A DNA stretch of 64,000 bases from Candidatus Latescibacterota bacterium (GTDB lineage: Bacteria > Latescibacterota > UBA2968 > GCA-2709665). This document shows, in pieces, positions 1 through 64,000 of the stretch. The notes below the pieces were generated by a model. It did not search any database and had not been told where the DNA came from. It saw only the letters and a list, made by a program, of their open reading frames with translations. How positions within the stretch are numbered: the first letter of the stretch is position 1; the number at the start of each line of letters is the position of its first letter. The stretch is taken from NCBI GenBank assembly GCA_965219455.1, contig OZ244744.1, positions 1,760,001 to 1,824,000 on the forward strand, in the 5' to 3' direction. Both the position numbers and the translations under genes were made by a program.

Positions 1-736
1 GGATCAATTCCTCGTGACGCTTCTTATGGTCGAGATTGGTGAACCAGGCTGCGTTGCCCAACCGTCCCTTGACAACCCCCTCGACGACTCTATAAGCGCT
101 CCCCTCCTTTGCGGTCGCCACCAATTCCTGCGCGTAAGCCTCCGGCACATCGAACAGCATATCCTGGCCCTTCGGGGTGACACCAAGCCACATCCTGTTG
201 TCCTTGATTAGTGGGAAAATCTCCTTGTAGGTGACGGCGTTCTGACTCCCGACGATCAGGAACTTCTTGCCGTACTGCACCAGTTGGGCGACGTATTCGC
301 GGAACAGCGAAAACGGTGGATTGGTCACCACGACTTCCGCCTGCTTCAGGAGCTCTATGCATTCCGCGCTGCGGAAATCGCCGTCCCCTATAAACTCACG
401 GATTCCGATATCCCCGACGTCGGGCACCCTGCCGCCCTTCGCGTTTCCCTTGTATTCGAGCCATATCGCCCGCTCCGAATCGTGACGACTGAACAGATCG
501 CGCTCTTGGTTCTTGTAGCCGGCGGTAATGAGTCGCTTCAGACCCAGGCGCTCGAAGTTGTACGAGAAGTAGTGGAAGAAGCTGGAGACGCGGGGATCGT
601 CGCAATTGCAGTACACGACCTTGCCCTGGAAATGTCCGGTGTAGTGGCGCAGCTCGTTCTCGATGTCGGAAAGCTGCGTGTAGAACTCGTCGTTCTTTTG
701 CCGCTTGGCTTTTCGCAAGTTTTCATTCAGAGACAT
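1..736 (-). CDS. Adenine-specific DNA methyltransferase, M.EcoRI family (3' end outside window)
   Basis: Absent from ORF track because there is no stop in the window. Manual translation from ATG 736: MSLNENLRKAKRQKNDEFYTQLSDIENELRHY...VVYCNCDDP...GDGDFRSAECIELLKQAEVVVTNPPFSLFREY, with the KNDEFYT, CNCDDP and TNPPF motifs of this family. Confidence 0.9.
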   Translation of the reverse strand, partial: MSLNENLRKAKRQKNDEFYTQLSDIENELRHYTGHFQGKVVYCNCDDPRVSSFFHYFSYNFERLGLKRLITAGYKNQERDLFSRHDSERAIWLEYKGNAKGGRVPDVGDIGIREFIGDGDFRSAECIELLKQAEVVVTNPPFSLFREYVAQLVQYGKKFLIVGSQNAVTYKEIFPLIKDNRMWLGVTPKGQDMLFDVPEAYAQELVATAKEGSAYRVVEGVVKGRLGNAAWFTNLDHKKRHEELI

Positions 737-775
737 GGGTTTGCTGCCGAATTAAGGTGCTAAGAGGACATTCCA

Positions 776-1270
776 TCATTCCCACAGCTTTTTCAAAAAT
801 TCCTCTGGCGACTCACAGACGTTTTCCGACGCAGGTTCGTTCTGAGCCTCATGAATCATGGCTTGCCATCGAAGGTCCTGGCACATACCGATCATCGCTT
901 TAACGGATTCTATCAAAGTGCTCAGCGCGTCTACCTTCCTGTTGTCGGTTTCAGGTCCCGCGCTATTGAGAAGCGGGACGAAAGTCTTCAGACACTTTCT
1001 TAACATTTCCTCGAAATTTTCCAAATACTCGACGGACGCATCTATGTCCTCATAGGGCATCAGGTGCTTTAATCTGTCGGGATTCTTAACCGCCTCATTG
1101 TAGATGTTTTGCAGGAACGCGGTATGTCGCTTCGTATCCCTGTTCATTTCACCTGCAATCTTGACAAAGGACATGACGGATTTTTCTCTAAAGTCCCCGC
1201 TAACCCACGGAATATCAACGCTTAACATACCCTGATTGAATGCCATCACGGTTGGCGCAAAATCGGTCAT
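776..1270 (-). CDS. Hypothetical 164-aa helical protein; probable paralog of 26710-27201
   Basis: Lower-GC ORF with own promoter, 40 bp upstream of the methyltransferase; ends ...ESPEEFLKKLWE. Confidence 0.75.
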   Translation of the reverse strand: MTDFAPTVMAFNQGMLSVDIPWVSGDFREKSVMSFVKIAGEMNRDTKRHTAFLQNIYNEAVKNPDRLKHLMPYEDIDASVEYLENFEEMLRKCLKTFVPLLNSAGPETDNRKVDALSTLIESVKAMIGMCQDLRWQAMIHEAQNEPASENVCESPEEFLKKLWE

Positions 1271-1310
1271 TGCCCTGTTTCCCCCTCAGTTGCCTTTTGC
1301 GCAACTCAAA

Positions 1311-1340
1311 AAAGTACGTCAGGAGTGTACTGTTTGTCAA
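1311..1340 (-). promoter_or_regulatory. Sigma70-like promoter for 776-1270
   Basis: TTGACA-18 bp-TACTTT on minus strand. Confidence 0.5.
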
Positions 1341-1420
1341 GTCTATTTGCAAAAGTACTGGGGCGGTACGGGTGGCTGTGAGTACGGTCGCTTACCGGAG
1401 TCAACATCCCGTCACCCACC

Positions 1421-2395
1421 TCATCCCACCTCTGTAATTTGATACAGCGGGTCCAGCCCCTGCGCGATCCGTTCCACGTTCTCCGCACAGGCCTCCCCGC
1501 GCCTCCTCGATGTACCATAGGTCTGGCCTGCGGTATGGGGCGTGGCGACTACGTTCGGCATTTGCAGAAACGGATGGTCCGCAGGCAGCGGCTCCTCGGC
1601 GAACACATCCAGCCCGGCGCCCTTGATCCGCCCGCTGTGCAACGCCTCGACAAGTGCGGCCTCATCCGCGATTTCCCCTCTGGCCACGTTGATCAGCACC
1701 GCCGTGGGCTTCATCGCCGCCAGCGCTCGCTTGTCGATCATATGCCGCGTTTTCGACGTCAGCGGCACGTGCAGCGACACGTAGTCCGCCTGGGCGAGCA
1801 CTGTTTCCAGTTCAGATGGATCCACAAACACTTCCACCCCCAATTCATCCAGCCTCTCTGGCGGGATCTCCACGGCATCGACGGCCGCAATCCGCATTCC
1901 CATCGCTTTCGCCCGCGCCGCCAGCGCCTGTCCGCTCGCGCCCAACCCCACCAACCCGAGCGTCTTTCCCGCAAGTTCCTCGCTCAGCGGCAAGTAAAAC
2001 ACCTCCGACCGGAGGTTACGCACGTGCTCGTCGAACCGTTTCGCGAAATACAACATCAGGAACATTGCGTGCTCCGCCAGCGCCACCGCGCTGAACGGAC
2101 CCGGCGTATTGGCAAGCGCCAGCCCTTTTTCAAGGAAATACGCCACGTCCACGTGGTCCACCCCCGTGCCCAGCACCTGCCACAGCTTGACGCGGGCGGA
2201 CAGCGCGGCGTCGATCAGGGCTCGAGTGCCCACCGACCCCCCCTGATCCACCACGACTTCCGCGCCCTCGAACTGTTCGGCCATGGGTTTCGCCGGATCG
2301 TACAGGCACACCTCATGCCGCTCATCGACCGCCGTCCTGAAGTCGTCGTAACACGGTTGCAGCATATCCTCCACACTCAGATATAAGACCTTCAT
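1421..2395 (-). CDS. D-2-hydroxyacid dehydrogenase family protein
   Basis: GLVGLGASG Rossmann motif, LINVARG, GLDVF..EP, TPHTAG. Confidence 0.93.
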   Translation of the reverse strand: MKVLYLSVEDMLQPCYDDFRTAVDERHEVCLYDPAKPMAEQFEGAEVVVDQGGSVGTRALIDAALSARVKLWQVLGTGVDHVDVAYFLEKGLALANTPGPFSAVALAEHAMFLMLYFAKRFDEHVRNLRSEVFYLPLSEELAGKTLGLVGLGASGQALAARAKAMGMRIAAVDAVEIPPERLDELGVEVFVDPSELETVLAQADYVSLHVPLTSKTRHMIDKRALAAMKPTAVLINVARGEIADEAALVEALHSGRIKGAGLDVFAEEPLPADHPFLQMPNVVATPHTAGQTYGTSRRRGEACAENVERIAQGLDPLYQITEVG

Positions 2396-2435
2396 CTGTC
2401 ACGATCCTCCCGGTTGCGTTTAGACACTCACCAGT

Positions 2436-2983
2436 TAGAATCTCACCACCCCCATAACGTCCCCTATTCCCTTGCCCTTTTTAGGTAGACTGCGAAAGAC
2501 CATTTTGTAGGTTCGTGCTTTTGCCGCGCGGAAGAGCGGGCGATTCGCGAACCGCCCCTACACCAAACGGCCATCAGTGGTATTCTTATCGCCGTGTTAC
2601 GCGGCCATCGTCGGATTTGTAGGGGCAACCCTTGTGGGTTGCCCTCGTGAAGGCGCAGTCATCGGCGATAGGCATCACGCGGCAGTATTGCTAACCAATA
2701 TTGGGTGTCTGTCGACAACTGATTGCTCCTCGCTGGTGAGAAACTCAATGAAATTTACGATTAAAACGCCTTTCCAGAGGACTAACAGAGCAGAGCGCGC
2801 TATTCCGTCCAGCGCTGAAGATTGGAGTACCTGCGAGGTTAGCAGGGCAGAGTACCCGGTGCGTCTGCGGCGTGATTCGCGCTGTGCATATGGCAGGCCC
2901 CGCGCCCAGCGGCGACTTTTGGTTCCTTTTGGTCGCTTCAAAAGGAACACGCCGTAGGCAGGGAATTAGGGGAGATGTGGATG
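2436..2983 (-). repeat. Copy 1 of hairpin/triplex-armed interspersed element (left arm plus body ~2765-2983, right-arm remnant 2436-2482, REPs in between)
   Basis: Reverse complement matches 40621-40840 and 41120-41165. Confidence 0.85.
2538..2644. repeat. Two GTAG-tagged REP-like palindromes
   Basis: GTAGGGGCGGTTCGCGAATCGCCC (2538-2561, minus) and GTAGGGGCAACCCTTGTGGGTTGCCC (2619-2644, plus). Confidence 0.8.
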
Positions 2984-3004
2984 TTGAATTTGGTTTTCGC
3001 TCTT

Positions 3005-3031
3005 AGCTGACGGCTGAGAGCTGATGGCTGG
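3005..3031. repeat. Heptamer tandem repeat (nnGCTGA)n
   Basis: tagctga cggctga gagctga tggctgg; same family near 9195, 34735, 40555, 48033, 54160, 54290. Confidence 0.75.
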
Positions 3032-3043
3032 TTTTTTAGGATT

Positions 3044-5044
3044 CTAATAATTGTGAAACCCGTGCCCATGCCCAGGAAACCAGATCAGGTCGATCACCTG
3101 CGCAATGCCGATTCCAACGCAATAGCCGATCACCGTTCCGTAGAAAAACGGTTTCGCCTTCTGGTACATCCGGGGCCCCCCGTAGTGCACGATCAGCAGC
3201 TTCGCCGCCCACACCATCATGATGCTAAACACATAATATCTCGGGCCGGTTGTATACTGGAACGCCAAGCCCAGCGGGTGCAATGGCCACCATGGAAACC
3301 AGGTCCGCAACAGGGCCAGCAGGCCCGCTTCGGCCGCGCCGAACAGCCAGACCCCCAGCTTCTGGGGGTCGAATACGGTCCGGTCCGCCTCACCGATGGA
3401 CGTTGCCAGGCCGTTGAATATGCCGTGCGGCCCCTCCCATAACGTCCACGATCGCAGAAACAGCGCGGACTCCGTATAGCAGAAATAGATAATTAAGCCC
3501 ACGCATACCAGGAAGCTGACCACGAATCCCGAAAAAACCGTCCCGCCAATCCATCCCCGGCGGGATTTCAGACGGTCCATCGCCTTCAGATGATGCGGCA
3601 ACATCTGAATCGTCTGCAGCCGGCCCCCTCCAAAAAATATACTGCTGTTCAAAAGCCCCAATCCGACCAGGTTGCGGGTATCCATTGTCGCCGTGCCCGT
3701 GATGGACTTCAGCCACCATCCGCCCTTGCCGCCCACGGGTACGAGGTATCCGAACCCGGTCGCCGCCATGTATTTCGCGACCGTGAAGTACGCAATGAAC
3801 ATCAACGTCATCTGTCCCAGGGCAAGGCTGAACGAGAGGCCCACCGCCATGAAGAATCCGCAGACAAAACTCGCGCAGATCACAAGCCCCGCCACCGCGG
3901 TCCGATAGGACACCGGACCCTCTCCCGCGTCCCCTCCTTCCCAGGTCTTCTTCCATACGTAAGCGAGGTGACGCCTGGCCATCCAGATGGACCACACCAC
4001 CAGGATCGTCATCGCCCCGTGGCTTTCCAGATTGACGATTTCGTTGCCGGTCGAGGGCTGCCCCGCCAGGCCCACCGTGAACCCGGTCCGATTCATCACA
4101 CCGACCTTCACCACCGCCAGCAAACCCATAAACCAGAAACTGAACAGCAGATCCAGGCGGCACAGATAACCCAGACCGATCACCAGCGGAAGTACGCGAT
4201 AGTAGACGCGTGGGAAATTCTGGGCCACCACCATCCACTTGGTATTCACCGAATCGAAGAGCGTAACGCGCGGCACCTGGGGATACCAGAACGTGATGAT
4301 GTTCCAGCAGATGATGCCCGCGGTCCAGGCGAAACCGAACCAGAACAACGGAGACCGGAAGAGCATCGGAATACAGCGACCGCGTCCGATCCCCTCGGTA
4401 AGGTCCGCTGGAAAACTCACCAGGGGGTAGGTCAACCGCTCCGCATCGGCCCATTGGCGATGAAAGATCGTGGTAACAAAAAAAGCCACACCCACCATGG
4501 CGAGGCTGCCTGTCAGCCACCAGCCCACCGGCGCAAACCACCCGGACCACGGAACCGTCTCCCCTTTGCGCAGCCCGAAATAGAACCGGTCCACAATTTC
4601 CGGCACGGGTTCGGGAAACGCCCAGTGCGGCAACTCGTCCAGGAACAGGTCTGCCCAGCGATTCTCGGGAGTGGCGAAAAAATGCGGCGCGGGAAGCGCG
4701 CCCGTCATATACCCCGTCCAGCCCACCCCCGGCATCATTCCCGCAATCCACGCCATGGCGAAGATGACCATCATTTCGGTGCGGGAAAGCACGCTCCGGG
4801 GCGCAACCCGGGCGATCACCATATTGATGGTCACCCAGATTGTAAACAACAGGATCAACGATACGGGAAAATTGGACTTTACCAGCGACCCCACGTGCAG
4901 CACCATCGACCCGGCAATACCGTAATAGGCCGACGCGGCCGCCGTCACCAGACCCAGAACCACCGATCGCGCCGTGATGCCGTTCCGCCCCGGAACGGGG
5001 TCTTCAAAACCGTCCTGGCTGTCTGTAAGACGCGCCTGAGCCAT
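3044..5044 (-). CDS. Multi-pass membrane protein, DUF6785/DUF6784-like putative transporter
   Basis: 666 aa with many TM helices; motifs QW...ERLTYPL, WWPLHPLG, YGG..MY.KAKPFF.G. Confidence 0.8.
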   Translation of the reverse strand: MAQARLTDSQDGFEDPVPGRNGITARSVVLGLVTAAASAYYGIAGSMVLHVGSLVKSNFPVSLILLFTIWVTINMVIARVAPRSVLSRTEMMVIFAMAWIAGMMPGVGWTGYMTGALPAPHFFATPENRWADLFLDELPHWAFPEPVPEIVDRFYFGLRKGETVPWSGWFAPVGWWLTGSLAMVGVAFFVTTIFHRQWADAERLTYPLVSFPADLTEGIGRGRCIPMLFRSPLFWFGFAWTAGIICWNIITFWYPQVPRVTLFDSVNTKWMVVAQNFPRVYYRVLPLVIGLGYLCRLDLLFSFWFMGLLAVVKVGVMNRTGFTVGLAGQPSTGNEIVNLESHGAMTILVVWSIWMARRHLAYVWKKTWEGGDAGEGPVSYRTAVAGLVICASFVCGFFMAVGLSFSLALGQMTLMFIAYFTVAKYMAATGFGYLVPVGGKGGWWLKSITGTATMDTRNLVGLGLLNSSIFFGGGRLQTIQMLPHHLKAMDRLKSRRGWIGGTVFSGFVVSFLVCVGLIIYFCYTESALFLRSWTLWEGPHGIFNGLATSIGEADRTVFDPQKLGVWLFGAAEAGLLALLRTWFPWWPLHPLGLAFQYTTGPRYYVFSIMMVWAAKLLIVHYGGPRMYQKAKPFFYGTVIGYCVGIGIAQVIDLIWFPGHGHGFHNY

Positions 5045-5202
5045 ACCCCCGGTCCTCTGAGCAAAACCCGGCAGGTCGCCGGCAATCGGTCATCCCCTTT
5101 GTCTCAATCAGGCGCCGTTGAACCCCACGCCGACGTCCTCATCGCATCTGTCTCCCCCTTCAGCACGGCGAAGGAGGCTCGACGATCGGGCTTCGCGGTG
5201 CT

Positions 5203-6033
5203 TCAGCCGCCGGGAACAAACCGCCTCAGATAGTCCACGGCCCTGGGAACCGCCGTCTCCTCCGCTTCCACGGCCTGTCCTTCGTAGACCACCGAAACCC
5301 AACCGTTGTAATCCACGCCTCTCAAAATCTCAAAAATCCTGGGATAGTCCAGCCAGGCCTCCTCACCGGTCTGAATCCTGTAAATCTTCGCGCGCACGTG
5401 CACGGCCATCGGCGCCGTCTCCGCGATGCTCCCGTAAAAATCCAGCGCGGGATCTTCCCGCCCGTTTGCGCCGCTCGCCCCCGGCGACCCCACGTACTGA
5501 CCGGTATCGAGAATATGCGAGAGATAGGCATTGTCCACCGTCTCGATGATGCGGCGCACATCCTTTCCCGTACGGGTCACACACCCGTGGTTGTGGTTGT
5601 GCAGACCCAGGACGACTCCCTTATTCTCGCCATACGCGGCCACCTCCCGCATACATGGCATCATCCGTTCCCACACCTCCTCTTCCGACGCGCCTCCGCG
5701 CACCCACGCCGCAAAAATCCGCACCAGGGGCACACCCATGAAAGCAGCCACGTCCACCCACGATTTCACCTCGTCAACCGCGCTGGGCAGCTCGGGCACC
5801 GGCCTGCCGAAATCGTTGCTCACCCCGATATAGGAAATCGCCAGCCCGCGCTTCAGGCATCGCATCCTGACATCCCGCAGATACGCCGGCTCGGTGGACG
5901 CAAACGCCCGCGTATGAATATCGATCCCATCCAGCCGCAGTTCATGCGCCCTGTCGATAAACCCGGCCAGGTCTAACTCTCCGTTCGCAAATTGATCCTT
6001 GTAGCTGAGCGACATACAGCCCAATTTCATCAT
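5203..6033 (-). CDS. Sugar phosphate isomerase/epimerase (xylose-isomerase-like TIM barrel)
   Basis: LHNHNH, ILDTGQ, HVRAK, VVYEG metal motifs; RBS AAGGAG upstream. Confidence 0.88.
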   Translation of the reverse strand: MMKLGCMSLSYKDQFANGELDLAGFIDRAHELRLDGIDIHTRAFASTEPAYLRDVRMRCLKRGLAISYIGVSNDFGRPVPELPSAVDEVKSWVDVAAFMGVPLVRIFAAWVRGGASEEEVWERMMPCMREVAAYGENKGVVLGLHNHNHGCVTRTGKDVRRIIETVDNAYLSHILDTGQYVGSPGASGANGREDPALDFYGSIAETAPMAVHVRAKIYRIQTGEEAWLDYPRIFEILRGVDYNGWVSVVYEGQAVEAEETAVPRAVDYLRRFVPGG

Positions 6034-6088
6034 CCTGTCGTTCTCCTTGAAAAAGCCGGCGAACCGCCCGTTTTCGACCGCCAGCAAC

Positions 6089-7216
6089 TCAAAACGCGGC
6101 AAGGACTTCAACAAGCCTGTCGACGTCCGCGCTGCCGTTGTACAGATGCGTGGACACCCTCAGGCGGCCGTATTCGCCCCAGCACAGTACCCCTTTCGCG
6201 GCCAGACGCATTTCCAGCCCCTTCGCATCGTCCACGGCAAAGCAGGTATTTCCCGACCGCGCCCGGCGTTCCATGGGACTGATTACCGAAAGTCGGAGCC
6301 GCTCCAGACCGGCGCTCACCTGCTCCGACAGATCGCGCGCATGCGTATCGATCCGATCCATACCCACGTCCAGCAAGACCTCCAGCGCCTTGTCCAGGTG
6401 CATCACCACCATCATCGCGGGGTTTCCCGGCTCCATCCGGTCCGGCATCGGTTTCTCGTCCACATCGGGATGGCGCTCGGCGCGCTGGGCCGGCCAGACC
6501 GCCAGGTTCCGCCAGCCAAAGCACGTCGTCGCGATCTGAGCCTCCGCCCGTTCGCTCACGTAACACGGCGCGACACCATGCGTCGCCAGCATCCATTTGT
6601 AACTGCTGCTCACCGTCAGATCCGCCAACCCGGCATCGACCCACACCACCCCGGACGCGTGGGTCGCGTCAACCGCCAGCAGCACCCCCCTGCCCCGCGT
6701 CCCCTCGGAGAGCCGTTCCACGTCCAGATTCTGCCCCGTGTAGAAACTCACCTGGCTTACGGCCAGCACCCGCGTGCGTGCGTCCACCGCCGCCAGGAGA
6801 TCCGCCTCGTGGACGAACCAGTCGCGGTGCGGCACCATACGCACCTCCACACCCAGTCGATCCAGTTGTTTCCACGCATAGGCTACCGACGGGAACTCCA
6901 GGTTCGTCGTCACCACGTTATCCCCCTCCCGCCATTCCAGCCCCCTCGCCAGCCAATTGATGCCCTCCGCCGCCGACGGCATGAAGGCAATACGTTCCGC
7001 TGGCACGCCCCAGAGTTCGCTCAGACGGCCCCGGCACCGGTTACCAACGTCATAAATCTCGCCCCGCCCGTCATATCCTCCGCTCTTCAGGCGCGCAAAC
7101 TCGGCATAGACCGCCTGTTGTGCCTTCAGCCAGGGGCTTTCTCCTCCTGTACACAAATGCGTGACGCCTTCCAGTCCCACAAATTCATCCGGCGATATCA
7201 ATGGCGCGATCTTCAT
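6089..7216 (-). CDS. PLP-dependent aminotransferase class V
   Basis: EFPSV, VDATH, SSSYKW (PLP lysine), RVSTHLYN. Confidence 0.92.
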   Translation of the reverse strand: MKIAPLISPDEFVGLEGVTHLCTGGESPWLKAQQAVYAEFARLKSGGYDGRGEIYDVGNRCRGRLSELWGVPAERIAFMPSAAEGINWLARGLEWREGDNVVTTNLEFPSVAYAWKQLDRLGVEVRMVPHRDWFVHEADLLAAVDARTRVLAVSQVSFYTGQNLDVERLSEGTRGRGVLLAVDATHASGVVWVDAGLADLTVSSSYKWMLATHGVAPCYVSERAEAQIATTCFGWRNLAVWPAQRAERHPDVDEKPMPDRMEPGNPAMMVVMHLDKALEVLLDVGMDRIDTHARDLSEQVSAGLERLRLSVISPMERRARSGNTCFAVDDAKGLEMRLAAKGVLCWGEYGRLRVSTHLYNGSADVDRLVEVLAAF

Positions 7217-7255
7217 AGACCCTCGTCCTCGAACGGACACGGAACGCCGCGTCCC

Positions 7256-8299
7256 TCATACATGAAAAATGTACAGATCCCGATCCACTTCGGACGGCTC
7301 TACCCGGGCCCCGTTCCGGCGGTGGCTCTCGGCCACGGCAAAACAGGCCTCCGTGATATGGTGAGTTACCTCCACGTTGCCCAGCGACGGTTCGCCCGAC
7401 TCGTATGCCGCCACCAGATCCTCGAGACACGCAACCACGGCGCTTTGTGGATCCACCTCCGGAAACGCCGCTGCTTCCACAAACCGGTGTCGTCCTCGCG
7501 GGGCGCCCGTCTTGCGCAATTCCCACCCCACCCCGTTGTTGCGCGAACGGATCGCACCTTCAGCGCCCACCACCTCAAACTCCCAGTGACCCGCGGGAAT
7601 GGTCCAGGCTTCAACCTCGTTCTCGAATTCCAGATGATATCGGGATACCGGATCCTGATCCAGCCGGTTGTTCTCGATGACCAGGTCCTCCGGAAGAAGC
7701 TCGCCGCGCACCCGCGCGATCTTCGGATCGCCCAGCAGATACGAAAGCGTGTCCATCGAATGGACGTGTCCGTGCAGCAGATTCGAACGGGCAAAGTGCA
7801 CCGCCACGTTGACCTTGCCGATTTCACCCTGCGCGATCAGCGCCCTTGCCGCGTGGTAACGGTTGTCGAATCGCCGCAGGACGCCCGTATTGAACACGGT
7901 TCCGTGTTCCAGGCAGGCATCCCGGACCGCGTCGGCTTCCGTCATTGAACACGCCATTGCCTTCTCCAGGTAGAGCATCGGTACGCCCGCCCGGGCGACC
8001 TCCACCCCCATGTCGGCGTGCAGGACCCCCTTCGTGCATACGGCCACCATATCGGGCCGTTCGACCTCGATCATCTTCAGGTAATTCCCGTATAACGCCG
8101 ACACCCCCCACTTCTCGCCAAAGGCCCGCCGTTTCTCCGCCACCAGATCCGATCCCGCCACGAGTTCCAGTCGCTCGCTGGCCTTGCACGAACCGGCCAC
8201 CGAATACGGCAACGGAATGGAGGGGTAGTCCACTACCTCCTCGTCGATCGTACTGCCCATCCGTCCCAGACCCACAATCGCAACCCGATACGTCTTCAT
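7256..8299 (-). CDS. Gfo/Idh/MocA family oxidoreductase
   Basis: VAIVGLGRMG, LEKAM; RBS AAGGAG. Confidence 0.9.
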   Translation of the reverse strand: MKTYRVAIVGLGRMGSTIDEEVVDYPSIPLPYSVAGSCKASERLELVAGSDLVAEKRRAFGEKWGVSALYGNYLKMIEVERPDMVAVCTKGVLHADMGVEVARAGVPMLYLEKAMACSMTEADAVRDACLEHGTVFNTGVLRRFDNRYHAARALIAQGEIGKVNVAVHFARSNLLHGHVHSMDTLSYLLGDPKIARVRGELLPEDLVIENNRLDQDPVSRYHLEFENEVEAWTIPAGHWEFEVVGAEGAIRSRNNGVGWELRKTGAPRGRHRFVEAAAFPEVDPQSAVVACLEDLVAAYESGEPSLGNVEVTHHITEACFAVAESHRRNGARVEPSEVDRDLYIFHV

Positions 8300-8657
8300 G
8301 TACTGACTCCTTTCGGCTTTGAAAAAGACAACGCGCCGACAATTCAGCACGGAAGTCCGCCTACGAGCAAACGGACGTTACGTGTATCGATATCATACCC
8401 GCTGCCTTCGACGCGAATCCGCAGCGATCACATTCCATAATCCGGCGTTGTGCTCCTTTACGCCGTGGAGATGCATTTTAACACCCCAAAACAGACCCGT
8501 CAAGCCCAAAAACGAACTTTCAGGTAGCTCCACGGCGCTTGCGCCGGTGCCTGCCATGCTCTATTTTAGTCCTGCGTATCGAGATATCCTCCGAGCGCAC
8601 CATATTTCCTGACCTATAGCCCTTCCTCAATCGACTTCGGCAGCACGGGCATTCGCC

Positions 8658-9197
8658 ATGCAAGAAGGCAACGTCGTTGCGTCTTTCCCGATTGAAGGAA
8701 CCGAGACGCTCTTCCGGTACCCGCGGTGGCGCGATCTGGACGCCTTCATCGACATGCACCGCACGCTGACGTGCGAAAAAGTCATGTGCAGGCGCCTTGA
8801 ACTCGACGCCGTTTCCGGGGGCCGTGAGCTTTCGCAGGCCCTGGTCGGCATTAAACGGAACCGGTCGAGTTATCTCCTGGTCGAACAGCACGGCGTCCTT
8901 CTCGGCGAGGGATTCACACAAAAAAGCGGTCACGACTACTGTACGATAGGCCTTGCCCTCATTGCCCTCGGCCGGGGGCGGGGGATAGGCACTCGGCTGA
9001 TGCATGCCCTCGAGAGTGAATCCCGCCGCCTCGGCGCGCGACGGCTATTCCTCACCGTCTGGTCCGCCAATACCTCCGCCGTTCATGTCTACGAAAAAGT
9101 CGGGTACATCGAATCCGGGCGCCGCCCGGACTGGGTGTTGATGGACTCCGGCGACACCTGCGATCTCATCGACATGGTGAAAATCCTGGATGAGTAG
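8658..9197 (+). CDS. GNAT family N-acetyltransferase
   Basis: RGRGIGTRLM acetyl-CoA motif, N..A..VYEKVGY. Confidence 0.88.
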   Translation: MQEGNVVASFPIEGTETLFRYPRWRDLDAFIDMHRTLTCEKVMCRRLELDAVSGGRELSQALVGIKRNRSSYLLVEQHGVLLGEGFTQKSGHDYCTIGLALIALGRGRGIGTRLMHALESESRRLGARRLFLTVWSANTSAVHVYEKVGYIESGRRPDWVLMDSGDTCDLIDMVKILDE

Positions 9198-9287
9198 CTG
9201 TAAGCTATCAGCCGTCCTCGGACCTCTCCCCCCGGCTGCTCGCCTCCGGCGGGTGAAGAAAAAAAACAGGGTAATACCAAATTCAAG

Positions 9288-9513
9288 ATCCACATCTCCC
9301 CAGATTCCCTGCCTACGGCGTGTTCCTTTTGAAACGACCAAAAGGAACCAAAAGTCGCCGCTGGGCGCGGGGCCTGCCATATGCACAGCGCGAATACCCA
9401 TTGGAGACGGTACTGGGGATTTTGTCCTGCCAGCCACGGAAGAACGGCGATCCTCGGTGCTGGACGGAACAACGCGCTCTGCTCTGGGAGCGCTCGAGAA
9501 AGACCTCGCGTTT
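9288..9513 (+). repeat. Copy 2 of interspersed element (left arm plus diverged body)
   Basis: About 105 bp nearly identical to 40622-40729, then a diverged body sharing ACGGAA..CGCGCTCTGCTCTG. Confidence 0.88.
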
Positions 9514-9603
9514 GACAAGCGAATGCCACTCTGAGGGCGAGCGATCAGCGGGCCTGTCGCAGTTTCAATTTAGGGTATCGTCAAGAATTCTCCGGAGACT
9601 TCA

Positions 9604-10842
9604 ATGAAATTAACGCATGAAGAGAAGGCGATGCGGGCCGGAGAGATGGGGCAGGCCGCGGGGGAGGCCCTGGCGCAGCAAATGAAGGTTGGGGCGTTCT
9701 TTCGTGCGGCTGACTTCGTGCCGGTACGAACCGTGCACGTGATGGCCGATATCGAGGCGCTTGCGGATCCGGGGCTTCGTTTTCTGGAAGAAACAGCGGC
9801 GGGGGGCGGACGTTTCCGGGTCCCGGTCACCACCAATCCCAGGAGTGTGGATTTCTCGCTCTGGAGGGAGGTGGGACAGGAAGAGGAGGAGGTGATCAAA
9901 GAGCGCCGCATCGTGGATGCGTTGACGGCGATGGGCGCACTCCCGTGCAACACCTGCATCAATTATCAGACCGTGGACCCTCCCAGGTTCGGCGAACACC
10001 TGGGATGGGGCGATACGGGCACGGTGATCTTTGCGAACTCGGTTGCCGGCGCCAGGTCCAATTTCGAGGCGGGTCCCGCGGCCGTGTGGGCCGGGCTCAC
10101 CGGCCGGGTTCCGCGTTACGGGTTTCACCTGCCCGAACGGCGGCGCGGCACGTTACGCGTCGTGGTGGCCGATCAGCCCCGGACGAACAGCGATTGGGGG
10201 GCGCTTGGCTGCGTGGTGGGACGGCAGGTGGACGACTACTGGCGGGTTCCGGTATTCGAGGGCGTGAAGGATCCGCCGTCGATCGACGACCTGAAACACC
10301 TGGGGGCGGCACTGGCCAGCTACGGATCGCTGGCAATGTTCCATATGGTGGGCGTGACGCCGGAGGCGCGCACGTCCGACGAGGCCTATCAGGGTCGGAA
10401 GCCGGATGAGACGATTGTCGTATCGCCAGGGACGCTGCAAGCGGCGTACGATTCCTTCCAGCCGGAGAAGGAGGCCGTGGACCTGGTGGTGTGCGGCACG
10501 CCGCAGCTATCTCTGTTCGAGCTTGAGTCGATTGTGGATCTGCTGCGCGGAAGACGGGTGCACCCGGACACGACGCTGTACCTGGCCACCAACTATCAGA
10601 TCAAAACGCTGGCGGATCGAATGGGACACACGGAGACCGTGGAAAAGGCGGGCGGAAAGATCCTTACCGGTGTCTGCTTTTATATCATGAACGCCCGGGG
10701 GCTGCGGGAACGGTTTCAATATCGCACGCTGGTGACGAACTCGGCGAAACTGGCGAATATCATCTCGGGCTACGGATACAACCCGGTATTCCGACCGGTG
10801 GAAACGTGCGTGGATGCCGCGGTAACGGGAAAAGTCACGTGA
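9604..10842 (+). CDS. acnX: Aconitase X catalytic (large) subunit, DUF521
   Basis: NTCINY, NSVAGARSN, GAALASYGSLAMFHMVGVTPEA, TNSAK. Confidence 0.9.
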   Translation: MKLTHEEKAMRAGEMGQAAGEALAQQMKVGAFFRAADFVPVRTVHVMADIEALADPGLRFLEETAAGGGRFRVPVTTNPRSVDFSLWREVGQEEEEVIKERRIVDALTAMGALPCNTCINYQTVDPPRFGEHLGWGDTGTVIFANSVAGARSNFEAGPAAVWAGLTGRVPRYGFHLPERRRGTLRVVVADQPRTNSDWGALGCVVGRQVDDYWRVPVFEGVKDPPSIDDLKHLGAALASYGSLAMFHMVGVTPEARTSDEAYQGRKPDETIVVSPGTLQAAYDSFQPEKEAVDLVVCGTPQLSLFELESIVDLLRGRRVHPDTTLYLATNYQIKTLADRMGHTETVEKAGGKILTGVCFYIMNARGLRERFQYRTLVTNSAKLANIISGYGYNPVFRPVETCVDAAVTGKVT

Positions 10843-10901
10843 ACGACTGACTCGATGGGGTTTCCCGCTCGTCGGACCTCCACGGAAAGTCGAGAGCGTT
10901 T

Positions 10902-11333
10902 ATGATGACCGATACTATTGTACTGCACGGGCATCCGGGCGTCGGGCCAGACGCTGAAGGCGTTGCGCTGGTATGCAACGAAGGCTTCAGCGCCCGGTAC
11001 GATTATGACAGGTACAGGGGAGTCATCAGCCGGGAGACCCACCCGCTCTTCGGGCAGTCGATCGCTGGAAAAATCGTCGTGTTTCGCACGTCCAAGGGCG
11101 GCGTGGCCACGTCCTGGATGATGCTGGACATGGTGGCGCGGGGCACCTGCCCGGCGGGATTCATATTCGGACGCACCAACCCGGTAATGGTACAGGGCGC
11201 GGTGCTGGCTGACGTGGCGTTGATGCACGAACTGGAACCCGATCCACTCGCGACCGTCCAGACCGGAGATACCGTCCGCATGCGCCCGTCGGAAGGTGTG
11301 GTGGAGGTCGTGAGAAAATTTCAGTGTCGCTGA
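10902..11333 (+). CDS. Aconitase X swivel (small) subunit, DUF126
   Basis: HPLFGQSIAGKIVVF..SKG, P..VQGAVLAD; adjacent to the large subunit. Confidence 0.88.
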   Translation: MMTDTIVLHGHPGVGPDAEGVALVCNEGFSARYDYDRYRGVISRETHPLFGQSIAGKIVVFRTSKGGVATSWMMLDMVARGTCPAGFIFGRTNPVMVQGAVLADVALMHELEPDPLATVQTGDTVRMRPSEGVVEVVRKFQCR

Positions 11334-11386
11334 GCACGGCGAAGCTGCGGCAGGCGAGGATCGGTACAATTGAGGTACCGCAAATT

Positions 11387-12058
11387 ATGAAACAGGAAAT
11401 ACGGTTGGGGCAGGTGATCATCCTGAACGGCGCTCCGCGATCTGGAAAATCAAGCATAGCCACAGCGATCCAGGAAGCTTCGGATGAGTTGTGGGTGAAC
11501 CTGGGCGCAGATTGGTATATACGCATAACACCCGAACGGTACCGGCCAGGGGTGGGGCTTCGTCCGGCGGGGATTGAGAAAATGGAAGAAAAACCTTTTG
11601 TACAAAGGAATAAAATAGAACGTATCGTGCCTTTAATGTATGCAGCGATGTATGAGTCGATTGCGGCGCACAGTCGTTTGGGTTTGAACGTTGTTACCGA
11701 CGTCGGCCATCATGACGACTACGGAAGTCCTCAAGGAATCCTGTACGACTGTGCGCGCCGTATGGAAGGTTTGCCCGTCCTGTTCGTCGGCGTGCGCTGC
11801 CCTGTTGATATCGTGTGGGAGCGGCGGCGTAGCACGTGGCTCAAGGAGCAGGAAATTCCGGATGGCACGCCCCCGCCTTATCGGGTGCATCGATGGAATC
11901 GCGAGGTGCACAACCCCGGGATATACGACCTCGAAGTCGATACCTCAACGATGAGTCCGGAGGAATGCGGCCGGGTAATACTGAGACACCTGGAACATGG
12001 CCCCCAACCCACAGCCCTCAAAAGGCTGGCTGCAATGTCTGCACGGGACCGGAAATAG
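11387..12058 (+). CDS. Chloramphenicol phosphotransferase-like P-loop kinase
   Basis: ILNGAPRSGKSS, FVGVRCP, YDLEVDTS. Confidence 0.85.
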   Translation: MKQEIRLGQVIILNGAPRSGKSSIATAIQEASDELWVNLGADWYIRITPERYRPGVGLRPAGIEKMEEKPFVQRNKIERIVPLMYAAMYESIAAHSRLGLNVVTDVGHHDDYGSPQGILYDCARRMEGLPVLFVGVRCPVDIVWERRRSTWLKEQEIPDGTPPPYRVHRWNREVHNPGIYDLEVDTSTMSPEECGRVILRHLEHGPQPTALKRLAAMSARDRK

Positions 12059-12128
12059 CAACAATTCCGAAGACGACTCGTTGTTGACACATCCGCCTTC
12101 ACGTCGCCTGCCAACGGCCACAAATAAA

Positions 12129-12170
12129 GGACGCTCCCAAGACATAATACCGGGAGCGTCCAGACCCTAC
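12129..12170 (-). repeat. GTAG-tagged inverted repeat between convergent genes (REP-like or terminator)
   Basis: GGACGCTCCC-13 nt-GGGAGCGTCC, preceded on the minus strand by GTAGGGTCT. Confidence 0.55.
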
Positions 12171-12240
12171 CCCGCTAATGGCTAAACTCCTGCGTCACGC
12201 CACGTCAATTATTGGTAAATCGCCGCCTGACGACCCTCCG

Positions 12241-13563
12241 TCATTCTGCCTTAGTCAATCCCATCACCCACGTCAACTGATCTTCCATGGATGCCTTGAA
12301 ATCGCTACTCAGTCCGGTTTTTTCGTAGCGGATGTACCCTTCTCGATCTACGATACACGTATACGGTATTTTGTCGAATCCGAATTGTCGCTGTACTTCC
12401 TCATTGCCCATCAGATAGGTCAGGCCAGGCGCCAACCGCGCCTTTGTGTCAGAAATGAGGTCCTTGCGCTTACCCTCGTCCTGCGTATCCAGGTTGACGG
12501 CCAGGAACTCTATTGACTTCTGACCAAAAGTACGCTTCAAAAACTCGAGTTGGGGCAGTTCGTCAAGGCATGGTCCGCACCAGTTCGCCCAGAAATTGAG
12601 CACCACGACCTTCCCGTTTAACGCATCCAAACTCACCGATTCATCATTCAAGGTCTTCAAAGTGAACATCGGTGCCAGTCGCCTCACGCGCCTTTCAACC
12701 AGTCGGGCCTTTCGCGATTCTTCAATCTCGGCCTTCAAATCGGCGTATGCGTAAATAATCCCTTCCGCAGAGCCGAACTTCCCGACATATGCCGTGCCCC
12801 AGAGTCCATAAGCGTCTTTACGGATTACCGAATTCTTCAAGAGTTGGCATCCAAGTTCGTAGGCAGGGTCAAATCGCTCCTGCTCAATGTATAGCCTCAG
12901 CAGATCCAGCCGAATCCCGTCAACGGTTTTCTGGTGGGTTGCCTGATCCGGGAAGGCCGTCACCGGCATCGCCTCCGCCTGCTGCAAGCTGCGCCGGATT
13001 ACCTTCAATGCCTCCTCCGGCTGATTCGCCAACTGAAAAGCCCGGCTCAACAGTCCACGTCTTTCGATAATCCCTCGCTGGTAGGAATCACCGGCATTGG
13101 CCTGTATGCTCTCCGCGATTGCCAGTGACTTCTGTGCGAAAATGAGGGTTCGACGGGGAAAAATCTTCTTGTCAATAAAGGTCTTCACTATCTGTCTGTA
13201 TAAGCCGTTTCGATTCGGCTGTAACGCAATGGCTTCCTCAGCCAAACGAAGGAGGAACCGAGGATCATCGACTACCATGCTGTAGTGATAAAACAACCTT
13301 TCCAGCGCATCTACCTTCAAATTCGTCTGCGGATACTCTGCGCGGAATTCTTCAAGGGCCAAGATCCCATCCCAGCGCTCTTCTGTTTCTTTTGCGAGAG
13401 CAAGCTTCATTACCGCCTGTGAAAAGCGCCTTTGTTCCTCGAAGGAATGTGTCGGCGGGCTGGCATAAACAGCCGAAACCAGAAAATTCGCAATCAACAT
13501 CAAATTAACGATATCCTTGAATTGACTATTTCTATACTTCATTTCTGCCGTGGATTTCAACAT
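12241..13563 (-). CDS. Exported TPR-like protein with C-terminal TlpA/ResA thioredoxin domain
   Basis: Signal-like N-terminus, helical repeats, VVVLNFWANWCGPCLDELP. Confidence 0.88.
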   Translation of the reverse strand: MLKSTAEMKYRNSQFKDIVNLMLIANFLVSAVYASPPTHSFEEQRRFSQAVMKLALAKETEERWDGILALEEFRAEYPQTNLKVDALERLFYHYSMVVDDPRFLLRLAEEAIALQPNRNGLYRQIVKTFIDKKIFPRRTLIFAQKSLAIAESIQANAGDSYQRGIIERRGLLSRAFQLANQPEEALKVIRRSLQQAEAMPVTAFPDQATHQKTVDGIRLDLLRLYIEQERFDPAYELGCQLLKNSVIRKDAYGLWGTAYVGKFGSAEGIIYAYADLKAEIEESRKARLVERRVRRLAPMFTLKTLNDESVSLDALNGKVVVLNFWANWCGPCLDELPQLEFLKRTFGQKSIEFLAVNLDTQDEGKRKDLISDTKARLAPGLTYLMGNEEVQRQFGFDKIPYTCIVDREGYIRYEKTGLSSDFKASMEDQLTWVMGLTKAE

Positions 13564-13575
13564 TCGGGCCTCCCA

Positions 13576-14952
13576 TTATCGTCTGTCCGCCCAGAAAAGA
13601 CTTAAAAGCCTCCGCTCGGAATGCGCTCGAGACCGGTTTATAGTGAGATCAACAAAATAAACGCCGTCCGACAGTGGCCGTTTTTCGAGTAGAAATGTAT
13701 GACTTCCCACGCTTTGGATGTCGTCTACAAGCAATGCAGCCAGCATTCCAGACATATTGTAGACTTTGAGCCCAACGTGCACGGAGTCCTTAAAGGTGGA
13801 GTCGGGAATTGTGTAGGTAATCGTTACCACGGAATCCGCCGGCGAATGGGACAGAGTCAACGCAGGTCTGGGTGGATTGTCCGTCGATGCTCCGACTGCT
13901 TGCGTGGTTTGGCTGGCGTCGGTACTCTTGACCAGCCCATTTGCGTTTCCCTTCTTTGCGCTTTGCTGAAGGGCAGCTTCCGCCTGCTTGGGGCGATTGA
14001 CGGGGTTGGACACGTCGTCTATTTCAATTTCGATTGTCATCGGCGCGGGGCTCGCCCCAGGCTTCGATACGTTATTCGCGTTGTCTTCCCACTGGACAAT
14101 GGCGACGAATCCGGAATAGTAGATCCCCGTTCCCACAACCGACGCCGTCAGAATACCTCCAGATCTCCAGTATGGACTTCGGCCAAAGAACCGCTTTACA
14201 CTCGCCCATATCGAATCCGGAGTCAACAGGAGCATCGGCGGCAGTGCAGCCATTACTTTTCGCGTCAGTTCAGACGTCGGTTGCTGCTCCTTCAATGTCT
14301 CCTCGACAATCGGCAACAGCTCTTCCCGAAGCTGATCGCGACCCACCTGGAGCCGGCCGAGCACGGTGCTTTCAGGGACCTCCAGCATCTCGGCGATTTC
14401 CCTGTATTTCAACCCCTCCATGTAGTGGAGGAGCACGACTTCACGATACCTCTCCGGAAGCCGTTCGACGGCCCGAAGCACGTAGTTTCGCATCTCTTCC
14501 GTTTCGTATTCGCTGTCCGGCGCCGTCGGCAAGCGAACGAATGACGCCGGCAGGACTTCGCTATGAAGCGCCGCTTCGTTCGAATTGTCCAAATCATCAA
14601 TCGGTACGTTCCGCGTGCGTTTCCGAATCCAATCATTGGAAAGATTCATCGCGATACCCCGGACCCACGCCCGAAATCTGGCCGGGTCCTTCAACGATTT
14701 CAGATGCCGAAATGCCTCAACGAAGGTTTCCTGGACGATGTCTTCCGCGGAGGCGAAATCTCCCGTCTTTCCCACCACCAGGGCGTAGACCGTCCCCTTG
14801 TGCCGCTCAACGAGCGGTTCAAATGCGTCTTTATTGCCCGACAGGACTTGCTGGACAAGTATACCGTCTGTTCCGATCATAAGTTCCCCGCTTTGAGGGA
14901 TAGGCCCGGGTTCATTGCCAGAGTCTCCCGTATCAGTTCCGGCTCCTACCAT
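13576..14952 (-). CDS. ECF sigma-70 factor with long C-terminal extension (TM segment plus FlgD-Ig/secretion-CTD-like domain); start uncertain
   Basis: AEDIVQETF..AF (region 2), LPERYREVVLLHYMEGLKYREIAE (region 4), then a hydrophobic segment and ITYTIP...VGLKVYNMSG...LSDGVYFV. Confidence 0.88.
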   Translation of the reverse strand: MVGAGTDTGDSGNEPGPIPQSGELMIGTDGILVQQVLSGNKDAFEPLVERHKGTVYALVVGKTGDFASAEDIVQETFVEAFRHLKSLKDPARFRAWVRGIAMNLSNDWIRKRTRNVPIDDLDNSNEAALHSEVLPASFVRLPTAPDSEYETEEMRNYVLRAVERLPERYREVVLLHYMEGLKYREIAEMLEVPESTVLGRLQVGRDQLREELLPIVEETLKEQQPTSELTRKVMAALPPMLLLTPDSIWASVKRFFGRSPYWRSGGILTASVVGTGIYYSGFVAIVQWEDNANNVSKPGASPAPMTIEIEIDDVSNPVNRPKQAEAALQQSAKKGNANGLVKSTDASQTTQAVGASTDNPPRPALTLSHSPADSVVTITYTIPDSTFKDSVHVGLKVYNMSGMLAALLVDDIQSVGSHTFLLEKRPLSDGVYFVDLTINRSRAHSERRLLSLFWADRR

Positions 14953-15372
14953 AATAGTGGGGCCGGAGGCCGAATCCTAAAAAAATACCCCTCATAATCC
15001 GCTTTGCACCCGAGATTCCGCATTCTGCCCTGCAAAATAGCAGGTTGGAGAAACCTGGTATCATCGTGGCCGATTGCAGTTATTGCACCGGAGTTGGCGC
15101 TTCTTCCATCGTTAAGTCGCGATGCAATGGGACTGGAGTTTTTTCTGCGCCGAATCTGCAATCGAGTGATGAGACGGTGCCATAGCGTCGATCTCCACCG
15201 AATCGTCGGGCGCTCCGCAAAGGACGCTTGCAGCGCCGGACGTGGAAACGGCGCTCTTTTGCGCTTGACATCCAACGAACGATGCTTACATAATGACACG
15301 CGGGCACCTGCTCGTGTCGGTAACCGGCGCCAAGCCGCATTCACAACGCAGTCTATTCACAGTCGGAATCGG

Positions 15373-16245
15373 GTGGGGTATTCCAATCGAAGGGTCGATT
15401 CCCGGAACATTGGGGATATCCGCGTAACCGCGCTGGATGCCGGGCGGTTCAGCCTCGACGGGGGCACGATGTTCGGCGTGGTCCCCCGGGCGATCTGGGA
15501 AAAGAAGATTCCGCCCGACGAGAGAAACCGGATCCAACTCGGCCTGAACTGCCTGCTGGTGGAAACGCGAACGGAGACGGTGCTGGTGGAAACCGGCATC
15601 GGCGCCTCAAAACTGCCCCCGAAGTACAGGGACATATACGGGGTGGACCCGTCCCGGGGCGTGATCGAAGCGCTGGCTGAAGCGGGCGTGGCGCCTGAGG
15701 CGGTGGACCGGGTGGTACTCACCCACCTGCACATGGACCACGCGGGCGGGACGACGGTTCGGACGGAGGACGGGTTCGAACCGGCGTTCCCCAACGCCAG
15801 GTACACGGTGCAGCGACAGGAGTGGGAAGACGCCCTGGGCGCCGACCGGCAGACGGTTCGAGGCTATAACGCCGCGTCGGACCTGATGCCCCTGGAGCAC
15901 ACCGGCGTTCTGGAGTTTGTCGAGGGAGACGTGGAAGTCTGTCCAGGGGTGCGTGTTTTTCTCACGCCCGGGCACACCCGCGCGCATCAGTCCGTCCTGG
16001 TGCGGTCGGACGGCGAAACCATCTGTTTCGTTGGAGACCTGGTACCCACCAGACATCACGTGCACCCGGTCACCATTATGGCGTTCGACCTGTATCCGAG
16101 GAAGACATTCAAGGTGCGGCAACAGGTGTTGAAACGGGCGGCCGGGGAAGGCTGGCTGATGGCTTGGCCGCACGATCCGGAGCAGTACTGGGGATATATC
16201 AGGATTGACGACAGGGGTGAGTTCACACCCGTGGAGGAACAATGA
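15373..16245 (+). CDS. MBL-fold metallo-hydrolase (YtnP-like); start uncertain
   Basis: LDGGTMFGVVP..IW, THLHMDHAGG, TPGHT. Confidence 0.9.
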   Translation: MGYSNRRVDSRNIGDIRVTALDAGRFSLDGGTMFGVVPRAIWEKKIPPDERNRIQLGLNCLLVETRTETVLVETGIGASKLPPKYRDIYGVDPSRGVIEALAEAGVAPEAVDRVVLTHLHMDHAGGTTVRTEDGFEPAFPNARYTVQRQEWEDALGADRQTVRGYNAASDLMPLEHTGVLEFVEGDVEVCPGVRVFLTPGHTRAHQSVLVRSDGETICFVGDLVPTRHHVHPVTIMAFDLYPRKTFKVRQQVLKRAAGEGWLMAWPHDPEQYWGYIRIDDRGEFTPVEEQ

Positions 16246-16246
16246 G

Positions 16247-17209
16247 ATGGCTGTGAAAATGGTGTTCTGGCCGGCCTTCAAGCCGGATTGGATGGCTCGG
16301 GTGAGAGACCTGGGCGTAGAGGCATGCGAAGCCGAGTCCGAGGCGGCGGCGTTGGATCTGATTGTGGACGCGGACGCGTTTTACGGGCGCATGACGCCGG
16401 CGCTGCTGGCAGCGGCAGGGAAGCTGCGATGGGTGCAGGCGACGAGCGCCGGACTGGACGGTTATTTCTTCCCTGAGTTGAGGGAGAGCGAAGTTATCGT
16501 AACCAACCTGCGCGGGATTTACAGCGACGTCATTGCCGAGCACGTGTTTGCGCTGCTGCTTTCCCTGGCCAGGGGCATTCCGGTTTATTTCCGCAGTCAA
16601 CTGGAAGGGCGGTGGGAGAAACGAGTCGCGCCGGTGATCCACGTGGCAGGTACCACGCTGGGTGTGCTGGGTCTGGGCGGCATCGGACTCGCGGTTGCCG
16701 AACGGGGTCACGCATTCGGAATGCGCGTGCTGGCATTGGACCCGGCCCCGAAGGGACGTCCCGACTACGTGGAACGGATATACGGGGTGGATGAATTGCA
16801 CGCGATGCTGGGAGAAGTGGATTTCTTCGTGATCTGTGTGCCGCATACCGGTCAGACCGACCGGCTGATCGACGCCGCGGCATTGAAGGCGATGAAGCAG
16901 AGCGCCATATTCATCAACATCGGGCGGGGTAAGGTGGTGGACCTCGCCGCGCTGACGCGGGCGCTCCAGCAGGGCGAACTGGCGGGCGCGGGGCTGGATG
17001 TCTTTGAAGAAGAGCCGTTGCCGGAGGGACACCCGCTCTGGGCGATGGAGAATGTGATGATAACACCTCACGTCGGTGCGGAATCGGACCGGATCGAGGA
17101 TCGTCGGCTCGGTCTGATCCTGGAAAACGTACGGCGGTTCCGGGACGGGTCGCCGCTTTTGAACGTCGTGGACAACAAGGAAGGGTACGTAGTTTCACTG
17201 AATGCGTGA
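16247..17209 (+). CDS. D-2-hydroxyacid dehydrogenase family protein
   Basis: GVLGLGGIG, INIGRG, GLDVFEEEPLP, TPHVG. Confidence 0.93.
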   Translation: MAVKMVFWPAFKPDWMARVRDLGVEACEAESEAAALDLIVDADAFYGRMTPALLAAAGKLRWVQATSAGLDGYFFPELRESEVIVTNLRGIYSDVIAEHVFALLLSLARGIPVYFRSQLEGRWEKRVAPVIHVAGTTLGVLGLGGIGLAVAERGHAFGMRVLALDPAPKGRPDYVERIYGVDELHAMLGEVDFFVICVPHTGQTDRLIDAAALKAMKQSAIFINIGRGKVVDLAALTRALQQGELAGAGLDVFEEEPLPEGHPLWAMENVMITPHVGAESDRIEDRRLGLILENVRRFRDGSPLLNVVDNKEGYVVSLNA

Positions 17210-17320
17210 GCGCGCCGGACCGGACGTGGCCGTTCGTCCGCGTGACTTCCACTATCCGGAAGCAAACAATGCCCGTCTGAATCCGGTTTGTCGACGGGCG
17301 CGCTGAAAAGGAGGCTGGCG

Positions 17321-18379
17321 ATGTTCGGTAGCGAAATGGAACCGTTGGGACAGACCTGGATCGAGATTTCGGGCGAAGCATGCGGCGCACGGGCAGATGA
17401 ACGGGGGCCCATCGGCGGGGGCGAAGGATATAAATGTGCGGTATCGTCACCCGTGAACGCGGTGTCCACGCTCGACCAACTGCTGGAAGCGCTGGCGCAG
17501 GCCAGACCGGGGGACGTGGTATACGTGGCCGGCGAGGCGGAAATCGACTGCACCGAACGGGTGTATGTCGAATTTCTCGTGCTGGAGATTCCGGAGGGGG
17601 TCACCCTGGCCGGTAACCGGGGCACGGACGGGTCCGCGGGTGGGATGATATTGTGCGATACATTCGATACAAGACCCCTGATCCGGGCGACCGGGCCGGA
17701 CGTCCGGGTTACGGGATTGCGCATAAAGGGCCCCAATCCCAAGCGGTGCCTGGAACACCACAACCGTTCGTTCCGCGAGGGCAGGGGACACGAGTATTAC
17801 TATAAATTCCCGACGTCCGACGGGCTCGTGACCGGATGCGCGAGACTCGAAGTGGACAATTGTGAACTGGGGGGCTGGAGCCACGCGGCGGTCTACCTCC
17901 AGGCCGGAGACGGTCATCACATCCACCATAATTTCATCCATCACAATCAATATAACGGACTGGGTTACGGGGTGAGCCACGACGAGGCGTTTTCGCTGAT
18001 CGAGTACAACCGGTTCGACTACAACCGCCACTCGCTGGCGGGAACCGGGAGGGCGGGCAGCGGATACGAAGCGCGGCACAACGTGGAAATCGGCGAATCG
18101 CTGAGCCATTGTTTCGACATGCACGGCGGAAGGGACCGAAAAGACGGAACCGAAGTGGCCGGTACGTGGATGAAGGTGCATCACAATACGTTCCGCTGCC
18201 CGAAGACGGCTGTCGTGGTGCGAGGCGTGCCCGAAGAGGGCGTTGACATCCACCACAACTGGCTGTACCAGCAACCGGACGAGCTCTCGGTACGGTCCGA
18301 CGGAAGGACGCGGATCCGAAACAACGCTTATGGGCCGAGCGATCCGGTGCTGGTGGCAAATGCCCAGGCGGGACCGTAG
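17321..18379 (+). CDS. Right-handed beta-helix (pectate-lyase-like) protein without signal peptide
   Basis: RBS AGGAGG; HIHHNFIHHN and IEYN.F repeats; homologous to 59851-60978 and 61066-62193. Confidence 0.8.
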   Translation: MFGSEMEPLGQTWIEISGEACGARADERGPIGGGEGYKCAVSSPVNAVSTLDQLLEALAQARPGDVVYVAGEAEIDCTERVYVEFLVLEIPEGVTLAGNRGTDGSAGGMILCDTFDTRPLIRATGPDVRVTGLRIKGPNPKRCLEHHNRSFREGRGHEYYYKFPTSDGLVTGCARLEVDNCELGGWSHAAVYLQAGDGHHIHHNFIHHNQYNGLGYGVSHDEAFSLIEYNRFDYNRHSLAGTGRAGSGYEARHNVEIGESLSHCFDMHGGRDRKDGTEVAGTWMKVHHNTFRCPKTAVVVRGVPEEGVDIHHNWLYQQPDELSVRSDGRTRIRNNAYGPSDPVLVANAQAGP

Positions 18380-18506
18380 CGATTTCGGGCGGCCCTTCGC
18401 CCGCCTCGAACACCCACCACCCGGTGTGCCTGTCCCAACACTCGGCCCTTCCCTGGGCTTGACGCCGACGGCTCCCGGGTGGCGGTTTATTTTCTGGAGA
18501 AATGGC

Positions 18507-19520
18507 ATGTCGCCGTTGGTTCGTTTTGCATTCGCGTTCACGCTTCCGGTCCTGCTGGTGCTGGGCGGCACGGCGGGGTATGCATGGATTGAGAAATGGA
18601 CGGTGTGGGAAAGCCTGTACATGACCGTGATTACCGTATCGACCGTCGGCTATGGCGAGGTCCATCCGTTGTCGCCGACGGGTCAGCGGTTCACGATCCT
18701 GCTTCTTACGTTCAGTGTGATCGCCGTCGGATATTCGATGACAACATTAATCGGGTTCGTCTTCGAGGGTCAGATTCTCCACGCGATGCGAGGGCGCAGA
18801 ATGACACGTTCCGTTTCAAAGCTGAAGGATCATTATATCATATGCGGAGGCGGGGTGGTCGGCAAAGAGGTGGCGCAGGAACTGAAGCATGCGGGAATGC
18901 ACTTCGTAATCGTGGATAAGGATCCCGAACATTCTGAGTTGGGCCGTGACGAAACGGTATTGTTCGTGGAGGGTCACGCGGAGGACGACGAGGTGCTGGT
19001 CGAGGCGGGCATCGATAGGGCCAAAGGGTTGATCGCGGTACTGAGGGAGGATGCCCTGAATGTCTTCGTGGTGCTTTCCGCGCGCCAGGCGAATCCGAAC
19101 TTGAAGATTGTGGCGCGCGCGGCGGAGGAGCAGAGCATTGGCAAACTGATGACGGCTGGCGCCGACCGGGTGATGTCACCCTACCAATTGGCGGGGAGAC
19201 GGATTGCGTCGGTGATTCTGCGGCCGTCAATCGTGGATTTTCTCGACGTCGTCGTGGGCACGGGGGAGGCGGCAATGCGGCTGGAGGAGTTCCACGTGGG
19301 CGAGGGGTCGCCGCTGGTGGAAAAGCAATTGAAGGAAACGGATATCGGGCAGCGGACAGGAGCGATTGTCGTGGGCATCCAGGGGCATGACGGAAAGCCC
19401 AGGATCCACCCGGCCGCATCGGCGGGGTTGTCGGGTGTTACGATTCACCGGGGCGACGTGCTGATCGTGCTGGGAACCGACGGGCAGCTGAACCGGTTGA
19501 AGGCCATGGCGGAGTCATAG
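18507..19520 (+). CDS. Potassium channel with RCK (TrkA-N/TrkA-C) domains
   Basis: TVSTVGYGE selectivity filter, two TM helices, HYIICGGGVVG. Confidence 0.93.
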   Translation: MSPLVRFAFAFTLPVLLVLGGTAGYAWIEKWTVWESLYMTVITVSTVGYGEVHPLSPTGQRFTILLLTFSVIAVGYSMTTLIGFVFEGQILHAMRGRRMTRSVSKLKDHYIICGGGVVGKEVAQELKHAGMHFVIVDKDPEHSELGRDETVLFVEGHAEDDEVLVEAGIDRAKGLIAVLREDALNVFVVLSARQANPNLKIVARAAEEQSIGKLMTAGADRVMSPYQLAGRRIASVILRPSIVDFLDVVVGTGEAAMRLEEFHVGEGSPLVEKQLKETDIGQRTGAIVVGIQGHDGKPRIHPAASAGLSGVTIHRGDVLIVLGTDGQLNRLKAMAES

Positions 19521-19646
19521 ACGATGTTTCAGCGAAACGGAACCGTGGATGGCTGTGGAAACGCGTTCCGGATCTGCTCAACAGACAAAAAGGATCCCGG
19601 CGAATAACAGGCCGGGCGAACCATTCTCAATTGAAGGAGATGTATC

Positions 19647-21329
19647 ATGCGGCTTCCGCTCTGTGTGGTGACCGATCCGGAAGGGCAGACAGGCTCGGAC
19701 GGTTCGCGCTGTTACGGCGGGTTTTACATTCGTGAAATACTCGCGCACGCGGGCATTCCATTTGACGAGAAGGAACGTCCGCTGGTCGATCTGGATGGAT
19801 TTCAAGTGGTACTGCTGCCCTGGCATCTTCAACTGTCGGAGGCAGAGCGGACGCTGCTGGCGGAATTCGTCGAATCGGGCGGGGCGTTAATCGGCCTGGG
19901 AGGGTTGTCGGGGTTGGACGACGTGTTCGGCGCGGTGGATCGCGGCGACATGGCGGACGGGTATTTGCATGTGGCGGCAAAGGACCACCCGGTAACCTCA
20001 GGGTTCAAGAGCAGTCTGCACTGTTTCGGCGGGCGGCGAATCAAAGCCGTGAACGGCACGGCGCTGGCGAGGGCAATGGGCGCGAGCGACGGGGTGGTGG
20101 AGCATCGGACCGGTGCCGGTCTGGCGATCGCCGTGGGCCCGGACGTGGTCCGGACCATCGTGCATATCCAGCAGGGGCATCAAATACCTCCCGCGTCGGG
20201 TCCCACGCGGATCGACGTGATCAAGGGGCTCGCGCTGGACCTGGACAGGGACCGATCGCCCGTACCGGGCGAGGAGGATAACCTTGTTTTCATGGAGCCG
20301 ATAGCGGATGAATTCCGGGCATTAATCATCAAAGCCGTTCTGTACGCCTGCCGGGAGCGCGGCGTCTCCCTGCCCGTCCTGTGGTACTGGCCGGACAATC
20401 TGCCCGCGATCGCGCATATGTCGCACGACTCGGACGGCGGAGACGAAGCCCTCGGCTGGTCGTTGCTTCGCCTGACGCAGGAGGTGAACGCACGCACGAC
20501 GTGGTGCATCATGGCGGGACACTACGAGCCGGCATTCTACCGCGCGATCCAGGACTGCAGATCGGAGGTGGCCCTGCACTATGACGCTCAGACCTGGCAG
20601 ACGGCGTCGGACGATCAGAAGCCGGACGTCGCCCAATTAAAGTGGGGATATCGGGAGTTGGCCGCACAGCTTGACACGGTCACGAAAGCCGCTGGGCGGC
20701 CCGTAACGACCAACAAGAACCATACGCTCCGCTGGCAGGGCCGGCTGGAGTTCTTCCGCTGGTGCGAACGCGCTGGCATCACCCTGGAGCAGAGCCGCGG
20801 GCCGAATACGCCCTATACCAACGGGTTTCCTTTTGGGGGCTGCCACCCATGGTTTCCGATTGACGACGAATCGCCCGGCGGACCGCCGATTGACGTGCTG
20901 GAGGTGAACCTGACGGTGCAGGATATTCACAAGCGGTGCTCCACCCGCCTGGCGCATTGTTTCGCGGACCGGGCGCTCCAGCACCATGGCATCGCCCATT
21001 TTCTCTTCCACCCCGCGCACGTCTGGGAGCCGGCCGTACGCGGTGGGCTCCGGGAAATTGTGGGGTACACGAGAGATAAGGGCATGCCGTGGTGGACCGC
21101 GGCTCAAATCGACGCCTGGGAACGCGCGCGGCGCACGGTAAGGTTCGGACTTCGCGAAAACGGCGCGTACGAGGTCTCCGCGGACGCGGACTTGAAGGGC
21201 GCAACAGTGCTGGTCCCGGCCGGAGAAGCTGACACGCAAGGGGACGTGGTGGAACGGTACGGGGTCCGGTTCCGCGCCGTCACGATGGATCTGGATCGGG
21301 GGAAGCGCGTAGAGTTACCGCTGGTCTGA
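19647..21329 (+). CDS. Hypothetical protein: GATase-like N-terminal domain plus polysaccharide-deacetylase-like domain
   Basis: SHDSD, EVALHYD, KNHTLRW, FLFHP resemble NodB/CE4-like metal sites. Confidence 0.65.
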   Translation: MRLPLCVVTDPEGQTGSDGSRCYGGFYIREILAHAGIPFDEKERPLVDLDGFQVVLLPWHLQLSEAERTLLAEFVESGGALIGLGGLSGLDDVFGAVDRGDMADGYLHVAAKDHPVTSGFKSSLHCFGGRRIKAVNGTALARAMGASDGVVEHRTGAGLAIAVGPDVVRTIVHIQQGHQIPPASGPTRIDVIKGLALDLDRDRSPVPGEEDNLVFMEPIADEFRALIIKAVLYACRERGVSLPVLWYWPDNLPAIAHMSHDSDGGDEALGWSLLRLTQEVNARTTWCIMAGHYEPAFYRAIQDCRSEVALHYDAQTWQTASDDQKPDVAQLKWGYRELAAQLDTVTKAAGRPVTTNKNHTLRWQGRLEFFRWCERAGITLEQSRGPNTPYTNGFPFGGCHPWFPIDDESPGGPPIDVLEVNLTVQDIHKRCSTRLAHCFADRALQHHGIAHFLFHPAHVWEPAVRGGLREIVGYTRDKGMPWWTAAQIDAWERARRTVRFGLRENGAYEVSADADLKGATVLVPAGEADTQGDVVERYGVRFRAVTMDLDRGKRVELPLV

Positions 21330-21791
21330 AGCGCGGCAGATGATTTTTCAAACGTAAAAAGCGAGTCTTGCAACCAGGCGGTAAATCGAACGTCGGTGGA
21401 AACGGATTGAACTAAGGACTCCGCACCGGATTCGATAGCGATTCACGCCGCCTTGATACCGCTCACTCATGCCTTTCCCGCCTCCCTGGTCTTACTACCC
21501 CCTCCTGCATCAAATCTCAGTTAATTCGATACTCCTGCATCCTGTCATCTCACGGGGCATAAAGCGCAGTGTCCATGCAGGACCGTACAAAGCGAACAGG
21601 AACTCGTTCAGAACGCTGAACGACTCAGGCTGCATTGGCAATCCCGTTCCGAAGCCAAAACCTCGCAAACCCTTCACTTACAGAACGACACCGAATATCT
21701 CACCCTGAAATCGGACAATGAAACCGTCTCGTTAACAAGGGGCACAGCGGGGTATGAGATACCGTTTTGTGAGCAGGTTTAACAGAGCACC

Positions 21792-21820
21792 TTGACATAA
21801 TGTATCGAATCCCCTAACTT
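21792..21820 (+). promoter_or_regulatory. Sigma70-like promoter upstream of the GWxTD gene
   Basis: TTGACA-17 bp-TAACTT. Confidence 0.5.
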
Positions 21821-21996
21821 TGTGTATAAATATCTCTTTAATTGAGTCGGCGTGCCCGGTCAATCTTGTGTTGGCGAAGGCAGGATTTGTAGTCTCGGCT
21901 AACGTGTTGGCGCTGGTCCAAGATCTGCCGAAGCAAGAAACGCTACCCGGTTTTTGTCGCCTCCTTTGCGTCCATAAATGCCAGGAAGGAAACGCG

Positions 21997-24900
21997 ATGA
22001 AGTGGATTACAACGACTCTACTGCTATGTGTATCCTGCGTTCTGGCAATACCGTGCCTCGTGGAGGCCGGGGATCGTGAGTTTCTCGCTGCTACGTCGCG
22101 GTTTCAGGACACGGCTTATGTTGTCGGACGCGGTGAGGGGCCAATTTCGTTAACGGAGATATGGGTCGTTTCCAGGGGCAACGATAGACCCGGAAAGCTC
22201 AAGACCTATCCCGGAGAACCCGGAACTCTGTTTTTCGATCCGGCTGGTGAATCCTTGATATATCTGGAACGAAGCTTACGAAATCAAGTCTGGGCATCTT
22301 ATTACTATGGCGGACAGTCTCTTCCAATTACAAGAAACGGGATATGGAAAATAAGCCTGGACGGCGCGGAAGAGGACTTGTGGCCGCTTCCGGTGGATTT
22401 TCAACCGAACGAAATTGCGCTATCTCCGGATGGACGCACATTGGCGATCATAGGATACAGGGGTAACTTTTTCGAGAGAATCAACAATGGCCTATGGGTA
22501 TCGGATAAGACGGGCGACATCAAGCTTCTGTTTGCCGGCAAAGTAACGACTCCGGTGTCGTGGTCGGATGATGGAACGTCTGTTACATGCAGAATTCACG
22601 ATGGATCGAAGACGATCCGTGTTCACGTCGCCACCGGAGAGATCATTCCGTCGCAAGCCACTGAAAGCAAGGCCAAAAACGATAAGCGAGACAGGGAATC
22701 CATTTCTACTGCGCCTTCTACTGCTGCTTTGGAGCAAACGGAATCTTCGGAAATCGTGCTGGGCATGATCGGTACTGGTCTCGACCTCTATATACGCGGC
22801 AAGAATGCGCTGCACAGAGGAAACGAAAAGAACGCGGTTGAAAAGTTCAAGAATGCCAGAAGTGCATTTAGACGCCTCTACGATAAAGCACGGAAATACG
22901 GCCTTTCCAGGAAGAGCTCCGAGAGATATATCGAAGCCTGTGAATTTTGGATCGACTCAAAGAAACACATGATAGAAACCGTCATATGTCAAGAGCATTT
23001 GGTCGGCATGCTGGGCTTGATACAGGAGTTTCAGCGAGTCCACGACAATAGGGATCCTTCGGATCTTGAAGAACTACATCAGTGGACGGTTCAAAAGAAG
23101 CTCGGAGGTTCACCAGCGGGAAACGAACGAAAAGACAAGATCTCGATCCTCGGCGTGGTGTTCTCCTGCCCGGCCAACCGGGAATACGCATTTCTCAGCG
23201 ATTATCTATATCAGCATGAAGGTTTGCCGGGTTCGCCTCCCGTGGCCTGTTTCTGGCACCGCGGCGAGCAGATCGACGGAGTCGCCGGCAACGACGGCGA
23301 CCGGACCACGGTTTCAAATATACAAGCGGCGAGAGTGGACAGCCTGGCGTCGAGCGGCCGTCGCGCGATGGACACGGATAAGTTGGATCGGGCACGGTTG
23401 ATCTTTCGGAACGTCGCGCGCCAGCGCCCGAGGGATCCCGATCCATATATCCATCTCGGTCACATTCTCTTGAAACTGAAACGATACGAGGAATCGAAGG
23501 AAGCGTTTCACCGAGCTCTGAGACTGGGAAGTAAGGCGGAGGCGCACTATGGTCTGGGAATGCTCTATAAGACATGGCCGATGCAGCGGCATTATGCCAT
23601 CCACCATTTCACGGAAGCGTTGATCAAAGATCGGAATTTTGTAGATGCGCGGTATCAGATGGCCAAAGTGCGTTATGAGATGAAAGAACGCGATGCCGAG
23701 CTGGAAGCAAAGAGAGTGTTGGAAATGGACCCCGAGCATGCCGGTGCTTATTTGCTGATTGCAGACTATTATTTGTACTTGTCCTGGGAATTCGAGAAGG
23801 CTGTTGTCTCGTATACAGAATACCTCGCGCTTCGCCCGGAAGATGCGGATGCGCAACGTAGCCTTGGAATTGCATACTTGAAAGTCAGAGATTATTCGAA
23901 GATTATGAACCACCTATTCGACTTCGTACAGAGGCATCCAGAGTCGATAGAACTGATGCCCATCGTTGCTATTTCTGCCATCAAGCAGGACAGTCTGGAT
24001 ATGGCAATGCGGTTCTTCGCGGATTACATTTCCAATCTTGATCCGGATAAACGAAGACTGTACGAAGATATAACGCAACTTGCATCTAGCGACGAACTAA
24101 AGGCCCTTGGCGAAACCGAGGGTTCCGACCGTGCAGGCTATTTGGAGCGCTACTGGAATTCCAGGGATCCGGATCTGTCAACGCCCGTTAACGAACGTCT
24201 GCTGGAACACTACAGAAGGGTCTGGTACGCGCTCACGGAGTTCTCAAAAAACCTGAAGCCCTGGGATGCACGAGGTGAAGTCTATATTCGGTTCGGAGAA
24301 CCCGACCATCGATCAAGATCGGACGAACCCAACTTCAAGCAGAGCCTGGAAGTTCAGCGGGTTAAGGAGCGACTCGCTTTCGATATCTACAAGGGCGACG
24401 TCGGGGCGCACACGTTTGTCGGACCCGTATACCCTGTACGTAGCCTCAAACAACTGGATGGCGCGTGGTATGAACTGAGTGACGTCAACATTGAGAACGC
24501 ATCGGCGTCGTCCGGTGGGGACGAGGCAGCCGATGTAGCCGCCGATGATCGGGGCGGTATCGTCGGCTCGGGGATTGAGGGACAAAGCACGTCTATTGAT
24601 GAAGGCGTAACGACGCCATCAGCAGCGCCTGATGACAATGTCCGTATAGGTATTTTGCCAACGGAGGAACGGCTGGGATTCGGCGACTATCATCCGGTTA
24701 CGGCAGGCGACGATCCGAGTACGGTGCCCTGGGAGACGTGGATCTATATTGACGCGGGAGGCGGAATCGAAATCACGTTTACAGACGAAATCGGTTCCGG
24801 AACATATGACTATGCCCCGATACCACCGAACCAGGGAGGAATTTCAATACGACGGACCGCTTCGTTGAGCACCCATTCTCCGCGTTCCGTCTACCAGCGA

Positions 24901-25761
24901 GCGACGTCGGTTACTCCCGATTTCTATGCCCCCGAAGACGATAGACCGCCTCTCGATTTCCACTATTCGCTGGCTGACTTTCGAGGAGGGAACAACCTCA
25001 GTCTGTTGGAAATTTACTATGGTGTTCCAGTGCTTCCAGGTCACTATATTTCAGAAGAAAACCTGACTCGGCAGGTTCTGACGCACCACGCCGCGCTCAT
25101 TTCATCCTCGCTTGACACGGTCTACCGGAAAACGAACGAGATGACCTACGTAGCTGAGGGCAACCGGGCCGGAGAGGGTCTACTTGTGCCGGACGTGCTG
25201 AAGTTGAACCTGCCACAGGGTACCTATCGTTTGGAGGTGAAATCGCAGGACCGCGTGAGAGGAAGAATGGGCATCTATCAGCAGCAGGTCGTCGTGGAGC
25301 CATATGGCGAGGAAGAATTGCAGATAAGCGACCTGGAATTGGCATGGCAGGTTGGCGCGGAACAGGCGGATAGCCGGTTCAGAAAGGGTGACCTGAACGT
25401 GGTCCCCATGCCTTCAAGAACGTACAAAAGGGGACACAGTGTATTCGTCTACTACGAAATCTACAATCTGTCGAAGGACGAATTCGGACAGACGAACTAC
25501 ATTGTCTCCTATACGATCACATCCAGAGACACACCGGGCAGGGTGGGCAACATCTCTCGCTTGTTCCGTTGGGGAACCGGCAGGAGGGAAGAATTGGCCG
25601 TAACGTACGAACAGCAGGGAGACTCTTCCCAGGAAGTGGAATACGTGGAACTGGCGCTTGACGAGCAACTTCCCGGTCGATATTCATTAAAGGTATCGAT
25701 CAACGAAAACAACAGCAGCGAGTCGGCGGAGAAAGACGTCGTCTTCGTCATTTCGCGATAG
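21997..25761 (+). CDS. Exported TPR and GWxTD-domain protein with TolB-like N-terminal repeats
   Basis: Signal peptide, LSPDG/WSDDG repeats, TPRs, YW..RDPDLSTPVNERLLEHYRRVWYA..F...WDARGEVYIRFGEPD. Confidence 0.85.
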   Translation: MKWITTTLLLCVSCVLAIPCLVEAGDREFLAATSRFQDTAYVVGRGEGPISLTEIWVVSRGNDRPGKLKTYPGEPGTLFFDPAGESLIYLERSLRNQVWASYYYGGQSLPITRNGIWKISLDGAEEDLWPLPVDFQPNEIALSPDGRTLAIIGYRGNFFERINNGLWVSDKTGDIKLLFAGKVTTPVSWSDDGTSVTCRIHDGSKTIRVHVATGEIIPSQATESKAKNDKRDRESISTAPSTAALEQTESSEIVLGMIGTGLDLYIRGKNALHRGNEKNAVEKFKNARSAFRRLYDKARKYGLSRKSSERYIEACEFWIDSKKHMIETVICQEHLVGMLGLIQEFQRVHDNRDPSDLEELHQWTVQKKLGGSPAGNERKDKISILGVVFSCPANREYAFLSDYLYQHEGLPGSPPVACFWHRGEQIDGVAGNDGDRTTVSNIQAARVDSLASSGRRAMDTDKLDRARLIFRNVARQRPRDPDPYIHLGHILLKLKRYEESKEAFHRALRLGSKAEAHYGLGMLYKTWPMQRHYAIHHFTEALIKDRNFVDARYQMAKVRYEMKERDAELEAKRVLEMDPEHAGAYLLIADYYLYLSWEFEKAVVSYTEYLALRPEDADAQRSLGIAYLKVRDYSKIMNHLFDFVQRHPESIELMPIVAISAIKQDSLDMAMRFFADYISNLDPDKRRLYEDITQLASSDELKALGETEGSDRAGYLERYWNSRDPDLSTPVNERLLEHYRRVWYALTEFSKNLKPWDARGEVYIRFGEPDHRSRSDEPNFKQSLEVQRVKERLAFDIYKGDVGAHTFVGPVYPVRSLKQLDGAWYELSDVNIENASASSGGDEAADVAADDRGGIVGSGIEGQSTSIDEGVTTPSAAPDDNVRIGILPTEERLGFGDYHPVTAGDDPSTVPWETWIYIDAGGGIEITFTDEIGSGTYDYAPIPPNQGGISIRRTASLSTHSPRSVYQRATSVTPDFYAPEDDRPPLDFHYSLADFRGGNNLSLLEIYYGVPVLPGHYISEENLTRQVLTHHAALISSSLDTVYRKTNEMTYVAEGNRAGEGLLVPDVLKLNLPQGTYRLEVKSQDRVRGRMGIYQQQVVVEPYGEEELQISDLELAWQVGAEQADSRFRKGDLNVVPMPSRTYKRGHSVFVYYEIYNLSKDEFGQTNYIVSYTITSRDTPGRVGNISRLFRWGTGRREELAVTYEQQGDSSQEVEYVELALDEQLPGRYSLKVSINENNSSESAEKDVVFVISR

Positions 25762-25983
25762 ACTTCCCGGCGTGTCGAAATATTGCGAGAAAACCTTCCC
25801 TCCGAGTTTAATGTAGTATATTGGGCGGAAATGAAGAGCCATCGGGTGAAATGGCTTCAAGTACCGAGCCCGTATCGACGAAAATCGTTTGACTCGCAAA
25901 GTACGATCAGGTACCTTCAGTTGAGAGGATGAAGCCCGCGTTTTGTCGTTGCGACGGGATGTAGTTGACTTCGGAGGTCCGCC

Positions 25984-26499
25984 ATGGTCAGTGACGCTAC
26001 TCGAAGGATGGCCTGGAATGAGTATCTGGATGTAGAGAGGGCGGCCAGATACTACGATGAACTTTCCCGTTATTATCGCAGGCGACACAATGCTATCATG
26101 ATAGGACTTGCGCTCTGCGCAATAGCCGGGGCTGGTCGCTTTATGTTTTCGGACTACATAGGTAGGCTGGCTGAAGTCATAGTAGATCTGGGCATTGTTG
26201 CAGTTAGTGTGCTTGGCCTACTTGGGAATCATGCAAGAAAATCCGCCAGTCTTCATGCGGTAAGCGTCATGTGTTTTGATTTGCAGGACAAACACAAAGC
26301 GTTGTGGTCGAAGATAGAAAACAACGCGATAGACAATAATGAAGCCTACGATATACTGATGGATCTTATTGAATCCGGCGAGAGGGCAACAAGCATTCCT
26401 GGTTGGGCAGATATCTCGGTAAATGACAAATTCAACATCAAAAGCCAAAGAGAAGCAGATAATTCACTGGTAGATCAATATTCAATCAGGGAGGCCTGA
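25984..26499 (+). CDS. Two-TM protein, SLATT-like
   Basis: RBS GGAGG; N-terminal helix RYY..L..YYRRRHN, two TM helices, helical C-terminus; lower GC. Confidence 0.65.
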   Translation: MVSDATRRMAWNEYLDVERAARYYDELSRYYRRRHNAIMIGLALCAIAGAGRFMFSDYIGRLAEVIVDLGIVAVSVLGLLGNHARKSASLHAVSVMCFDLQDKHKALWSKIENNAIDNNEAYDILMDLIESGERATSIPGWADISVNDKFNIKSQREADNSLVDQYSIREA

Positions 26500-26663
26500 T
26501 GGGAGAAAGAGGCGGGCAAGAAAGAGCCATAAGACCCCCGCGTAATCCCGCAAGCCCGAGACCGGCACCGCCTCCAAGACCTGAAACTCCTCCACAGTCA
26601 CCACCCAGGCCACAATCACCGCCCGGACCACGAGAAAACAGCGGCACAAAGAAGCCGAGGTGA
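26499..26663 (+). CDS. 54-aa Pro/Arg-rich micropeptide
   Basis: TGATG overlap with the upstream stop and GGAGG just upstream; MGERGGQERAIRPPRNPASPRPAPPPRPETPPQSPPRPQSPPGPRENSGTKKPR. Confidence 0.6.
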   Translation: MGERGGQERAIRPPRNPASPRPAPPPRPETPPQSPPRPQSPPGPRENSGTKKPR

Positions 26664-26709
26664 AAACCTCGGCTTCTTTGTGCCGCTGAAAGAAACGATC
26701 CAGCCACCT

Positions 26710-27201
26710 CTAACTCCACAAATCGGCAATCGCCTCGTCTATCGAAAACGCCTTCCCCGTGCTGGCCTGATTCTCCCGATGCAAAATCAACAGGGTCCAG
26801 CTTACTTCTTGAAGCAGGGCGCCATAGGCTTCGATATTTTCGTCCACCACTTTGAATTTTTCGTAAATGCCGGGATGGTGTTCCTTAAGTGTTTTTCCAA
26901 GGGTCTGCCAACTTCCTTTTCGCACCGTCTTCCCGGCTTCATCCAGGCCAGCGATTGCCCCCTCTACATCACCGTCGCGACACATAGATTTGTACTTTTC
27001 CGGGTTCTGTTCAAGCAGCTTCAGAAACTTATACCAATCAGCCATTGCATCCAGAACGGATTTATTGGTTGCTTCAAATTCTCGGTAAATTTCACCTATA
27101 ATTAAAAAGTGTGACAATGCATCCAAGTTTTTTTGCGCCGAACGATCTATAAGGGACGACAATTCTCCCGCAACAGGCACATCCATGACTGCTACGCCCA
27201 T
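26710..27201 (-). CDS. Hypothetical 163-aa helical protein; probable paralog of 776-1270
   Basis: RBS GGGAG, near-consensus promoter, ends ...FSIDEAIADLWS. Confidence 0.75.
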   Translation of the reverse strand: MGVAVMDVPVAGELSSLIDRSAQKNLDALSHFLIIGEIYREFEATNKSVLDAMADWYKFLKLLEQNPEKYKSMCRDGDVEGAIAGLDEAGKTVRKGSWQTLGKTLKEHHPGIYEKFKVVDENIEAYGALLQEVSWTLLILHRENQASTGKAFSIDEAIADLWS

Positions 27202-27275
27202 GTCTCACTCCCTGTGGTTTCTTTCGCAAACGCATTTCTCCCACGATCCCAACTTCCCGGCAAGCATCTGCGAAA

Positions 27276-27304
27276 AGTATAGCTTAGAACATAGACCATG
27301 TCAA
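27276..27304 (-). promoter_or_regulatory. Near-consensus sigma70 promoter
   Basis: TTGACA-17 bp-TATACT on minus strand. Confidence 0.7.
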
Positions 27305-27485
27305 CTTAATAGATGTGGTTGTCTCATGCGCAGCAAGAAATCATCTTAGATTTGCATAATAATGGCACTTTATTAGAAGAATTATCTATTTTCTGCATAA
27401 TTTGAGCCGCCGGATACCTCTTCTGACCGCCCCGCGTTAACACTTCATTGAAGTCGACTGGAGTGCCGATTCGGCCATCGAGCGT

Positions 27486-27954
27486 TCAATCCGTGGTCAC
27501 GTTGAACAACGACGCCGCGTTATTCCAGAAGACGTCCTCCACCTGGCTGTCGGTGAGCCGCTCCGACCAGCACGCCCACTTCAGCGAGCGCAGTTGCTCC
27601 AGACCGACCAGCACCGGATCGACCCTGCCGTACTTCTCGCCCCAGACCGGCGTGTCTTCGTAGAGCCACAGGAACGAGTCCGCGGCGCACAACGATCTCC
27701 CACGCAGATGGCTTACGGGAAAGTCGGAACCGTACATCAGCTTCCGGTGTCCGAAGACGCGAATGATGCTCTGGTGCGCGATCGGCTCACAGTTGACACT
27801 GCAATCGAAATACAGATTCTCCAATCCCTCCAACTGCGCCAGACCCTCCAGATTGTGCGCTGGCTGAAACCCTGTCGGGCACGAACGATGCCAGTTCGCG
27901 CTGGAAAAACGCCACGTCCTCGTCACGCGCGTACCTGGTCAGATCCAGTGGCAC
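27486..27954 (-). pseudogene. Amidohydrolase family gene with large internal deletion
   Basis: N-terminus MPLDLTRYARDEDVAFFQRELASFVPDRV joins out of frame near 27870 to C-terminal part GFQPAHNLEG...NLYFDCS...MYGSDFP...VFWNNA. Confidence 0.75.
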
Positions 27955-27986
27955 GTTCAGTCCTCTCTTCCGTGGCGGGCGCAGGC

Positions 27987-28816
27987 TTACCGGAGAATCC
28001 CCGCTTCCCGCAGAAAGCGTTCGACTTCGCGCCAGAAGGCCGGCCAATCGGGCGGGCAGTTGTTGTGCCCAGCTCTATAGGTTATCAGCCGGCCGCGTTT
28101 GGCCACACTGTGCAGGGCGACGCCGTGGCTATACGGAATGATGGCGTCCCGTGTGCCATGGGCGATGAAAACTGGACTGGGATAGTCCTTCAGGATTGTC
28201 AGATTGTCGAAAGTATCTCGAGCGAAGAATGGAGGGACGAAGAATTTTTCCGCAGCCATGGCGTTGACGCTCTTGAAGGTGGAAATCAGGACCAACGCCG
28301 CAGGACGACGTTCGGCCGCAAGCGCGCACACCGCACCGCCTCCGAGCGAGCGACCGATGAAAACGATGCGGTCCGCGTCTATGGCCTCCCGGGCGGCCAG
28401 CATGTCGTAAGCGGCGACAAAGACTTCCGTGACACTGGTTTGAGAGGAGCGCCTTCGGACCGCCCGTAACCCGGGTATTCCACCAGCAGTACGGCGAGTC
28501 CCAGACGGGTGAGGGCCTCCATTTCTTCGTCCCAGTGATCGATGAGTTCCGCATTTCCGTGAGCGAAGATGACCGCCGGAACGGGGCGGGCGTCCAATCT
28601 TGGCGAAAGCAGCCAGGTTTCCGTTCGACCAGCGCCTGTATTTAACCAGATGCGTTCGATTCCGGAAGCATCCGTCGGGGTTGGGGCCGGCGTCCGGATC
28701 AGGTGGCGCGGAAAAATGAAGCGGCGCTGCATGAAGAAGAGGATCGCGCCGTAGACTAAATAGAGTGCCAGGCCGCCGAGGAGGATTCGGAGCAGGATTT
28801 GGAGTTTCGTATCCAT
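27987..28816 (-). pseudogene. Alpha/beta hydrolase split by a 1-nt frameshift near 28445 (pseudogene or sequencing error)
   Basis: FAHGNAE..EYPGYGRSEGAP in one frame continues as SQTSV...GRSLGG..HGTRD..GHN in the other. Confidence 0.8.
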
Positions 28817-28989
28817 GTTTCGACAAAGGCAAAAAAGGCCCCGGGAGACATCTTCACCGGGGCTTTTTAATGGAAAATGCGGGTCTGATCGGGCTCCAGT
28901 GTTCCGTCCCGGAAAAATGTCACCATTCATCCGCCGGTTCATCCCGTCTCGGCGGCCGAATTCAGGCAATCTATTTCAGGGACAGAACA

Positions 28990-29856
28990 CTAGCAGGTGA
29001 CGTCTTTTCCCTCGCTGCCGAATACGGCCAGGCGTTCCTGTGACGTGGTTGCCTTCACGCGCGCGGGACAATAGTGGAGTTGAATCGCCCGACGCCTGTA
29101 GGACGTGGTGTTGGCCGGGGTGCCGTGATGAATCATGCCGGACCAGAGGAGGCAGCCGCCCGGTTCGAGCGGGACCGCAACGACGTGGTTACGGACCAGG
29201 TGCGTATCGCAAATCTGCCAGTCGCGGCGCTTGAAATGAACCCTGGGACCCTGCAAGTGCGTGCCGGGGATCACCCGCATGCAGCCGTTTTCGGGCGTGG
29301 CCCGGTCCAGGGAAATCCACATACTCACGATGGGGGTGCCCATCGGCAGATTGAAATAGGCGTGGTCCTGGTGCCAGGGTTTTTCGCGCCCCACCCTGGG
29401 TGGCTTGAGAATGGCCTGGTGCGAATAGAGCGCCGGCTCTTCGCCGATGATCCGGGCCATGACGTCCAGGATTTTAGGGTGTTCGGCCAGAGCGGTCAGG
29501 CGGTGGTCGTAGCCCATGAAATACTGGAGCTTTCGCACCGCGTCCCACCGTTCGTCATCTGAAAGGGCGTGCAGCGTGTCCTTGTAACTGGCTTCGAACT
29601 GCACACCTTTGAATTCCGGATTTTTCCCCTTGATGAGATCCATGAGGCCGTTGAGCATGTCGTCGATCTCGTCGCTCGTGAACGCTTTCCTGACGGCCAG
29701 ATATCCGTTCCGCTGAAAATGCTCCACGTCCGCACCGGTCGCGGCGTCGAGGCTTTCGATACCTTCGTCGATTTCTTGATATTCGTAGAGGTCTGCCGTG
29801 TAGCCGCCGTCGTTGACGTAATTGTCAAAGGCGGCCCGTTCAAGGGTCTGTTCCAT
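28990..29856 (-). CDS. Phytanoyl-CoA dioxygenase (PhyH) family protein
   Basis: WHQD, ENGCMRVIPGTH, HGTPAN..RR. Confidence 0.92.
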   Translation of the reverse strand: MEQTLERAAFDNYVNDGGYTADLYEYQEIDEGIESLDAATGADVEHFQRNGYLAVRKAFTSDEIDDMLNGLMDLIKGKNPEFKGVQFEASYKDTLHALSDDERWDAVRKLQYFMGYDHRLTALAEHPKILDVMARIIGEEPALYSHQAILKPPRVGREKPWHQDHAYFNLPMGTPIVSMWISLDRATPENGCMRVIPGTHLQGPRVHFKRRDWQICDTHLVRNHVVAVPLEPGGCLLWSGMIHHGTPANTTSYRRRAIQLHYCPARVKATTSQERLAVFGSEGKDVTC

Positions 29857-30136
29857 CGGTGTCTCCTCCGGGCAGGAACGGGTTTTCGGACCCCCGGACG
29901 TCGGGGTTGGGCCCAAAAGGGGACTAGCCCCTCGTTCCCACGGTTTTCAGACTGCGTATATCGCGATATCCAAACCTAACGCAAGCGGGCTTTTCTGTCA
30001 AGCCAAAACCGGATCAACGGGTAACCTCTTGCATTTCCCTGACGTTGACCTTATCTTCCCGGTTCGCAGTGCGGTCGGGCCGAGGGAACACGAAGGCTAT
30101 CACGAGGTTTTGGGGGCGCGCGGTGCGGTCTTCTTG

Positions 30137-30178
30137 CGTCTCCCGTCTCACGTCTTCCCTGTTACGTCTCACGCTCTA
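30137..30178. repeat. Heptamer tandem repeat (CGTCTYM)n
   Basis: cgtctcc cgtctca cgtcttc ... cgtctca; also near 34777-34805 and reversed near 52325-52347. Confidence 0.6.
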
Positions 30179-30193
30179 CATGGAGGGTTCGCG

Positions 30194-31081
30194 ATGGAGA
30201 CACGCACGCTGGGAAGGACTGATCTGGTCGTCACCCGCCTGGGGTTTGGCGGCGCCAGGATCGGGCTCGAAGACGTAAACCCCGATCGGGTGGGAAGGGT
30301 GCTGAACCGGCTGCTGGACGACGGGATCACGTTGATCGACACCGCCGCATGCTACCACGACAGCGAGGAACTGATCGGCCGGTACATCGGTGGGAGGCGG
30401 AACGAATACGTGCTGGCCACGAAGTGCGGCCACGTGACCGGAGACGCAACTGGCGAGCCGTGGACACGGGCCGTGATCGAGGAAAGCATCGACCGGTCGT
30501 TGCAGCGGCTGAGGACGGACCACGTCGACCTGGTCCAACTCCACACCTGTTCGGCGGACGTGCTCCGGGAGGGAGAAGCCGTAGACGCCGTGATGCGGGC
30601 GAAGAAAGCGGGAAAGACGCGGTACGTGGGTTACAGCGGCGACGGCGATGACGCGCTGGAGGCGATCCGGATGGGGGTATTCAGCACGCTGCAGACGTCG
30701 TTCAACCTGGTGGATCAGAAAGGGCGCGCCGACGTGCTTCCGGAGGCGAAGGCGGCGGAGATGGGCGTGATCGCCAAAAGGCCGATTGCGAACGGGGCGA
30801 TCGGGCAGTCAGCGTCGCCGTACGGTTACGCCGACGCCTACTTTAAGCGGGCGCGGCAGCTTGAGATTCCGGATGGGGCCCCCGAGGATCCCATCGAACT
30901 TTCGCTACGTTTTACGCTTTCACAGGATGCCATCGATACGGCCATTGTGGGAACGACGAATCCGGATCATGCCCGGGATAACCTGGAACTGACGGAAAAG
31001 GGACCTCTCGCCAACGCCGTGCTGGATTCCTTTTACAGCCAGTTCGATGCCCTGGGGGCGGAGTGGAACCCGCAGACGTGA
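30194..31081 (+). CDS. Aldo/keto reductase
   Basis: LIDTAACY, ATKCG, SLQRLRTDHVDLVQLH. Confidence 0.93.
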   Translation: METRTLGRTDLVVTRLGFGGARIGLEDVNPDRVGRVLNRLLDDGITLIDTAACYHDSEELIGRYIGGRRNEYVLATKCGHVTGDATGEPWTRAVIEESIDRSLQRLRTDHVDLVQLHTCSADVLREGEAVDAVMRAKKAGKTRYVGYSGDGDDALEAIRMGVFSTLQTSFNLVDQKGRADVLPEAKAAEMGVIAKRPIANGAIGQSASPYGYADAYFKRARQLEIPDGAPEDPIELSLRFTLSQDAIDTAIVGTTNPDHARDNLELTEKGPLANAVLDSFYSQFDALGAEWNPQT

Positions 31082-31239
31082 ATAAAGGAAACACGAGTTC
31101 GCTCACTTGAGATGCATGGAGCCGCGACAAACGTCTCGTAGTGGGAAGGTGAGTCCGATCGGAGACCCGCACGGATTCCCGTTCGACGCGGGGATGCGAA
31201 ATCGGTTGACGGGTCGTCGATTTTTGACTTGGGATTCCC

Positions 31240-32079
31240 CTACCGACAATCCCAGCGGCTGGGGTTGATACCGGGCGCGTCGCTGGCCATGTCGGCCGGT
31301 TTGTTGCCGCCCTGGAAGTCCCAGTGGCGGGTGTTGGGATCGGCAAACAACGGGCGCACGGTTTCGGGCAGGGCGGCGAGATCGGCGTCGTTCCACGCGG
31401 GGACCTCGGCAATGGGGCCGGCCCACGCGGGGCGGTAGGCAATAGCGAGCATTTCACGGGCATGGGCGCCGGTGTTCGGGAAGTTCCCGTGAAAAACTTT
31501 GTGGTTGATCAGAACGGCGCCGCCTGTATTGACGGGGACCATCACCTGTTCGGGATGGTCCTCGTAGCGTTTGTACGGGTTGGCGTCGGCATGCATGGAC
31601 AGATGGGAGCGGGGTATGACCCGGAAGGGCGAGACATCCCGCGTGAGGTCGTCCAGGTAATACAGCACTCTGGCCATGAACGGAACGCTGCCGCCGTAGC
31701 CGAAGATCCGGGAGCCGTAGGGCTGGCCGTCGGTATGGAGGCTGATGCCGGGGTGGCCGGGTTCGGAGCGGGCGTACGTGCAGGACATGAAGATGGTCTC
31801 GCCGCCGAAGAGTTCGTTCAGGAAGGCGAGAGTGGGAGGATGGGCGATGAGCTCGGTGATGTGGCCGCCGGTGAACTGCAGATTCGGGCAGACCTGCTGG
31901 TGGACGCTATAGTCCACCGGCCGGGTCTCCAACCTGCCGGTCTCCGCCTTGAGCGCGGCGACGTGCCCGGGAGTGAGCAGATCGGGCAGGACAAGGTATC
32001 CGTCGAGTTCAATCTGGCGGATGCGTTCGCCGAGGGTCAGTGCGGACCAATCGCGGTCGTCAACGCGGACCGAGTCCAT
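31240..32079 (-). CDS. PhyH family dioxygenase
   Basis: LHTD, YYLDDLT, VIPRSH, FHGNFPN. Confidence 0.9.
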   Translation of the reverse strand: MDSVRVDDRDWSALTLGERIRQIELDGYLVLPDLLTPGHVAALKAETGRLETRPVDYSVHQQVCPNLQFTGGHITELIAHPPTLAFLNELFGGETIFMSCTYARSEPGHPGISLHTDGQPYGSRIFGYGGSVPFMARVLYYLDDLTRDVSPFRVIPRSHLSMHADANPYKRYEDHPEQVMVPVNTGGAVLINHKVFHGNFPNTGAHAREMLAIAYRPAWAGPIAEVPAWNDADLAALPETVRPLFADPNTRHWDFQGGNKPADMASDAPGINPSRWDCR

Positions 32080-32168
32080 GCCATACCTCGCTTCCCGGGT
32101 TGGACATTGGGGCAATTCGCGCGGGCGCGCCCTGCCGCGATGTCATTCGGCCCCGCGGCCGGAGCGGA

Positions 32169-33236
32169 TCAGACGCGGTACTTTTCGATCCTGGATTCGT
32201 CGACTTCCACGCCGAGGCCGGGGCCAAGGGGGACTTTCAGCCGGCCGTTTTCGAACGCCAGGGGCTCGGTCAGAATATCGTCGACGAGGCCGTGGTAGCA
32301 CGTGTCGTTAGGCCCTGAGAAGTTGGGTGTTGAAGCTGCAATTTGGGTAATCGCGGCGGTCTTGAGGCCCAGATCGTGGGAGCAGTGCATCAGACACGGA
32401 ACGTTCCAGGGCTCCGCCGCATCCGCGATTTTCCTGACGCGAAGCAGCGCGCCGGCGGCCGGGGTGTCCGGCATAAGGGAATCGGCGCAGCCGGCTTCCA
32501 GAAAAGGCCGGATGCTGTCGGGCAGGGCCACGCCGCCGTTCACGAGGACGTGAGTGCCGACTTCGGACCGCACCCGCGCCAGCGTTTCCACGTGCTCGGT
32601 ATGGCACGGGTCTTCAAAGTGTCGGACGCCCAGGTCCGCCATTTTTTTCATAATGTCCAGCGTCTCTTCCGGGGGGTATCCACCGTTCGCATCCGGACGG
32701 AACACGGCTTCGTCCCCGATCTCCTTCTGCGCCGCTTCGGCAATGGCCAGGTCCTGCGCGGGGTCGTTTCCCGCCTTTGTTTTGATGAAACGGAACCCCC
32801 ACCGGTCGATGTATTCTCGCGCGGTAGCGGCCGACTGTTCGGGTTCCTTCAGGCCCATGCAGGCGGTGAAGTCGACCTCGGTGCGGACAACGCCGCCCAT
32901 CAGGCGGCACAGCGGCAGGCCGGCGTGCTTGCCCAGGAGGTCCCAGAGCGCCATTTCAATACCCGACATCGGACCCCTGGTGATGCCCGCGCTTTCCATC
33001 AGGCCGATCGCCATTTCGATATCCGAGACATGGTTGCCCGCAAGGATCGTGTTGGGGTCCGATTCGAAACCGCCGGTTCCCTCGCCCCATCCGACGAGGC
33101 CCGTGTCGGCTTCGATTCTGACAATAAGCCCGGTCCCACCCAGCGTGCCGCCGCCGGCGCCTCGACCGACGTAAGGTCCGACCGGCGCGGCATAGGGAAT
33201 CGTGACGGTCGTCGCCGTGATGTTCTTGATGATCAT
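32169..33236 (-). CDS. Mandelate racemase/muconate lactonizing enzyme family protein
   Basis: EMALWDLLGK..GLPL, KTK, DANGG, EDP, GPGLGVEVD. Confidence 0.92.
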   Translation of the reverse strand: MIIKNITATTVTIPYAAPVGPYVGRGAGGGTLGGTGLIVRIEADTGLVGWGEGTGGFESDPNTILAGNHVSDIEMAIGLMESAGITRGPMSGIEMALWDLLGKHAGLPLCRLMGGVVRTEVDFTACMGLKEPEQSAATAREYIDRWGFRFIKTKAGNDPAQDLAIAEAAQKEIGDEAVFRPDANGGYPPEETLDIMKKMADLGVRHFEDPCHTEHVETLARVRSEVGTHVLVNGGVALPDSIRPFLEAGCADSLMPDTPAAGALLRVRKIADAAEPWNVPCLMHCSHDLGLKTAAITQIAASTPNFSGPNDTCYHGLVDDILTEPLAFENGRLKVPLGPGLGVEVDESRIEKYRV

Positions 33237-33308
33237 CGTGAAATCCCTCCACGGGTTGTGTGCGCCACGCAGGCGCCCGAACGCTGTGCCGCGCCGTCCT
33301 GTACGCTG

Positions 33309-33746
33309 TTATCCACTCGATTTTCCCGCTGCCGCGATATGCGCCGTGATCTTGCCGGTCATCTCCTCCGCGGAATTTTTGCGGGTCAGGGTCTCCACAA
33401 CGGTGTTATTGGCGGAATCGATGAGCAGAACCAGGCCCGTTCTGTTGTTGGCCTTGAGATGCGCCTCGATACCGAGCGCGGCTGCCAGCAGGCGGGATTG
33501 GGCGGTGCGGGCCGCGTCGGTCACGTCTAATTCAACAAAGAGGACGGGCTTATCGGCCACAGCCGTACGAACCTCGTTGAGGACGGGCGCCAGGGCTGTA
33601 CAGGCGCCACACCAGTCGGCGTGTACCTTCACGACGTAAAGGGCCGGGGCGCCCTGGCCATCCACCGCTACGGTACCCGCGAGAGCGGGACCGGCGACAA
33701 GAACCATGGAAAGGGCTGCGGCGGCGAACGTGCGTCGAATGCGCAT
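33309..33746 (-). CDS. Exported thioredoxin-domain protein
   Basis: Signal peptide, HADWCGAC; RBS AAGGAG. Confidence 0.85.
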   Translation of the reverse strand: MRIRRTFAAAALSMVLVAGPALAGTVAVDGQGAPALYVVKVHADWCGACTALAPVLNEVRTAVADKPVLFVELDVTDAARTAQSRLLAAALGIEAHLKANNRTGLVLLIDSANNTVVETLTRKNSAEEMTGKITAHIAAAGKSSG

Positions 33747-34091
33747 GGACCAACTCCTTTGAAACGGTGTGAGAACGGACCGGGCCGGCGGCGGCCCAAC
33801 GACTGGGCGTGCGCCGGGCCGGATCGGATGTACTACAAACAGTCGACGGCTCACCGTGACTGACGAAGTATAGACGACCCTTGTGGCCCGCTGGTTCCCT
33901 TAATCGAAACGATAGGCGCCCGCCAGTCAGTCGCGCGTTCCACCTTCGCGCCGTCGCGAACGGGCGCTTGATATTATCGGGTCCGGTGTTATATTTTCCG
34001 TAGGCAGACCTGCGGCTGCCCTTCGGTCTGACGAGCTATATCGTCACATCTGCCGCGTGAGCGGTCGTCGACTATCAGAGAGCGAGGAATC

Positions 34092-34556
34092 ATGGGCATT
34101 GTAATGGGACACCATCACGGATTTACGGTATCGGACCTGGAGCGTTCGGTCTCGTTCTACCGGGACCTGCTCGGGATGGAGCTGGTGCGGATATCGGAAC
34201 GTAAGAATCTGCCGTCGTACGATACCATTCTGGGGTACGACGAGGTGCATCTGATGATCGCGATCCTGCGGCATCCCGTGAATGAGTTTATCCTGGAACT
34301 CGTGCAGTACGTTCATCCGGAAGTCGAAGCGCGGCCCCAGGAGAACCGGTTTCTGGGCGCGTCGCACGTGGCGTTCGAGGTGGACGACGTGGATGCGATG
34401 CACGCGCGGCTGAAGGACGCGGGGCTCGGATCCATCAATCCGCCCGCGGACGTGGACCGCGACGGGGTGGTCGTTGCCCGCGCCATGTACGCGCTGGACC
34501 CTGACGGGATCAGCATCGAGATGTTCCAGGAGTACGAGGACGTAATCAGGAGATGA
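34092..34556 (+). CDS. VOC/glyoxalase family protein
   Basis: HHGFTVSDLERSVSFYRDLLG, HVAFEVDD, DPDGISIE. Confidence 0.92.
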   Translation: MGIVMGHHHGFTVSDLERSVSFYRDLLGMELVRISERKNLPSYDTILGYDEVHLMIAILRHPVNEFILELVQYVHPEVEARPQENRFLGASHVAFEVDDVDAMHARLKDAGLGSINPPADVDRDGVVVARAMYALDPDGISIEMFQEYEDVIRR

Positions 34557-34649
34557 ATAAGGCAGCGGTCAGCTCTCAGCTTGAGGCAAAAACCGAAAAC
34601 CAAACCGCAAAACCGACACCGCGCGAATGCAAGCGCCGTTATTGCATAT

Positions 34650-34674
34650 GTAGGGGCAACCCTTGTGGTTGCCC
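34650..34674 (+). repeat. GTAG REP-like palindrome
   Basis: GTAGGGGCAACCCTTGTGGTTGCCC; same motif reversed at 47956-47980 and 62352-62374. Confidence 0.85.
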
Positions 34675-34815
34675 GAAAAATGGCGCTGACATCGTAGATG
34701 GATTTCGCGTGTCCATATCGCTAACCGGTTTTGGCTGATAACTGACAGCTAGACGCTGATAGCTGGGTCTCGGGGTCGTCTCCCGTCTTCCGTCTCACCT
34801 CTCCCCTGATGCGAG

Positions 34816-35412
34816 CTACTTGGAAAACCGGAGCAGCACCTGCGGTCCGTTCGGATTCGCCACGCGGACGGCGTGTCCCAGGTTGAGGTCCTTGATCCGG
34901 GCGATTTTGTTTTCGATGGTTTTGGGCTCGCGGTCGTAAAAACCCAGAATCAGCCGTCCATCGTCTCTCACGTTTTCGAGGGCGCGTTTAAGAAGATCGA
35001 TCCGGTCCTGGCGGTCGAACCGGTAATTATCCCACACGGCCCAGTAGATGAAATCGTACTGTTCGAGAAGGCCGTGAGAATTGATTTCGCCCAGCCGCTC
35101 GACCGGAAGACGGGCGAAATGGTCGCGCTGTGAAGGGAAGAACCGCCCGGTATCCCCGGCCCTGCCGGCGCTGGCGTCGATGCCGAACGGAGTGAGTTCG
35201 TGGTCGGTCCATTCCGTGAGGCACCGCAGCAGGAACCCGTTGGCGCAGCCGATATCCAGCAGCGTTCCGGGGCGGTGGATCGCTGAAGCGATGAAGGCCC
35301 GGGCGTGCTTCCAGGTTTCAAAGGACGGGCCGTCGACACAGCTTCCATTGAGCGCAAACCTGAGCAGGCGTGGGTCTGTCTCCAGGCTGCTCAGGTCGAT
35401 GGTGTCATTCAC
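34816..35412 (-). CDS. Class I SAM-dependent methyltransferase
   Basis: LLDIGCANG motif I. Confidence 0.8.
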   Translation of the reverse strand: MNDTIDLSSLETDPRLLRFALNGSCVDGPSFETWKHARAFIASAIHRPGTLLDIGCANGFLLRCLTEWTDHELTPFGIDASAGRAGDTGRFFPSQRDHFARLPVERLGEINSHGLLEQYDFIYWAVWDNYRFDRQDRIDLLKRALENVRDDGRLILGFYDREPKTIENKIARIKDLNLGHAVRVANPNGPQVLLRFSK

Positions 35413-35497
35413 AGGATCGTCTTTGGCGGCAGGTGGTTTCTTTTCCGGTGCAGGGCCGGTTCCGCGGCGGGTGCTTTTTAATCCCGATGTTTCGATG

Positions 35498-36142
35498 CTA
35501 CCGCGGTTCGTAGGTTCCGGATCCCTTAAGTGGAAGCGGTACGGCCCAGATGTTCCGATAGGCTACTCGATCCTTGTGGACCTGCAGGCGCAGGGGGCCG
35601 GAGGTTTCCACCGCCATACTGGAAGCGGAACCGGTGGGGCCTGAAATCCCGACGTTGTTGTGAATGGCGATGCCGTTTTGAAGTACCGTGGCGCGGGCTT
35701 GCTCGCTGACTTCCCCGACGTCGTTCATGCGCGGCGCGCGGAAGAAGATGTCATACGTCTGCCATTCCATTGCGGGCTTGCAGGCGTTGACCAGGGGGGA
35801 CGACTGATCGTAGAGGGCGCCGCAATCGCCGGTGCCGGGAATGTTTACCCCGAATGAATCCAGAACCTGGATCTCATAGATGCCCTGGAGGAAAACCCCG
35901 CTGTTGCCCTTGGCCTGGCCCTTGGCGTCGGGCATGTCAGGGCATCGGAACTCCAGGTGGAGATAGAAATCGGTCAGGCGTTCGGTATTCACAATATCCC
36001 CGGCCCGGGGCACGACCTGGAGGATGCCGTCTTCCACGGTCCAGCCGGGTTCGCCGCCGTCCAGGGCGGTCCAGTTACTGAGGTCCTTGCCGTTGAACAG
36101 GACAAAGGCGTTGGGAGGCGCCGCGAGTTGCAATGTGTTCAT
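35498..36142 (-). CDS. DUF1080 (3-keto-disaccharide hydrolase-like) protein
   Basis: LFNGKDLSNW, GNSGVF..YEIQVLD, WQTYDI, YRNIW. Confidence 0.9.
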   Translation of the reverse strand: MNTLQLAAPPNAFVLFNGKDLSNWTALDGGEPGWTVEDGILQVVPRAGDIVNTERLTDFYLHLEFRCPDMPDAKGQAKGNSGVFLQGIYEIQVLDSFGVNIPGTGDCGALYDQSSPLVNACKPAMEWQTYDIFFRAPRMNDVGEVSEQARATVLQNGIAIHNNVGISGPTGSASSMAVETSGPLRLQVHKDRVAYRNIWAVPLPLKGSGTYEPR

Positions 36143-36376
36143 CAAGGAGTCCTTTCTCTTTAATCGGGTCCGGACGCGGAGGGCGTCGGAATGGAAATCC
36201 CGCGACCGGTATAGAATAACGCCGCCGTGCGCGATGCACAAGGCGGATTTGCCTCGCCCCGTATTCAGGATATCCCGGTAAGCCCGATGCACAATATTCA
36301 GGAATGGGCGGTCTGCGTCAAAGCGGTCAAGCCCCGTCCGGAGTCGAGCACTTAGCATACGTCCGGAGGATGAAAT

Positions 36377-37447
36377 ATGGAACACGTCGTTATCTACAGG
36401 GAAAAGGGGCGGTACGCCGGGTGGCCGGCGAATTACGGGATCTGGTCCTGGGGAGACGAGATCGTGGTGGGGTTCACGCTGGGGTATCACAGGTCGGACG
36501 GCGGATTTCACCGGCGGGACCGGGACCGGCCGTTCGAGACCATGCAGGCACGCAGTCCGGACGGTGGCCGGACCTGGACGGTTGAACCGATGCCCATCGC
36601 GTCTCCGGACGACAAAGGGGTGTCGGCTAACGAGCATATGAACCGTTCCCTGGAAATAGAAGAGGCGGTTGCGCTACCACAGGGACACCCCAAGGGGATC
36701 GATTTCAGCCATCCGGATTTCGCGCTGATGTGCGCGCGGACGGGACTCGCGGCCGGAGCACGGTCCTGGTTCTACACGTCGAAGGATCGGTGTCGGTCCT
36801 GGGATGGACCGTTCGGTCTGCCCATGTTCGGATTGCCGGGCATCGCGGCGCGGACGGATTATCTCGTGGAAGGCACGGATACCTGCACGTTATTCCTGAC
36901 GTCGGCCAAGTCCAACGGACGCGAGGGCAGGGTATTCTGCGCGCGGACTACGGACGGCGGAAAGACGTTCGCGTTCGTATCATGGATCGGAGAGGAACCC
37001 GAGGGATTCGCCATCATGCCGGCCAGCGTGCGGCTTCCAGGGGGACGCCTCCTGGTGGCCGTTCGATGCCGTGGAGGCAGCGAGAGCCGGGACGGAAACT
37101 GGATCGACCTTTACTTTTCGGACGACAACGCGGCGAACTGGCGCTATATGTACCGGCCGGCAGCGGAAACCGGGACAGGCGGCAACCCGCCCGCGATGAT
37201 GCTGCTTGCCGACGGACGCCTGTGTCTGGTATACGGGTACCGGGATGCGCCTTCGGGCCTGCGGGCGGTATTGAGCGAAGACGAGGGGGCGACGTGGGGA
37301 AACCCGGTGATCCTTCGGGACGACGGCGGGGACCACGACGTCGGTTATCCGCGGGCGGTGCAGCGGCCCGACGGCAGCGTCGTTTCGGCGTATTATTACG
37401 ACGACGAGCCCGACGGCGAGCGGTACATCGCCGCCACGATCTGGTAG
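36377..37447 (+). CDS. Sialidase-like BNR/Asp-box protein
   Basis: Asp-boxes SPDGGRTW, TTDGGKTF, SDDNAANW, SEDEGATW. Confidence 0.88.
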   Translation: MEHVVIYREKGRYAGWPANYGIWSWGDEIVVGFTLGYHRSDGGFHRRDRDRPFETMQARSPDGGRTWTVEPMPIASPDDKGVSANEHMNRSLEIEEAVALPQGHPKGIDFSHPDFALMCARTGLAAGARSWFYTSKDRCRSWDGPFGLPMFGLPGIAARTDYLVEGTDTCTLFLTSAKSNGREGRVFCARTTDGGKTFAFVSWIGEEPEGFAIMPASVRLPGGRLLVAVRCRGGSESRDGNWIDLYFSDDNAANWRYMYRPAAETGTGGNPPAMMLLADGRLCLVYGYRDAPSGLRAVLSEDEGATWGNPVILRDDGGDHDVGYPRAVQRPDGSVVSAYYYDDEPDGERYIAATIW

Positions 37448-37594
37448 CGTAATCCTTCAGGAAACGGTTTCGGGGCCTTTCTTTCATTGAGAATTCCGTA
37501 ATGCCGTGTGGTTGTACGGGCTTGACATTGCGGATGAAGGCTTTATTTTGAATGGACATTCCAGGGAATCATTAACTCATACGGAGGAGAGCAA

Positions 37595-38188
37595 ATGGCG
37601 GATCTGCACAATTCATGGCAGCGGGATTTCGACGTTTACGACCGGTTGGAGGCGCTGGGGATCGATCTGGGGTCAAGGGAGGACGCGTGTCCGGCGCCCC
37701 AGGGAAGGCGGATTTGCATGGCCACGTTTACGCCTTCAGGGCTGGTGTTTACATCGGGCACCGGAGGCGGCGTCGGGGCGGTCACCAACGACGACGCGGA
37801 CGTGGAAGCCGGTTTCGAGGCGGGGCGGGAGGCGGGCATCTCCCACGTCGTGACGCTGCATTGGGCGCTGGAACCGTACGGTACACTCAACGACGTGTGG
37901 TATTGCGTGAAATGCATCGGGATGGTGAATTCCGCCGGCGGCGGATCATTCTCCAAGTCGCCCCAGGTCGTGGACGGGTATAGCACGGTTTTTCACGACG
38001 TGTTCGGAGGACCGGCATCGCAGTTTGCGGAAAGTGGGATGGACGCGTCGCTATCGGGATGGCACGCCCGGAGCGCGGTGGCGGGGTTCGACCTGCCGGG
38101 ACACTGCAAAATCGAACCGGAGATGATTGTGCAGATCGATCCGGAACTGGCGCTGCGGATTATTCGGGAACGCGGTCCGCACGTTTAG
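37595..38188 (+). CDS. RidA/YjgF-like protein
   Basis: VFTSG, VKCIGMVNS, HARSAVAGFDLP..EPE; RBS GGAGGAG. Confidence 0.75.
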   Translation: MADLHNSWQRDFDVYDRLEALGIDLGSREDACPAPQGRRICMATFTPSGLVFTSGTGGGVGAVTNDDADVEAGFEAGREAGISHVVTLHWALEPYGTLNDVWYCVKCIGMVNSAGGGSFSKSPQVVDGYSTVFHDVFGGPASQFAESGMDASLSGWHARSAVAGFDLPGHCKIEPEMIVQIDPELALRIIRERGPHV

Positions 38189-38209
38189 GTACGCCGCAGA
38201 AAGAGACAC

Positions 38210-38241
38210 AAAACGGGGGCGAGTTTATCGCCCCCGTTTTC
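38210..38241. terminator. Rho-independent terminator, possibly bidirectional
   Basis: AAAACGGGGGCGA-GTTTA-TCGCCCCCGTTTT perfect hairpin between convergent genes. Confidence 0.8.
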
Positions 38242-38292
38242 AATTACGTTGCAATTAGCAATTGGCGGCCAGCCAAAGGTGAAAACCAAAAG

Positions 38293-38388
38293 TCCACATC
38301 TCCCCAAATTCCCTGCCTACGGCGTGTTCCTTTTGAAGCAAGAAAAAGGGCAAGGGAATAGGGGACGTTTGGGGGTGGGGAGACTCTA
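38293..38388 (+). repeat. Copy 3 of interspersed element: outer left half-arm fused directly to outer right half-arm
   Basis: Matches about 40623-40669 then 41112-41165, joined at shared GAAGC (38335-38339). Confidence 0.85.
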
Positions 38389-38405
38389 TTTCCCTCCCCT
38401 CCGTT

Positions 38406-38633
38406 TCAGGACGACACCAGCTTCAGTTTTTCCGCGATCCAGAACTTGATAATGGATTGTCGCGTTACACCCAACCGCCTGGCTTCCTTGTCCAATGAAT
38501 GAACCATCCAGATCGGGAAATCGACATTTACGCGCTTCGGTTCCCGGGCAGGTCTTCTCGCCCGATCAAGGTCCAGGTACCCGGTGATATCTTCTCCGCT
38601 GTCGAACCTTTCGTCAAGTTCCTTCGCTTTCAT
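38406..38633 (-). CDS. brnA: BrnA-like CopG/RHH antitoxin
   Basis: MKAKELDERFDSGEDI...RVNVDFP.W....LDKEARRLGVTRQSIIK; overlaps the toxin gene. Confidence 0.88.
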   Translation of the reverse strand: MKAKELDERFDSGEDITGYLDLDRARRPAREPKRVNVDFPIWMVHSLDKEARRLGVTRQSIIKFWIAEKLKLVSS

Positions 38634-38883
38634 AGATTTCGATCTCCTCCTTTCGGGACCGACGCACGGATATAATCCGGATTTTCTCCCCGCGATAGGT
38701 GACAATGCCAGACCAGTATGCTCCCTGATGCCTGCCGATCACCAGAAATCTGGGTTCTTCTTCGACGCGCGCCGGAATCTCAATCAAGTTGGAATCCTCC
38801 CATATCTCTTGGGCCTCGATGAAATCGATGCCGTGTTTTTCCATGTTTCTCCTGCTCTTCTTGTCGTCGAACTCAAACTCCAT
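38614..38883 (-). CDS. brnT: BrnT family toxin
   Basis: MEFEFD..K...N..KHGIDF, EPRF..IG, RIISVRR. Confidence 0.92.
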   Translation of the reverse strand: MEFEFDDKKSRRNMEKHGIDFIEAQEIWEDSNLIEIPARVEEEPRFLVIGRHQGAYWSGIVTYRGEKIRIISVRRSRKEEIEIYESEGT

Positions 38884-39041
38884 TTACGGCATCCGTCCAA
38901 TTAGCCCCTCTCGAGTATTCAATTCAGCATACCCTCTGAGAATATATATTATAATTATATATTAACAATATAAAATTTATACTATTTTAATAGCATTTCT
39001 CAATATCCCTGCCATTATGTGGGCACGTGGACCTCTCGCCC

Positions 39042-40109
39042 CTACACCCGATAACGGTCCTCATCGGCAGGTTCGACGGTGTCTTCCGACATGGACACGT
39101 TGAGCCGGTCTGCACAATCCCTTAAACTCTCCATGATGGTGTGGGGAATATCGAATCCTTCGGCGAGGCGCTTCACGCGGGTGCGGTGTTCGAAGTCGCC
39201 GGGCACGAGAACCTCGTCGAAGCCCGGAGCCGGGGGGATGGCCTTGATATTGTCCAGGAACGCGCGAATGCCGCGCTGGTAGGGCGCCAGCGGCGTAAAA
39301 GCGCTGACGCGTATCACCTGCATGAAGGCGCCGGCGAGGGTCCCCTGCTCCACTTCCGAAGCCCCCGACAGGCCGCTTAACAGGCAGGTCAACAGCAAGA
39401 GACCGGAGCCCTTGTGCGCCCCGAACGGCAGGAGATAGCCGCCGTCGTAGAAGTCCTGCGGGTCGGTGCTGGGTTTACCGTGCCGGTCCAGGATATATCC
39501 TTCCGGCAGGTCTGCATTTTCGGCCCGCGCAACCTGCAGCTTGCCTTCGGCCACGATGCTGGTGGCGATGTCCAGGATGAACGGGGCAGCGTCGCCGGTG
39601 GGTACGCCCACGGCGATGGGGTTGGTGCCCAGGGGACCGCTGGCTGCGCCGTACGGCGCAACGGCGTCCACGGTCCCCACGCCGATGGTGATGATACCGA
39701 TACAGCCGGCGCGGGCGGCGATCTCCGCGTACTCGCCGAGCCGGCCGAAGTGGCCGACGCGTCTGAAACTGATGCAGCACACCCCCGATTGCGCCCCGTT
39801 TTCTATGGCCAGGTCAATGGCCTTCCGGGCAGTGTAGATGCCCATACCGTGGTGGCCGTCGATAGTCAGTGTATTCGTGTGCTGCCGGACGACCTCCGGT
39901 TCGGCGGCTGGAACGATGGCGCCGCTCGCGATCCCGTCCAGATAGGTCGGGATGCGGAGGACACCGTGGGAGTCGTGCCCGGAAAGGTTGGAATTGACCA
40001 GGATTTCGGAAACGGTATCCGCAACGTGGCGTGGAGCGCCGGAAGCCATCAGCAGGTTGCGGGAGATGGCGTGCGTATGCGCGGGGCGGAATCGTTGTGC
40101 GGTCGACAT
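39042..40109 (-). CDS. Ldh_2 family (malate/L-lactate/ureidoglycolate) oxidoreductase
   Basis: GHDSHG, HFGRLG, GTNPIA, DIATS, HKGSGL. Confidence 0.92.
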   Translation of the reverse strand: MSTAQRFRPAHTHAISRNLLMASGAPRHVADTVSEILVNSNLSGHDSHGVLRIPTYLDGIASGAIVPAAEPEVVRQHTNTLTIDGHHGMGIYTARKAIDLAIENGAQSGVCCISFRRVGHFGRLGEYAEIAARAGCIGIITIGVGTVDAVAPYGAASGPLGTNPIAVGVPTGDAAPFILDIATSIVAEGKLQVARAENADLPEGYILDRHGKPSTDPQDFYDGGYLLPFGAHKGSGLLLLTCLLSGLSGASEVEQGTLAGAFMQVIRVSAFTPLAPYQRGIRAFLDNIKAIPPAPGFDEVLVPGDFEHRTRVKRLAEGFDIPHTIMESLRDCADRLNVSMSEDTVEPADEDRYRV

Positions 40110-40620
40110 GGTCTGCGCTCCGGAAGGGCAAGGGGTTGCGATGCGGAAGGACTGGGGATATATTGGCGTCGTTCGACCGTTCGCGACGACGTATGATTGC
40201 GATTCCCGGTCACCGCCAATTTAGCAAAATGAGCGATCGGTTTCCACCAAAATGATGCCCGCGCCTGACCGGCGGTCAACGATGCCAATGCGTTCGGCAA
40301 CGAAGATGGGAGCGCCCGGAGAGGAGGCCTGCGATAGATCGCAAAATCACCATCACTCGTGAGCTCTGCGAAGCGTCGCCGGGCCCCGCGAAGTGCGTAA
40401 GCCGCGATCAGCGCTATGTCCGTTCGGGAGGATCGAGCTGTATCTCACCAGGCTCGGCGCCGATCCGCGGGATTTCTGGCGCTCGAATGCCTTCCGCTAC
40501 CTCATCGACACCACGTGAGTCCTGGGACCTCTCCCCCCGGCCCGCTCAGGAATAGCTATCTGCAATCAGCCTTCAGCAGTCAGCTAAAAACGTAAGGCAA
40601 AAGGCGGAAAACAACGTCAA

Positions 40621-41165
40621 CATCCACATCTCCCCAGATTCCCTGCCTACGGCGTGTTCCTTTTGAAGCGACCAAAAGGAACCAAAAGTCGCCGCTGGGC
40701 GCGGGGCCTGCCATATGCATAGCGCGAATTTCGTTACTGGATGCACGTCGGACATTGCCCTACCAGCCTCAGCTGAACACCGATCGTCGCTGCTTAACGG
40801 AACCACGCGCTCTGCTCTGGAAGTGTTCTTGAAAGGCATCGCGTTCAGATTCTTTCTGGCTACCCGAGTGGGAGAAGCAGACAGCCAAAAGCGGTACGAC
40901 CGCAAACACGCTCGGCGGACCTTGCAGGTTTACCTCACGCCCGCCCGGTGGCACGGGGGGTTTTTCCGTGTCATTCCGTAAATCTCCGTAAGTCGGGAGT
41001 ACCGGGAGGGCTCGTAGGCCACCCAATTCCAATTTCCGCCCCTGAGGTAATTCACGGAAAAACCGGCCCCGCGCCGAGCGGCGCCCTTCTTTTTCGCCCT
41101 TTTTCTTGGGCGAAGCAAGAAAAAGGGCAAGGGAATAGGGGACGTTAAGGGTGGGGGAGATTCTA
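40621..41165 (+). mobile_element. Copy 4 (most complete) of non-coding interspersed element with two inverted, related hairpin arms; MITE/REPIN-like
   Basis: Both arms contain GGCCCCGCGCCSAGCGGCG, a pyrimidine tract, a hairpin and AGGGAAT..GGGGA, in inverted orientation; five copies in the window. Mobility is inferred. Confidence 0.7.
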
Positions 41166-41302
41166 TGCCGCTCCGTAAGTTATGTGCCATGGCGACGGGG
41201 TTGCGATACCGGACCCCAGGGGATATATTGGAGTCGCTCATCCGCTTTGGGCGACGGTAGAGCGAGTTTCTGCCTACCCTCATATTGATCAGGAGGTTTT
41301 AC

Positions 41303-42307
41303 ATGAAAGTTCTGGTTACTGGCGCGGCAGGACAGGTCGGGTGCCGGCTGATACGGCAGCTTCTGGATCTGAACCTCGAAGTCAAGGGCTCCGTATTGCC
41401 CGACGATCCATGTCTGAGCCGGCTGGAAGGCCTGGACATGGAACTTGTGGAAGGGGATTTGACGGACGGTGATTTTGTAAAGCGCGCGGTCTCGGGGACG
41501 GATGCGGTGATCCACACGGCCAACCTGGTAGGACCTCACTTCGAAATCAACACGCAGATAAACCTGGAGGTGTCGCGTGCGTGCGGTCAGTTCGCCGACA
41601 GCCTGGAAAGGTACGTCTACGTAAGTTCGTCCGGCGTTTTTCCGAATAACGGCGAGAACATCGCCTGCGCATACCATCCCGTGGACGAGTTGCATCCCAA
41701 ACGGCCCGACAACGAGTATTCCCTTTCCAAGTACATCGGGGAACTGATGGCCGAGCGCGTTTCCCGGGAGACGGGCCTTCGAATTTCCATCGTTCGGCCC
41801 AGCCACGTGCTTTCGGGCCGAACGATTTTCGATCAATTCACGGTTGGACGGGTATGCACGATATTGAAGGCGGGACAGGTCGGGCCCGGTACGGAAATGT
41901 ACATGGCCGACGGAACCGAACTGTGGCACGACATCGAGGCGCGCGCGGACAGTCCTGACCAGCCGTGCGCCGTCCGGGACGAATCCGGGCGCCCGTGGTA
42001 CTACCAGCCGAATGACGCGCGGGATATCGCGCATTGCATGGTGTGCGCTCTGCGGTCTCCGGATGCGGTTGGAGAGTCGTTCAACGGCGGAGCCCCGGCC
42101 CCCTTTACCTTCCCGGAGGGCGCCCGGCTACTGGGGAAAATCACCGGGCGGGAACCCCTGGAGGTGACGGTTCCGGTGCGCTGGATGTACGATCACGACA
42201 TCACGAAAGCGAAATCGCTGATCGGCTACCGGCCACAGGGAGACCTGGAGACCATGATGGCATCGGCCGCAGCCTTCGAAGCAGGAGAACCCGACTATCG
42301 GTGGTAA
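41303..42307 (+). CDS. NAD-dependent epimerase/dehydratase
   Basis: MKVLVTGAAGQVG, YSLSK; RBS AGGAGG. Confidence 0.92.
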   Translation: MKVLVTGAAGQVGCRLIRQLLDLNLEVKGSVLPDDPCLSRLEGLDMELVEGDLTDGDFVKRAVSGTDAVIHTANLVGPHFEINTQINLEVSRACGQFADSLERYVYVSSSGVFPNNGENIACAYHPVDELHPKRPDNEYSLSKYIGELMAERVSRETGLRISIVRPSHVLSGRTIFDQFTVGRVCTILKAGQVGPGTEMYMADGTELWHDIEARADSPDQPCAVRDESGRPWYYQPNDARDIAHCMVCALRSPDAVGESFNGGAPAPFTFPEGARLLGKITGREPLEVTVPVRWMYDHDITKAKSLIGYRPQGDLETMMASAAAFEAGEPDYRW

Positions 42308-42373
42308 CGGATCGCGTTCGCGTGAAATCGATACGTCGCCGAGGGCCCGCGGGGCGGCTTCCCGGTTGGGGAA

Positions 42374-43132
42374 TCAGGATGCTGTCGCGGGCGCGCCAAG
42401 GACAATGAGATTGCGGTTGGTGATACGCTGGTCGATCGCCGTGATCTTGTAGGCCCCGTACCGGCCGGCAATGACACCCACCGCAGCCGTGTATCGCGCG
42501 TAGTCGTCAAGATGGTTGATGCGGCGCAGGTAGATGCGGTCCCGGATGCAGCAGGGCATGGCGGCGAAACACGCGTTCGCCGCGCCAGCCATCTCCAGGG
42601 CATCCCGGGTGCCTTCGTTGCAGGCGTGAATGCAGATGACGTAGGAACGGGGGCTCAGTTCCACATTCTTGAAGTCGCTTTCAATGTACGCGACGTTCTC
42701 CATGGGCGCGGCATGTTCCCGCACGATTTCCAGGTAGTGACCGAAGGCCGGACGGCGTTCCAGGTCCACGCAGACCACCTGGAGTCCGCGAAACCGCCAG
42801 GCCAGCAGGATGCCCAGAAGACCGTGGCCGCAGGCCAGGTCGAAAATCGTCTCGACGTTGCCCGCACGCCACTGTTCGTAGATGGCCTGGCCGATTCGTT
42901 TGTATGCTTCGAAGGTTTCAAACAGTTCTTTCACACGCAGATATCTCGGGTGACGTTCCACAATCTGCGCGACACAGTCGGAAAGGGCTTCGCTGTGGCC
43001 GGTTTCCGCCACGTACGCAAGAATAAGCTCCAGTCGCTCCCGGTCCAGATCGCTTACCATCACGTTGGGATTCATCGGAAACCGGTCGAGCATGTGGGGT
43101 TGCCAGACGCCGTCGTATTTTTCTTTGGCCAT
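42374..43132 (-). CDS. SAM-dependent methyltransferase (Methyltransf_32-like)
   Basis: FDLACGHGLLG, IHAC, MPCC. Confidence 0.82.
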   Translation of the reverse strand: MAKEKYDGVWQPHMLDRFPMNPNVMVSDLDRERLELILAYVAETGHSEALSDCVAQIVERHPRYLRVKELFETFEAYKRIGQAIYEQWRAGNVETIFDLACGHGLLGILLAWRFRGLQVVCVDLERRPAFGHYLEIVREHAAPMENVAYIESDFKNVELSPRSYVICIHACNEGTRDALEMAGAANACFAAMPCCIRDRIYLRRINHLDDYARYTAAVGVIAGRYGAYKITAIDQRITNRNLIVLGAPATAS

Positions 43133-43277
43133 ATCGGATTCCGGGCGACAGGATTGAGGATCTACAGGCTCGAATTAATATAGCCAATCCCGCCGGAAGA
43201 CGCAAAACAGGCGGAAAGAGTCGACCGGGGTCGTCGAGACCGCGTGACTCAACGAGATCCTTAAGCGGAGAGTTTCC

Positions 43278-44138
43278 ATGTCAGAACAGGCATCCTCGCA
43301 CCGGATCGTCGACGCCCACATCCACGTCTGGACGGACGATTTCGCGCGTTATCCCCTGGCCCCCGGTGTCAAAGCAGAAGACCTCTGGCATCCCACGTTC
43401 ACGCCGGAAGCGTACTTCAGCTACAGCCGGACGGTCGGCAACGTGCGCATCAACCTGGTCCAGATGATCTGGTACGACTACGACCACAGCTACATCCTCG
43501 ACCTCATCGCCGGCGACCGCGAGACGTTTGCAGGCACGGGCATGGTCAGCCTGGACGATCCCGAGCCGGACAAGACCATACTCGAACTCTCACAGCAAGG
43601 ATGTTTCGCCTTTCGCGAGCCGCCCTCCGGATTCGATCACCCGGCATTCGAGAAGATGTTCGCCGCCGGTGCGGAGCACGAACTCGCACTGAGCTTCAAC
43701 ATGCAAGTGGATCTGCTGCCCGGCCTGGACCGGCTATGCAGCCGCTTTCCGGAAACGCCGGTCATCCTCGATCACCTGTGCCACGTCGGCATCCGGGAAG
43801 CCGACTACAGCGAAAAAGACCTGGAAGCGCTGCTCCGGTTTGCCAGGCATGAGAAGGTGATGGTCAAGATCGGTCCGCTCCAGGCGCTGTGCTCCCGCCG
43901 CGCCCCCTACCTCGACGTCCTGCCCCTGATCCAGCGGGTGGTCGAAGCGTACGGCGCCCATCGCTGCATGTGGGAGTCCGACAGCGGCGGGCCAATCGAG
44001 ATGGAGGACCCGATGACCGACTATCCGGCTGCCGTGGACCTGATCCGCGACCACGCGAATTTTCTCAGCCCCGCCGAGAAAGACGCCATTCTTTGGGGTA
44101 CGGCGCAGCGCTTCTTTTTCCGCAATCTCAACGGCTGA
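43278..44138 (+). CDS. Amidohydrolase_2 family protein
   Basis: IVDAHIHVW, ILDHL, MWESD. Confidence 0.9.
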   Translation: MSEQASSHRIVDAHIHVWTDDFARYPLAPGVKAEDLWHPTFTPEAYFSYSRTVGNVRINLVQMIWYDYDHSYILDLIAGDRETFAGTGMVSLDDPEPDKTILELSQQGCFAFREPPSGFDHPAFEKMFAAGAEHELALSFNMQVDLLPGLDRLCSRFPETPVILDHLCHVGIREADYSEKDLEALLRFARHEKVMVKIGPLQALCSRRAPYLDVLPLIQRVVEAYGAHRCMWESDSGGPIEMEDPMTDYPAAVDLIRDHANFLSPAEKDAILWGTAQRFFFRNLNG

Positions 44139-44215
44139 TTCGATCCCTGGTGAGCATGCGGGCATTCTCATGATTGCATTCGGCGTTGGGGCGCCACTTC
44201 GTAAGGAGGAAACCT

Positions 44216-45643
44216 ATGCGTTCTGGAAAGCCGCTGTTCCTGGAGATCGCAGACAAGAGCATCGGACTTGTCGCGGGCCAACGAGCGACCCTCCGGGTAC
44301 ACGCCTCAGGGTGGCAGCCGCAGCGCGGGTCGGCCCGGTTGGAAGTGAACGACGCCGTCGGGGCAAGGCACTTCCTGGAAAGCAGGGACGACGTTTCGAT
44401 TGAGCCCGGCTCTGCGGAATTCGAGTTCGAATGGGAGATCCCGGATGGTGCGCCGCCTGGACGGTACTCGGTAACGGCAACACTTTTCGGCGCCAGAGAA
44501 GGCATCCGCACCGTTGTATCTGACGACTTCGAAGTCGTGGCGGTGGAGGTCAAGTCTCCGGGTTGCTTTCCGGCTCTGCCCAGGGACAGGACGATCTCCT
44601 GCCTCTACGACTTCGAGCCCGTCCGCAGGGAACAGCTTGTGGACTACTTCCAGGTCTGCCACGGGATGTGCGAACAGGACCGAAACCCCGACGGGTCCTG
44701 GGGCAAGGGCTACAATTCGCAGGAGCTCAGTTTCCATCCCCTCTACCGGTCCGTGGCGAACATCATCCTGGGCTACCTCATCGGGTATCGGTTGTTCGGC
44801 GAGGAGACGTATCTGGACCGGGCCGTGGGCGGCTTGCACTATCTGCTCGATGAACAGGAGCCGAACGGCGCCTATCGGTGGTGGTACAGCCGGGAGGGAG
44901 TCCTGAACGACCGCGACTGCTTCTACAGCTCGGGATGGGCTGCGTTGGCACTTGTCGAGGGCTACCGAATGCTGGGAGACGAACGTTGCCTGAGCGCGGT
45001 TCGACGGGTTGCGGATTGGACGGTCCATTGCCCCGCCACCGGCAACAACAACTACGACGCGTTCGCGCTCTGGTTCCTGGGTCCGCTCTTCGAGGCCACG
45101 GGTGAGGAGGCCTACCTCGAATCCGCCGTGCGGCGGACCGAGGAAGCGATCTTTGTTGCGCAGTGTCCCCACGGCGGATATCCGGGTCACAACTCTTACG
45201 TTGGGTATCAGCTCATCATCCTTAAAGGCCTGGCATCGCTGCACAAGACGCTGCCGCGGGATCATCCGTTCGCACCCGCGCTCCGCCGGCGGTTGATCCT
45301 GGCGACGAACAACGTCATCTATAAGCAGTCCGACTCCGGCGAGGTCTACGGCGGATGGGAGTACAACCCGGAATTCACAATTGACGAACACAGCCGCCCG
45401 GTGGGTCGGGTCTCCTCAGAGCCGTTTCCGTATGCGCTGTACCTTGCCTGGCGCGAGCTGAACTTCGATCGGCGCTTCTTCGACGGGATGTGTCGTGTAC
45501 AGGTTTCCCACAGTGAGGACCTCAAGGGTATGTCCCACGTAGAGCGGGACAATCGGGCCAAACTGCTCGAGCCGGCGACGCTTCTTCGGTGGTACGACGA
45601 ACTGGAGAGGGAAGGGACCGGTATCCGTACAACCGAGGGATGA
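44216..45643 (+). CDS. Hypothetical protein with Ig-like N-terminus and (alpha/alpha)-barrel (glycosidase/lyase-like) domain
   Basis: RBS AAGGAGG; repeats Q..DG.W and G.E.YL..A typical of alpha-toroid folds. Confidence 0.65.
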   Translation: MRSGKPLFLEIADKSIGLVAGQRATLRVHASGWQPQRGSARLEVNDAVGARHFLESRDDVSIEPGSAEFEFEWEIPDGAPPGRYSVTATLFGAREGIRTVVSDDFEVVAVEVKSPGCFPALPRDRTISCLYDFEPVRREQLVDYFQVCHGMCEQDRNPDGSWGKGYNSQELSFHPLYRSVANIILGYLIGYRLFGEETYLDRAVGGLHYLLDEQEPNGAYRWWYSREGVLNDRDCFYSSGWAALALVEGYRMLGDERCLSAVRRVADWTVHCPATGNNNYDAFALWFLGPLFEATGEEAYLESAVRRTEEAIFVAQCPHGGYPGHNSYVGYQLIILKGLASLHKTLPRDHPFAPALRRRLILATNNVIYKQSDSGEVYGGWEYNPEFTIDEHSRPVGRVSSEPFPYALYLAWRELNFDRRFFDGMCRVQVSHSEDLKGMSHVERDNRAKLLEPATLLRWYDELEREGTGIRTTEG

Positions 45644-45782
45644 ACGATGGCACTTCGACAGTCTCAGTGTAAACAACGCAGCGGGACGGGATGAAACGGC
45701 GCCTGCCTTTGTGTGTTGCCTCACGCACGCAGACAGGGAAAAATGGAGATAATTTCCTGGGACAGGACATTAATCGGGAGGG

Positions 45783-46796
45783 TTGATTTTGAAGCCATTC
45801 GAAGATTCGACCGACATAGCGGGAAACGGACCTCGACTGAAAGAGCGTATGCACCGCGACGGATACCTCTTCGTACGCGGCATGTTACCCAACGAGATCC
45901 TGGCGGAACTGCGAACGGCGTTCCTCGAGATCGCCCGGGAAGCCGGATGGGTCAGGATGGACACGCCGCCGGAGGACGGAATCGCGGACCTGGACGGCTT
46001 CTGCGTCGAGCCCGAGCCGGCCTACATGGACGTCTATGCCGCCATGTATGGGTTAGAGGCGTTTCACGCGCTCCAGCATCACCCGAACATCGTTACCCTT
46101 CTCGAGCGAATGGCCGGCGAACCGATTCTGCCTCATGCGCGCATTATCGCGAGGACCATCTTTCCTCAACGCGAGGCGTATACGACCCCGGCCCATCAGG
46201 ACTTCATTCCCATCCAGGGGACACCCGAAACTTACACCGCGTGGCTTCCGCTCAGCGATCTGCCGTCCGAGATGGGCGGCCTGCAGGTCGCGGCCGGTTC
46301 TCACCGCCAGGGTGTGTACGACTTCAAGCCGTCTCTGGGAGCGGGCGGAATCGAGATCACCGATCCGCTCGAAGGAGCCTGGGTCAGCGGAGGGTTCGAG
46401 CAGGGCGACGTCCTCTTTTTCCACAGTATGCTCGTCCACAAGGGCCTTCCGAACCGGTCCGACCGTCTCCGCATGTCCATCGACGGGCGATACCAGAGAG
46501 TCAGTGATCCCATCGCGCCGGGGAGCATTCTTCCCCACAGCCAGCCGAACACCTGGGAGAATATCTATGCAGGCTGGAAAAACGAATCGCTGAAGTACTA
46601 CTGGGAGAACTACGAACTGGAGATCGCGGAGTACGACAACAGTTACCACGACAGGCGGGACCGGATGGCCTTCGACATGGCCGAGCAGGGAGACGAGAAG
46701 GCCGTCTCAGCGCTCCAGCGCATCATCGCGCGGCACAATGACCCGGCCACGCGGGAAAGGGCGGCCGAACTGCTGGCCCGGTTGAACGGGAACTGA
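45783..46796 (+). CDS. PhyH family dioxygenase
   Basis: RDGYLFVR, AHQD, GGLQV..GSH, HKGLPN..R.S.D.RY. Confidence 0.9.
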   Translation: MILKPFEDSTDIAGNGPRLKERMHRDGYLFVRGMLPNEILAELRTAFLEIAREAGWVRMDTPPEDGIADLDGFCVEPEPAYMDVYAAMYGLEAFHALQHHPNIVTLLERMAGEPILPHARIIARTIFPQREAYTTPAHQDFIPIQGTPETYTAWLPLSDLPSEMGGLQVAAGSHRQGVYDFKPSLGAGGIEITDPLEGAWVSGGFEQGDVLFFHSMLVHKGLPNRSDRLRMSIDGRYQRVSDPIAPGSILPHSQPNTWENIYAGWKNESLKYYWENYELEIAEYDNSYHDRRDRMAFDMAEQGDEKAVSALQRIIARHNDPATRERAAELLARLNGN

Positions 46797-46935
46797 GTCC
46801 GTTGCCGGGCGGAGAGAAAGAAGGAATCACGAGCCCGTTTAACCGGATGCAGTGGCCGGAGAGCAATGCGATGAAATCGTGGGTGGAATACAATGCAGCA
46901 TACGCAGGGTTAAACGGACTGACAGGCCGCGAACG

Positions 46936-47712
46936 TCAGGATCCGTCGCCATAGACCCCGTCGAGGTCTCGCGAACACGCTTCAAGCATCTGCATAAGCG
47001 CGAAGAACTCGCTGCCGTATGCGACCAGCTTTGCGCCCATGTCGTGGAGCTCTTGAACGTGGTCCGCGGAAGCCGCCGGACAGCCCCACGCCACACCCCG
47101 TTCGGCCGCGACGTCCGCGACTTTTCTAATGGCTTCTTCAAGTGTGAAATCCGTCTTCAGTCGTTCGATCCTCAGGGCAAGGTCGCCCGGTCCCACGAAC
47201 AGCCCGTCGACGCCCTCGATGGATGCGATCGCGTCGAGGTTTTCCAGGGCCTGCGGCGTTTCGATCTGTACAACGAGAAATGTCTCGCGGTTGGCCTCCT
47301 CGACGTAGGATTCCCCGCCTGACATAAAAAAGTCGGCGTCGACCCCCGCCCCGTCCATACCGCGGTCGCCAACGGGCGGAAACTTGACCGCTTCAACCAG
47401 CATCCGCGCCTTCTCCGGCGTCGAGACGTGGGGTATCATCAGGCCGGTCGCGCCGTCCTCCAGATATCGATACAGCCTCGTCCTCTCCGTGGTCGGCGGG
47501 CGGAACAGGCAGTCGATATCGTATAGGTGGAAGTAGGCGAGCATTGCCTGGATTTCGCGGTCCGTAAAACAGCGATGCTCCCCATCCAGCCAGATGCAGT
47601 CGAATCCGGCGTTGGCGGCCATGCGGATGTACGCCGGAATAAAGTGGCCGAGTCCGCAGATCCGGGCCGGCTTGCCATCCCGCACCTTCGCGAGCAATTT
47701 GCTGTTTCGCAT
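46936..47712 (-). CDS. HpcH/HpaI aldolase family protein
   Basis: LDGEH, KFPPVGDRG, QIET, FVGPGDL. Confidence 0.92.
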   Translation of the reverse strand: MRNSKLLAKVRDGKPARICGLGHFIPAYIRMAANAGFDCIWLDGEHRCFTDREIQAMLAYFHLYDIDCLFRPPTTERTRLYRYLEDGATGLMIPHVSTPEKARMLVEAVKFPPVGDRGMDGAGVDADFFMSGGESYVEEANRETFLVVQIETPQALENLDAIASIEGVDGLFVGPGDLALRIERLKTDFTLEEAIRKVADVAAERGVAWGCPAASADHVQELHDMGAKLVAYGSEFFALMQMLEACSRDLDGVYGDGS

Positions 47713-47894
47713 GATTGTGACTCCTGACGTGAGGATTGACGCCTTCCGGACCCCGCGGATTCGGACCGTGAACAAGAGGTTCCCGAAATTGTCTTGAGGT
47801 ATGTCCCACGGAGGTGTATACCATACAGGATGCACGGCAGGAACACCAGCATCTTCTGACGTGGATCGACGGACATCTGTGGGACAGAAAATCC

Positions 47895-48052
47895 TCACAC
47901 GGAGACACGAAGACACGAAAGAACACAAAGGGAAAGCCGGAAACAGCGACAAGGCGGGCAACCACAAGGGTTGCCCCTACAGATGTACAACAGGCGCAGG
48001 TGTTGATGGTCTTGCCTTTTGCTGTACGCTTACGGCTGATAGCTGACGGCTT
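47895..48052. repeat. Intergenic repeat hub: ~9-mer ACACRRAG repeats, GTAG REP and GCTGA heptamers
   Basis: cacacggagacacgaagacacgaaagaacacaaag (similar at 52268-52292), REP at 47956-47980, cggctgatagctgacggct. Confidence 0.7.
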
Positions 48053-48080
48053 TTTTTACCACATCGATAGGAGAGAGACT

Positions 48081-49202
48081 ATGGCGAAATATCGAGCAGG
48101 AGTGATCGGACTGGGTTGGATGGGCATGCTCTACGATCTGGCGACGCGCATCCCCGACCGGTTCGACATCGACGACGTGGACCGTCCGACCCCCCAACTG
48201 GACGTCCATCGCCGATTCTACCACCACGAACATCCGGGCACCGAGGGAAATCCAACCTCCTATGCGGAGGCGCTTCACAACCGGCCCGAGGTGGAACTGG
48301 CGGCGGCAGCCGACCGGGACCCGAAACGGCTCGCGGCGTTCAGCGAGCGCTACCGGATCGAGGCGACCTACACGGATGCCGAAGAGATGCTGCGCGCCGA
48401 GCGTCCGGACATCGTGGCCGTCGCCACGAATACGAAGGGACGCGCCGATCTGACGTGCCTGGCCGTGGCGTGCGGTGCACAGGGCATCGTTACGGACAAG
48501 CCGATGTGTCACACGCTCGAGGAAGCGGACCGCATGGTAGCCACGTGCGCAGATGCGGGCGTTCCCCTCAGCTGTGGCGCGATCACGACGACCCACCCCT
48601 CTTTCGCCAAAGCCAGAGAACGGGTTCAGAGCGGGGCCATCGGGGAGATCCAGTCGATCGAGGCGCCCGGACCATTCGCTCAACATCAGAACTGGTCGTA
48701 TTTCCTGGACAGCGCGCCGGCCTGGGTCTCGGGAATCGGAGACCTGCCCCGCCGGGGGGAGGGCACCGACGAGTTCGGCGGCCCCGGAGGAAGCGACGAA
48801 TTCACCGGCCAGGGAATCATGGTCGCGGCGGATCAGACGGTGGTGCATTTTCGCAAGGGAGCTCCGGGGGTTCGCCTGGAAGGGAGCACGGGAGAGATCG
48901 AGTTCGGGGCAGACCGTCGATGGCACCTTAGACAGCAGCTTGAGACGACCGGTAACGATCGCGTCGAGATGCCGTGGCCGGAACCCCAGATCGTGTTTCC
49001 GTACGGCGCCGTCTACTCGCTGAACGACGTGATCGACTGCATGGAAGGCCGTCTCGACGAGCCGAAAAACTCGGGGCGTCGGATCGCCGTCGCCCTGGAG
49101 GTCGAGGTCGCGTTGAAGCAGTCTTCGGCGCGTGGAGGAGAGCGCGTCGAGCTTCCACTCGAGGACCGGTCTCTCGGGCTGCACTATGACTGGTTCCGGT
49201 AA
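48081..49202 (+). CDS. Gfo/Idh/MocA family oxidoreductase
   Basis: AGVIGLGWMG, TDKPM. Confidence 0.88.
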   Translation: MAKYRAGVIGLGWMGMLYDLATRIPDRFDIDDVDRPTPQLDVHRRFYHHEHPGTEGNPTSYAEALHNRPEVELAAAADRDPKRLAAFSERYRIEATYTDAEEMLRAERPDIVAVATNTKGRADLTCLAVACGAQGIVTDKPMCHTLEEADRMVATCADAGVPLSCGAITTTHPSFAKARERVQSGAIGEIQSIEAPGPFAQHQNWSYFLDSAPAWVSGIGDLPRRGEGTDEFGGPGGSDEFTGQGIMVAADQTVVHFRKGAPGVRLEGSTGEIEFGADRRWHLRQQLETTGNDRVEMPWPEPQIVFPYGAVYSLNDVIDCMEGRLDEPKNSGRRIAVALEVEVALKQSSARGGERVELPLEDRSLGLHYDWFR

Positions 49203-49365
49203 AGAAAGTGAAACGGGAAGCGGAATCAGAAAGGCTCGCAGCCACGGGGTGAAGCGCCGCCTGACGCGTCGGTCACGTCCTGAACAGTAAGGATACGAAT
49301 GTTTTCAGACTCATCTCCGACGGATACGCGGGACCTGGCGCTTCGATATGAAAGGAGACACAAAA

Positions 49366-50160
49366 ATGGCTGGCAACGGTAAGGTGCAGGTGCAGATGAT
49401 CGGGTTCGCGACACTGAAGCTGACGTCGCCGAACGGGAAGGTGCTTCTGGTGGACCCCTGGCTCTCGGGAAACGACTTCTTCCCGGATGGGAATCCGGCG
49501 GTTCCCGAGAAGTACAGGGAGGACGTGGGTGCGTTCGGCAACGTGGATATCGTCCTGCAGACGCACGCGCATTTCGACCATTTGAACCTGAATGACCTGG
49601 TCGCGATCGCGGAACGGTTTGATCCGATCATCCTCACTCCCGTGGAGACCGCGGTCTACATCCGGGAGCACACGGACCTCCAGAATTTCTGCAACGGAGG
49701 ATTTGGGATGAACCGCGGCACGTTGCCCCCGATAGACGGGATCGCAGTGTCGGGCGTGCACTGCGAGCATACCTCCTCGGAGATCGAACTGCTCGATAAC
49801 GGCAGGTTGAAGGGCCGGGACATCGGGGATCCGATCGGCTTCGTTGTGGAGTTCGAGAACGGGTTCAAGGTCTACATCTCGTCGGACACGGGGCTGTGCT
49901 CGGACCTGAAGCTCGTGATCGGCGACTACTACAAGCCCGACCTGGCGATCCTGAATATCTGCGGGGGTGGGTTCACGGTTGGAGGGGACAGCGCCGGCTA
50001 CGCGGTGAAGATGATCGACCCGAAGTATGTGATTCCGGCCCACTACGGCGTTTTCGAGGTGATGGACCAGACGCCGGAAAATTTTCTCGAGGCGTTGAAG
50101 ATCCACGCGCCGGACGTCGAGGCGATCGTGCTGGAGCCGGATGAGACGGCGGAATTTTGA
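49366..50160 (+). CDS. Metal-dependent hydrolase, MBL fold (UPF0173-like)
   Basis: LVDPWLSGN, THAHFDH, SSDTG, IPAHYG. Confidence 0.9.
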   Translation: MAGNGKVQVQMIGFATLKLTSPNGKVLLVDPWLSGNDFFPDGNPAVPEKYREDVGAFGNVDIVLQTHAHFDHLNLNDLVAIAERFDPIILTPVETAVYIREHTDLQNFCNGGFGMNRGTLPPIDGIAVSGVHCEHTSSEIELLDNGRLKGRDIGDPIGFVVEFENGFKVYISSDTGLCSDLKLVIGDYYKPDLAILNICGGGFTVGGDSAGYAVKMIDPKYVIPAHYGVFEVMDQTPENFLEALKIHAPDVEAIVLEPDETAEF

Positions 50161-50180
50161 AGACCTGCTGAGCCTGGACT

Positions 50181-51161
50181 CTACTTCCAGGGGACCGGGA
50201 GAGAGAACTCGCGGGCCAGGCCCTCGAGCGACGTTACGGCCTTTGCGGCAATGGGAACGCCGTTCTCCCGATAGTCGGCCTCTTTTCGCCAGGCCCTCGT
50301 TCCCGGCAGACCCGCATCCGGGAGTCCGGACAGAGGCCGCATCTTCGCCGTCTCGTCCATCAGGAAGTCCATGTCCGCCTTGAAGGCGTCGAGAGACGTG
50401 AAGCAACTCACGTCCAGCGCCATGTGAAATCCGGACTGGTCCGCGCCCTGGAACTTCGCGGTTCGACGGTCGAATTCGGGCAGCATCTGTCCCCCCAGGG
50501 TCCCCGAGAGGATGTTGGCCACGTGAGACATGCCGATGGCTTTCACAAAGACCGCCGGATTCCTGCGGACGTCGACGTCATCCGCCGTGAAATGGCTGGC
50601 ATAGTCCAGCAGGAAATTCGGATGCTCCCGGCCCGCGGGCATCCCGAAGGCCAGCGGCGGACTGCCCTGGATCGAGCCGCGGATGCTGCTGGCGTGGTCA
50701 TATGACGGGGAGGCGCTCCGTCCGGAGAGGCTGATGCCGATAAGGTCCTCCTCCAGGGCCATGCGCACGTACTTTCCCGAGCTTCCCAGATGGTCGTGAT
50801 AGACGGTGGTGACCACGCCAATGCCGAGTTCTTTGGCTTTGGCAATGGCCATTTGCATCGCCCGGGTGGCGACGACCATTCCGAGACCGCCGTCCCCGCT
50901 GAGTGCGGCGGTCGTCGGACCCTCGTGAAGGACGCGGATGGACGGATGGGGATTGGCGCGGCCTTCCTGGAACGAGCGGACGTATCGCTCCACCTGCGCC
51001 ACGCCGTGGCTGACCACGCCGCGCAGTTCGGTGTCGACCAGCAGATCGGCGATCAGGCGGGCATGCTCCGCAGGCAGAGGAACGGCCTCGTAGATCCCGG
51101 ATACGAGGCGCCGCAGATCTTCAACGGGAACGCGTATCCCGTCTTTGGGTGGGACGTTCAC
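50181..51161 (-). CDS. Ldh_2 family oxidoreductase
   Basis: LRGVVSHG, GDGGLG, HLGSSG, DYAS. Confidence 0.88.
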   Translation of the reverse strand: MNVPPKDGIRVPVEDLRRLVSGIYEAVPLPAEHARLIADLLVDTELRGVVSHGVAQVERYVRSFQEGRANPHPSIRVLHEGPTTAALSGDGGLGMVVATRAMQMAIAKAKELGIGVVTTVYHDHLGSSGKYVRMALEEDLIGISLSGRSASPSYDHASSIRGSIQGSPPLAFGMPAGREHPNFLLDYASHFTADDVDVRRNPAVFVKAIGMSHVANILSGTLGGQMLPEFDRRTAKFQGADQSGFHMALDVSCFTSLDAFKADMDFLMDETAKMRPLSGLPDAGLPGTRAWRKEADYRENGVPIAAKAVTSLEGLAREFSLPVPWK

Positions 51162-51212
51162 GAGAACCCTCCTTTATTGGTGATGAAGTCGGTCGATAGG
51201 GAATCTTCGAAT

Positions 51213-52184
51213 ATGGGTCCTTCTTCGCAACTAACGCAAGTACGGCTGGGACAGACCGATCTCCTGGTAACGCGGTACTGCCAGGGCACGGCCTTCCGTC
51301 ACCTGGAGCGGTGCGCGCACGATCCGGAGGCAGAGCGGGTGCTGCGGCATTGCCTGGACGTGGGCGTGAACTTCTTCGACTCCGCACACGAATACGGATG
51401 GGGTGCCGCGGAGGAACTGCTCGGAAGTGTGCTGGCGGGCCGTCGGGACAGCGCCGTCATCTGTACGAAGGTGCCTGCCAGTCAACCTCCCGACGGCGAA
51501 CGAGGCGCGAGGAAGCCGGCGACTTTCACACGAGAGTTTCTCACGCGGCAGCTGGATGGATCGCTGACGCGTCTGCGCACCGATTTCGTGGATCTCTACC
51601 TGCTCCATGAGCCGGACGGCATCACACCTGCCGAGCAGATCTGCAAGTCGATGGATCATCTCGTCCGATCGGGGAAGGTGCGCTTCTGGGGCCTGTCAAA
51701 TCACGACGCGGCATTCGTGGCGGCGTGCTGTGCGTTCAGCCGGGATGCGAGCGTGACCCCGCCTTCGGTGATCGAGGACTATTACACGGTTGCGGGCTAT
51801 ACGCTCACGCCGGACGGGCGGTCGAGAATCCGAAAACTGGAACGCGAGATGTTTCCCGTCGTGCGCGTCGAGGGACTCGGGGTGATTGCGTACAGCCCGA
51901 TGGATGCCGGCCAGTTGTCGCCCCGTTACGAAGCCGATCCGGAATCCCCCCTGGCGGAGATGCACACCGCGCTGGACGAGGCCGCGGGGGAACTGGGCGT
52001 CAGCCGGGCGCAGGTCTGCGTCGCATGGGTGCTGGACCACCCGGAGGTGACGTCGGTACTGGCCGGTCCCGAGAGCACAGCCCACGTCGATGAGACAATC
52101 GCCGGTGCGGCGCTGAAGCTTCCGGCCGACGTGCGGGGGAAGCTGGACGCGGCGAGCGAGTATTACGGCAGAAGGTTGGAGTAG
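51213..52184 (+). CDS. Aldo/keto reductase
   Basis: NFFDSAHEYG, SLTRLRTDFVDLYLLH, GLSN, AYSPM. Confidence 0.92.
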   Translation: MGPSSQLTQVRLGQTDLLVTRYCQGTAFRHLERCAHDPEAERVLRHCLDVGVNFFDSAHEYGWGAAEELLGSVLAGRRDSAVICTKVPASQPPDGERGARKPATFTREFLTRQLDGSLTRLRTDFVDLYLLHEPDGITPAEQICKSMDHLVRSGKVRFWGLSNHDAAFVAACCAFSRDASVTPPSVIEDYYTVAGYTLTPDGRSRIRKLEREMFPVVRVEGLGVIAYSPMDAGQLSPRYEADPESPLAEMHTALDEAAGELGVSRAQVCVAWVLDHPEVTSVLAGPESTAHVDETIAGAALKLPADVRGKLDAASEYYGRRLE

Positions 52185-52586
52185 GTGCATCGGTCGGTTG
52201 GTGGCGGAACCGGCTGAGACAGAAGAAACTCCCGATTTCACTGACTACGGAAAGACAACAATCGGCTCACACGAAGACACAGAGACACAAAGGGAAACCA
52301 AAAGACGGGCAACCGATAAAGGCAGTGAAACGGGAGACGGAAGACGGTAGAGGATCCCACCTCGATCAACCGGTCAGCGATACAGTATCGCGACATCAAT
52401 CCACGAATAACCGGGTTTATGTAAGGGCGGTTCGTGAGCCACCCGGCGGGGCAGACCTCTCTCCCCCCGGCCCCGCACCGTGGCTCCTCGAGGTGCCGTT
52501 CGGAGGAAGCGGAGACGAGGTTCAGAATAGAGAGTCCGTAGAAAACCGTAGATTCAGGTTCTTATCCTGCATCTCAAAAAGCGTCG

Positions 52587-53777
52587 TTAAGCAAAGTACC
52601 TCGGCCCCATCGCCGCGGGAGGGGTGCGTTCGATGGGATCGCCCGACCCGCGTTCGATGGCGAAGCCGATGGGCGCGGGGCCGGGGTCGTCGAAGCGCAC
52701 ATTGTAGGTCGTGCAGCCCCAGCGTGACCCTGCCGCGACGGCATCGAAGGCCTCAACGGTCCGCCGCTGGGGATCGTACGCGAGCCAGCCGTACAGGCTC
52801 AGCTTCAGGCCCCGGGGTTTGTCCACGGTAAGGCCGCTGAAGGGATTGCTCTCGAGCGTGGGTTCCGCTTCCAGGTGGATGCGTCCCTCCAGGCGGAGAC
52901 GGATTCGGTCGGATTCGGTGGATTCGACGGTCAGGCTTATCTCACCTTCTTTCAGGTTTTCTTCCCGCCAACCGGGCGATTGACCTCGCACCGTGTCGAT
53001 GAAGTGACGCAGGGCGAGCCGCCTCGTAAACCAGCCCGGTGCGCGATACGTCTGGCCGGGCCGGGCATTCTCGGGCGCCAGAGACCGGACCTCCTCTTCG
53101 GTAAACCATGCAAAGTCGATGTTGTGCCGGGTGTCCCCGTCTTCAGAATTCCTCGGCAGGTCGCGGACCGTGACCTTGAGCGCCAGGCCGTCTTCCGGAT
53201 AGGACCATCCGAGTCTGGGATCGACGGGGTAGGCTTCGGGGATGTCACCCGCTGCGCCGTTGTCCGGGCGTTCTCGCCACCCTGCCAGGCTCCGCTCGAG
53301 CATTTCCAAAAAAGGGCCGGCATCCCTCGTGTTGATGGACCCCAGCAACTCGCCGTCCGCCGTGCAGGCGTACAGGCCCTGCCGGGTTGCCGTGGGTTGG
53401 GTGCGGCCTCCGTAATGGCCCTGTTCGGCCACGAGGCGGAAGAACTCGCCCTTTGCGTCATTCTGCGTCTGGGTATAACTGCAATTATCCGCAACGGATA
53501 TGAAAGATCCGTTGAGGATCCGGATCACTTCAGGATGGGAGAAAACGGACTCACGGCCCGCTATACCGTTGTTTCAGACGCAGCCGAGCGGGTTGCCGTT
53601 CATCGACCAGATAAACAGCGGTCTGCGCACGGCAGCCGCGCGCCGTCGGGCTTTCCAGAGGTCGGTTTCCCAGGCGATGTCTGTCCACCGCACTTCCTCG
53701 GGTTTTGACTTGATCCGCGACAGTAGAGATTCAAACGTTCCGGGACGAGGCGTCCATTCCGATTGTTGAGTTGTCAT
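52587..53777 (-). CDS. Probable selenoprotein (~396 aa, Sec68) with thioredoxin-like N-terminal domain; split by the ORF finder into 53574-53819 and 52587-53528
   Basis: In-frame TGA at 53576-53574 in ...GNPLGCV-U-NNGIAGRESVFSHPEV...; the frame stays open into the next ORF, whose GTG lacks an RBS; RBS CAGGAG precedes ATG 53777. Confidence 0.8.
53545..53561 (-). promoter_or_regulatory. Candidate bacterial SECIS element
   Basis: GCGGGC-CGUGA-GUCCGU stem-loop starting 12 nt after the UGA; loop starts 18 nt after it with G at loop position 2. Confidence 0.6.
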
Positions 53778-53825
53778 ATCCATCTCCTGTTCAGTGTCCA
53801 ACTCCCTGAAACCTGCCATGATTCT

Positions 53826-54221
53826 TCCGCCGAGTGTGTCTGCGGTAGTACCGCTCTTGGCTGTCTGCTGCTCCCACTCGGGTAGCCAGGCAGAATCTGA
53901 ACGCGATGCCTATCAAGAGCACTTCCAGAGCAGAGCGCGTGGTTCCGTTAAGCAACGACGATCGGTGGTCAACTGAGGCTGGTAGGGCAATGTCCGACGT
54001 GCATGCAGTAAGGCAATTCGCGCTATGCATATGGCAGGCCCCGCGCCCAGCGGCGACTTTTGGTTCCTTTTGGTCGCTTCAAAAGGAACACGCCGTAGGC
54101 AGGGAATTTGGGGAAAGGTGGATCGTGAATTTGGGTTTCGCCTTTTGCCTTTCGTTTTTAGCTGACCGCTGAAGGCTGATTGCTGATAGCTCTGTCTGAG
54201 GGGGCCGGGGGGAGAGGTCCC
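53826..54221 (-). repeat. Copy 5 of interspersed element with flanking heptamers; inverted duplicate of 40525-40919
   Basis: Core identical to copy 4; body differs by scattered substitutions without indels. Confidence 0.9.
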
Positions 54222-54326
54222 CGCGCCCGCGGTCGTCGTGCATTGGCATCGCCAGTCCGTATGGCAATCCGCCTTTTGCCTTTCGTTTTTAGCTGACAGC
54301 TAACCGCTGATAGCTGATAGCTTCTT

Positions 54327-55091
54327 TTATCGCTTCAGGATCCCGCCGTTCACGTCGATCGTGGCGCCGGTGATATACGCGCCCATCCGGGAGGCAAGGA
54401 ATAAGGCCGAATAGGCGATTTCCTCGGGCTGCCCGATATAGCCCAGGGGGATAAGTTCGTTGATTGTGCTGCGGCTTTCGGGAGAAATCTGAAAGCTGGT
54501 TTCGATCACGCCCGGGGTGATGGCGTTGACCGTGATATTGCTCGAGGCCAGGTCCCGGGAGAGGGTTTTGGTCATGCCCAGCATGCCGGCCTTGGAACTG
54601 GCATAGTGGACCCCGCCTGAGACACCGCCGGTCTGGCCGCTGATGGAGGAGATGTTGATGATCCGGCCGCTTTTCTGTTTTTCCATGTGGGGGGCCGCGG
54701 CGAGGCAGCAGAGATACGCACCCGTGAGATTGGCGCCGATCACCCGCTGCCACTCTCCGTGGTCGACGCCGGAATAGTGACCCGGGCTGGCCAGGCCCGC
54801 GTTGTTTACCAGAATGTCGACGCGGCCGAAGGCTTCCAGTGTCCTTTGAACAAAGGCGTTGATCTGCCTCTCATCCGCGACGTCGGCGGGAACCGCAAGC
54901 ACGTCCCCGCGGGCCGAAAGCGTCTCGGCGACCGCCTCCAATGGACCGGCATTGCGCGCGACCAGGGTGAGGCCGGCGCCCGCCTGGTGGAAGACCTCGG
55001 CGATGCTTTTGCCGATGCCCCGGCTGGCGCCGGTGACGATGGCGACCTGTCCGGAAAGGTCGAGGAGGTCGGCAAGGGGTTTCGTTGACAT
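54327..55091 (-). CDS. SDR family oxidoreductase (FabG-like)
   Basis: TGASRGIG, NNAG, YASSK. Confidence 0.95.
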   Translation of the reverse strand: MSTKPLADLLDLSGQVAIVTGASRGIGKSIAEVFHQAGAGLTLVARNAGPLEAVAETLSARGDVLAVPADVADERQINAFVQRTLEAFGRVDILVNNAGLASPGHYSGVDHGEWQRVIGANLTGAYLCCLAAAPHMEKQKSGRIINISSISGQTGGVSGGVHYASSKAGMLGMTKTLSRDLASSNITVNAITPGVIETSFQISPESRSTINELIPLGYIGQPEEIAYSALFLASRMGAYITGATIDVNGGILKR

Positions 55092-55173
55092 ATGGGTCTC
55101 TTTTTCCGTGACGCCGGGAGACGAAAACGGAAGCGCATGCGATCCTGCTTCCGTTTTGACACCGGTATCGGGT

Positions 55174-57063
55174 TCAGATGAACTTGACGGTCTGGACTTC
55201 GCGGTTGGCCAGGCGAATGCCCCTGGCCCTGTTACCGCGAACGGGATATTCTGCGATGACGAATTCCTCTTCTGTGATTCTCACCCGGGGTTTGGGTTTG
55301 AAACGGGCCTGGATTGTGCGTTTGGTGTCGGTCGTGAGTTTCAGGATTCGGCAGTCTTCCGGCGCCAGTTCGTACCCCCGGTTCAGGATGAATCTGTCGA
55401 TTCTGCACCGTTTTATGTAAAGATATCCGGTCCTGGTCTCCTTATAGAGGATATTGTAGACGCGGTCTTCGTCCACGAAACCGCAGAAAAGCATGCCCTT
55501 ATCCACGAAGAGCTTTTCGGGGGCGTCCACCACGGAGTACATGCCGGTTTTTCGAATTACCAGAACGCGGTCGTACGGTGACACGTCGAAAAGGGCGCCG
55601 CCATTGACCTGGTGGCCCAGGTACCCTGTATTCTTGTCGTATCGCAGCATGAGATTGCGCTGGGCGGCCTCCCGAACGTCGACTTTCTGGATGCTTGTGA
55701 TCTCGGTTTTACGGGGGTGGTCGTTGCGATATTTCTTGATGATGCCCTCGAGAAACGCAACGGCGAACGCCTGCATGCCGCGCAGGTCGGCGCGGACCTC
55801 CCTGAGGCGCCTCCGGATATCCTGCATTTCCGCCTCGGCTTTGTTGATATCGTAGAGCGAGATGCGCCTGATCGGGATTTTGAGCAGGTTTTCCACGTCC
55901 TCCCGCGAAACTTCCCCCCTGATGCTCTCCTGGAAGGGTTTCAACCCATCGAACACCGCACGGTAGACACTCTCGGAGGTGGTCTCCTCTTCGATGCTTT
56001 TGTAAACGCGATTTTCAATAAAGACCTGTTCGAGGGTTTTCGCGTGATGCCGCGCGGTCAGCTGGCGTTCCTCGAGTTTGAGTTCAGTCCTGAGAATCTC
56101 GACGAGGCGGCCGGTGTTGTATTCGATCACTTCGGTCACGGACGTAATTTCCGGCCGGTTGTCCTGTATGACCAGCAGATTCGCCGATATCGACGTTTCA
56201 CAGTCCGTAAACGCGTACAGCGCGTGAACGGTATCCTTGGTATGCACACCGCGGGCGAGCTGGATTTCGATTTCCACCTGATCGGTCGTATAATCGCTGA
56301 TACCCGTGATTTTGAGCTTGCCTTTTTTGGTGGCGTCTTCGATGGAGGCAATGAGGGTTTCGGTTGTCGTGCCGTAGGGTAGTTCGCGCACGACGATGCG
56401 TTTCGGATCTCCGGTGTCCAGTCTGGCGCGGGCGAGAACCTTCCCGTTGCCGTCGTTATATTCGGAAACATCGACCAGGCCCCCTGTGGGAAAGTCGGGT
56501 TGGACCCCGAAGGGTTTGCCCTGCAGGCAGGCAATCTGCGCTTCGAGCAGTTCGATGAGGTTGTGCGGGAGAATGCGGGTGGTCATGCCGACGGCAATGC
56601 CCTCTGAGCCAATGGCAAGCAGGGCCGGGATTTTGGCGGGAAATGCGATCGGTTCACGGTTGCGGCCATCGTAGGAGTCTTCGTATTCGGTTATCTCGGG
56701 GTTGAAGAGAACCTCTCTTGCAAGTGGCGTGAGGCGGCATTCGATATAGCGTGCGGCGGAGGCTTCGTCGCCGGTGAAGATGTTGCCGAAATTGCCCTGC
56801 CTGTCGATGAACAATTCCTTGTTGGCCAGGTTCACGAGGGCGCCGAAGATTGAGAGGTCGCCGTGGGGATGGTACCGCATGGTCTGGCCCACGACGTTGG
56901 CGACCTTGTGGTACTTGCCGTCGTGCATCTCGTACAGGGCGTGCAGAATGCGACGCTGAACCGGCTTGAAGCCGTCGTCGATACTGGGGATCGCCCGGTT
57001 CTTGATGGAATAGGACGCAAACTCGAGATAATATTTTTCGTACAAGGTGTCGACGTATGCCAC
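55174..57063 (-). CDS. parC: Type IIA topoisomerase subunit A (topoisomerase IV ParC-like, short CTD)
   Basis: DGFKPVQRRIL, YHPHGD, AARYIE catalytic Tyr; 629 aa with no GyrA-box seen. Confidence 0.88.
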   Translation of the reverse strand: MAYVDTLYEKYYLEFASYSIKNRAIPSIDDGFKPVQRRILHALYEMHDGKYHKVANVVGQTMRYHPHGDLSIFGALVNLANKELFIDRQGNFGNIFTGDEASAARYIECRLTPLAREVLFNPEITEYEDSYDGRNREPIAFPAKIPALLAIGSEGIAVGMTTRILPHNLIELLEAQIACLQGKPFGVQPDFPTGGLVDVSEYNDGNGKVLARARLDTGDPKRIVVRELPYGTTTETLIASIEDATKKGKLKITGISDYTTDQVEIEIQLARGVHTKDTVHALYAFTDCETSISANLLVIQDNRPEITSVTEVIEYNTGRLVEILRTELKLEERQLTARHHAKTLEQVFIENRVYKSIEEETTSESVYRAVFDGLKPFQESIRGEVSREDVENLLKIPIRRISLYDINKAEAEMQDIRRRLREVRADLRGMQAFAVAFLEGIIKKYRNDHPRKTEITSIQKVDVREAAQRNLMLRYDKNTGYLGHQVNGGALFDVSPYDRVLVIRKTGMYSVVDAPEKLFVDKGMLFCGFVDEDRVYNILYKETRTGYLYIKRCRIDRFILNRGYELAPEDCRILKLTTDTKRTIQARFKPKPRVRITEEEFVIAEYPVRGNRARGIRLANREVQTVKFI

Positions 57064-57109
57064 GGTTTCTCCGGACCCCTGTATTCCTTGCAGGGGATCG
57101 ACGGGTTGT

Positions 57110-59011
57110 TCAGATCAGATTGTCGATAATGTAGTCCCTGCGTTCCGGGGTGTTCTTGCCCATGTAAAAACTGAGCGTATCGGCGATTTCGGAGATGGAC
57201 CTGATATTGACTTTGACCAGTCGTATATTGTCCCCGATGAACTGCCCGAATTCTTTGGGCGAGATCTCCCCGAGGCCTTTAAAGCGGGTGATTTCTGGAT
57301 TTTTGATATCCTCCAGGGCACTGTCGCGCTCCCGATTGTTGTAGCAGTAGCGGGTGACCTTGCTGTTTCGCACGCGGAAAAGCGGGGTTTCAAGAATGTA
57401 AAGGTGGCCGGCCAACACCAGTTCCTCGAAGTAGTTCAGGAAATACGTGAGGAGCAGGTACCGGATATGGTAGCCGTCATGGTCCGCATCGGTGGCGATG
57501 ACGATTTTGTTGAAACGCAGGTTTTCGATGCCGTCTTCGATGCCGAGCGCCATCATGAGGTTGAACAGTTCCACGTTCTTGTACACGGCTGCCTTGTTCT
57601 TGCCGAATACGTTCAGAGGAACGCCCTTGAGGCCGAAGATCGCCTGGCTGTAAACGTCGCGCGCGGCGACCATGGATCCCGCGGCGGAAGGGCCTTCGGT
57701 GATGAAGATCGTCGAGTCCTCGCCATGCTTTTTGTGGCCCAGGTGGTACTTGCAGTCTTTGAAATGCGGAATCTTGATTGCGATTTTTCGAGCGGCCTCT
57801 TTGGCCTCTTTCTTGACGGCGTTGAGTTCCTTCCTCAGACGTTCGTTCTGTGCGATTTTCTCGGACAGGCGTTGGGCCGCGGTCTGGTTCTTGTGCAGAA
57901 GGTCGACCACGGCGCTCTTGACGTCCGTGACAATCCACCCCCGGATATCCGTATTCCCCAGTTTGTTCTTGGTCTGAGACTCGAAGACAGGGGCCTTGAG
58001 TTTGACGGCGACGGCGCCCGAAATGCTCTCCCGAACGTCGATGCCGTTGTAGTTCTTCTTGTAGAATTCATTCACGCCCTTGAGGATGCCTTCGCGGAAT
58101 GCGCTCTGATGGGCCCCGCCGTCGCTGGTGCATTGGCCGTTGACGAAAGAGAAGTAGTTTTCCCCGTAGCTGGCCGTGTGGCTGAATGCGAACTCGAGGT
58201 ACTGCGATTTGTAATAGAGCGGTTCGTAGAGAGCCGTTTCGCCGACTTCGCGGGTGAGAAAGTCCAGCAGACCGTTCCGGGATACAAAGCGCTCCTTGTT
58301 GAAGACCAGCGCGAGCCCGCTGTTGAGGCAGGCGTAGTTCCACATCCGCTGTTTGACGTAGTCGAAATTGAACGCGAAGTCTTCCCCGAAAATCCGTACA
58401 TCCGGCAGAAATTCAAAATAGGAGCCGTCGGGTTCGCCGGGCTTCCGTCCTTCCTTTTTCCCTTTGAGACGCCCTCGTTCAAAACGCGCTTCGAGGTAGT
58501 TCCCTTCCCGGAAGGCAACCGCCCTGAAGTCCGAAGAGAGGGCGTTGACTGCCTTGGTGCCCACGCCGTTGAGGCCCACGCTGAACTGGAAGACATCGTC
58601 GTTGTACTTGGCGCCGGTGTTAATGATGGATACGCAGTCGATGACTTTGCCAAGGGGAATGCCGCGGCCGTAGTCCCGGACGCGGACCCGGTTGTCTTCG
58701 ATGCTGACGTCGATCGTTTTTCCGTAGCCCATGATGAATTCATCTACGGCATTGTCGATGACTTCCTTCAGCAGGACGTAGATGCCGTCATCGGGATTTG
58801 ACCCGTCGCCAAGCCGGCCGATATACATTCCGGTACGGAGGCGGATGTGTTCCAGGGAACTGAGCGTTTTGACCTTGGATTCATCGTACCCGTGTTCCGG
58901 CGATGCGCCATTTTTGCTCTTGCCGGACGATCTCGGGGTGGACGCGGGTTTCCCGTTAATGGAAAGCGAAAGCTGACCTGGACTCCGCAATTTCGATTTT
59001 GCTTCGGGCAT
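57110..59011 (-). CDS. parE: Type IIA topoisomerase subunit B (ParE-like)
   Basis: EHIR.R.GMYIG, EVIDNAVDE, DYGRGIP, TDADHDG, RFKGLGE. Confidence 0.9.
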   Translation of the reverse strand: MPEAKSKLRSPGQLSLSINGKPASTPRSSGKSKNGASPEHGYDESKVKTLSSLEHIRLRTGMYIGRLGDGSNPDDGIYVLLKEVIDNAVDEFIMGYGKTIDVSIEDNRVRVRDYGRGIPLGKVIDCVSIINTGAKYNDDVFQFSVGLNGVGTKAVNALSSDFRAVAFREGNYLEARFERGRLKGKKEGRKPGEPDGSYFEFLPDVRIFGEDFAFNFDYVKQRMWNYACLNSGLALVFNKERFVSRNGLLDFLTREVGETALYEPLYYKSQYLEFAFSHTASYGENYFSFVNGQCTSDGGAHQSAFREGILKGVNEFYKKNYNGIDVRESISGAVAVKLKAPVFESQTKNKLGNTDIRGWIVTDVKSAVVDLLHKNQTAAQRLSEKIAQNERLRKELNAVKKEAKEAARKIAIKIPHFKDCKYHLGHKKHGEDSTIFITEGPSAAGSMVAARDVYSQAIFGLKGVPLNVFGKNKAAVYKNVELFNLMMALGIEDGIENLRFNKIVIATDADHDGYHIRYLLLTYFLNYFEELVLAGHLYILETPLFRVRNSKVTRYCYNNRERDSALEDIKNPEITRFKGLGEISPKEFGQFIGDNIRLVKVNIRSISEIADTLSFYMGKNTPERRDYIIDNLI

Positions 59012-59152
59012 AACACACCTTTTCGGGGTCGCTCGAACGCGCAACCCCGCGCGGGGATGGTACAGACGGGGAGACAGTCGTACCCGACGTGGGCTCAGGA
59101 CGAAATGGGGCCTAAAGGGAACCTAACTGCGGGGAAATAAAGGGGAAAGAAA

Positions 59153-59188
59153 GCACTATAATATAGTGCATCTTTGTTCATCTTTCAA
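59153..59188 (-). promoter_or_regulatory. parE promoter with palindrome over the -10 box
   Basis: TTGAAA-17 bp-TATATT; GCACTATA-A-TATAGTGC at 59153-59169. Confidence 0.6.
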
Positions 59189-59362
59189 GATGTTTTTTGT
59201 TCAGCCGTACCGGACACGTCGGGGGAAATACGCGCTTGCGATACGGCGGTGCATTCCCGGGTACGGTCGACACGGCACCACTTGCACGTGTGGAACCTGT
59301 GGGCATTCGCCGCCCGTTTGCCGGTTATTTTTGACACATCTGTCAGACGGGTAACGTGCAAT

Positions 59363-59815
59363 TCACGTTTCCCGGGTCACGTACCCGAGAACGTCCGCTA
59401 CCTGTTCGGGCGTCTGTGCCACCGCCATCGCCGCCGAGTCGACTTCCTTGAGCGCGTGGGCGATGTCGGCGTCGTGCATCACCACGATCGGCTTGCCCAG
59501 CGCCGCGGCGAAACCGGCGTCGAACGCCGCGTTCCACTGCCGATATGTGCCTCCGAAGCGCACCACCACGACGTCGGCATCGCTGATAAGCGTGCGGGTC
59601 CGGATGGCATTGATCTTCGCGCCCTTGTGATCCTTCCAGAACGAGGACGCTTCGGGGCCGAGGATATCCACGCCGCAGTTGTCGCTGGCGGCGTGATCGG
59701 TAACGGGCGCCGTAAAGGAGACCGGAAGTTCCTTTTCCGCCGCCGCGCTGACGATCCGGTCCCGCCAGTCACTGTGGATTTCGCCGGACAAATACACCCT
59801 CCACCGTTTCGGCAT
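59363..59815 (-). CDS. ytoQ: YtoQ family protein (nucleoside 2-deoxyribosyltransferase-like fold)
   Basis: VYLSGEIHSDWR, SDNCG, NAIRTRT, QWNAAFDAG, HALKEVD. Confidence 0.9.
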   Translation of the reverse strand: MPKRWRVYLSGEIHSDWRDRIVSAAAEKELPVSFTAPVTDHAASDNCGVDILGPEASSFWKDHKGAKINAIRTRTLISDADVVVVRFGGTYRQWNAAFDAGFAAALGKPIVVMHDADIAHALKEVDSAAMAVAQTPEQVADVLGYVTRET

Positions 59816-59850
59816 CGGCCGAACTCCTTTCTCGACAATGCGCTGTTCGC

Positions 59851-60978
59851 TCAGTCCTTTACGATCCGATTGTTTGTATACTGATTTGAGTAGTGCCGCA
59901 AGTTGCCCGTGGCGTAGGCCTGCCTTATGGCAGTAGCCGGGAGCCAGTGGATAAACCAGTTATTGTAGATGTCACAGATATCCTGGGGAATGCCCCGGAT
60001 GGTCACGGCTTCCACGTCGACGGCCATGAACGTATTGTGATGAATGAGAATGAGGCCGCCGGCGATGTCTGTTCCGTCGTCCCGGTCCCTTCCGCCGTGC
60101 ATGTCGAAACTGTGGCTGTTGGCGTTTTCCAGAACCAGGTTGTAGCGGGCTTCGTAGCTCGTGCCTGGCCTGCCCGTGCCGGCAATATGGTGCCGGCCCC
60201 AGTCGAACAGGTTGGCCTCGATGAGGGCTTCGGATCGGTCCATAACCACGCCGTAACCCAGGCCGTGGCGCTGGTTGTGGTGGAAATAGTTGTGATGGAT
60301 GTTGTTGTCCGTTGAATTGGCCCGGAGGAAAATCGCCCCGTGGCTCCAGCCCCAGAGTTCACAGTTGTCCACTTCGAGCCTGGGATGTACGGTCTGGATG
60401 CCCCGGGAGTTGGGAATGCTGTAATACTCCCCGACTGCAAGGAGCTCCTTCATCTGCTCGGTGCGTCTCATGGTGTCCGGGCCCTCCAGCCTGAGGCCGG
60501 TCACGCGTACGTCGGCCCCGGTAACGAGGAAGAGCGGAAGGGTTTCCAGTTGTTTGGAATAGACGAGACCCCCCTCCGAATCGGGCTTGCCCCGCCCGCC
60601 GGCCAGCGTGACGCCTGCGCGGATCTCGATGTTCTGGTCGCCTGTAAGGTCCACCCTGGCGGTGTCCGCCAGATAGACGACCTCACCTGCGCCCGCCCGT
60701 CCAAGTGCGTCCAGCAGTTCCATCCGGTTCGTGACGAGATAGTCGTATTGGTCGACCCGTTGATTGTATCCGTCTCCCCCGCCGATGGGATTGCCCGTGG
60801 GGTTCGAGTCGGCGCCGAACTTTTCATCCGAAAGCAGGGGTCGATTCTCCTGGCCGTTGCCGTTTGACGAATCGCCGTCCGGCGTCTCCGGCGCGGCGGA
60901 TTTGTCTTTCCCGCCGCATGCCGCCAGAAGAATCATGACGGCGAGACAGATGAGCTTTTTGTATAAGGTCGTTGTCAT
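59851..60978 (-). CDS. Lipoprotein with right-handed beta-helix domain
   Basis: Lipobox LAAC; His/Asn-rich beta-helix repeats; tandem paralog of the next gene. Confidence 0.82.
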   Translation of the reverse strand: MTTTLYKKLICLAVMILLAACGGKDKSAAPETPDGDSSNGNGQENRPLLSDEKFGADSNPTGNPIGGGDGYNQRVDQYDYLVTNRMELLDALGRAGAGEVVYLADTARVDLTGDQNIEIRAGVTLAGGRGKPDSEGGLVYSKQLETLPLFLVTGADVRVTGLRLEGPDTMRRTEQMKELLAVGEYYSIPNSRGIQTVHPRLEVDNCELWGWSHGAIFLRANSTDNNIHHNYFHHNQRHGLGYGVVMDRSEALIEANLFDWGRHHIAGTGRPGTSYEARYNLVLENANSHSFDMHGGRDRDDGTDIAGGLILIHHNTFMAVDVEAVTIRGIPQDICDIYNNWFIHWLPATAIRQAYATGNLRHYSNQYTNNRIVKD

Positions 60979-61065
60979 TTCCTAAACACCGTCCAATCAC
61001 TCGCGGCAAGAATCGCGCCGCGGACCATCGCGTATTTCTTCAAGAAATCGTCTATCACTTTTTTC

Positions 61066-62193
61066 TCAGTCCTTGACGAGCCGGTTGTGCGTGTACTGGT
61101 TTGAATAGAGCCGTAGATTACCCGTGGCGTATGCCTGTCTGACAGCGGTAGCCGGGAGCCAATGGATAAACCAGTTGTTGTAAATCTCACAGGCTTCCTG
61201 GGGAATCCCCCGGATGACGACGGCCTCCACGTCGATAGCCAGAAACGTGTTGTGATGAATGAGAATAACGTCGCCGGCGATATCCGTTCCGTCATCCCGG
61301 TCCCGGCCGCCGTGCATGTCAAAACTGTGGCTGTTGGCGTTTTCGAGAACCAGGTTGTAGCGGGCTTCGTAGCTCGTGCCTGGCCTTCCCGTACCGGCGA
61401 TATGGTGCCGGCACCAGTCGAACAGGTTGGCTTCAATCAACGCTTCCGACCGGTCCAAATTCACGCCGTAGCCCATATGGTGGCGCTGGTTGTGGTGAAA
61501 ATAGTTATGGTGGACGTGGTTGTCCGTTGAATTCGCCCGGAGGAAAATGGCGGCGTGGGTCCAACCCCAGAATTCGCAGTTGTCCACTTCGAGCCTGGGG
61601 TGTGCGGTCTGAATGGCCCGTGAGTTGGGGATACTGAATTGCCGGCCTTCCGACAGGAGTTGCTTCATCTGCTCGGTGCGTCTCATCGTGTCCGGGCCCT
61701 CCAGCCTGAGCCCGGTAACGCGAACGTCGGGACCCGTGACGAGAAAGAGTGGAATCGTCTCCAGTTGTTTGGAATAGACCAGGCCCCCCTCGGAATCGGG
61801 CTTGCCCCGCCCGCTGGCCAGCGTGACGCCGGCGCGGATCTCTATATTCCGGTCGCCTGTAAGGTCCACCCTGGCAGTGTCCGCCAGATAGACCACCTGG
61901 CCCCCGGTCGCCTGCTTGAGCGCGTTCAGGAGTTCCGTGCGGTTCGTAACGAAATAGTCGTACTCCTCGACCCGTTGATTGTATCCGTCTCCACCTCCGA
62001 TGGGATTGCCCGTAGGATTCGAGTCGGCGCCGAACTTGTCGTCCGAAAGCAGGGGTCTGTTCTGCTGGATGTTGCTACCCGTCGTCTCGGCAGGCGGCGG
62101 CTCTGGGGCGGCGGGTTGTTCCTTCCCTCCGCATGCGGCCACAAGAATCAGCACGGCGAGACAGGTGAGCGTTCTGTATAAGGTCGTCGTCAT
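61066..62193 (-). CDS. Lipoprotein with right-handed beta-helix domain (tandem duplicate)
   Basis: Lipobox VAAC; mature domain highly similar to 59851-60978. Confidence 0.82.
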   Translation of the reverse strand: MTTTLYRTLTCLAVLILVAACGGKEQPAAPEPPPAETTGSNIQQNRPLLSDDKFGADSNPTGNPIGGGDGYNQRVEEYDYFVTNRTELLNALKQATGGQVVYLADTARVDLTGDRNIEIRAGVTLASGRGKPDSEGGLVYSKQLETIPLFLVTGPDVRVTGLRLEGPDTMRRTEQMKQLLSEGRQFSIPNSRAIQTAHPRLEVDNCEFWGWTHAAIFLRANSTDNHVHHNYFHHNQRHHMGYGVNLDRSEALIEANLFDWCRHHIAGTGRPGTSYEARYNLVLENANSHSFDMHGGRDRDDGTDIAGDVILIHHNTFLAIDVEAVVIRGIPQEACEIYNNWFIHWLPATAVRQAYATGNLRLYSNQYTHNRLVKD

Positions 62194-62445
62194 AAACACC
62201 TCACGCATCCACCCCCGGGCAACAGACCGCCCTTCCACCCCGTGGCCACCGGGTGAGTAGGGAGAGGGGAGAGGTAAGAAGGCCGCCCGCGTCCACCGGA
62301 TATCCATATGGCCTGGCGATGTCGACCATCGATATGCTCGCCACGACGCGTGCAACCACAAGGGTTGCCCCTACACGGGATAGGGATATCCGATTGGTAG
62401 CAGCGGTTGTCGAATCTGTTCCGTTGACAACACAGGGCGCTCAGC

Positions 62446-63815
62446 CTAATAAAGATCTTCCCTGGTGGTAATGGGACACCACCGGGCCGTGCTGAGATGG
62501 TCCAACAGGACGTTGAGCGATCCGGGCGTGCCGATATACTGGAGCGCCACCGCGGCATGACCCGAGGCGTAGCGATTCTCGTCCTGAAGGGCTTCGCTCA
62601 GCGCGGGAACGGCGGCTTCGGCGTCTGATCCGAAACGCGCCAGGGAATACGCCGCGTTGTAACGAACCTGGGTGTCGTCGTCCTTCAACGCTCTCGCCAG
62701 GGCGGGCACGGCCTCGTCCGGGTTGCCGGCGATGGTACCCAGGGCTTCGGCCGCGTGGTGGCGAACCCATTCGGAGGGATCGTCCATCGTATTCGCGAGC
62801 GCGGATACCGCCTCCGCGGCCGCCGGGCCTGCGTCGCCCAGCGCGAAGGCGGCGTGGCCGCGGACCTTCTCGTCCTTATGTTTCAGCGCACCTGCGAGTT
62901 CGGAGACGGCGGGCTCTCCCACGGCGGCCAACGCGTACGCGGCGTTGAGTTTGACGCTGTCGTCGGCCGACTGAAGGGCGCGGGCAAGCGGACCAACAGC
63001 CGGTTCTCCGGTTGCGGCCAGTTCGTACGCCGCGTTGAGCCGGGCGGGTTCATCGGCTTCGTGAAGGGTCCGCGTAAGCGCGTCCACGTTGCCCGGGTGG
63101 CCGTTGGCGTTCAGACCCCGAGACCATTCCCAGATGCTGTTCCAGACAAATGGGTGCCTGTTTCCGACGTCCGTGTTGCTCCAGGCCTCGTCGTTGTGGT
63201 TCCACTCCGGACGCCGGGGCTCGGACATGCGCGTAAACTGGAATTTCATCATATACCGTCTCTTGTCCACCTGGTTGGGCATGGCCCGATGCCAGATGTC
63301 GAAATGGACGATCGCAATCGTTCCGGCTTCACCGCACACGGAAACACCGACCTCGTCCGGATTCTTCAGACGGTCCATATAGCAGTGCGTGTGGGGTATG
63401 ACGCCGGTCGGGCCGTTTTCGAGTTCCACGTCCTGGGGATAATAGAAAGCCATGGCCCACCGGTTGCGGTGTAACGCAGCTTATAGTAGCCCCAATAGCT
63501 GTCCTTGTGCCATCCGCCGCCGGGCCCGTTGGGTTTGTTGAAATGGCAATGGCGGTGGGTGTGCATGGTATAGCCGGGCCCGAGGATGGAGGTGAAGGCG
63601 CCGCGGACTTCGGGCTGGTCGAAAACGGTCTGGATTTCGGGAACGCGAGGCAGGACGTTGTTTCCCGGGTTCCCTTCCTTTTCGAAGACTTCGTCGGTCT
63701 TCCTGTAGATTTCTTCATGGAACTCAGGCGGGAGATTGACCTTAATCGTTGTGAATCCATTGGCGATGAATTCCTGCATTTTCCGGTCGTCGAGGAGATA
63801 TATCGGATCCGGCAT
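62446..63815 (-). pseudogene. PhyH dioxygenase plus HEAT-repeat fusion, split by a 1-nt frameshift near 63470 (pseudogene or sequencing error)
   Basis: WHKD in the upstream frame; HRNRWAMAFYYPQDV..GPT..PHTH..WHR..PN and HEAT repeats in the downstream frame. Confidence 0.8.
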
Positions 63816-64000
63816 AGTTTAATTCTCCGTGAAGTTGGTGAAGAGGGCAGGGCGGGCGTGATCCTCGCTTTTTGCGCCGCCACACTCAAAAAGTAGGTAC
63901 ATGGGCAGGACGCGTCAAGGAATTATTGGGCAGCGGGCGACGAGAGGCCACCCGGCGGGCACAATCGACGCGCCTGCGTTTCGGTTCCCCGCAATAAATG

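Follow-up and report, generated by a model that had tools for sequence, protein, structure and literature searches.

A probable selenoprotein gene with an in-frame TGA codon and a predicted thioredoxin fold in a Latescibacterota bacterium

The closest described systems

In the thioredoxin fold, the redox nucleophile classically sits at the N-terminus of helix 1. Annotation systematically misreads selenoprotein genes, since their UGA codon is taken for a stop. In the bacterial selenoproteins of the thioredoxin fold (Trx, Grx, Prx-like, DsbA-like and other proteins; Table 1 of PMC13188914), an in-frame UGA is followed immediately downstream, within the coding region, by a hairpin; the selenocysteine (Sec) sits beside the start of helix 1, homologs with Cys exist, and the genes are mis-annotated as truncated ORFs. 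All these features appear to recur in the locus considered here, which occupies positions 52587..53777 on the minus strand of the window, that is, of the whole stretch of 64,000 nucleotides that was analysed. The differences lie in the motif and in the domain composition: whereas the listed proteins have UxxC or CxxU, here C-x-U is followed by an invariant N-N-G, and there is an extra beta domain of ~210 residues. The window protein has no match in Pfam or NCBIfam. The Cys-Sec spacing is shared with the C-x-U families listed in the table of PMC13188914; the models of these families gave no match to the window protein or to 36 members of its family at E <= 0.1.

By structure, the best matches to residues 28-174 of the predicted protein are the Thioredox_DsbH or DUF255-type and DsbD-gamma-like domains (3f9u, 3ira, 7tkv and 2ju5), with Foldseek E values ranging from 9.6e-5 (3f9u_B) to 6.8e-3 and a sequence identity to the window protein of only 12-18%. 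These four proteins presumably carry CxxC. A weak likeness, confined to 60-70 N-terminal residues with the Sec loop among them, connects the family with the VPGUxxT (seleno)proteins (NF041382/NF041383, hypothetical protein OS_HP5). The two models match 6 and 4 of the 36 family members, respectively (best E 7.1e-5), at scores of 12-16 bits as compared to cut-offs of 350 and 275 bits, and do not match the window protein. Upon alignment of the family profile with a Pirellulaceae VPGU-type selenoprotein by hhalign (66.8% probability, 67 columns), the VPGU-type Sec came to stand opposite C66, not U68, so that the nucleophile could be either of the two residues. The VPGU motif itself is absent (the window motif is PLGCVU), the remainder of the protein does not align with VPGUxxT, the L112 relative used in this comparison runs on into a different C-terminal part, and no true VPGUxxT family members were found in this genome.

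Here we describe a conserved TGA codon with homology that continues through it, a hairpin whose stem covaries, the genes for Sec insertion, the occurrence of Cys at the same site in some homologs and a predicted fold, and argue that this region is, with a probability of about 0.9, one gene whose 396-residue product is a selenoprotein carrying Sec at position 68.

A reading frame that continues through TGA

The proposed complete CDS (52587..53777, minus strand) consists of 396 codons and TAA, with the TGA at codon 68 read as U, and homologs align over the full length. The frame leads from ATG 53777-53775 through TGA 53576-53574 to TAA 52589-52587: the 67 codons opened by the ATG end in ...PLFIWSMNGNPLGCV, directly before the TGA, past which the frame stays open for 15 codons, NNGIAGRESVFSHPE, up to GTG 53528, where table 11 ORF calling starts a 313-aa ORF (52587..53528). 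The initial annotation had described this arrangement, together with a Shine-Dalgarno sequence in front of the ATG and none in front of the GTG, and both parts of the description proved accurate: AGGAG (53784..53788, minus strand), a putative ribosome-binding site, lies 6 nt 5' of the ATG, and a GGAG-like site is absent from the bases 5' of GTG 53528, UCCCAUCCUGAA. The start is placed at ATG 53777 because of this AGGAG and because the ATG of close relatives is found exactly 67 codons before their TGA. The gene is single-copy, without paralogs in this genome. A scan of positions 52200-54400 for promoters and terminators yielded no promoter-like site; the single terminator-like site is on the other strand and represents no more than chance. 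Metatranscriptome contigs from two studies, derived from relatives that are 90-95% alike, bridge the TGA (X18 record 18 corresponds to 53461-53833 and X20 record 19 to 52604-53787; X16 and X17 each take in just a portion of the gene); such contigs carry no weight here because they may derive from DNA and are not proof of one transcript.

To follow the TGA (53574..53576, in the motif G-C-V-U-N-N-G) across homologs, 80 homologous loci were located by peptide patterns far from this codon, DA[KE]GEFFR and AEQGHY[AG]G. These loci come from at least six phyla and bear the labels Latescibacterota, Gemmatimonadota, Poribacteria, Chloroflexota, Planctomycetota, Armatimonadaceae and Bacillota. The codon aligned with U68 is TGA in 80/80 loci, none of which has TAA, TAG or a shifted frame there; the tblastn alignments pass through the site, and the protein is conserved on either side of it. 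C is found at position -2 in 79 of the 80 loci, within the motif C-V/T-U where a single residue separates C and U (79/80), and NNG follows directly in all of them. Of 121 genomes sampled from the same phylum, 34 had a match, and each of the 35 near-full-length matches holds exactly one TGA. The homolog frames in both sets are free of further stops and frameshifts. Thus, when the codon at this site is tabulated among homologs, as had been proposed at the outset, only TGA is encountered and the homology is continuous across it, while Cys at position 68 is found in rare full-length homologs. Specifically, among 17 database homologs that span the site, the U column contains Cys in 7 (with the motifs CVC, CTC, CNC, STC and QAC) and other residues in 9. 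The remaining database protein (P0114) has W at the site, presumably the gene caller's reading of TGA.

The genome possesses the complete set of genes for Sec insertion that the initial annotation had suggested looking for. The genes selA (562 bits) and selB (366.6 bits) and the tRNA-Sec, selC (73.6 bits), are all in one cluster, and selD (359.8 bits) has an in-frame TGA of its own, in CGUAAK; each of the four scores above its curated cut-off. Among holders of the family in other phyla, selB is above the cut-off in 5/5 genomes, and within the same-phylum sample 33 of the 34 holders possess selA, compared with 87/121 genomes overall.

The hairpin reported previously, with a CGUGA loop and starting 12 nt past the UGA, was found as described. 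Its stem has 6 bp, as claimed, or 7 when an A-U closing pair is counted (AGCGGGC / GUCCGUU; 53544..53562, minus strand, with the loop at 53551-53555). According to the legend to Fig. 2 of PMC13188914, the bSECIS model allows a loop of 3-9 nt, a stem of 4-16 bp, a UGA-to-loop distance of 16-37 nt and an MFE <= -7.5 kcal/mol and, in addition, asks for G within the first two nucleotides of the loop. With a loop of 5 nt, G followed by U at loop positions 2-3, a spacing of 18 nt and an MFE of -9.5 kcal/mol, the window hairpin falls within all the criteria given in that legend, as applied by hand. Folding of single sequences does not set the hairpin apart: its stability is no better than that of shuffles (z = -0.58 for a 39-nt piece and -1.18 for 81 nt), and in 4 of 10 sampled homologs the consensus hairpin is not the minimum-energy fold. 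Since this single-sequence folding is not significant, the support rests on covariation. Over 80 sequences, pairing is retained in 84.8% of stem cells versus 72.8% after shuffling, with 0/500 shuffles reaching the former value, and cells changed on both sides number 66 as compared to 19.2 in shuffles (0/500) and 12-17 in slid controls. Such double changes occur in 6 of the 7 stem pairs; pair 18:30, for instance, occurs as GC in 49 sequences and as CG in 22, and RNAalifold retains the inner 4 bp of the stem. A clade with H-P-L-A-C-T-U (L089, L090, L095, L096, L105, L106) has stem mismatches and, as aligned, a loop without the G[G/U] pattern. The invariance of the TGA (80/80) combined with the covariation of the stem puts the observation far above chance; the open stretch of 15 codons alone would be unremarkable.

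On this reading, the mechanism of Sec insertion is entirely standard. A ribosome starting at ATG 53777 would reach UGA 53576-53574, where the hairpin 12 nt further on would recruit SelB with Sec-tRNA(Sec), so that selenocysteine would enter at position 68 and translation would run on to TAA 52589-52587.

Several other explanations of the TGA deserve to be weighed against Sec insertion. The region could hold two genes, an ORF of 67 or 81 aa that truly stops at the TGA and, beyond it, a 313-aa gene of its own that starts at GTG 53528. This is what table 11 ORF calling returns and the form in which the family appears in public databases, and Pfam has no match to the 81-aa ORF or to the read-through protein. 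Such a split, however, would cut strand 1 of the thioredoxin fold off from helix 1; the 15 codons 3' of the TGA are conserved as protein in 80/80 loci, the first start codon past the TGA varies in place among homologs (here it comes 15 codons on and without a ribosome-binding site), and in some homologs the full-length protein is encoded with a sense codon, for Cys or a different residue, in place of the TGA, all of which makes two genes extremely unlikely. A pseudogene, in which a nonsense mutation or a sequencing error would have turned the Cys codon TGC or TGT into TGA, has in its favor that TGA is one substitution away from a Cys codon and that Cys forms of the family exist. Yet the same mutation would have to be shared by 80/80 loci from several phyla and by 35/35 matches in the phylum sample, without other stops or frameshifts and with protein conservation that stays strong downstream of the TGA, and we consider the chance of this to be practically negligible.

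It is also conceivable that the UGA is read through as an amino acid other than Sec, either because the code is altered so that TGA means Trp or Gly, or because the hairpin stimulates near-cognate read-through, and the W at the site in P0114 would fit this possibility. The same gene, however, ends in TGA in 38 of 75 complete homologs, which indicates that TGA is not reassigned; the holders possess selA (33/34) or selB (5/5), the homologs with a sense codon at the site include 7 with Cys and 0 with genuine Trp, and the hairpin satisfies the SECIS criteria. Accordingly, non-Sec read-through appears highly improbable, and a genuine selenoprotein is the preferred reading.

Predicted fold and possible chemistry

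The AlphaFold2 model of the read-through protein (pLDDT 89.8, pTM 0.89) contains a single continuous thioredoxin fold that spans the TGA position. The predicted domain covers residues 28-174 (53256..53696, minus strand) and holds C66-V67-U68 along with the invariant block AEQGHYxGR...P..TRQG.Y of the family alignment. For these residues, VIA-align gives Z 13.4 to 3f9u_B (rmsd 2.2 over 114 residues), 12.0 to 3ira_A, 11.8 to the thioredoxin 2lst, 11.3 to 7tkv and 11.0 to DsbH 2ju5; altogether, 26 chains reach Z >= 8, mostly thioredoxin-fold proteins. DSSP assigns a strand to residues 54-59 and a helix to residues 69-78 of the model. The topology is thus of the thioredoxin type, and U68 follows strand 1 and stands immediately before helix 1, with C66 two residues upstream; the C-x-U spacing differs from the CxxC, UxxC or CxxU that is typical of such proteins. 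Of the earlier proposal of a C-x-U thioredoxin-like motif, therefore, the thioredoxin fold is borne out by the model and the fold search, whereas the spacing is not canonical.

The second domain, residues 186-396 (52590..53222, minus strand), is predicted to be beta-rich (pLDDT 92.8) and contains many invariant charged residues, in RDLPR, N.D..W, H..D.VRG, RWG and N.R..D. The invariant positions of the protein include E118, H121, R205, D206 and H258. The domain's best VIA-align matches, at Z 6.4, are small up-and-down beta-barrels and fall within the stated background of the tool, and Foldseek gave no match at E <= 0.001. The domain, as judged from the predicted model, has no confident structural relative, which does not in itself make its fold a new one.

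A thiol/selenol redox mechanism seems to be the most likely chemistry, a view that we hold with moderate confidence: U68 would be the attacking selenolate and C66 the resolving residue, with a C66-U68 selenenylsulfide forming in the process, and the AEQGHYxGR block together with the C-terminal domain would supply substrate binding. Alternatively, the protein could be a genuine selenoprotein in which Sec does not take part in thiol-disulfide redox, for example, one where C66 and U68 bind a metal or metalloid together with H121 and E118, or where the module is a ligand sensor. The C-x-U or C-x-C spacing, atypical for thioredoxin-type catalysis, the invariant charged residues in which the C-terminal domain is rich, and the occurrence of several metal-related families among the selenoproteins listed in PMC13188914 are compatible with such a function, as is the sensor-like placement of the module in four non-Sec homologs (P0133, P0204, P0206, P0210), which carry it entire, with both domains, as a fusion behind Ser/Thr protein kinase domains. 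On the other side, U68 is located just before helix 1 of the thioredoxin fold in the model, the known thioredoxin-fold selenoproteins are, according to PMC13188914, mostly redox proteins, and no metal-binding family was matched in Pfam or NCBIfam, so that we regard a non-redox role as rather unlikely. In this respect, the initial annotation, which had proposed a redox selenoprotein of ~396 aa, fares well with regard to the single 396-codon Sec gene, given the conserved TGA and the covarying hairpin, and its redox part may be taken as a plausible interpretation. In 9 of the 17 homologs that span the site, the residue there is neither Cys nor Sec, and the fold can therefore exist without the redox centre. 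A more far-reaching idea, offered tentatively, is that of a two-domain family that depends almost obligately on Sec and has a novel type of active site, in which the C-x-U-N-N-G loop on the thioredoxin scaffold and the unclassified beta domain together catalyse or sense something other than ordinary disulfide exchange, the non-Sec module having been recruited as a sensor of Ser/Thr kinases in other bacteria.

The family in public databases

Judging from the sequence searches, the proteins make up a widespread bacterial family that is not listed in the standard catalogues scanned (Pfam, NCBIfam and PDB sequences). The read-through protein of the window matches no Pfam family at E <= 1 and nothing in NCBIfam; among 36 family members, only 1 touches PF03190 (Thioredox_DsbH), with E 0.04, and PDB sequences searched with the family profile gave a best E of 0.066, with spurious protein-G matches only. 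Comparison with Table 1 of PMC13188914, which lists 119 families of prokaryotic selenoproteins, yielded no match to those that have Pfam, NCBIfam or TIGR ids, families with only CDD or PTHR ids being outside this comparison. Similarly, a search of the literature by motif, by selenoprotein families and by Latescibacteria/Poribacteria produced no description of a GCVUNNG-type family; the supplementary selenoprotein tables PMC12013277 Table S2 and PMC13326102 Table S2, which were outside this search, could already name it.

The largest ORF on each side was surveyed at 44 loci (88 proteins), and no Pfam family recurs across phyla; topoisomerase IV A, SDR and Ldh_2 recur within close relatives only. 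The survey thus gives no hint of an operon or pathway.

In public databases the family is both large and, apparently, systematically truncated. The profile search retrieved 3343 representative clusters at E <= 0.001, including 538 at E <= 1e-30. Of the best 150 representative proteins, 136 start no earlier than profile position 76, immediately beyond the TGA site, and query coverage is at most 79% in all but one of the best 120 database proteins. The expectation that annotation pipelines would split the gene is therefore borne out: the members deposited are N-terminally truncated 'hypothetical proteins' that begin just after the TGA and, owing to this truncation, lack the proposed active site. 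Likewise, the 313-aa ORF obtained with table 11 retrieves only unnamed 'hypothetical protein' clusters from the ESM Atlas, most commonly from Planctomycetota. Recognition of the family would correct these annotations and give Latescibacterota, Poribacteria, Chloroflexota and Planctomycetota, which are little covered in the selenoprotein literature that was searched, one more selenoprotein family. Among the close relatives sampled, Sec forms are far more numerous than Cys forms (80/80 loci), and the family would thus be a case of Sec forms dominating Cys forms that bears on why Sec is retained, a question raised in PMC13188914.

One reading frame across an in-frame TGA

On the minus strand of the window, an ATG at 53777-53775, preceded at a distance of six bases by the Shine-Dalgarno-like AGGAG (53788-53784), opens 67 codons that end ...PLFIWSMNGNPLGCV and are followed by an in-frame TGA (53576-53574). 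Past this triplet the frame remains open, reading NNGIAGRESVFSHPE up to a GTG at 53528, the start of a 313-aa ORF (52587..53528), and ends with a TAA at 52589-52587. With the TGA translated as selenocysteine (Sec, U), a single frame of 396 codons is obtained from the ATG at 53777, or of 410 codons from an earlier ATG at 53819; the genome carries one copy of this gene. The initial annotation had proposed a selenoprotein of about 396 residues that gene-calling pipelines would split, and all the layout elements that it described were recovered on this strand where it had placed them: the upstream ATG has its ribosome-site-like sequence, no GGAG-like site is seen in the bases before the GTG, and table-11 calling reports the 313-aa ORF after the TGA.

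The hairpin with a CGUGA loop, also proposed there, does begin 12 nt past the UGA (AGCGGGC-CGUGA-GUCCGUU). It has 7 bp, a 5-nt loop with G-U at loop positions 2-3, a UGA-loop distance of 18 nt and a minimum free energy of -9.5 kcal/mol, and, with the criteria applied by hand, it satisfies the bacterial SECIS model as worded in the Fig. 2 legend of a 2026 review (PMC13188914). Taken as a single sequence, the hairpin is no more stable than its shuffles (z = -0.58 for a 39-nt piece, -1.18 for 81 nt) and an open stretch of 15 codons proves nothing, so that the case rests on cross-genome comparison.

The 51 nt from the TGA on, taken from the window and 79 loci of relatives (L047, which contains N, was dropped), were aligned by MAFFT with zero gaps, and stem columns 15-21 were paired with columns 27-33 and compared with shuffled (500) and slid controls. 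Standard pairs occupied 84.8% of the cells, as against a shuffled mean of 72.8% and 28-47% in the slid controls; 66 cells were changed on both sides, as against 19.2 and 12-17, respectively, and neither observed value was reached by any of the 500 shuffles. Double changes occur in six of the seven stem pairs; pair 18:30, in which both partners are third-codon positions, is G-C in 49 of the 78 distinct sequences and C-G in 22. RNAalifold retained the inner four pairs, and the loop shows no variation at C22 and G23. The consensus hairpin is not the minimum-energy fold in 4 of 10 sampled homologs, and the clade with H-P-L-A-C-T-U at the site shows a stem mismatch and the loop CGACG or similar; in these homologs, the SECIS is either different or weaker.

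Conservation and decoding of the TGA

Relatives were collected at the DNA level with two peptide patterns distant from the site, DA[KE]GEFFR and AEQGHY[AG]G; 177 were confirmed in species-representative genomes, and the best 80 of these were kept. In a tblastn search with residues 1-140, numbered from the ATG at 53819 (Sec site at position 82), every alignment spanned the site and the aligned codon was TGA in all 80 loci, within the context P.F.WAMNG[NDH]PL[GAS]-C-[VT]-TGA-N-N-G-[VI]. The NNG directly after the TGA is present in 80 of 80 loci and the Cys at -2 in 79. By record title, these loci belong to Latescibacterota, Gemmatimonadota, Poribacteria, Chloroflexota (including Thermomicrobiales and Thermoflexus), Planctomycetota (mostly Pirellulaceae), an Armatimonadaceae MAG and a Bacillota MAG. 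In the 75 loci where the frame ends within the contig, it is open for 322-372 codons downstream of the TGA. Since TGA also serves as the terminal stop in 38 of the 75 complete homolog genes, it has not been reassigned.

The single replacement of the Cys at -2, in a Poribacteria MAG (L045, 3178), reads G-A-V-U and retains the Sec, the NNG and the hairpin; if this protein is functional, C66 would not be strictly required.

Among 121 genomes evenly drawn from the window's own phylum, 34 contain a match at E <= 1e-20; each of the 35 near-full-length matches has exactly one TGA, and three more are C-terminal fragments. Two loci, G079:C1:4609634-4610257 and G108:C258:213-839, comprise only the C-terminal half (profile positions 188-402), one with an internal TAA, and may be remnants or contig-edge fragments.

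The complete Sec machinery, for which the initial annotation had suggested a check, is encoded in the same genome, outside the window: selA (562 bits), selB (366.6 bits) and tRNA-Sec (73.6 bits) form an adjacent cluster at G000:C1:4374106-4377628, and selD (359.8 bits) lies on the minus strand at G000:C1:3407174-3408097 (locus L001, 1396-2634). The selD gene has one in-frame TGA, reading ...ARTCGUAAKVSP..., so that the selenophosphate synthetase is itself a selenoprotein; the UxxK motif is given for SelD in Table 1 of PMC13188914. Five of five holder genomes (Chloroflexota, two Planctomycetota, Armatimonadaceae, Bacillota) have selB above the cut-off. In the same-phylum sample, 87 of 121 genomes have selA above the cut-off, as do 33 of the 34 gene holders, these genomes being related and not independent; the lone exception, G094, is a MAG of 81% completeness in which the gene is present only as a fragment of 73 residues at the end of a contig.

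In protein databases, a word-indexed search with the read-through product matched 287 proteins; among the best 120 of these, a single one covers more than 79% of the query. The 12 homologs inspected start with (M/V)-A/T-G/S/A-R-A..F-S-D-P..., four residues past the TGA position; the exception, P0114, crosses the site with Trp and has a conserved N-terminal part. A profile of 36 full-length translated members (A3), searched against 1.84 billion representative proteins, gave 3343 matches at E <= 0.001 and 538 at E <= 1e-30; among the best 150, the first residue lies at profile position 76 or beyond in 136, and the other 14 cross the Sec site. When 269 collected proteins were aligned to this profile, 17 besides the query spanned the site: seven have Cys in the U column (P0029 and P0113, CVC; P0210 and P0212, CTC; P0231, CNC; P0127, STC; P0180, QAC), one is the Trp-bearing P0114, and nine have another residue (TGD, CTA, CGR, ATS, CVA, CSS, CTG, CAD, VTN). 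Thus, the comparison of Cys versus TGA, as also proposed initially, yields the classical Sec/Cys pairing in 7 of 17 homologs, including P0029, which shares 49% identity with the query and retains AEQGHFAGR. Close relatives seldom have the Cys form, and in many distant ones the center has been lost altogether.

Taken together, we consider this a genuine selenoprotein gene, read with Sec at the TGA, with a probability of about 0.9, the mode of Sec insertion being ordinary. The redox mechanism that was proposed along with it is one that we infer with less certainty.

A predicted thioredoxin scaffold and a second domain

The window protein has zero matches at E <= 1 in Pfam-A and NCBIfam 20.0. Scanning of the 36 members produced one touch of PF03190 (Pfam-A, E 0.04), and family members touch the models of VPGUxxT thioredoxin-like selenoproteins with 12-16 bits, the model cut-offs being 350 and 275 bits. 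AlphaFold2 run on A3 (mean pLDDT 89.8, pTM 0.89) predicts a thioredoxin fold for residues 28-174, with 3f9u_B as a structural match (VIA-align Z 13.4, rmsd 2.2 over 114 residues; Foldseek E 9.6e-5), along with 3ira_A (Z 12.0), Thermus thioredoxin (11.8) and DsbH (11.0); Foldseek also matched 7tkv, a Thioredox_DsbH-domain protein. Since DSSP assigns helix 1 of the model to residues 69-78 (strand 1 being 54-59), U68 would immediately precede the first residue of this helix. In thioredoxins, the attacking Cys is located just before helix 1. The active-site register is uncertain by two residues because, in an hhalign comparison with A3 (67 columns, 66.8% probability), the Sec of a Pirellulaceae VPGU-type selenoprotein (L112, in-frame TGA in EVPGUQGC) falls opposite C66.

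This VPGU-type protein is a second, different selenoprotein of two Pirellulaceae family holders (L112 1021-2454 and L114 269-1549, both on the plus strand). It has a signal peptide and a thioredoxin-like domain with EVPGU(Q/S)(G/T)C at the in-frame TGA, matches NCBIfam VPGUxxT with E 1e-37 to 1e-42, below the cut-off, and contains in its C-terminal part ...FAM(Y/H)C(F/Y)W.GE.KLG..., which resembles a methionine sulfoxide reductase A motif.

The C-terminal domain (186-396), modeled alone with a pLDDT of 92.8, is predicted to consist of long antiparallel strands; its best VIA-align matches are small up-and-down barrels with Z <= 6.4, within the background of the tool, and Foldseek returned no match at E <= 0.001. 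Invariant clusters are found in both domains, AEQGHYxGR...P..TRQG.Y in the first and RDLPR, N.D..W, H..D.VRG, RWG and N.R..D in the second. In this family, the predicted thioredoxin scaffold carries the unusual site C-x-U-N-N-G and is joined to a second domain that is unclassified. In four non-Sec homologs, the whole module follows a Ser/Thr protein kinase domain (P0210 with CTC in the Sec column; P0133, P0204 and P0206 with TGD, CVA and CSS among them), and P0133 additionally carries Kelch repeats, which suggests an additional role for the module, as a sensor domain at the C-terminus of such kinases. By eye, eight Planctomycetota members of A3 (L082, L083, L088, L090, L094, L096, L105, L106) have signal-peptide-like hydrophobic N-termini, and no such leader is seen in the window protein or in the Latescibacterota, Poribacteria and Chloroflexota members; the same selenoprotein may reside in the periplasm in one phylum and in the cytoplasm in others.

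Standing of the family and genomic neighborhood

Table 1 of PMC13188914 groups prokaryotic selenoproteins into 119 families and subfamilies, all of them with an InterPro-based identifier; none of its Pfam, NCBIfam and TIGR models matches the window protein, a few entries having only CDD or PANTHER models. In the portions of the other sources covered here, deep-Sep (PMC12013277) reports nine new families, none of which fits, BSepDB (PMC13326102) holds 111 families, known ones only, and the GOS study (PMC2398784) names hypothetical proteins GOS_A to GOS_C; the window protein does not match the NCBIfam models of GOS_B and GOS_C. No description of the family was found in the searched literature, and members named by any source are always "hypothetical protein", the ESM Atlas look-alikes being unnamed. 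The gene belongs to a large family that spans several phyla, is apparently uncatalogued and probably has not been described previously. What is new is the family itself and the finding that close relatives within it use Sec almost exclusively.

The gene is flanked on one side by an SDR (54327-55091, minus) and a topoisomerase IV subunit A homolog (55174-57063, minus), and on the other by an aldo/keto reductase (within 50790-52184, plus) and an Ldh_2 family gene (50181-51161, minus). Across 44 loci, no neighbor families recur beyond close relatives. The longest aldo/keto reductase ORF is 464 residues long, with the domain at 177-456, and shares ~370 nt with the Ldh_2 gene on the opposite strand; the true start of the reductase is probably much further downstream.

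Follow-up and report, generated by a model that had tools for sequence, protein, structure and literature searches.

A Cys-x-Sec protein of Latescibacterota and the probable kinship of its Sec domain with selenoprotein N

A gene in the genome of a Candidatus Latescibacterota bacterium carries a TGA codon inside what otherwise reads as one frame. A sequence-only reading of this DNA saw in its product a selenoprotein, and took it for a bacterial counterpart of eukaryotic selenoprotein N (SelN) with the order of the two domains swapped. The locus therefore raises two questions: whether the TGA encodes selenocysteine (Sec, U), and how the protein is related to SelN. The window is the whole stretch of DNA that was analyzed, 64,000 nucleotides of contig OZ244744.1. 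The gene and its active site are located as follows.

52587..53819, minus strand: selenoprotein gene, 410 codons from the ATG at 53819, with the stop codon TAA at 52587-52589 and TGA read as U
53777, minus strand: ATG of codon 15, the likelier start, giving 396 codons
53574-53576, minus strand: in-frame TGA, read as selenocysteine 82, the only TGA in the frame
53580..53582, minus strand: Cys80, the presumed resolving partner of Sec82 in a C-x-U centre

Translation with table 11 gives an 81-codon and a 313-codon open reading frame instead of one gene. The ATG at 53777 is the likelier start because a GGAG lies 6 nt before it in the window sequence and because conservation among close relatives begins at '..IDMT'. 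The extent given earlier, 52587..53700, belongs to the same gene, but its 5' end was set too short: the gene reaches past 53700 and the frame opens at the ATG at 53819. The peptides quoted with it, ARRRAAAVRRPLFIW, LGCV-U-NNGIAGRESVFSHPEVIRILNGSFIS, ACTADGELLGSIN, GRIHLEA and LYGWLAYDPQRRTVEAF, all occur in the minus-strand translation of 52587-53819 when TGA is read as U. A profile of the whole gene finds a single copy in the source genome, at 555 bits and with one TGA.

Relatives of the gene can be used to judge the TGA. A scan of a genome collection gave 247 candidate stretches, 179 of which encode relatives, and the best 80 were kept as loci. These best 80 of 179 come from Latescibacterota, Gemmatimonadota, Poribacteria, Chloroflexota, Planctomycetota, Bacillota and Armatimonadota. 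All 80 have TGA at the homologous position, inside the motif NGxPLxC[VT]-U-NNG (79 were counted by a regular expression, and L047 was read by eye). In 79 of the 80 loci a Cys stands two residues before Sec, with V or T between the two; L026 has Ala instead of the Cys. In a full-length alignment of 48 sequences (A2) the TGA column is invariant. So are W45, W50, W71, M73, N74, G75 and L78 before it, and further residues after it. Since the protein sequence is kept on both sides of the codon in 80 of 80 loci, this conservation is far beyond chance.

The RNA downstream of the codon is also conserved.

53544..53562, minus strand: bSECIS-like hairpin with a 7-bp stem, nt 15-21 paired with nt 27-33, counted from the U of UGA

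The hairpin begins 11 nt after the UGA and has the loop CGUGA, in which nt 23 is G and nt 24 is U. This spacing and this loop would fit the bSECIS consensus. The 45 nt after the TGA were compared among 73 distinct sequences. The stem positions can pair in 85.1% of cells, against 28.0-46.4% when the 3' partner is slid along, and six of the seven pairs show changes on both sides. There are 64 doubly changed cells, compared with 18.3 +/- 3.6 in shuffled data, and none of 500 shuffles reaches the observed score. Folding the 86 nt downstream of the TGA as a single sequence gives nothing better than shuffled sequences do (z -0.34), and an Rfam scan found no SECIS match for the region of the selenoprotein gene.

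The source genome encodes the machinery that Sec insertion needs. Profile matches were obtained for selA (481 bits), selB (367 bits) and selD (360 bits), together with a tRNA-Sec at 4377535-4377632. The genes selA and selB lie side by side with the tRNA-Sec (G000:C1:4374337-4377632). The selD gene is found in a separate place (G000:C1:3407174-3408097) and itself contains one in-frame TGA.

Could the TGA nevertheless be a true stop, leaving two separate small genes or a pseudogene? Gene callers annotate the locus in this way, and in most database relatives the product has 300-340 residues and begins downstream of the TGA. Against this stand the codon and the frame on both sides, kept at all 80 loci across phyla, the covarying hairpin downstream, and the complete Sec machinery in the genome. 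The predicted fold is, moreover, a single thioredoxin domain that spans the TGA. A true stop is thus extremely improbable. The TGA within the gene almost certainly encodes selenocysteine, and on this point the sequence-only reading holds.

With the TGA read as Sec, the protein divides into two domains.

53244..53708, minus strand: thioredoxin-like domain at the N-terminus (residues about 38-192); helix 83-90 has Sec82 at its N-terminus
52590..53234, minus strand: C-terminal domain (residues 196-410), built of long antiparallel beta hairpins and lacking a clear solved relative

The AlphaFold model (pLDDT 88.4, pTM 0.88) places helix 83-90 directly after Sec82. Compared with known structures, the model has the fold of the Thioredoxin_7/DsbH subclass, and the N-terminal domain is, as predicted, a thioredoxin fold of this class with a Cys-x-Sec centre. 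The C-terminal beta domain accompanies the thioredoxin domain throughout the family, which is called the Cys-x-Sec family here. Searches with the window protein against Pfam, NCBIfam and PDB sequences gave no match at E <= 10, and a further search of PDB sequences gave noise only, including matches to protein G at E >= 0.08. A crude hydrophobicity rule assigns a signal-peptide-like N-terminus to 28 of the 80 loci, mainly in Planctomycetota and some in Poribacteria, but none to the window protein and its clade. The best explanation is that the window protein is cytoplasmic.

Several known families have similar thioredoxin domains. The Thioredoxin_7, Thioredox_DsbH (DUF255), AGR and UAS proteins (PDB 3f9u, 3ira, 2ju5, 7tkv, 3ph9 and 2dlx) carry CxxC where the window protein carries C-x-U. 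The Cys-x-Sec family also differs from them by an additional AEQGHY..GR...P.T.TRQG insertion and by the constant fusion of its thioredoxin domain to a beta domain of 215 residues. At the level of sequence profiles the resemblance is faint. Thioredox_DsbH (PF03190) matches 5 of the 48 aligned members weakly, with a best E of 0.0072, and the window protein itself stays below the Pfam gathering thresholds of PF13899 and PF03190, with no match at E <= 10. The gene is likewise absent among the PF13899 matches at E <= 1 in the source genome. A protein-language-model search with a relative translated under table 11 yielded nothing but the Cys-x-Sec family itself and generic DUF255/thioredoxin clusters; the nearest named clusters are DUF255, Thioredoxin_2 and Thioredoxin_7, with scores of 0.76-0.82.

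The only curated selenoprotein family that matches members of the Cys-x-Sec family is VPGUxxT (NF041382/NF041383), whose profile is of similar length (349 positions). It matches 17 and 7 of the 48 members around the Sec site, with best E-values of 0.0034 and 7e-5, and one relative reaches 14.2 bits where NF041382 requires 350. The window protein has no match to either model, and no protein in the five genomes scanned lies above the NF041382 cut-off. A thioredoxin-like protein with a CxU motif, of the same motif type as the window protein, is described in the available part of its published source. That protein belongs to another domain family, PF13192, which is matched at E <= 10 neither by the window protein nor by any of the 48 members.

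Thioredoxin_7 matches with a TGA were also considered in Poribacteria and rejected, being members of other selenoprotein families. Eight loci (L127, L164, L166, L168-L170, L172 and L173) encode exported Thioredoxin_7 proteins with D-W-U-G-x-C (UxxC), TPR-like repeats and one in-frame TGA each. These Thioredoxin_7-TPR selenoproteins served as a control family in the comparisons below. Five others (L143, L147, L148, L152 and L163) encode Thioredoxin_7/PDZ proteins whose motif is F-R-U-x-x-U (two TGA) or F-R-C-V-P-U, and these are probably members of the Trx7/PDZ selenoprotein family that PMC13188914 lists as NF041199.

The relation to SelN can be judged with the help of a second family from Poribacteria, which has the SelN order of parts. 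Its genes surfaced as weak one-TGA matches of the profile of the Cys-x-Sec N-terminal domain, in 3 of 10 fetched regions. In these SelN-like proteins (L165, L167, L171 and L174-L203, from genomes G137, G143, G131 and others) Cys and Sec are adjacent and the thioredoxin domain comes last. A long N-terminal region with VFRIHAEF and FTGRLILNR..G.IRDF is followed by a thioredoxin-like region with ..WG..DDESC-U-[GA][ST]GK.LR....LS....I..LN..FVN. A member used as query finds matches in 45 of 61 Poribacteria genomes, as many as 18 in a single genome, and one TGA is present in all but 3 of the matches listed. A conserved hairpin of their own, whose loop is GGUC or AGUU, follows the UGA of these genes at a distance of about 20 nt. 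Fusions occur in some members, either with an ECF sigma factor at the N-terminus or with a TlpA-like redoxin at the C-terminus.

An alignment of 30 of these Poribacteria proteins (A6) is the proxy for animal SelN in all comparisons reported here. The human SELENON strings given in the sequence-only reading are closely matched by those of the Poribacteria proteins; the motifs did not turn up in the papers searched or in one supplement. Degenerate DNA patterns made from the C-U-G-S-G motif gave matches at chance level only, and two protein searches that started from SelN-like proteins yielded Poribacteria proteins only. The adjacent pair C427-U428 of human SelN, as given in the available part of PMC7474598, agrees with the Cys-Sec adjacency of the SelN-like family. 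Judged by the SELENON motifs and this published adjacency, the Poribacteria family would be related to animal SelN.

When the Cys-x-Sec family is aligned with A6 in hhalign, only the thioredoxin domains are matched, at 95.8% probability with E 6.7e-9 over 135 columns. Sec falls on Sec and Cys on Cys, and the V or T between them becomes an insertion. The other profile pairs, for which each control family comes from the same genomes and holds only 5-9 sequences, gave the following values.

Cys-x-Sec family and Thioredoxin_7-TPR selenoproteins: 93.6%, E 2.1e-7
Cys-x-Sec family and DUF255: 66.1%, E 5.6e-5
SelN-like family and Thioredoxin_7-TPR selenoproteins: 84.1%, E 7.4e-6
SelN-like family and DUF255: 94.9%, E 4.3e-8

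In a matrix of six families restricted to the domains, the Cys-x-Sec and SelN-like families are reciprocal best partners. From the Cys-x-Sec side the margin is narrow, with 67.2 for the SelN-like family just ahead of 61.3 for Thioredoxin_7-TPR. With the SelN-like family as query, the Cys-x-Sec family scores 85.2 (E 5.7e-14) against 59.7 (E 1.7e-9) for DUF255.

The two kinds of Sec domain also share features around the active site. In the SelN-like family, as in the window protein, Sec stands at the N-terminus of a helix in a thioredoxin-like domain, with a Cys just upstream and no Cys at +3, and a '..V/I I..LN..FV' helix-strand follows the site. Both families have Gly at Sec+3 and Arg at Sec+7. 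These residues, G85 and R89, are invariant in A2, and in A6 R312 is invariant and G308 nearly so. With the Poribacteria family as proxy, hhalign gives probabilities of 95.8-98.2% for the alignment of the two Sec domains, and each family has an intragenic hairpin after the UGA.

Other features set the window protein apart from SelN. Its motif is C-x-U, whereas SelN has adjacent C-U, and its thioredoxin domain comes first, whereas that of the SelN type comes last. Animal SelN has an N-terminal membrane anchor and an EF-hand, according to the available parts of PMC10650576 and PMC7474598. Both are absent from the window protein, which has no Pfam match at E <= 10, no hydrophobic N-terminus and no lipoprotein signal.

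It has to be asked whether the likeness of the Sec domains is particular to SelN. The window protein might instead be an ordinary Thioredoxin_7-like selenoprotein, no closer to SelN than others of its kind, in which features found throughout the group were combined with an independent recruitment of Sec. The Thioredoxin_7-TPR selenoproteins align with it nearly as well (93.6% in hhalign, and 61.3 and 69.9 in the matrix), and the Cys-x-Sec profile shows no preference when run against single sequences, giving 15-19 bits for SelN-like proteins and 17-22 bits for Thioredoxin_7-TPR proteins. A SelN-like profile does not detect the window gene at E <= 1 in the source genome. The DUF255 proteins of the same genomes also carry '..RESF.D..I....N..FV.[IV]KVD' after the active site, and the named clusters in the language-model search and the few weak Thioredox_DsbH matches point to the same broad group. 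This account has less to say about the SelN-like query, whose E-value for the Cys-x-Sec family is better than for any other partner by four to five orders of magnitude. It is also at odds with the active-site layout common to the two families, in which Sec stands at the start of the helix, a Cys lies just before it and position +3 is not Cys, unlike in U/CxxC families, and with the shared Gly at Sec+3 and Arg at Sec+7. A generic origin is possible but rather unlikely. Within the Thioredoxin_7-like group, the nearest kin of the SelN-type Sec domain is probably that of the window protein. The resemblance to SelN that was first noticed finds support in the Sec domain, with its 95.8% alignment to A6 and its reciprocal best partnership, but its lead over generic families is small on one side.

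The remaining claim is that the whole protein is a domain-permuted SelN, with both halves homologous and their order exchanged. Besides the alignment of the Sec domains, a detail of the C-terminal half speaks for it. The best local alignment of this half with the SelN-like N-terminal domain pairs the hairpin at residues 340-360 with the FTGRLILNR..G.IRDF hairpin (LSLYGWLAYDPQRRTVEAFDA against AQFTGRLILNRNSGTIRDFWL), which is exactly the hairpin that had been named beforehand, and an R-I-H strand precedes it collinearly in both families. The alignment covers only 21 columns, however, with a probability of 0.9% and P 0.06 against the SelN-like N-terminal domain alone, and the C-terminal domain reaches only 3.2% against the whole SelN-like family. 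Because the C-terminal domain has no significant match to the SelN-like N-terminal domain (at most 3.2%), a swapped domain order is unsupported, and the coincidence at the hairpin is not evidence for it. The motif across the loci is C-x-U and not adjacent C-U, and bacteria do possess collinear SelN-like proteins, in Poribacteria, so the Cys-x-Sec family is not 'the' bacterial counterpart of SelN either. A permutation of this kind is improbable. The whole protein is probably neither a SelN orthologue nor a circular permutation of SelN.

The reading preferred here, and considered fairly likely, is that the gene encodes one cytoplasmic two-domain bacterial selenoprotein, presumably a redox enzyme, whose Sec domain is probably kin to that of SelN, the protein as a whole being neither its orthologue nor its permutation. 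SelB with Sec-tRNA would insert Sec at the UGA of codon 82. Sec82 occupies the usual position of the attacking residue, with Cys80 two residues before it. The protein may act as a thiol or selenol oxidoreductase that cycles through a selenenylsulfide between Cys80 and Sec82, and the beta domain may serve as a module that binds a substrate or partner. In human SEPN1, according to the available part of PMC7474598, the attack is made by U428, and the mutant C427S/U428C traps substrates. The cycle suggested for Cys80 and Sec82 parallels this trapping chemistry of the Cys427-Sec428 pair. Since Sec is never replaced in the core clade (80 of 80 loci), selenium appears to be essential to the chemistry.

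The Cys-x-Sec family and the SelN-type Cys-Sec family may have come from one bacterial ancestor, a thioredoxin_7-like protein that already bore Sec, with Sec retained throughout. This is a tentative proposal. If it is true, the redox module of a human muscle-disease protein is of bacterial origin, and an abundant, often cytoplasmic, single-copy bacterial protein becomes a tractable model for the active-site chemistry of SelN. If the Sec domain is the nearest relative of that of SelN, a soluble bacterial protein could be used to study a Cys-(x)-Sec centre in a thioredoxin fold.

The family is large. An exhaustive profile search finds 3207 representative proteins at E <= 0.001, of which 522 are at E <= 1e-30, and the best 150 of the 3207 all belong to the Cys-x-Sec family. 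Nearly all database relatives are called 'hypothetical', have 300-340 residues and begin after the TGA; in the entry P0114 the TGA is read as W. Because gene callers split the gene in essentially every genome, a family of thousands of representative sequences is invisible in annotation. A literature search found no description of the Cys-x-Sec family or of bacterial SelN homologues. In the available part of a 2026 inventory of 119 prokaryotic selenoprotein families no entry matches it, most entries having been compared by way of Pfam and NCBIfam scans. The family is widespread and unnamed, without an entry in Pfam, NCBIfam or the part of the 2026 inventory that was covered. Its inclusion would put right the selenoproteome counts of Latescibacterota, Chloroflexota, Planctomycetota and other phyla.

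More distant paralogues carry another residue in place of Sec (Cys, Ala, Arg, Gly, Asp or Asn), and in some of them Cys80 is missing too. Among 11 long relatives scanned, 4 are fused to a Ser/Thr kinase, with the non-Sec module C-terminal to the kinase. Judging by the non-Sec paralogues and the kinase fusions, redox chemistry is not indispensable to the two-domain module, which could perhaps serve as a sensor. Relatives of unusual architecture include P0134, P0203, P0206, P0212, P0199 and P0140. P0199, a distant relative of the Sec type, has a C-terminal EF-hand, and another relative has a PQQ-like beta-propeller.

The surroundings of the gene were considered as a possible operon and rejected as such. 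The only recurrent neighbour is an SDR-family gene, which adjoins the selenoprotein gene in 26 of the 80 loci, in three phyla, at differing positions and in varying orientation. In the window it is a FabG-like gene at 54327-55091 on the minus strand. Given how common SDR genes are, the adjacency may be due to chance. Rfam also matches the fluoride riboswitch at 54254-54333 on the plus strand, in the intergenic region upstream of the selenoprotein gene, but with 18 bits and E 0.078 this falls below the gathering score of 34 and is probably a chance match. Further upstream, at 55174-59044 on the minus strand, two long open reading frames, whose translations were read by eye, resemble the A and B subunits of type IIA topoisomerases. 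The frame resembling the A subunit recurs in the 13 closest loci.
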